Below, piece after piece: positions 1 through 26,322 of a stretch of 26,322 nucleotides of DNA. Source of the DNA: Candidatus Hermodarchaeota archaeon (GTDB lineage: Archaea > Asgardarchaeota > Thorarchaeia > Thorarchaeales > Thorarchaeaceae); the NCBI GenBank assembly GCA_048885865.1, contig JBHLLF010000032.1, forward strand, positions 2,836-29,157. The letters are read 5' to 3'. Within the stretch, counting starts at the first letter, position 1; each line of letters opens with the position of its first letter. A program made the position numbers and the translations under genes. A model generated the notes under the pieces. It was not told where the DNA came from, made no database searches, and was given only the letters and a program-made list of their open reading frames with translations.

Positions 1-71
1 TGTCCCACTAGGATCAGATAGGAACAAGGGAAGACTGATTACCCTGCCAGCTGAAATTGAATCCGATTGAA

Positions 72-827
72 ATGATGGTAAGGCTTCTTGGCACTGGTAC
101 CTCCCTTCCAGATCCTGAAAGGGTACAATCAGGAGTACTAATTGAGGCAGATGAGACAGCTTTGCTTCTCGACATTGGGTCTGGAGTTTTGCAACGTCTG
201 ACACAAACAGATGTTGACCTCACCTCGATCAATCATGTCTTCATTAGTCACTTTCACATTGACCACTGCTCAGATTTTCTCTCATTCTGCCAGACTCTAT
301 GGCTTCTTGGTTACGATAAGACTTTGGAGCTCTATGCGCCTCAGCGACTATGGGAGTGGTCTAGAGGGGTGTATGATATTGCTTTCCCATACCTAAGAGA
401 GAAGCTTTTGGTTGAGAAGAGAACCCTCAATGAGAACGATGTCGTACATCTTGGCCCTGTGGTTGTATCTGTGACACCAACGACCCATAGTACACTCGAA
501 AGCCGAGCATTCAGAGTAGAGCATAAGGGAAAGGCGGTTGTCTATTCCTCAGATACCGCGCCATGCCCAGAAGTTTTGGATTTGGCCACTGGAGCCGATG
601 TTCTAATCCATGAATGCAATTGGCTTGATGGAGTCCACCCAGAAGGGGTTCATACCAGTCCCAGTGAGCTTGCTGAAATTGCTGAGCTTGCAGAACCCAG
701 AAAGGTAGTGATAACTCACGTTTCTCCTGAGGTAGTAGCCAAAGAAGAAGAGGTACTGGCAACAGTTGGCCGTCGGACAAATGCTGAGGTTGTGCTTGCC
801 AGAGACCTGACGACAATAGCCCTATGA
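72..827 (+). CDS. Metallo-beta-lactamase fold hydrolase, RNase Z/BN-like
   Basis: N-terminal LLGTG, LLDIGSG, HxHxDH metal motif (SHFHIDH), YSSDT, LIHEC, HTSP and ITH motifs. ATG at 72/75 preferred over TTG at 57. Confidence 0.85.
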   Translation: MMVRLLGTGTSLPDPERVQSGVLIEADETALLLDIGSGVLQRLTQTDVDLTSINHVFISHFHIDHCSDFLSFCQTLWLLGYDKTLELYAPQRLWEWSRGVYDIAFPYLREKLLVEKRTLNENDVVHLGPVVVSVTPTTHSTLESRAFRVEHKGKAVVYSSDTAPCPEVLDLATGADVLIHECNWLDGVHPEGVHTSPSELAEIAELAEPRKVVITHVSPEVVAKEEEVLATVGRRTNAEVVLARDLTTIAL

Positions 828-914
828 AGCTCACTTATCTGGCATATTCATGGTTTTGATATTAGTAAAGCGAAAAGTTCTCTCCGGGACTCACCATGTG
901 AACGTTTAAAACCT

Positions 915-1829
915 ATGAAGACCCTAGACCAAACAGAACTCGACTATAGGAGAGATTCTGATTTGGCAGACGCTATAGAGTGGACAAATGCCAGCCCAGA
1001 CGATGTAGTCTGGCGCTATCCTGACAACAGAATAGATTGGGGCTCACAGCTCATTGTCATGGAAAACCAAGCCGCCATCTTCTATCGTGATGGCAAAGCT
1101 CTGGACACATTCCTAGCTGGACGCCACAAACTGACGACAAGCAGCATGCCTGGTCTAGTTGGATGGTTACAGAAGAAGGTCAAAGGTGATGTCTTTGAGG
1201 CCACCTGTGTCTTCATCTCACGCTCACAATTCCAAGGCAAGTTCGGTGGTAGGGGACAGACTAGTGATTTGGCTCCCTTGATGTTTCATGGCGTATTTTT
1301 CTTCCGCGTGAAGGAGCCTAACATCTTCGTTCAGGATGTTGTTGGCAACCAGAATGCATTCAATACCAGGAAGATAAACGACTACCTTAGATCGTTCATG
1401 AACGAAAGAGTCATCGATGAATTTGCTCACTACGATCTACAGGCTGTATTCACTCAGCTTGACGAAACCTCGTTGAAGGTCAAGACTAAGGTCAGAATGG
1501 CCTTTGAAAGATTAGGCCTTGAGCTGGTTGATTTGAAGTTCGAGGGCATAGATACCACTGAGAAGTATCGTGAGAGGCTGTTCTGGCTGAGAACTGGTGG
1601 TGCAACTGGTCAGCAGGTAATGGGTGCAGAAACCCAGAAGGATGTTGCTGAGTCGCTAGGAAAGAGTCCTGGTGCTGCATTTGGAGCCGCATTCGGTATG
1701 ATGGGCGGTGGACAACAGCAGCCTTCTGGCGGTGGAGCAGCTCCTGCAGGAGCGAAATTCTGTCCCAACTGCGGCAATCAGCTTAATGGGGCCAAGTTCT
1801 GTCCGAACTGTGGTACCAAGATAGGGTAG
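915..1829 (+). CDS. SPFH/band-7 domain protein (YdjI-like) with C-terminal double zinc ribbon
   Basis: VVWRYP..I.WGSQLIVMENQAAIFYRDGK..D.F..GRH.L.T pattern of YdjI-like SPFH proteins, Gly/Gln/Ala linker, tail KFCPNCGNQL..AKFCPNCGTKI. Confidence 0.85.
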   Translation: MKTLDQTELDYRRDSDLADAIEWTNASPDDVVWRYPDNRIDWGSQLIVMENQAAIFYRDGKALDTFLAGRHKLTTSSMPGLVGWLQKKVKGDVFEATCVFISRSQFQGKFGGRGQTSDLAPLMFHGVFFFRVKEPNIFVQDVVGNQNAFNTRKINDYLRSFMNERVIDEFAHYDLQAVFTQLDETSLKVKTKVRMAFERLGLELVDLKFEGIDTTEKYRERLFWLRTGGATGQQVMGAETQKDVAESLGKSPGAAFGAAFGMMGGGQQQPSGGGAAPAGAKFCPNCGNQLNGAKFCPNCGTKIG

Positions 1830-1835
1830 AATAGA

Positions 1836-1875
1836 AGTGGAGTGGGTGCAATCCCACTCACTATCCCTTTTTTTT
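1836..1875 (+). terminator. Hairpin plus T8 tract, putative terminator
   Basis: GAGTGGG(1840-1846)/CCCACTC(1853-1859) stem, extendable by AGT/ACT across a 1-nt bulge, followed by 8 T at 1868-1875 just after the SPFH stop. Confidence 0.7.
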
Positions 1876-2014
1876 GAGCTCAAAGAGAGCAGTCACTAAG
1901 TCAGCGTGCTAGAGTAAATGATTGTTATTTCGCAATTTCCTGAATTCACGAAGTTTATGTGTATGCGGAGTATGTGAATTCCGGTATTCGTATTGGCTTT
2001 GGAGGAAGACGCAC

Positions 2015-4546
2015 TTGAAGCGGCTGCTCATAGTATTGGCTATTGGAATTGCTCTCTTCTTGTCAGGGAACACAAGTAATGTAGTGCAAGTTGCTCCAAA
2101 ATTGCCTGATGTGTCTTCATTTATCTTGGCCCAAGAACCGATTGGAATAAACTTCACTTCACCAGTGTCAAGCGAACATCTGTCAGGGAACATCACAATT
2201 AAGGTGAATGCAACCGTGATCGCTGGTGCAAGTGTGATGCTAAGGTGGCATAGTGATTCCTGGATTAACATCACGGATTTGTACAACTCAACTTCCCGAC
2301 TATACGAGTATCCAATGGATGTATCTTGCTTACCGAGCGGAAACACAACTTTCGAAGTCAAACAAGTGACCTCGCATGGAACAGCCCAAGCGGCTGTTGA
2401 AGCCAATATCGACTGGGAACGACCTCCAATCCTCATTGTTGATGACTATGACAACACAACTGTCACCAGCTACTACACAGATGCACTTGAGGGGCTTGGA
2501 CTCTCTAATGGTTCAGATTATAATGTGTGGCGAATACAGGTTTCTGGTTCACCAGATGACACGGACTTGCTTGACTATCAATTTGTGATTTGGTTTACCA
2601 GTGATCATGGAAACCCACTCTCTCTAGACGAGCGAAATGTCATTCAGACATATCTCATGGACGCTGCTGATAGAAAGATGCTGCTGACAGGCACTGAAAT
2701 AGCGTGGAGTGCCTACAACGTCGGTTTCTTCGAAGGGTGGCTCAGCAGCAATTTCGGAGTCAATGACTACATTGGAGATGGCAGCAATTCGGAAACCCTC
2801 GTGGGAAGTGTCGGAGGCCCATATGCCGACGTTAGCTATACCTACGGAGGCGGAGATGGCTCTAGGGCTGGAGGCGGGGCTGATTGGGTCAGAACTATGG
2901 AATTCAGCATGGGAATGATAGAGTATCAAAGCAGCGGATATGATGAGTATGCGGCGACATCCTCCCCATTTGCAAACGGTGTTTTCTTTGGATTTGCGTT
3001 CGATGCGATTTCAAACTCATCTGGCCGATTGGACCTAATGAATAGAACGCTATCCTATCTTAATGTGTATGATTCACCCAGTGTGAATATAGTAGCTCCC
3101 ATTAGTGGTAGTCTTGAGAGGGCACAAGTGGATCTTGAATGGAGCTCATACTCGCCCATTCCTGGAGCATTCTATAATCCCTCCTATAACATCTTTATTG
3201 ATGGGCAAGAATATGTCTCCGAGGTGTCTTCAGAAACATATTCTGTCGCACTAGAAAATGGAAACCACACTGTCCGAATAGTCTGTGAAGACAACTATGG
3301 GCAGCGTGGATACGCCAATGTTTCGATCGAGTGTGATGCAATTTACCCTCAAATTGAAGCGTTAAACCATGCCCCAGGCTCTGTGCTTCAGAGCAATACG
3401 CTGATTGTATTTGAGATCATTGAGGATCATTTTGATACCGCACTAGCACGGTGGAGCACTGGCAGTTGGGTCACATTCATGCCTCCATTTGAAACAGTGC
3501 TTCCTTCAGGCAATGGAAATCATGCGTTCTACATCATTGCATTTGACCTGGCTGGAAATATGAATAGCACTGAATTCACCTTCACTTGTGATGATGTGTT
3601 TCCAGACATTGCCCTAGTGGATATGGTGAATGGTTCGGTTCTGTCCAGCAACGCCCCTATTAGCTTTGAAATCAATGATACACATTTTGACAAGGCAGAG
3701 TATCATTGGGATCTTGATGATTCCACTGAATTCGTCTTTCCGTTCGAGGTCTCAATGCCTACTGGCGATGGCATTCACGACCTATATGTCAGTGCAACTG
3801 ATGTTGCTGGCAATCAGAGAGTAAATCATTACCAGTTCATCACAGACGACGTGGCACCATCTTTTTCACTGATGAACATGGCAAACGGCACGATTCTGAG
3901 GTCAGGTTCACCTATGAGTCTAAGAGTCTCAGACCTACACTTTGAAAGCGCGAGTTACCGCTGGGACTTGGCTGATTCAGGAAGCTTTGACACCAGCGAA
4001 GTAGTACTCTATGCGCCTCCTTTAGAGGGTGAGAACTGGCTATTTGTCAATGCAACTGACACAGCAGGCAATAGAGCTACCACCTCGTTCCTTTTCATAG
4101 TTGATAACACAGCACCAGAAGTCACTCTCACATCTCCGCTGGACGGAAGCACCATCCCAATGAATACGGAAATAGCAATTGAAGTCACTGACCTGTACCT
4201 TGAATCTGTATTTCTTAAGTGGGATTCAGGAGATTGGATTGAGTGTAATTTTCCATATATAGCATATTCACCGGCAGGAGAGGGGAATCATGCTCTCTTT
4301 GTTATTGCCACAGATTATGCAGGAAACAGCAGAATGAATGTCTTCGTATTCATAACCGAAGAAATGTCAACCACATCAGCTACCACAACTTCAACAGCCA
4401 CGACCCCGTCTCCAACAAGTCCAGCAGAACCAAGATTGGATTTGCCTGCGAGCCTTGGGATTATGGGGATTGGCGTTTATCTTGGATTAATCATTGGCAT
4501 ATTCGTCTGGCCGCGATTAAGGGGTAGGAGACCGTCAGTGGGCTAG
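2015..4546 (+). CDS. Secreted, C-terminally membrane-anchored surface protein with Ig-like repeats
   Basis: GGAGG at 2001-2005 before in-frame TTG 2015 gives a signal peptide (LKRLLIVLAIGIALFL). Contains an alpha/beta domain (ILIVDDYD...YNVW...YQFVIWFTSD), four ~85-aa repeats ending AxDxAGN...F..D, a Thr-rich linker, one TM helix and an Arg-rich tail. Confidence 0.8.
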   Translation: MKRLLIVLAIGIALFLSGNTSNVVQVAPKLPDVSSFILAQEPIGINFTSPVSSEHLSGNITIKVNATVIAGASVMLRWHSDSWINITDLYNSTSRLYEYPMDVSCLPSGNTTFEVKQVTSHGTAQAAVEANIDWERPPILIVDDYDNTTVTSYYTDALEGLGLSNGSDYNVWRIQVSGSPDDTDLLDYQFVIWFTSDHGNPLSLDERNVIQTYLMDAADRKMLLTGTEIAWSAYNVGFFEGWLSSNFGVNDYIGDGSNSETLVGSVGGPYADVSYTYGGGDGSRAGGGADWVRTMEFSMGMIEYQSSGYDEYAATSSPFANGVFFGFAFDAISNSSGRLDLMNRTLSYLNVYDSPSVNIVAPISGSLERAQVDLEWSSYSPIPGAFYNPSYNIFIDGQEYVSEVSSETYSVALENGNHTVRIVCEDNYGQRGYANVSIECDAIYPQIEALNHAPGSVLQSNTLIVFEIIEDHFDTALARWSTGSWVTFMPPFETVLPSGNGNHAFYIIAFDLAGNMNSTEFTFTCDDVFPDIALVDMVNGSVLSSNAPISFEINDTHFDKAEYHWDLDDSTEFVFPFEVSMPTGDGIHDLYVSATDVAGNQRVNHYQFITDDVAPSFSLMNMANGTILRSGSPMSLRVSDLHFESASYRWDLADSGSFDTSEVVLYAPPLEGENWLFVNATDTAGNRATTSFLFIVDNTAPEVTLTSPLDGSTIPMNTEIAIEVTDLYLESVFLKWDSGDWIECNFPYIAYSPAGEGNHALFVIATDYAGNSRMNVFVFITEEMSTTSATTTSTATTPSPTSPAEPRLDLPASLGIMGIGVYLGLIIGIFVWPRLRGRRPSVG

Positions 4547-4704
4547 GTTTCTAACTAGATACAAATCCAACCAAAATGTATACTCTGGCGATGTTAGAAC
4601 CCTCGGGTCAGATGGAAGAAGCATTGGCCTATGATAATTAGCATTTTACTTTTGAACGTGCCAATCCATTCTCCACTGGCATTATATGGAACCAATGACA
4701 GACC

Positions 4705-6615
4705 ATGTTAGACCTCAATTTCGAAGCTAGTGATGATGTAATGCCGGGACAAGGAGAAAAAGCCACAAGGGTTAGAAGAACGGGTACATATTATACGCCG
4801 CCAGATCTAGCCTTTGATATAGCGAGTCAAACTCTTGGGGCTTTTCTCAACAGTCATACTGGCAAGCCCCTTGAAGTTGATCCCTTTCTAGACGATCTAA
4901 GTCGCAATTCCAAAAAGGAAATGCTGGACCGCCTTCAAGATATTGCAATTCTGGACCCTGCAGTTGGCGAAGGAGTATTCCTCAAAGGTGCAGCCGAATG
5001 GCTACTGAGAGCACGAAGGTTACTTGGCGATGACCGACCTGCACATAGAGTGAAGTCAGATATCGTGAAACACAATCTATTTGGCGTCGATATCCGCCAA
5101 GATGCAGTTTCCATCTGCTCTGAAACATTGGCATCATGGACTGGTGTGAAGAATACTGAACGACTCAGGAATGAGATTCATAGCAAGAATTTCAAGCATG
5201 GCAATAGTCTAGTTGGCTGGGCGCAGGTTCCAGAGAAATGTAATCGAGCAGATTTGAAGTGCTTTAACGAGGTCATGCTTGATAGATTGAACACCCTGTC
5301 TGAAAGTACTTTGATGCAACTTTTGCCATTTCATTGGCCAGTTGAGTTTGAAGAAATGATGGGCAAGGGGTTGGGATTTGATATAGTGCTAGGCAATCCA
5401 CCTTATGGCAATATTCTATCGAAAGACGAAAAGCGCATTATTAGTAGAACATGGAATATCGATGTCAGCAGAAGTCAAAATGGAACATGGAATGCAGCCG
5501 CTCTTTTCATCGCGAGAGCCCATGACTTGCTTCAGCCCAGAGGTCACTTGGGCTTTCTAATACCTAACAGTGTTCTTAGGACTCGGCAATTCAGACGTGT
5601 GAGAAGATTCCTCCTTGATAACATGCCTCTCTGGATGATTATCGACGAAGGGAGTCCATTTGAAGGTGTCACGCTGGAAATGGTGAGCATCTTCTGCAAT
5701 GCTGGGCAGGAGATTAGCGGCAGGAAAATAAAGGTCGAGTCAAGAAGGCCCGGCATTGATTGGCAGGGAAGTGTACCACTTGGAATTCTGAAATCTAGCA
5801 AGGTCTTTCCAATCTATTATGATGCACTGTTGGAGGGAATACTTGATAGAGCATCCAAAGGATGGGCGAAAGCCCGAAGAGGACGGGATTTATCGAAATC
5901 ACATGTTAGCAAGAAAAGGACAAAGAAGTTTCAAGTCCCTTATGCTACTAGCGGACGAAGCGTAAGGAGATTTCACCTCGATTCCCGATATCTACTCTAC
6001 GCGGATGATACATACACGGAAGATAGGGGACTAAGAGAATCTTACAGAAGCAATCTGCTTGTTGCAACAAAGAACTACCCATTCCCAAGATGCGCAATAA
6101 AACCGTCCGGAGTTATTCATGGTGGAGGAGTAGTGGAGATTATTCCACTTCGGGATGGCATTCTGCTGGAGGCCTTGGGTCTTATTCTCAACTCGAGCAT
6201 AGTGAGATATCTCTGCATCAAGTATCTGACTAATTACTCGATGCTTACAACGTGCCTCAATACAGGAATTATGGAAGAGATACCAATTATTGTACCAAAA
6301 GACCAGACGCTCTTCAAGCAGCTCTTCGAGTCATTACAGGAACTATACCAAGACACCGATTCACAAGCAAAATCAGACCATAGAATTGCATTGCTAGAAC
6401 TAATCACCAACGCTCTTGTCTATGAAATGTATTTGTCGGACTCAACTGACCTCTTAGATGTTGCCTCAGGAGTAATCTCTGAGATCTCTAGGCCAATCGC
6501 TTCAACTAAGCTGGCGAGAGCACTATCAAGACCAGATGTTGCAGAGTCTGTTAGAAGAGTAATGGAAATTGAACTTGTCAGACAAATTGAGGATACGCCA
6601 AGAATGCAGCAGTAG
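4705..6615 (+). CDS. N6-adenine DNA methyltransferase (gamma class, TaqI/Eco57I-MTase-like) with C-terminal target recognition domain
   Basis: Motif X GTYYTP, motif I ILDPAVGEGVFL, LFGVDI, FHWPVEF, motif IV FDIVLGNPPY, LGFLIPNS, and C-terminal LGLILNSSIV typical of TaqI_C-like TRDs. Confidence 0.9.
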   Translation: MLDLNFEASDDVMPGQGEKATRVRRTGTYYTPPDLAFDIASQTLGAFLNSHTGKPLEVDPFLDDLSRNSKKEMLDRLQDIAILDPAVGEGVFLKGAAEWLLRARRLLGDDRPAHRVKSDIVKHNLFGVDIRQDAVSICSETLASWTGVKNTERLRNEIHSKNFKHGNSLVGWAQVPEKCNRADLKCFNEVMLDRLNTLSESTLMQLLPFHWPVEFEEMMGKGLGFDIVLGNPPYGNILSKDEKRIISRTWNIDVSRSQNGTWNAAALFIARAHDLLQPRGHLGFLIPNSVLRTRQFRRVRRFLLDNMPLWMIIDEGSPFEGVTLEMVSIFCNAGQEISGRKIKVESRRPGIDWQGSVPLGILKSSKVFPIYYDALLEGILDRASKGWAKARRGRDLSKSHVSKKRTKKFQVPYATSGRSVRRFHLDSRYLLYADDTYTEDRGLRESYRSNLLVATKNYPFPRCAIKPSGVIHGGGVVEIIPLRDGILLEALGLILNSSIVRYLCIKYLTNYSMLTTCLNTGIMEEIPIIVPKDQTLFKQLFESLQELYQDTDSQAKSDHRIALLELITNALVYEMYLSDSTDLLDVASGVISEISRPIASTKLARALSRPDVAESVRRVMEIELVRQIEDTPRMQQ

Positions 6616-6668
6616 AAACTAGCCCTGATGCCGATGCTTAAATAGATGCCAGGGCACCTATTGCCTTG

Positions 6669-7283
6669 ATGTCCGACCCAGAGAAATCCCTTGAAGATGA
6701 AGCCGCAGAGGAGATTGCGGCTCTGATAATCGATGCGCTCGAGGAGAATCATGAAGATGATGCCTTGACACAGGGAGAGAGGAAAATCGAGGACAAGAAA
6801 GAAGAAGAACGAAAAAGGAAAGCGAAGGAACTCAAGAAGCAGCTCCGGAGAAAAGAGCTCGGTCTTCTTCAATACAGATGGCCGGCGATGGTACTGTTTC
6901 TTACGGGCGTTCTATCTATTTGGACAGAGTTTCTAGTTGTCATGTATCATGATCCAGGCATCGGATTCGACACATTCTGGGAGGTATTTCTATTTGGATC
7001 AGGATCACTTCAGGCTTACAATATCTTCTTCATCTTCCCGCTCATATCAGGAGCAATACTGATTGTTCTGGGATATTTCGCATATACAAATCCAAAAGCA
7101 ACATACCTGTCGGTGTTCCCTGCAATGATGATGGCAATGTCCGGTATGAATGTCTACTTCTGGATATCTGTTGCTCTTCAGGCGTTTCCATCAGCGTCTG
7201 CTAGCGCAACTGCTACACCTATGACTATGCTCCTCACTGGAGTGTTATCACTTCTTTCGATTCTACTTAAAGAAAGAATATAG
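6669..7283 (+). CDS. Hypothetical membrane protein (charged N-terminal region, ~4 TM helices)
   Basis: Acidic N-terminus, Lys/Glu/Arg-rich helix, then four hydrophobic segments. TATA-like CTTAAATA about 30 nt upstream of ATG 6669. Confidence 0.7.
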   Translation: MSDPEKSLEDEAAEEIAALIIDALEENHEDDALTQGERKIEDKKEEERKRKAKELKKQLRRKELGLLQYRWPAMVLFLTGVLSIWTEFLVVMYHDPGIGFDTFWEVFLFGSGSLQAYNIFFIFPLISGAILIVLGYFAYTNPKATYLSVFPAMMMAMSGMNVYFWISVALQAFPSASASATATPMTMLLTGVLSLLSILLKERI

Positions 7284-7299
7284 CTGGAGTTTCAATTTG

Positions 7300-7884
7300 C
7301 TACTCGGAGAGGAACTCGTCGAGTCGGCCTTCCTCTTCCAATTGGCGTAACCAGTCAATTCTCGGAGATTCCACGGGGTGTTTCAGTATCTTTTGAATCT
7401 GATCAACTGTCTCAGCTGGGGCTATATCGGTTGTATCGATTTCGCTTACTAGGTCCTCTCCAAAAGAATCGAATGCATCCAGTTGGCATACACCGATCAC
7501 TTCGGCTTCAACATTTTCAATGATTTTTGGCTCAGACCACCCGCGTGCCATGAGGCGATGCCTTAGAGTTTCAGGATGAGTTCTCAGTATAAAGACATGG
7601 TCGACTGAGGAATATGGCACTAGGTCGATGTAATGGCCGACAATGATGACCTGCCTTGTGATGTCAGCCACCTCAACTTGGATAGCATTGACTAGACAGT
7701 CCTCATCAATAATGCCAGAATCTCTTGCTTTGTCTTGAGCAGAGATACACCCGGCTCTCTCTGCCAGCTCTCCAAGCTCAACTACATGTACGCTAAGTCT
7801 TGTTCCAAGCATCTTGGCAACCTTTGTCTTCCCCGTGCCCGGCGTGCCGCCGACAAGAATAGCAGACATATCAGGTTCACTCAT
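7300..7884 (-). CDS. Adenylate kinase 6 / Fap7 / CINAP family NTPase (archaeal AdkA-type)
   Basis: P-loop GGTPGTGKT, VFILRTHPETLRHRLMARGW.E.KIIENVEAE, EIDTT and C-terminal IDW motifs characteristic of the AK6 family. Confidence 0.9.
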   Translation of the reverse strand: MSEPDMSAILVGGTPGTGKTKVAKMLGTRLSVHVVELGELAERAGCISAQDKARDSGIIDEDCLVNAIQVEVADITRQVIIVGHYIDLVPYSSVDHVFILRTHPETLRHRLMARGWSEPKIIENVEAEVIGVCQLDAFDSFGEDLVSEIDTTDIAPAETVDQIQKILKHPVESPRIDWLRQLEEEGRLDEFLSE

Positions 7885-8008
7885 TCCTCCCCAAGAAGGA
7901 CTTGAGATATGAACGAATTGGCGATGTCCAATTCAACGCAATTCATATCCCGAAGAATTGCGCTTATAAGTCGATAGCGGCTAGTAGAACTCAAGGAGCA
8001 AAGCTGCA

Positions 8009-8767
8009 TTGGAATTGAATGGAACCGTAGATTTGGAGCGAAGGCGCAGAGGAATGTTCCTCATAGCAGCAGTAGCACTAATCGTGGCTTCCATTATCGT
8101 TTGGTGGGCAAATACTGTCGTGGCAATGCTTGTTCTATTTGCGGCCATGTTCGTAGCCGTGTATACACTATGTAGCATCCCATTGGACCAGCCACCGCCC
8201 GGAGTAAGGCGGAGAAGATGGGATGGGATGTCTGTTGAGAGATTAGATCTACTTGAGCAGCGAATGAGGGAGTCTCTCGAAGAGATAGTGATGATGGAGG
8301 AGGATGAGGAGCCAGAAGAAAGCTACGCCATCCCGGTAGATGAGGCAGATGAAGCGTCCACAGGACTTGAGCATGATATTCCCGTTGAGGTAATTGATGG
8401 GATAGGCAAGGCATACGGAATGAAACTTCGTGAGATTGGAATCACCAATCTGGAAGAACTTGCGCTGTCCAGTCCAGAACGAGTTCAGGAAGCGTGTGAA
8501 GTTACTCTAAATGAGGCAGCAGGATGGGTGGCTGATGCCATTGCTATTTTCATGGGAGCTGGCATGACAAGTGTGCTTGAGCTAGCGATGTCAGATGCTG
8601 AAGAAATCATCAAGAGAATCGAGATGGCATTAGAGAATGGAACCATCCGGGTGCCCGAGGGCCACGAGTTAACTATTTGGAATGCTCGCCACTGGATTAC
8701 GGCAGCTAATGAACACATTATGCTGTCCCCTGAAGATATTCGTCGGTGGGCTGAAGACAATCGTTAA
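8009..8767 (+). CDS. Membrane-anchored helix-hairpin-helix protein (DUF4332-like C-terminal domain)
   Basis: Arg cluster, two N-terminal TM helices, acidic linker, HhH motif IDGIGKAYGMKLREIGITNLEELA, second module AGMTSVLELA...WITAA. AGGAG upstream of the TTG start. Confidence 0.7.
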   Translation: MELNGTVDLERRRRGMFLIAAVALIVASIIVWWANTVVAMLVLFAAMFVAVYTLCSIPLDQPPPGVRRRRWDGMSVERLDLLEQRMRESLEEIVMMEEDEEPEESYAIPVDEADEASTGLEHDIPVEVIDGIGKAYGMKLREIGITNLEELALSSPERVQEACEVTLNEAAGWVADAIAIFMGAGMTSVLELAMSDAEEIIKRIEMALENGTIRVPEGHELTIWNARHWITAANEHIMLSPEDIRRWAEDNR

Positions 8768-8864
8768 CAGAGTAGGGTCAAAGCCCAAATTTATCGCGGC
8801 ATAAGCCATAAAAGAAGACTGAATTTCTGTGACCGAGTCAAGATAACCTGGGAGCCGGCAAACT

Positions 8865-9377
8865 GTGACAGTAACTTATGTCGTTCGCGAATTCAAGAAG
8901 GAAGACATAGATGAAGTCATGAGAATAAACCAGACTTGCTTGCCTGAAAACTATCCTGGCTCTTTCTTCTTAGGTCTTCATACGCATGCCCCCAAGGCAT
9001 TTCTTGTTGCCCTTGAAGATGAGAAAATCATTGGCTATATTATGTGCAGAATTGAGAGAGGTATTTCAAGCTTCAAGAGGGCATTTCCTGTGAAGAAGGG
9101 GCACATTGTATCTGTTGCAGTGATGCATGACTACCGGCATAGAGGAATCGGGACAGATCTCATCAAGCTCGGAATGGATGGGATGGTCAGCTATGGCGCA
9201 ACAGAGTTCTTCCTAGAAGTTAGAAAGAGCAATGTGGCAGCTGTGACAGTATACGAGAAATTGGGCTTCGAAGTTGGACGTGTCTTGAAGGGCTACTACC
9301 GTGATGGTGAAGACGCATATCTAATGGTTCGACAAAGAGACGGCACGGATGAGGAAGCAGATTCCAATGACTACTGA
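8865..9377 (+). CDS. ard1: N-terminal protein acetyltransferase, Ard1/Naa10 (RimI-like)
   Basis: INQTCLPENY, IIGYIMCRIE, GHIVSVAV...RHRGIG, LEVRKSN..A..VYEKLGF, YYRDGEDAYLM. These are the signatures of archaeal Ard1 and eukaryotic Naa10. Confidence 0.9.
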   Translation: MTVTYVVREFKKEDIDEVMRINQTCLPENYPGSFFLGLHTHAPKAFLVALEDEKIIGYIMCRIERGISSFKRAFPVKKGHIVSVAVMHDYRHRGIGTDLIKLGMDGMVSYGATEFFLEVRKSNVAAVTVYEKLGFEVGRVLKGYYRDGEDAYLMVRQRDGTDEEADSNDY

Positions 9378-10281
9378 CGAGATTCATGTTCCTCTCGTTC
9401 CCGAATGTTCCGCTTGCATTGTTGGCTCTCTTGGTCTATTGATTCCTTTGTTGTCGGAAGACAAAGATGAACAATATAATCTGTACAACCACGCCTACCG
9501 CAGAATCGCAAAGGGCTACGAGAGAAGGGAACCTCCACTAGATCTAGCAGTCGATCTCTATAGAGAACTCTATGAACGATCAGGCAAAGAGGATCCATAT
9601 GTTGAGATTAAGAAGAGGAGCATCGAGGCTGCAAAGAAGGCCCTTCCAGCTGTTGAAAAGTCCATATCAGAGAAAGAGGGATATGAGAAACTCAGGGCTG
9701 CCTTGGCTGGAGCTATTGCAGGAAATGTAATCGATTTCAACACAGCTGGACATAGCCCTAGTCTTGAAACGCTCAGTAGAATCTACGAGGAGATACTTGA
9801 GGAAGGATTTGCAATCGACCATTCTGAACATCTATGGCACTCCCTGACCTCCAAGAAAGGGAAGGTACTCTTTCTAGGTGATAATGCAGGTGAAACTCTC
9901 TTTGATATACCACTGCTTCGAATAATCAACGATCTTGGATGGCATGTTACTTATGCAGTAAAAGGGAAGCCACTCGCCAATGATGCAGTTAGATCAGATG
10001 TGGATGGTACAGAAGTAGAGCGTCTATCGAAGATTATTGATACTGGCGCTTGGGCCTACGGTGTCCCCAAGAGTCTGGTAAGCAAGGAGTTTCTTGACGC
10101 GGTGCGGAATAGCGATGTAGTAATTTCAAAGGGACAGGCCAATATCGAGTCTTTCCCTGAAATTCAAAGGGAACTCGGAACAGAAACATACTATGTCATG
10201 AGGGGAAAGTGTGCTCACATCTCCAGAGCAATCTCTGCGAACAAAGGTGACAATGTGGTACTTAGACGCCCAGCGCCCTAG
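9367..10281 (+). CDS. DUF89/ARMT1-like damage-control metal-dependent phosphatase
   Basis: N-terminal ECxxC, DPY..IK, AIAGNVIDF, DNAGE...D, P.ANDA, ISKGQAN.ES, KC motifs. ATG 9367 overlaps the end of ard1. Confidence 0.88.
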   Translation: MTTDEIHVPLVPECSACIVGSLGLLIPLLSEDKDEQYNLYNHAYRRIAKGYERREPPLDLAVDLYRELYERSGKEDPYVEIKKRSIEAAKKALPAVEKSISEKEGYEKLRAALAGAIAGNVIDFNTAGHSPSLETLSRIYEEILEEGFAIDHSEHLWHSLTSKKGKVLFLGDNAGETLFDIPLLRIINDLGWHVTYAVKGKPLANDAVRSDVDGTEVERLSKIIDTGAWAYGVPKSLVSKEFLDAVRNSDVVISKGQANIESFPEIQRELGTETYYVMRGKCAHISRAISANKGDNVVLRRPAP

Positions 10282-10352
10282 AAATCATTGTCAATTAGAC
10301 AAGGTTTTTATGACAAACAAATCGCCTCAGGCTCTACCGACTGCCGCCGGAA

Positions 10353-10421
10353 GGTAATCTTTAAATGCGCAGCCCGAAGTCCATGTACAGTTTTATGATT
10401 CCAGTTCGACTTAGGTGGAGG
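10353..10421 (+). promoter_or_regulatory. Putative TATA box and Shine-Dalgarno for the thermosome gene
   Basis: CTTTAAAT near 10359-10366 and GGTGGAGG at 10414-10421 ahead of TTG 10430. Confidence 0.5.
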
Positions 10422-10429
10422 AACTAGAA

Positions 10430-12067
10430 TTGAGTCAACAAGTACCAGTAATAGTGCTGAAAGAAGGCACAGAAAGATCCCGTGGTCGTGATGCACAGAG
10501 AAACAACATCATGGCTGCAATTGTGATTGCTGAGGCTGTCAAGTCTGCATTAGGCCCCAAGGGTGCTGATAAAATGCTAGTTGATAGCTTTGGTGACGTG
10601 ACTGTATCAAATGATGGTGCAACCATCTTGAAGGAAATGGATGTCGCTCATCCTGCTGCGAAGATGGTGATTGAGGTTGCGAAGACAGTTGATGCAGAGG
10701 TTGGAGATGGCACCACAACGGCTGCTATCCTTACTGGCGATCTGTTGAAGACCGCTGAAGGACTTCTCGACCAGAAGATACATCCGACGACCATCATCAG
10801 TGGATATCGGAAAGCTGCGGATAGGGCACTTGAAATAATAGATGAAGTTGCAGAAGAAGTCGACCCTGAAAGCAGTCAATACAAGAAGATACTCCTCGAT
10901 GTCGCTAGGACTGCCATGTCCAGTAAGTTCGTTTCAACATACCGTGACCAGCTATCAAAGGTAGTTGTGGATGCAGTGCTTGCCATCAACAAGGATCGAG
11001 ACCCAGACGAGGAATTGAACATTGATGACATTCCTCGACAGAAGCAGGAGGGAATGCCGGTAGATGCTACCCAACTTGTGAAGGGTCTTGTCCTGGATAA
11101 GGAAGTAGTACATCCAGGAATGCCAAAGAAAGTTGAGAATGCCAAATTGCTACTTCTTGAGAGCCCCCTAGAAGTACAGAAGACTGAGTTTGATGCAAAG
11201 ATCTCAATCAGTGATCCCACATCGATGCAGAGTTTCCTGGATGAGGAAGAGCGAATGCTCAAGTCCATGGTGGACAAGATTGTCGAGTCCGGTGCAACTG
11301 TCGTTATTGCCCAGAAAGGAATTGACGACGTCGTCCAGCATTTCTTGGCTAAGGAAGGAATCCTAGCAGTGAGGAGAATCAAGAAGTCCGACATAGAGAG
11401 ATTGCATAAAACAACCGGTGCAACAATAGTGTCTAAGATTCAGAACCTCACCAAGGATGACCTTGGAACAGCCAAGCTTGTAGAGCAGAGGACTGTGGGT
11501 GAGGACAAGATGCTCTTTATAGAAGGAACCAAGAAGACATCTGTTGTAACTCTTCTCGTTAGAGGAGGAACAGACCACATTGTGGATGAAGTGGATCGTG
11601 CACTAAATGACGCGCTCTATGTTGTGCGTGATGTGGTAATCCATCCCTACGTTACCTATGGAGGTGGCTCTCTAGCTGGAGAGATTGCCAAGCAATTGCG
11701 AGACTATTCCGAGAAACTCGAGGGACGCGAGCAATATGCAGTAAATGCGTTTGCTGAAGCCATTGAATCATTGCCCAATACTCTCGCTGAAAACGCCGGG
11801 TTAGATCCCATTGATATGATTGTCAATCTCAGAAATGCCCATGCTAATGGCCAGGTGACGTTCGGCATTAATATTGACAAGGGCAAGGTGGATGACATGA
11901 AAAAGGCGAGAGTCATCGAGTCAGCGCTTGTCAACAAGCAGATTGTAATGTCAGCGGCCGAAGCTGCGCAAATGATACTCAAGATAGACGATGTGATCAG
12001 CTCAAAAGGAGCTGGCTTTGGTGCAGGCGGTGCCCCTGGCGGCGATTTCGACGCCGATGAAGATTAG
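10430..12067 (+). CDS. ths: Thermosome subunit (group II chaperonin)
   Basis: LGPKGADKMLVD, NDGATIL, EVGDGTTT, GLVLDKEVVHPGMPK, LVRGG, LAENAGLDP, ILKIDDVI. TTG 10430 has a well-spaced SD; GTG 10415 is the alternative. Confidence 0.97.
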   Translation: MSQQVPVIVLKEGTERSRGRDAQRNNIMAAIVIAEAVKSALGPKGADKMLVDSFGDVTVSNDGATILKEMDVAHPAAKMVIEVAKTVDAEVGDGTTTAAILTGDLLKTAEGLLDQKIHPTTIISGYRKAADRALEIIDEVAEEVDPESSQYKKILLDVARTAMSSKFVSTYRDQLSKVVVDAVLAINKDRDPDEELNIDDIPRQKQEGMPVDATQLVKGLVLDKEVVHPGMPKKVENAKLLLLESPLEVQKTEFDAKISISDPTSMQSFLDEEERMLKSMVDKIVESGATVVIAQKGIDDVVQHFLAKEGILAVRRIKKSDIERLHKTTGATIVSKIQNLTKDDLGTAKLVEQRTVGEDKMLFIEGTKKTSVVTLLVRGGTDHIVDEVDRALNDALYVVRDVVIHPYVTYGGGSLAGEIAKQLRDYSEKLEGREQYAVNAFAEAIESLPNTLAENAGLDPIDMIVNLRNAHANGQVTFGINIDKGKVDDMKKARVIESALVNKQIVMSAAEAAQMILKIDDVISSKGAGFGAGGAPGGDFDADED

Positions 12068-12101
12068 GAAAAGTCAATCACAAGAGAGAGCAGGTGTGCT
12101 T

Positions 12102-12779
12102 ATGTCAGACGACCCAGAGGAAGCGGAAACCGGAACTGAGGAGGAATCTCCTGAGGAATCTGATGCAGAGAAAGCCCAGATCCTCACGAACATTCAATCA
12201 GTGGGACCAAAGAACGCAGAGAAATTGGTCGCTGCTGGATATGATACCATTGACAAGATTGCTTCAGCAGATTCTGAGGAGCTTGCAGCAGCCGTTCCTG
12301 GGGTCAGTACAGCCAAAGCAGTTGATTTCATCACAGCTGCGGTCAAGCTGTTAGAGGCTGTCGAAGCTGGTGAAATCGACCTAACTCGTAAGGGCAAGAA
12401 GTCAAAGCGAAAGAAGGCTCCAGAACCAGATCCTGATATTCATGAGCTTCCTCCCGCTGAGGAGATTGCCCGTGCTGAGATTCGGTTAAGTCTTAAAACG
12501 GGACTTGAAACAGACAAGGCCGCCATGGGTATCCCTATTGGTCCGAAGTGGCTTACCAAATTTGAGAAGGCCAGGATAATCGGTGCACGCGCATTGCAAA
12601 TCTCAATGGGCGCACCAATAATGATCAGTATAAAGACAGCTCCAGGCGAGCTGTTCGCCTTGGCGGAAGCAGAACTCCGAGCACGTATCCTCCCGATGAC
12701 AGTCAGGAGAACACTGCCAACCGGAGAGCATTTTGACATTCCACTCACTCGTCTTTTGGAAAATACGAGGCTCGACTGA
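12102..12779 (+). CDS. rpo6: DNA-directed RNA polymerase subunit Rpo6 (RpoK) with N-terminal acidic tail and HhH domain
   Basis: C-terminal PIGPKWLTKFEKARIIGARALQISMGAP...AEAEL....LPMTVRRTLPTG is the Rpo6/Rpb6 core. N-terminal IQSVGPKNAEKLVAAGYDTIDKIA...LAAAVPGVSTAKA is a double HhH. ATG 12102 follows CAGGTG. Confidence 0.92.
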   Translation: MSDDPEEAETGTEEESPEESDAEKAQILTNIQSVGPKNAEKLVAAGYDTIDKIASADSEELAAAVPGVSTAKAVDFITAAVKLLEAVEAGEIDLTRKGKKSKRKKAPEPDPDIHELPPAEEIARAEIRLSLKTGLETDKAAMGIPIGPKWLTKFEKARIIGARALQISMGAPIMISIKTAPGELFALAEAELRARILPMTVRRTLPTGEHFDIPLTRLLENTRLD

Positions 12780-12810
12780 GGTCAGCCTCGTTTTCTCTTT
12801 TCTTCATTCT
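12765..12810 (+). terminator. Hairpin plus pyrimidine tract ending the ths-rpo6 unit
   Basis: ACGAGGCT(12765-72)/AGCCTCGT(12784-91) plus GAC/GTC stem with the rpo6 stop TGA in the loop, followed by TTTCTCTTTTCTT. Confidence 0.65.
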
Positions 12811-12887
12811 GTTGTGCGAAAATAAAATCCCTTAAATGGGGTTTGCATCAAACCATTGTTTCCGCATTAAGCGGAGTAGTGATTAGA

Positions 12888-14216
12888 ATGCAAGCGATAC
12901 TCATCAGCTCGGATCTTGTTGTAAGATGTTTAATTGGATTCTCCGTTGGAGCCCTCATTGGACTTGAGCGACAGAAACGAGACATTGAGGAATCGCCAGG
13001 TGGTTTGAGATCGTTTGGACTTCTGAGCCTCTTTGGGACTGTTTCTGCTTACACATATACAATAACAGACAATGCTCTCATCCTGATTTACGCAATCGCG
13101 GTCTCTACAATCTTGATTGGTGTCCAGGTCATCTACAAGATGTTTCGGACCATGCGAAAAGGGATGACAACATCAATTGTCTTGGCAATCGCATTTGTCC
13201 TGGGCACAATTGTTGGCCTTGATGAGATACCTGCTCCCGGACAGCTCATTGGACCACTACAAGTCTTCGCAATGACTGTGTCGTTTCTTGTATTTCTAGT
13301 ACTAGGCTTCAAACAAGAATTTAGAACAGCAGTGGAAGTCATCACCCGGGAGGAGATGATTAGCGCTGCAGAGCTTGGAGTGCTGATATTGTTTCTATGG
13401 CCACTGATGCCTCAGACGGTTCAGCTATGGACAATCACTGTTCCCACATTCCAGATCTATCAACTCGCGATTATTCTCTTGAGTATAAGCTTTGTCAACT
13501 ACCTGTTAGTCAAGAAGTTCAGAGGAAGGGGTCCCTACTTCTTTGGCTTCTTTGGAGGATTCGCCAATAGCGAAGCGACTGTTTCAAGCCTAACTGATTT
13601 CCATGTTCGTACTGAGCGGGCTTTTCCGGGTAGGACTGCTGTAGGAGCTATACTTGCCAATGTGGCAATGGTCCTAAGGAATGGAGTTATTCTAATCATA
13701 CTGGATCCAACTCTTCAGATTTTCAGATACTACACAATTCCCTTGGCAATCCTATTCCTTGTTGGAGTCTATCGAATGCTCAGAGTGAGCAAGAAGAATG
13801 AAGAAGTTGAGGATGACCTACTTGAAGGGGCATTGGCGTCTCCCTTTGAGTTTGGGGCGGCCATTCGATTTGCTCTTGTGTTTGCTGGAGTGTCAATCTT
13901 GTCGCTGTTCCTACAAGATGTCTATGCCGACTTTGGAGTTCTCGTGGCAGCATTTATTGGAGGATTTGCCTCAGCAGGAGCAATCGTTGCAATAGTTGGA
14001 ATTGGATTTGCTGGCACAACCATGTCAATCGCTACTGCAGTATATGCGGTGATAATTGCCACCACAACATCGGTGCTGAATAAGATGGTATATGTCTACA
14101 CTTCAGACCGTGAAACCGCCTTGCTCAAGATGGTGGCCAAGGATTCTTTAATCATGGCTGCAGGAGTAGTGGTCTTCATACTCTTGCTCTTCTTTGGGAT
14201 TATTCCGATAGCATAA
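12888..14216 (+). CDS. MgtC/SapB family membrane protein with DUF4010 domain
   Basis: GALIGLERQ....GGLRSFGL, GMTT, LWPLMP, FFGGFANSEAT, SPFEFGAAIRFA, many TM helices. ATG 12888 follows GGAG. Confidence 0.85.
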   Translation: MQAILISSDLVVRCLIGFSVGALIGLERQKRDIEESPGGLRSFGLLSLFGTVSAYTYTITDNALILIYAIAVSTILIGVQVIYKMFRTMRKGMTTSIVLAIAFVLGTIVGLDEIPAPGQLIGPLQVFAMTVSFLVFLVLGFKQEFRTAVEVITREEMISAAELGVLILFLWPLMPQTVQLWTITVPTFQIYQLAIILLSISFVNYLLVKKFRGRGPYFFGFFGGFANSEATVSSLTDFHVRTERAFPGRTAVGAILANVAMVLRNGVILIILDPTLQIFRYYTIPLAILFLVGVYRMLRVSKKNEEVEDDLLEGALASPFEFGAAIRFALVFAGVSILSLFLQDVYADFGVLVAAFIGGFASAGAIVAIVGIGFAGTTMSIATAVYAVIIATTTSVLNKMVYVYTSDRETALLKMVAKDSLIMAAGVVVFILLLFFGIIPIA

Positions 14217-14228
14217 GAAAGCGCAAGA

Positions 14229-14365
14229 CTTAAAGTCCAACTCCTCCGACTCGAGGTTGGTGACAACATTGAATGTTGGTGGCTTAGTTCATCCGCAATG
14301 ATGACTTAACTAGTGAACTCTATGCCGCCAGCTCAGAAGTTGCTGCTACGAGAATTTTGTGGAGG
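14229..14365 (+). promoter_or_regulatory. Putative hisS promoter and structured 5' leader
   Basis: TATA-like CTTAAAG at 14229-14235, palindrome at 14264-14278, long stem-loop at 14275-14332, SD GGAGG at 14361-14365. Confidence 0.45.
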
Positions 14366-14373
14366 ACTTTCAA

Positions 14374-15678
14374 TTGTCAGAGTTGAGGCGAGTACGAGGC
14401 ATGAGGGATCTCATGGGTCCTGAGATGAGAATACGGGAGTATTTGATTTCCGCTGCGATTGAAGTCTTCAAGTATTTCGGTTATGAACCGTTGGATTCTC
14501 CAGCGATGGAACTCTGGGAAACAATCTCTGCAAAAGGCGGCGAAGAAATAGAAGCGGAAACGTTCAAATTCAAGGATAAAGGAGACCGCGAGGTTGGCCT
14601 AATTTTCGACCTCACGATTCCATTGGCACGCATCTCGGCAACAAATCCGCATTTGCCAAAGCCCTTCAAGCGATATGCAATTGGCAAGGCGTGGAGATAT
14701 GATAGGCCACAGCCAGGACGATACCGTGAATTCAGTCAAGCAGATGTCGATATCGTGGGCGCTAGCAGCCCAGCTGCTGACGCCGAGGTGGTTCTTGTGG
14801 CTTTGGAGTTTCTGAAGCGTGTTCTCGGAAACAGCTATGTCATAAGGATCAACAATCGAAAGGTGCTCAAAGGCATGGTGGAGAAAGCTGGAGTTTCAGA
14901 TAGCCTGGCATTTGAATGCTTCAGAGCAATTGACAAGCTCGACAAGATTGGCAGAGCAGGAGTTCAAGAGGAGCTCAAGAACAGAGGAGTCGGGATTGAA
15001 GAGAGCGATTTCCTACTCGATGCGATTCAGGTTAGAGGTTCTGGCCTAGAAACACTTGAGAAATTCGCATCGCTCCTCAAAGGATCCAATACCGGGATTG
15101 CAGGAGTTGATGAACTCAAGCTCATGGCAGAGATTTTTGCTGAGAGCGGAGCAGAAGAATTCACAGAATTCGATATGTCTCTGGCTCGAGGACTTGATTA
15201 CTACACTGGTCCTGTATTCGAAGTTGCATATCTTGGTGAGCCAAAGGTTGGCTCAATTGGCGGAGGAGGTCGATATGACAATCTTATAGAGCAATTTGGC
15301 GGACAACCAACTCCTGCGACAGGCATCTCGATGGGAATTGATCGCCTAATTGACATCCTGATGGCACGTGGTTTTGGTGAGAAGCTAGATCAGGGAATCG
15401 ATGTCTATGTAGCTCCAATCAAGACACCTATGCTAAAGCATGGGATGAAAATCCTCGCAGACCTTGCAGGTGAGGGAATCTCAGGAGTATGCGACATCAT
15501 GGATAGACCTCTAAAGAAGCTGCTTGACCAAGCCGACTCCAAGAAAGCAAGATTCGTGGTTATTGTGGGCCAACGAGACCTCAAGAAGGGCGAAGTTAGC
15601 TTAAGAGATATGAGTACAAAGGATACTTCTCAAGTCAAGGTTGAGAATCTTATTCAGGTGATTAAGGATCGTCTTTAA
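14374..15678 (+). CDS. hisS: Histidine--tRNA ligase
   Basis: VRGMRD, FDLTIPLAR, motif 2 WRYDRPQPGRYREFSQADVD, LARGLDYYTG.VFE, GGGGRYDNL, motif 3 GISMGIDR, C-terminal anticodon-binding domain. TTG 14374 follows GGAGG; GTG 14359 is the alternative. Confidence 0.97.
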   Translation: MSELRRVRGMRDLMGPEMRIREYLISAAIEVFKYFGYEPLDSPAMELWETISAKGGEEIEAETFKFKDKGDREVGLIFDLTIPLARISATNPHLPKPFKRYAIGKAWRYDRPQPGRYREFSQADVDIVGASSPAADAEVVLVALEFLKRVLGNSYVIRINNRKVLKGMVEKAGVSDSLAFECFRAIDKLDKIGRAGVQEELKNRGVGIEESDFLLDAIQVRGSGLETLEKFASLLKGSNTGIAGVDELKLMAEIFAESGAEEFTEFDMSLARGLDYYTGPVFEVAYLGEPKVGSIGGGGRYDNLIEQFGGQPTPATGISMGIDRLIDILMARGFGEKLDQGIDVYVAPIKTPMLKHGMKILADLAGEGISGVCDIMDRPLKKLLDQADSKKARFVVIVGQRDLKKGEVSLRDMSTKDTSQVKVENLIQVIKDRL

Positions 15679-15749
15679 GCAACATGTGTGAGGTGGCATA
15701 CGAAGGTAATGCTTTTCTCACACCATGTTCAATGTATTCCGGGATTGAT

Positions 15750-16589
15750 ATGGTTCGTATGCCGGTTGTTGCAGGTAGATTCTATGAAGGAGAGGTGAAT
15801 CTTCTCACAGAGAGAATTCGGAATTCCTTTCTGACAGGGCTTGGACCCGGACGTCTTCCAGAAGGAGATCCAGGAACAACACGCGAGCTCAAGGCAGTTA
15901 TTTCGCCTCATGCAGGCTACATGTACTCAGGAATGCCCGCTGCACATACCTTTCTTCGACTTTGGGAAGATGGGAAACCTGACCATATTGTAATAATTGG
16001 CCCCAATCACTATGGTGTTGGGGCTCGAGCGGCAGTCTGCAACGACAATTGGGAAACCCCTTTGGGAGTCGTTAGATATGATACAGAACTGGGCTCAGCT
16101 ATTGTTGAAGAAAACGAGCATGCATCTAACGATTGTGTTGCCCATAGTAGCGAACACTCTATTGAAGTGCAGCTTCCTTTTCTCCAATTCATGTTTGAGG
16201 AGAGCTTTAGCTTCGTTCCCATTTGTATTAGGGAGCCTACCTTCGAATTATGTGAGTCAATTGGGAATACAATTGCAAAGCTAGCTAAGGATATGGACAT
16301 TCTTGTAATAGCTAGTTCAGATTTCACACATTTCGAGTCAGCGGAGAGTGCCAAGATGAAGGACAACCAGGCAATGGAGTACTTGGAGTTTTTAGATCCG
16401 AAAGGCTTCATGGACTTTGTTCGAGGTCATCGAGTCAGCATATGCGGTGCTGGCCCTATTGCCACTGCAATGGTATATGCAAGGGAGCGCGGTGCTACAA
16501 GATTTGGAGTATTGAAGTATACAAACTCTGGGGACATGACTGGTAACTACAACGATGTTGTCGCATATGTTTCGGCTGAGATTGTCTAA
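15750..16589 (+). CDS. MEMO1 family protein (AmmeMemoRadiSam protein B-like)
   Basis: R.PVVAGRFY, ISPHAGYMYSG, IGPNHYG, WETPLG, HSSEHSIEVQLPFLQ, IASSDFTH, SICGAGPI, YTNSGD, VVAY. Confidence 0.93.
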   Translation: MVRMPVVAGRFYEGEVNLLTERIRNSFLTGLGPGRLPEGDPGTTRELKAVISPHAGYMYSGMPAAHTFLRLWEDGKPDHIVIIGPNHYGVGARAAVCNDNWETPLGVVRYDTELGSAIVEENEHASNDCVAHSSEHSIEVQLPFLQFMFEESFSFVPICIREPTFELCESIGNTIAKLAKDMDILVIASSDFTHFESAESAKMKDNQAMEYLEFLDPKGFMDFVRGHRVSICGAGPIATAMVYARERGATRFGVLKYTNSGDMTGNYNDVVAYVSAEIV

Positions 16590-17875
16590 TCATCAACTGA
16601 CTCGAGTTCGAAAGACGCCTCAGCGGGTCTATAGCTGGGTAGGACAATTCCGGCCACTGCAGCAGAGCCTATCGATACTACAACAGTCAGTCCAAGGGCA
16701 GAGATTGAATCACCACTAGTATCGAACATCACACCTCCTAAAATCGGTCCAACAACATATGCAGAATTACTGATTGCACCGAACGTACCCATTACACTTC
16801 CATATGCTCTTGCATCTGAAAGGTCAGCAATCATTGCCTGTATTGTGGGACCTCTCATTGAAATAGCAACTCCCAGAATTGCACCAGCCAAGTAGAAATC
16901 ATTGGTACCTGATGCAATCATGAACAAGTAGAGAGATAATGCTGCGACAAGAGACCCAGTCGCAATTAGCCATTTTCTACCAATCAGATCAGATATCTTC
17001 CCAAAGCCGATGTTGCCTATTATGACAATTACTCCAAGAATGCCAAAGAACAATCCTATCTCGAGTGGGCTAAAGGCATATCTCTGCACAGCATCAAGCA
17101 TGAAAGCCACTTCGAGAATGCCAATCGCAAACATGTTTGCGAACATTGTGATGCCAAGTGCAGAGTACGCTTTCGCATTCTTTGCGAATACCTCTCTTAC
17201 AGGGACTCTGTGCTTCTCCAGCTCTGATTGGGTAGTTCGACGTTCAGGCTCGCGAACGATGAGGTTCAGTATAACTAGAGTCACAAGACTGGCTATCGCT
17301 GCAACCACGAAAGGAAGTCGGATGCCGAGGAATTCAGCCAATACTCCTCCGAGGGAGGGGCCTATAACGAAGCCCACCATATTTCCCATGCTAAGATATC
17401 CCATGGCGGTGCCTCTATTCTCAGGTGTTGTCATGTCGGAAACGAACGCATTTGCAGCCGGATAGAATCCTGCAGAAATGCCACCCTCCAGAGCCCTAGC
17501 GATAATCATCACAATGATGCTGTTGGCTAGCGCATAGATTACATTCGAAACAGCGAATCCAGCAAGAGCTGCAAGAAGGACTCTCTTTCTTCCTACTCTA
17601 TCTGACAACCCGCCTAATGGACCTGCTAGGAGAATTCTTGTGAGCGCAAATGATGCCGCCAACACACCAAGCTCAGTTGCGCCAACTCCCAATTCAACGA
17701 TATAGAATGGGAAAATTGGCGTCACAATACCAAAGCCGATTTGGAGGATACTCAAAGAAAGTGCCAACATCCAAACCTGGTACATCCCTGATTTCTGGTC
17801 TTTTACACTATCCTGATTCAAGGCGTGTTCCACTGCTGGCTGTTCGTCTAAGTCATCCATGGCAGAAGCGCTCAA
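16586..17875 (-). CDS. Major facilitator superfamily transporter (DHA1/TetA-like)
   Basis: About 12 TM helices, motif A GGLSDRVGRKRV repeated as GKISDLIGRK, motif C-like GFVIGPSLGG. The start may instead be ATG 17860. Confidence 0.9.
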   Translation of the reverse strand: MSASAMDDLDEQPAVEHALNQDSVKDQKSGMYQVWMLALSLSILQIGFGIVTPIFPFYIVELGVGATELGVLAASFALTRILLAGPLGGLSDRVGRKRVLLAALAGFAVSNVIYALANSIIVMIIARALEGGISAGFYPAANAFVSDMTTPENRGTAMGYLSMGNMVGFVIGPSLGGVLAEFLGIRLPFVVAAIASLVTLVILNLIVREPERRTTQSELEKHRVPVREVFAKNAKAYSALGITMFANMFAIGILEVAFMLDAVQRYAFSPLEIGLFFGILGVIVIIGNIGFGKISDLIGRKWLIATGSLVAALSLYLFMIASGTNDFYLAGAILGVAISMRGPTIQAMIADLSDARAYGSVMGTFGAISNSAYVVGPILGGVMFDTSGDSISALGLTVVVSIGSAAVAGIVLPSYRPAEASFELESVDD

Positions 17876-17923
17876 AGCGGGGCATTGGTGCAGCCTTTTC
17901 AGTGTTCCTAAGTGGTGTTTCTG

Positions 17924-18433
17924 CTATTTCTCAATAATGACTCGATTCACACCCTTTATCGCAGTGAGCGTTTCAATAACCCTGCCTGGAAGGGGTTCAT
18001 GAGTGATGACTTTCAGACACGGTTGCTCGTAAATCTCAATGTCCTCAGCCAAGACTTGACGGATTGAAATGCCATATCCAGCTATTATTGATGTCACTTC
18101 GGAAAGAATACCTGCATTTTCGGGAGAATCCACATAGATAGTCAATACACCATAACCTAGGACTTCACGTACCTTCTCCAATGAAGGCCCCGCTGGTTGC
18201 AAACGTTTGAAGAATTCACAGAGTCGTTCATTCTGACAGATATCTTCCGTTGTTGCTCGGACTGTTCGCCTATCGATACCAAGTGCGTCCCCAATCGCTT
18301 TCAATGGAATCCTGATGGGGCCACAGCGTACCAGACCTGGCTTTTCTATATGGAAACCATGACGAACTATTGCCTGGGCCACCTTCAACCTTTGAGGTGA
18401 ATCATGAAAATACTCTACAATGTCACGCCACAT
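17924..18433 (-). CDS. Archaeal ACT-domain regulator of amino acid metabolism (COG2150-like)
   Basis: MW..I..YF..SP...KVA, HTH-like IPLKAIGDALGIDRRTV, C-terminal ACT domain (ENAGILSEVTSIIAGYGISIRQ). Confidence 0.85.
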   Translation of the reverse strand: MWRDIVEYFHDSPQRLKVAQAIVRHGFHIEKPGLVRCGPIRIPLKAIGDALGIDRRTVRATTEDICQNERLCEFFKRLQPAGPSLEKVREVLGYGVLTIYVDSPENAGILSEVTSIIAGYGISIRQVLAEDIEIYEQPCLKVITHEPLPGRVIETLTAIKGVNRVIIEK

Positions 18434-18460
18434 CCATGTGACCACCCTATGTTTGGATCA

Positions 18461-18991
18461 CTAGACTAGTTCCTTTTCAAATAGCACTTCGTCTATAAAG
18501 CCCTTCGGCATCTTAAAGTGACGCTTTCTAATACCGACTTGGCGATAATCCATTGCAATGTAGAGTGATCTGGCGATAGCGTTGTCTTCGAAAGTGCTAA
18601 GCACAATCTTTTCAAAGCCAGAATCCACTGCCGCCTCTTCAGCTGCTCTCATCAAAGCTCGGCCAATACCCCTCCCTCTATCCTTTTTGGCTACAATAAT
18701 GCCTAGCTTGGCGACATGCCTAGACGCCATCCATTCCTCTGTCTGAAGAGTAAGATGTCCGGTGTATTCATCATCAATCTCAGCGACCAACATCACATCG
18801 CGACATTGATTGGTCCGTTGAATCCAGTTTACCCAGTCAGCAATGTTGCTATTAGCATTGAATGTCGGAAGCCAAATACCCTCCTGAATGACCTCGTTAA
18901 ATCCACCGTGAAGCTTCCTAGCATCCGCCGGAACTGCATGACGCACTGTTATGGAGGCTCCGTCCTTTGTGGAATATGAGTAGGTCCTCAT
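18461..18991 (-). CDS. GNAT family N-acetyltransferase
   Basis: HVAKLGIIV...RGRGIGRALM acetyl-CoA motif, LSTFEDN..A..LY, YRQVG. ATG 18991 likely. Confidence 0.88.
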   Translation of the reverse strand: MRTYSYSTKDGASITVRHAVPADARKLHGGFNEVIQEGIWLPTFNANSNIADWVNWIQRTNQCRDVMLVAEIDDEYTGHLTLQTEEWMASRHVAKLGIIVAKKDRGRGIGRALMRAAEEAAVDSGFEKIVLSTFEDNAIARSLYIAMDYRQVGIRKRHFKMPKGFIDEVLFEKELV

Positions 18992-19079
18992 CGATGGCTC
19001 GAACGATTTGCTGAATAATGTGAACAAAAAGGATTGTGGTGTGGCATTTTGCATTATGGGATATGCCTTGGCAAGTTCA

Positions 19080-20009
19080 TCAACTCACTTTGGTCATTCC
19101 AGACCATATAACATTAGATACACCTTCCTCCCTAGCAATCGAGGCTAGATGCTCCATTTTCTCTGGCGTAACAAGCTCTTCGTTTTTGAGCGGATACTCC
19201 AATCCGAAAAGGGCATATTTGTCGATGCACATCTTGTTGAATGCTAGCAGGTCGAATCTCTCAACATTGGGCATATTATCAACTATAAATCGTGAGATTG
19301 CTCTGATATTCTCGTCATCGTCGGTGTATCCGGGGATTATTGGCGTCCTAATCCACACAGGCAATCCACTCTCAACAACAATCTCGGCATTTGTCAAGAC
19401 TAGGTCCAAAGGAACTCCAGTGTATTCCAAATGCTTCTCGGCGTCCATTACCTTCAGATCGTAAAGAACCATGCTGACGACGGACAATGCTTTCTTGATC
19501 ACAGATTCGCTGCAGTAGCCGCACGTATCTAGTGCGACATGAACTCCTTCGGCACGTAAACCCTCAGCAACCTCGACCATAAAATCAGACTGATAGGTTG
19601 CTTCTCCACCGGATAGAGTGACTCCACCACCAGATGTTGTGAAGAAGACTCTATCACGAAGCAGCTCCTCAACAAGAGCCTTTGAATCCCATTCTTTTCC
19701 CATGATCTTGATGGCTCCCGTTGGACAGGCATCCTCACATTTTCCGCATGTCGTACATTTCTCCAGGTCAATCTGCATGCCCTCCTCAAGAAGTGTGAGG
19801 GCTCCCTCTGGACAGGCTTCGATGCAGGCTTTGTCACCGATGCATTTTGTGGAGTACCAGACTGTTCGTGGATCGGAATCAATAGTTTCGATATTATGGC
19901 ACCAAGTGCAACTCATTGGGCAGCCTTTCATAAAAACAGTAGTGCGGATGCCAGGTCCATCTTCAGTCGAACATCTTTGGATGTTTGTTATTAGTCCTGT
20001 CTGAGTCAT
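19080..20009 (-). CDS. Glycyl-radical enzyme activating protein (radical SAM with two-cluster ferredoxin insert)
   Basis: IQRCSTEDGPGIRTTVFMKGCPMSCTWCHN, ferredoxin motifs CIGDKACIEACP and CTTCGKCEDACP, SGGGVTLSGGE, LDTCG, YDLK, IRTPIIPGYTD. Confidence 0.93.
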   Translation of the reverse strand: MTQTGLITNIQRCSTEDGPGIRTTVFMKGCPMSCTWCHNIETIDSDPRTVWYSTKCIGDKACIEACPEGALTLLEEGMQIDLEKCTTCGKCEDACPTGAIKIMGKEWDSKALVEELLRDRVFFTTSGGGVTLSGGEATYQSDFMVEVAEGLRAEGVHVALDTCGYCSESVIKKALSVVSMVLYDLKVMDAEKHLEYTGVPLDLVLTNAEIVVESGLPVWIRTPIIPGYTDDDENIRAISRFIVDNMPNVERFDLLAFNKMCIDKYALFGLEYPLKNEELVTPEKMEHLASIAREEGVSNVIWSGMTKVS

Positions 20010-20163
20010 CAGAGGCTGTGCTCCATAATCCAATATAAGGGAATTGAATGCGGTTCAGCATCAATAGTCGTACGAATATCAAACTGGCGCTAGCTTTAAA
20101 AACGGGCTCAATCCTGTCGCCCCAGCCTGACCACTGGTCACTGGGTATCAGGAAGGCTTGACT

Positions 20164-22350
20164 ATGAAGTCAACGAGTAGACTGCTATCAATACTGCTCC
20201 TTGCTATTATGCTGGCTGGAGTTGCCTATATTCAACCGCTTGCTATGACCACAAATGATGGCTCCCGGGCTTTCCGCCAAGAGGATTCAAATCATTTCAT
20301 CACTGGTGGCTTTGATTCTCAGAACATCTCCATTAGTCTTGTCAGCCCCACAAATAGGAGCGGCACTTCGGGTACATTGGATATTACAATTGACATCACA
20401 TCTGACTTTGGCAATCTAAACGTCACGCTATTCATTGAAGATGCAATCTACTCAACATACAACAAGACTCTGATCGGAACTGGGAATCAGGTTCTGTCAG
20501 TGGACACAACGTTAGCGTCTATTCCAGAAGGCAATCTAAACTTCACCATACTCCTAGAATATAAGGATGCGACCTGGGATGAGAAAGAATCCTTCTATTT
20601 GGAGTATTTCGTTGACAACGATTCCGTGAATTTCGAGGTTAGCCTTACAAGTCCAGCAAATGAGACTATACTCACAGGAACAGCAAATCTGCTGCTCAAT
20701 ATCACTTCAGACTTTGCGTTCGTCAACTTCACACTCTTCATCGATGGAGAAACCTACCCCACCTATGATGGTGTTACCATAGTTGGCGAGCCTCAGGCAA
20801 TTCAGATTGACACGACCGCGGTGAGAGAGGGACTGCTTAACTTCACTCTCCTTTTCGACTATGATGTTGTTGATGTTCAGGAAACGCATGAATTATACCT
20901 TGTTTTCATCGTGGACAATGATGGTCAACCAATCACGCTCTCCCTAATTTCCCCCACTAACCAGAGTCAGGTGAGTGACGCCTTCAACCTCACTGTGGAG
21001 CTTGGCTCTGACTACGGTGGAGCAAATCTAACCGTATTTGTGGAGGGCGAGATCGAATATCCCCAATTCAATTTGACATACATTGCTAATGGTGAACATG
21101 ACCTAGAGCTGAATACAACAATCCTTGCAGAAGGCGCTCTGAACTTCACACTGTTGCTCGAGTATAATGTGACTGGAGAGAACGCGCGCATCGCCTATTT
21201 GTATATCTTCTCAGTCAACAATCACGGGGAGCCGGCAGTTGTGTTTCTGACGCCCGACGCAGGTGAAGACTTCATCGGACTTGACGAATTCACATTGAAT
21301 ATTACTTCAGATTACGAGTTCGTGTACTTGACAATTACCGTCGACGATGAAATCACTCCAGAGTACAACCATACTCTTGTTGCTAGCGGAGTCGGTATCT
21401 ACACGATAAATGGAAGCCGCTATGAGAATGGTGACCAGACGGTCGTGGCAATTGTTGAAACTGAAGAAGGACTTCAAAGCACAACATCAAGAGTCTACAA
21501 TTTCCTCGATTATGTGAGAATCCAAATAAGAGACCTTACCGCCTATGACAGGATCTCAGGCAATGCCAGTATCACCATTCGAATTCAATCTCCCTACTCC
21601 AACGTGACACTTTCAGCCTACGTTGATGGCTTTCTCGCACCTGATGTTGTAAACATTACGCTACAAACCGGCATTGCATCGTTTAATATCAACACCGTGG
21701 GATACTCTGAAGGAGAGCATAACTTCACATTCAAGGCATATGCCATAGGTGAATTTGCATTCACCTACAAGATAATTCTTGAAGTAGATAATCATGGCGC
21801 ACCATCTGTGAGTTTCGTTTCTCCTTTGAATGATGTTGTTGTCGGTGTGACTACATTCACTGTTGAAATTGATAGCACCTGGGACATTGTCAACCTGACA
21901 GTATTTGTGGATGATGAAGTTGTGACAGCTCTTGAAGGGCTCAGCGTAGATGTCGGAGAGGTCACATTCGAGCTTGATACGAACCTGTATAGCAAATGGG
22001 AACATGTTGTGAAAGTCCTAGTTGTGACAGATGAGGGCCTTGAAGGATTTGACGAAGAACTCTATGGTTTTGCAAACTTCAAACTTGAAGAGATCGTCAG
22101 CGGGATTATCATTCTTGTTATTGCACTCGGCTTCCCGCTTCGTAGGTGGAGAAGTGGAGGGTCTATCAGGGCGGTACTCATCGCAGACCTACTATTTGCA
22201 GTTGTGGTAGCAGGAGTCTTCTTTGCGTTGGGTGTGAACTCCATTCCATTTGCAATATGGCACATCAATATGGCAAGTATATGGGCATTAGGAGCCGCAT
22301 TGATTTTCACTAACATCGCAGTACCTCTAGCAATAGAATCAGAAGAATAG
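20164..22350 (+). CDS. Secreted surface glycoprotein with six tandem Ig-like repeats and three C-terminal TM helices
   Basis: Signal peptide, six ~95-100 aa beta-rich repeats (SP.N....G...ITSD....N.T.FID...DTT...EG..NFT...VDN), more than 20 N-x-S/T sequons, hydrophobic C-terminus. Confidence 0.8.
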   Translation: MKSTSRLLSILLLAIMLAGVAYIQPLAMTTNDGSRAFRQEDSNHFITGGFDSQNISISLVSPTNRSGTSGTLDITIDITSDFGNLNVTLFIEDAIYSTYNKTLIGTGNQVLSVDTTLASIPEGNLNFTILLEYKDATWDEKESFYLEYFVDNDSVNFEVSLTSPANETILTGTANLLLNITSDFAFVNFTLFIDGETYPTYDGVTIVGEPQAIQIDTTAVREGLLNFTLLFDYDVVDVQETHELYLVFIVDNDGQPITLSLISPTNQSQVSDAFNLTVELGSDYGGANLTVFVEGEIEYPQFNLTYIANGEHDLELNTTILAEGALNFTLLLEYNVTGENARIAYLYIFSVNNHGEPAVVFLTPDAGEDFIGLDEFTLNITSDYEFVYLTITVDDEITPEYNHTLVASGVGIYTINGSRYENGDQTVVAIVETEEGLQSTTSRVYNFLDYVRIQIRDLTAYDRISGNASITIRIQSPYSNVTLSAYVDGFLAPDVVNITLQTGIASFNINTVGYSEGEHNFTFKAYAIGEFAFTYKIILEVDNHGAPSVSFVSPLNDVVVGVTTFTVEIDSTWDIVNLTVFVDDEVVTALEGLSVDVGEVTFELDTNLYSKWEHVVKVLVVTDEGLEGFDEELYGFANFKLEEIVSGIIILVIALGFPLRRWRSGGSIRAVLIADLLFAVVVAGVFFALGVNSIPFAIWHINMASIWALGAALIFTNIAVPLAIESEE

Positions 22351-22355
22351 AGAAA

Positions 22356-23204
22356 CTAGGCTAATTTGGTCACAGGGAAGTTCCGATACATCTCGGACTT
22401 CCATTTGGCCAATCCCTTATACCAAGGTAGTCTATCCTCAGGAATTAGAGTCCACACAGATTTAGGCTTCAACTTAGCCGCTGCCTTTGCAGTCTGTAAT
22501 ACTACGATTTCTGCGAAGTCTATTCCTTTGGGCGTTACATCGGCTATGAATTTCGCTGTCTTGTCATCCTGCATAGCAACAGCACCCACGCCCAATAACG
22601 CATTCTCTGAGTGAAACTCCATCATCAATCCCGGTTTTTCATAGGTGATGATTTCCCTGACGACTTCCGCTAATTCTCCAGGATAGGCAATGTTAGAGAA
22701 ACGCATACTCTTAGGAAGTCCTTTTGGGTTGGAGAGGATTTCTCGATGCAACCTCTTTGATCTCTTTGCAGGCATCTTCGAGAGAGGCGCTTCAATTCTC
22801 ATAAGCCAATATCGCTTATGATAGTCAACTTTCATCCAATAGTTGTAGGCCTCTGGAGTCGTGGTACCAACGAACCTTCCTGCCTTCTTTAGGCGCAACA
22901 CCTTTTCAGCTGCTTTGGTCAGTTTCGTTCCAATTGCTTTCTTTTGATGGCGAACATCTATACCCAGGTTCCTGATGATTCCGATTCTTCCAGCAACTGG
23001 ATTCTTCTCAATGCGACACAGGATTTCCCCGACTACTTTGCCTCTTACCTCAGCCACCAGCCAGCCCCATTTCTCGAAGGCCACACCCTTGTGTTCTAGT
23101 TTCACCTGCTCAACAGTGGTGAATCCCTCGGACCAGCGAGTGCCCATATATACTTCCAAGAGGTCTTTGCAGTCCTTCATCAATCCATTTCTAATCTTGA
23201 CCAT
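22356..23204 (-). CDS. GNAT acetyltransferase with a C-terminal second (degenerate GNAT-like) domain
   Basis: WLVAEVRGKVVGEI, LGIDVRHQKKAIGTKL, AYNYWMKVDY. ATG 23204 (MVKIR) preferred over the 44-codon upstream extension. Confidence 0.75.
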   Translation of the reverse strand: MVKIRNGLMKDCKDLLEVYMGTRWSEGFTTVEQVKLEHKGVAFEKWGWLVAEVRGKVVGEILCRIEKNPVAGRIGIIRNLGIDVRHQKKAIGTKLTKAAEKVLRLKKAGRFVGTTTPEAYNYWMKVDYHKRYWLMRIEAPLSKMPAKRSKRLHREILSNPKGLPKSMRFSNIAYPGELAEVVREIITYEKPGLMMEFHSENALLGVGAVAMQDDKTAKFIADVTPKGIDFAEIVVLQTAKAAAKLKPKSVWTLIPEDRLPWYKGLAKWKSEMYRNFPVTKLA

Positions 23205-23399
23205 CGCGGATCGCCCAGATTGTGGTGTCAACTGATGCTCGTTCCAAGAAGAAATAAGGATGTTTAACTCAACGGATTTCGTTGAATCCTTATTATGATT
23301 CTGAGTCAGCACCTTGCTACAGATTGGAAGATACATCCTTACTTCTGGCTTTGTATTACCCCTACCACTCTTACCGTTCTTATCACAGGTATTCCCGCA

Positions 23400-23591
23400 G
23401 TTGTCAAGAGCTGCTTACTATGCGGTGACTATCCTAAATGTCCCAAAACTGAATGCCAACGTGGTAGGTATCAATTTGTACTAGACCAATATAAAATGGT
23501 CAAAGAAGCAGGCCAAGAGCAACACCTTAAAGAAGAAAGACGGAGAGCGAAAGATGGCTTATTACTCCATGATTTAAGACATGTTGATTAA
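23400..23591 (+). pseudogene. Probable C-terminal remnant of a DUF3795-like Cys-rich protein
   Basis: CLLCGDYPKC...MVKEAGQEQHLKEERRRAKDG...DLR resembles my recollection of DUF3795 C-termini (CxxCx[DE]YPC...[IM]KE.G...W.EE..R..G...D.R). The upstream in-frame sequence from ATG 23295 lacks the family's N-terminal Cys motifs. Confidence 0.45.
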
Positions 23592-23651
23592 TAGGATGTG
23601 AGTATGTGGAACCAAAAACATGCGCGCGCAGCCAAGGATTGAAAGCACACG

Positions 23652-24062
23652 ATGGTTGATACGCTCCTTGTCAAAGATGTCATGACGAAGGGTGTTAGGG
23701 TGACAGGACCAGACTCCAGCGTTAAAGAGGTCGTCGCCACCATGAATAGGTTCAACATAGGGTCGATAATTGTTGTGCAGGATAATAAGCCGGTTGGTGT
23801 AATATCCGAACGCGACGTCCTCATGAGGGTGGTTGAGCCTTGCCTATCCCCAGAAACCATTGCAGCGAAGCAAATCATGACCCACCCCGTGATAACGATA
23901 TGCGAATCCGCCAGCGTGGCAGAGGTAGTCAAAATCATGGCTGAAAAGCGGGTTAGGAAGATACCAGTCATGAAAAAGGAGAGCCTCGTAGGCATAATAA
24001 CCTATACAGACATTCTATGCAAAATATGGAACATGATATCTATACTAGGAGAACTAGTATAA
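23652..24062 (+). CDS. Stand-alone CBS domain pair protein
   Basis: VKDVMTKGV, NIGSIIVV..KPVGVISERD, AKQIMTHPVITI, VRKIPV...LVGIITYTDI. Confidence 0.92.
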   Translation: MVDTLLVKDVMTKGVRVTGPDSSVKEVVATMNRFNIGSIIVVQDNKPVGVISERDVLMRVVEPCLSPETIAAKQIMTHPVITICESASVAEVVKIMAEKRVRKIPVMKKESLVGIITYTDILCKIWNMISILGELV

Positions 24063-24131
24063 CACTGCATGCGCACTCTCGCAAATCGAGATAGATGAAA
24101 TGCAAGAGTCAAGGATGTGTATGACAGGACC

Positions 24132-25058
24132 TCACAGCTTCATACTCAAAGCTATCGATTCATTGGCTAGACCCTTCGCGCTTGGGCCAAATAGGTAAAG
24201 AATGGGCTCTACGCCAATCCCGCCAGGGACATGAATCGCAATAAATTGTGGTGTCCTCTTCAAGCTTCCTGCAAATTTCTGAGCCGCGCTAGATATTGTA
24301 TCAGGGTCACTGGCCGGCATTGAAAGGCTAATCATTTTGAAACCACTTTCTTCTCCGGCCGCCACTATCTCATCAGTTCCACTTATACCAAGGCAAGCTT
24401 GAATTGATGGCCAATTCGATCGCGCCCAAAGAAGCAGACTGGCAGTATGCCGCGAAGCACCAAATTGAGGAGATGTGAGAGCAACAGCTCTGCCGTTGAC
24501 AAGAGTGATTCGTCCCGGGACGCCGGCGACATCCATCTGTGTTTTAGCATCAACCCCACATGCAACGAGATTAGCTCTCACCTGAGGGATTAGACGTGCA
24601 AACTGAGTGGCGTTTGATATTAGGGCTAGGGCATCTTGAAGGTCTCTTAGCGTCACTCCTCTACCTGTAAACTCCCTTTCTTCGCCTGCAAGGAGATCAG
24701 CACAAATCTGACATTTCACATCGCCCAATGCAGGTACAGAGTCTCTATGCATCTTGCAGATTGTTGACCCGATTCGAAGATACATGCAGGTCCTGCATAT
24801 CTCCTTCACCATCATATCTTGGCGAGGTGTGTCTGACAGAATCATGCTAGTGAGCTTCTCTGCTAGAATGGCCACATCTTTCTGCAGTGAGCCTTTCTTG
24901 CTTCCTTGACTGAGGTATTTGCTCACCGCGGCCTGGGTGATGTTCATCCTTCTGGCAATTTCAATCTGTGACTGGCCTGACTCGTGAAGCCTCTTTGCAA
25001 GATTAGCTCTCAGATTTGGCAGATACTCCTTTTGAACGAGTTCGCACGGTGGTCTCAT
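24132..25058 (-). CDS. thiR: ThiR-type transcriptional regulator (HTH + thiamine-phosphate synthase ThiN-like domain)
   Basis: RPPCE....LP.LRA.LA, HTH SQIEIARRMNITQAAVSKYL, Cys-rich linker, ThiN-like LIPQVRANL, DVAGVPGRI, PQFGASRH, GIGVEP..YLFG. Divergent from a thiamine-binding protein gene. Confidence 0.85.
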   Translation of the reverse strand: MRPPCELVQKEYLPNLRANLAKRLHESGQSQIEIARRMNITQAAVSKYLSQGSKKGSLQKDVAILAEKLTSMILSDTPRQDMMVKEICRTCMYLRIGSTICKMHRDSVPALGDVKCQICADLLAGEEREFTGRGVTLRDLQDALALISNATQFARLIPQVRANLVACGVDAKTQMDVAGVPGRITLVNGRAVALTSPQFGASRHTASLLLWARSNWPSIQACLGISGTDEIVAAGEESGFKMISLSMPASDPDTISSAAQKFAGSLKRTPQFIAIHVPGGIGVEPILYLFGPSAKGLANESIALSMKL

Positions 25059-25098
25059 CAAAATCACTCCTTAGTAAACTATTTATCTCAGCTAGTCC

Positions 25099-25126
25099 TA
25101 TAACTAAGTTGTATAACTAAGATATA
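25099..25126. promoter_or_regulatory. Tandem palindromic operator, putative ThiR site
   Basis: TATAACTAAG repeated at 25099 and 25112. Each copy forms TATAAC-N3-GTTATA with one mismatch (GTTGTA, GATATA), between divergent thiR and thiB. Confidence 0.7.
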
Positions 25127-25129
25127 AGG

Positions 25130-26269
25130 ATGGTTATGTCTGCGATGTCAGAGTATCCAGTGAGAAGAGACCCCAAGAAGGTGGTTGCGGTAGTGATAGT
25201 CGTAGCTGTCATTGCAGTCGCTTCAATAGCACTCATTTCATACCGGCCTCCAAGTGAGAGGCCTACCCTGATTGTCTATACATATGATAGCTTTATGCAG
25301 TGGGGCGATAATCCAGACACAATATTCGAGAGGGCATTTGGCGCATTTGAGGAGCAATTTGATTGCAGCGTAACAATCGAAACGCTTCAGACAGATGCGA
25401 ATGGTATCGTTTCAAGATTGGGAGCAGAGCAAAGCAATCCAGTTGCTGATGTTGTCATAGGGATAGATAACATCTTGATCCTCCAACAAGGAGTCACCGA
25501 TCTCTTAACACCTTACATACCGAGTAACATCGGCGTTGTTAACTCGACATTTATTGACGCCCTCGATCCAGGCCACTATCTTGTCCCCTTTGATTTTGGT
25601 CTTGTTACACTGATATACAAGAGCAGCAGTCTTGAAACCTTCCCAGAGCTTAACAATCTAACATTCGCTGACTTGGCAAATCCGGCTTTGGCCGGCGGCC
25701 TAGTCACTGAAGACCCACACTTCAGCAGCCCTGGTCTCGCTTTTCTTCTGACTGAGATTACAGTTCACGAGAAGCTGCTGGATGTGAACTGGACAGATTG
25801 GTGGGTCGATGTCAATGAGTATATTGATGTGCAGCCAGGATGGTCTGAAGCATGGAGTGTTTGGTACGATACACCAAGCAAACATATCATGAATAGCTAT
25901 GGAACTGATGGCGCATTCTCAGTCTATTTCTATGGTGGAGAACCAGAAACAGGAATAGCGCCAATCTTCCACGATGGGGATTATTATGCGTGGATGCAAG
26001 TTGAAGGAATGGGATTGGTCAAGAACGGGCCAAATCCTGAGCTTGCGAAACTATTCATTGACTATTGTCTGAATGAAACAGTTCAATCCCTAATAGCCAC
26101 AAATCAGTGGATGTTTCCTGTAAGAACTGGAGTGACCCTGGATCCTGCTTTCGAATATGCGTTGCATCCCAGTGATGTATCATTGTTGAATGAGCTCCTC
26201 CCAAGAACAGAGATTGCGGCTAATCTCACCACTTGGCTTGATATATTCGATGAGATTAGAATAGCCTAG
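25130..26269 (+). CDS. thiB: Thiamine ABC transporter substrate-binding protein (ThiB/TbpA)
   Basis: N-terminal TM anchor, LIVYTYDSF..WG, E..NP.ADVVIGIDN, PFDFG, EDP..SSPGLAFL, GWSEAW, SYGTD, QVEGMG, LAKLFIDY, QWMFPV. ATG 25136 and 25145 are alternative starts. Confidence 0.9.
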   Translation: MVMSAMSEYPVRRDPKKVVAVVIVVAVIAVASIALISYRPPSERPTLIVYTYDSFMQWGDNPDTIFERAFGAFEEQFDCSVTIETLQTDANGIVSRLGAEQSNPVADVVIGIDNILILQQGVTDLLTPYIPSNIGVVNSTFIDALDPGHYLVPFDFGLVTLIYKSSSLETFPELNNLTFADLANPALAGGLVTEDPHFSSPGLAFLLTEITVHEKLLDVNWTDWWVDVNEYIDVQPGWSEAWSVWYDTPSKHIMNSYGTDGAFSVYFYGGEPETGIAPIFHDGDYYAWMQVEGMGLVKNGPNPELAKLFIDYCLNETVQSLIATNQWMFPVRTGVTLDPAFEYALHPSDVSLLNELLPRTEIAANLTTWLDIFDEIRIA

Positions 26270-26284
26270 TTCAGGTGCAAATTC

Positions 26285-26322
26285 ATGGATTGGAGAACAT
26301 CGATTAGATGGGCCGCCATCGC
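26285..26322 (+). CDS. Start of next gene (MDWRTSIRWAAI...), probably the thiamine ABC permease; truncated by window edge
   Basis: ATG 26285 preceded by CAGGTG. Identity is inferred only from the usual thiB-thiP-thiQ order. Confidence 0.4.
   Translation, partial: MDWRTSIRWAAI

Follow-up and report, generated by a model that had tools for sequence, protein, structure and literature searches.

A helix-hairpin-helix module within the N-terminal tail of RNA polymerase subunit Rpo6 in a family of Thorarchaeota

Introduction

The two hairpins of helix-hairpin-helix (HhH) motifs are usually the face turned towards the DNA backbone, and (HhH)2 domains also pair with each other, as XPF does with ERCC1 and NusA AR2 with the alpha-CTD. 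The HhH repeats of topoisomerase V (Topo V) have been described as processivity factors (PMC9489208), residue K70 of human RAD51 touches the DNA backbone (PMC10990931), and a single Topo V HhH motif placed on T7 RNA polymerase brought no benefit (PMC12630135). The Rpo6/Rpb6/omega protein is a universal subunit of RNA polymerase (RNAP); its eukaryotic tail is involved in TFIIH binding, through p62 (PMC8754651), and in cleft occupancy, where residues 12-35 of yeast Rpb6 lie within the Pol II cleft in pre-initiation complexes and clash with DNA/RNA (PMC9935396). Rpo13 of Sulfolobales binds dsDNA (at about 2 uM) and is built of an E-rich N-terminus, a helical core and a K-rich tail (PMC3479171).

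The Rpo6 discussed here belongs to the protein family treated by Shematorova & Shpakovski (2026; PMC13257274), who noted the long charged N-terminal region of Thorarchaeota Rpo6 and its folded helical fragment in AlphaFold3 models, termed the domain 'helix-loop-helix' and cited an HhH fold paper. The sequence-only reading of the present locus knew of no functional description of the fusion; the fusion had already been noted in that paper, but under a wrong name and, in its available part, without a survey or functional work. The Rpo6 fusion is, therefore, only partly new. The available part of the same paper contains no mention of restriction to a family, insertion into an older tail or parallel fusions of topoisomerase VI-A (Top6A) and ribosomal protein eL32, and a search of the openly accessible literature (subscription papers lay outside it) for Thorarchaeota with HhH, Top6A extensions and eL32 with HhH returned nothing further. 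What seems to be new here, judging from sequence comparison, is the insertion of the module into an older tail and the presence of similar HhH modules on Top6A (11/11 genomes) and eL32 (25/32 loci) of the family.

Results

The rpo6 gene and its neighbourhood

The window is a 26,322-nt stretch of contig JBHLLF010000032.1 of a thorarchaeal genome (G000, 87% complete). The gene at 12102-12779 (+) is read through without an internal stop and encodes a 225-aa protein, the single ORF that had been claimed for it; database homologs of this protein bear the name Thorarchaeota RpoK. The features of the locus, all on the forward strand, are as follows.

10415-12067, +: thermosome subunit gene, upstream neighbour of rpo6 (NCBIfam)
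12091-12096, +: Shine-Dalgarno-like CAGGTG preceding the rpo6 start (read from the sequence)
12102-12779, +: Rpo6/RpoK fusion gene, encoding an acidic tip, (HhH)2, basic patch, Pro/acidic linker and Rpo6 core
12102-12170, +: acidic disordered N-terminal tip, aa 1-23 (12 D/E; pLDDT <50; dN/dS 0.23-0.48)
12171-12365, +: (HhH)2 domain with a RadA-N / Topo V / NusA-AR-like fold, aa 24-88 (Pfam, profile and fold matches)
12366-12458, +: GxxDL cap, basic patch (KSKRKK) and EPEP linker, aa 89-119 (conservation, charge, dN/dS)
12459-12527, +: linker that contains a short helix and runs into the core, aa 120-142 (conserved residues; model helix)
12528-12779, +: Rpo6/RpoK core with Rpb6-type C-terminal beta-finger, aa 143-225 and stop (NCBIfam, Foldseek)
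12777-12810, +: short hairpin with oligo-T, candidate terminator 3' of rpo6 (pattern scan, consensus match alone)

The rpo6 start lies 35 nt downstream of the thermosome stop codon, and the gene order thermosome, rpo6, MgtC/DUF4010, hisS is common to the family of the window and its sister family. A GGTG, mostly AGGTG, is found a few bases 5' of Met1 in 31/31 loci, the sister family included, and the internal Met142 is replaced by Leu or Lys in 8/30 relatives; these two observations identify Met1 as the start and rule out translation from the internal MGIPIGP, which had been named as a possible objection. Elsewhere in the window, 8009-8767 (+) encodes a protein of 252 aa whose N-terminus is hydrophobic and which has weak HhH_5/DUF4332-like repeats, and an Eco57I/MmeI-like DNA methyltransferase gene (4705-6615, +) adjoins a gene for an 874-aa Ig-like repeat protein (1922-4546).

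A 930-nt contig from another run, belonging to the same study as the possible source run, spans 11840-12769, the fusion junction included, with 0 mismatches. Together with the 78 intact fusions of the family, this contig rules out an assembly chimera, so that both reads and relatives back the fusion. In a single RNA run, a relative was represented by two contigs of 151 nt (depth 2), neither of which joins the HhH to the core. The fused gene is the only rpo6 match in G000, and no second, short copy, which the sequence-only reading had named as a possible objection, was found in this 87% complete genome; across the family, rpo6 occurs once per genome, except for an extra fragment in G017 ended by a contig edge.

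Domain architecture and selection

The protein is a member of the Rpo6/RpoK (Rpb6) family with a RadA/Topo V-type (HhH)2 insertion. The expected core is recognised by Pfam Rpb6 (residues 148-176), NCBIfam RpoK NF002207 (residues 140-224; 84.5 bits, cut-off 71) and NF002208 (69.1, cut-off 57 bits), and a Foldseek search aligned it to Rpb6/Rpo6 chains (E about 1e-4, rmsd about 1.5 over 73 columns). The predicted relation of the N-terminal domain to HHH_5/RadA-N was likewise found: Pfam HHH_5 matches residues 27-73 (E 2e-10; 41.4 bits, cut-off 27) and 64/64 homologs, and in NCBIfam residues 28-87 are nearest to the RadA N-domain. Among solved domains, sequence profiles matched Topo V residues 621-681 (E 9e-13), RadA (4e-10), halobacterial eL32 (1e-6), RAD51 (1e-5) and NusA (3e-4), and the best fold matches were NusA AR1 (Z 10.9, rmsd 1.8, 70 aligned), AR2 (Z 9.9) and Rad51 (Z 8.2); the alpha-CTD was not among the 50 fold matches listed.

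AlphaFold2 modelling of the whole protein predicted that the tip is disordered and gave a five-helix domain, an extended linker with a helix at residues 134-141, and the core; the pTM of 0.40 agrees with domains that are not fixed relative to each other. The isolated N-domain was modelled as a pseudo-twofold five-helix (HhH)2 (mean pLDDT about 75-80), which, with the fold matches, bears out the proposed HhH folding. The (HhH)2 module placed at about residues 28-82 is thus a genuine domain by Pfam and model, but its hairpins are not the canonical G-h-G: in this copy they read S-V-G and then G-V-S. The first hairpin is G-V-G in 85% of homologs, with Ser replacing its first Gly in 16/158 (this copy among them), and the second is G-h-S in all homologs, as in RadA.

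The positions G35, P36, K41, G67, S69, K72, G90, D93 and K102-R103-K104 are invariant (the last three scored over 120 homologs), K37 is kept in 98%, and R128, L131, T133 and G134 are conserved in the linker at aa 120-142. The basic patch and Pro/acidic linker described before a full Rpo6 core are accordingly present, and the patch (mean net charge +6.5, against -3 for the preceding HhH) is one of the best-conserved regions beyond the core. The HhH is under purifying selection at the level of the core, with dN/dS of 0.03-0.08 for the HhH against 0.04-0.20 in the core; in the basic/Pro stretch 89-119 it is 0.01-0.13. The tip, whose strong acidity was correctly noted (12 D/E in residues 1-23), is the least conserved part (dN/dS 0.23-0.48); it is acidic in 138/158 homologs, basic in some relatives and contains no aromatic residues in this copy.

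Distribution and origin of the fusion

A profile built from 64 homologs was searched against 400 Asgard genomes. Full single-frame fusions were found in 78 of the 81 rpo6-bearing genomes of the window's Thorarchaeota family, a Thorarchaeaceae-level group, covering 15 genera, while the other 3 were partial; no intact rpo6 without HhH was found among these 81 genomes, and the fusion is not a one-genome artefact. Outside the family, the profile scored the core alone (E 1e-40 in the sister-family genome G001; 5e-30 or weaker in about 280 other Asgard genomes), and no HhH on Rpo6 was present among the matches listed for these genomes, a result that a very divergent HhH could escape. A few fused sequences labelled 'Hodarchaeota', 'Lokiarchaeota' or 'TA06' look like misbinned Thorarchaeota; the one examined, a record binned with the bacterial TA06, has the Thor gene order and 83% core identity. 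Two short public Thorarchaeota Rpo6 records (L206 and L207, 82-84 aa) reflect a wrong start call, with the HhH in frame upstream; one truncated record of this kind is binned as TA06.

The Rpo6 of G001, the one genome representing the sister family, is 153 aa long and has an acidic tip and a basic patch without HhH; four more sequences of this type are known. When these are aligned with the fused proteins, the HhH falls between the tip and the patch, so that the simplest history is an insertion: the ancestor of the family seems to have placed the (HhH)2 module in an acidic/basic N-terminal tail that it already had, the polarity being deduced from this comparison. A few Rpo6 carry HhH and basic patch twice, as in the tandemly duplicated variants of 320-325 aa at L208:1305-2282 (+) and in P0019 and P0021. 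Most HhH modules of the family share a one-residue insertion relative to RadA, which also occurs in a Topo V repeat, and stand apart from RadA in a quick tree of 62 columns (SH-aLRT 81), most forks of which are unsettled. The RadA of the genome itself does not have this insertion, so direct copying of its N-domain is not supported.

HhH modules on other proteins of the family

Close HhH modules are also present in G000 on eL32 at its N-terminus, on Top6A in two copies and on a membrane protein at its C-terminus. In 11/11 family genomes Top6A has 2-7 copies, against none in 19 other Asgard genomes. On eL32, 25/32 family loci have 1-4 copies, and 27 other Asgard genomes have none. The sister-family genome G001 contains none of the three fusions (Rpo6, Top6A, eL32). 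In several genera, eL32 has no HhH, with a Lys-rich extension alone in some, though Rpo6 keeps it, and the mean net charge of the Top6A copies is +3 versus -3 for those of Rpo6. Rpo6 is the most constant case of a family-wide adding of HhH modules and not a polymerase one-off.

The genes concerned vary in architecture. Top6A of G000 (L038:2802-4955, +; G000:C2) is 717 aa long and combines a Lys-rich arm with two (HhH)2 modules, and eL32 (L039:2397-3233, +; G000:C4) has an N-terminal (HhH)2 and a Lys-rich linker that recalls halobacterial eL32. The eS25 of this genome (L167; G000:C52:5316-6275, +) has a long histone-H1-like Lys-rich repeat tail, whereas two database eS25 close to it (P0142, P0152) have two C-terminal HhH modules instead. 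A 538-aa multi-pass membrane protein (L040:2000-3613, -; G000:C26), found also in G003, ends in a (HhH)2 of the same type, and a HEAT-repeat protein (L035:1187-2572, +; G077:C76) is joined to this HhH type as well.

Discussion

Proposed role of the Rpo6 arm

The reading that we favour, with a probability of roughly 0.55, is that the Rpo6 arm tethers nucleic acid weakly and non-specifically, in the manner of Sulfolobus Rpo13. The Rpo6 core would enter RNAP as usual, as its homology suggests, and the HhH with the adjacent invariant Lys/Arg patch would hang on a tether of about 45 residues. They could hold the backbone of a nucleic acid weakly and with no preference for sequence; duplex DNA close to the cleft is the most probable ligand, and nascent RNA a possible one. 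The template would then stay bound for longer and transcription become more processive, an effect that Rpo13 has in Sulfolobus. The binding may be tuned by the acidic tip, or the tip may compete with it, and the arm may be one case of HhH and Lys-rich arms acquired family-wide by nucleic-acid machines (Top6A, eL32 and some eS25).

Several observations argue for such a tether. The closest solved sequence relatives are DNA-binding (HhH)2 domains, namely Topo V 621-681 and the RadA/Rad51 N-domains, and the Topo V repeats have a processivity role (PMC9489208). K72 aligns with human RAD51 K70, in a register taken from the end-points of the profile match, and the invariant residues lie at the two hairpins, while the basic patch is among the most conserved non-core parts. 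The variable copy number (Top6A 2-7, eL32 1-4, two in some Rpo6) fits avidity better than a fixed stoichiometric dock. With an offset of 66 residues, yeast Rpb6 12-35 corresponds to residues 78-101 of the fused Rpo6; since the tail of yeast Rpb6 enters the cleft at the same distance in sequence (PMC9935396), the tether is expected to be of sufficient length. On the other hand, the nucleic-acid reading is weakened by the net acidic charge of the Rpo6 HhH (-3) next to the basic Top6A copies (+3), by the protein-binding NusA acidic repeats ranking ahead of Rad51 as fold matches, by the Ser at the first hairpin Gly of this copy and by the lack of any gain when T7 RNA polymerase received one HhH motif (PMC12630135).

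The site used by Rpo13 may already be taken, because the Rpo5 of Thorarchaeia has an Rpb5-like jaw domain, a domain stated to be absent from all archaea (PMC3479171). The long Rpo5 form is class-wide and duplicated in many genomes; G000 has two tandem genes of about 185 aa each (L170:3512-4066 and 4172-4729, +; G000:C25), with no rpoB/rpoA adjoining, and the N-terminal domain of both proteins aligns to the eukaryotic Rpb5 jaw. When the HhH plus basic patch was paired with the long Rpo5, complex prediction gave a score of 0.00, which counts neither for nor against contact.

Alternative explanations

The main rival, a serious though clearly less probable one, treats the HhH as a protein dock like NusA AR1/AR2, bound to TFE, Spt4/5, archaeal NusA, aCPSF1 or the polymerase surface, with the patch alone touching nucleic acid. 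The leading fold matches to NusA AR1 (Z 10.9, rmsd 1.8 over 70) and AR2 (Z 9.9), the acidity of the domain, a copy number on Rpo6 that is almost always one, and the binding of TFIIH p62 by the eukaryotic RPB6 tail (PMC8754651) are all in keeping with it, as are the extra Rpo6-Rpo5 and Rpo6-RID contacts in AlphaFold3 models in the available part of PMC13257274; but Z differences between small helical domains say nothing firm on function, the sequence likeness to the NusA repeats (E 3e-4) is far weaker than that to Topo V or RadA, and the invariant residues gather at the two hairpins, the usual DNA-backbone face. Acidity would also suit a damper, in which tip and HhH fill the empty cleft, block non-productive binding or aid assembly or storage. 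Yeast Rpb6 12-35 offers a precedent for cleft occupancy (PMC9935396), the tip is acidic in 138/158 homologs and a thermosome gene precedes rpo6 in both families; however, no part is less conserved than the tip, some relatives have a basic one, and selection is strongest on the basic patch and hairpins, which makes this role improbable.

The recurrence of the module suggests two further explanations. HhH arms on RNAP, the ribosome (eL32, eS25) and Top6 might bind one another, or all attach to one scaffold, for instance chromatin; if true, transcription in an Asgard archaeon would be physically linked both to translation and to the removal of supercoils. Such coupling would be consistent with the finding of the Rpo6, Top6A and eL32 fusions only in this family, and not in G001, with the shared one-residue insertion and the separation of the modules from RadA (SH-aLRT 81), with the complementary charges of the Rpo6 and Top6A copies and with the mutual pairing known for (HhH)2 domains. 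Yet eL32 lacks the HhH in several genera whose Rpo6 keeps it, copy numbers vary freely, the tree of 62 columns gives weak support and a Topo V repeat has the same insertion; moreover, with one genome for the sister family, the co-gain counts as one event and not as independent evidence. We consider this coupling slightly less probable even than a damper. Least probable of all, and by our estimate very improbable, is that a promiscuous module was fixed by drift and is kept merely folded: its scatter over unrelated proteins, a membrane protein included, and its disappearance from eL32 in some genera would suit a neutral passenger, but no intact family rpo6 without HhH was found, the dN/dS of the HhH is as low as that of the core, and the surface lysines and the basic patch are invariant. 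The broader pattern of one module added to three core machines of a single family may be of greater interest than the Rpo6 arm itself.

Comparison with known systems

Of the interpretation first put forward for the locus, the conserved, flexibly tethered (HhH)2 on a polymerase subunit stands, while the alpha-CTD-like arm and the kinship to the Rpb6 tail are not supported. The bacterial alpha-CTD belongs to the same fold class and is tethered to the transcription complex, but its UP-element and activator binding is not known for the Rpo6 HhH. RNA_pol_A_CTD was not among the Pfam families matched by the 64 homologs at E 0.001, and membership in the alpha-CTD family is not supported; similar HhH on Top6A, eL32 and some eS25 also argue against a dedicated alpha-CTD-like activator arm. 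NusA AR1/AR2 share the fold class and the tethering, give the best structural scores and are acidic like the Rpo6 HhH (mean -3), but differ in their low sequence likeness (E 3e-4, far below Topo V and RadA) and in the host protein, here Rpo6. Methanopyrus Topo V, the RadA/Rad51 N-domain and halobacterial eL32 are the closest sequence relatives, with common hairpin motifs and a lysine matching RAD51 K70; they have other hosts, and the Rpo6 HhH is single-copy, net acidic and followed by an invariant basic patch.

The best functional analogue of the Rpo6 arm is probably Rpo13, also a lineage-restricted RNAP addition with an acidic N-terminus, helical core and Lys-rich segment, for which non-specific dsDNA binding is a property of its own (PMC3479171). 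It differs as a separate subunit of unrelated fold, docked between Rpo5 and Rpo1, whereas the HhH is fused to Rpo6; no Rpo13 family occurred among the Pfam matches of the 64 homologs and no Rpo13 chain among the PDB sequence matches listed, so homology is not supported and the likeness is one of function only. The sequence-only reading stated that archaeal RNAP has no alpha-CTD equivalent; a tethered arm that binds DNA non-specifically does have a precedent there, namely Rpo13 (PMC3479171).

Archaeal Rpo6/RpoK and eukaryotic Rpb6 (RPABC2) share the core sequence and fold, the Rpb6-type C-terminal finger and an acidic disordered N-terminus. The likeness to the Rpb6 tail proposed from the initial MSD is weak, as MSD opens 47/158 homologs and the tip is variable (dN/dS 0.23-0.48), basic in some relatives and without aromatic residues in this copy. 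The tip is also of low complexity, Rpb6 sequence matches to the fused Rpo6 begin at residue 108 or later, no conserved sequence likeness between the tails was seen, and kinship between them is not supported. A fusion that is lineage-specific and absent from the other Asgard groups searched offers no explanation of the eukaryotic tail. A folded HhH domain was found on no other Rpo6/Rpb6 examined and is, in this comparison, a feature of this Thorarchaeota family alone; as a folded, strongly conserved domain on an Asgard Rpo6, it shows how polymerase tails gain function.
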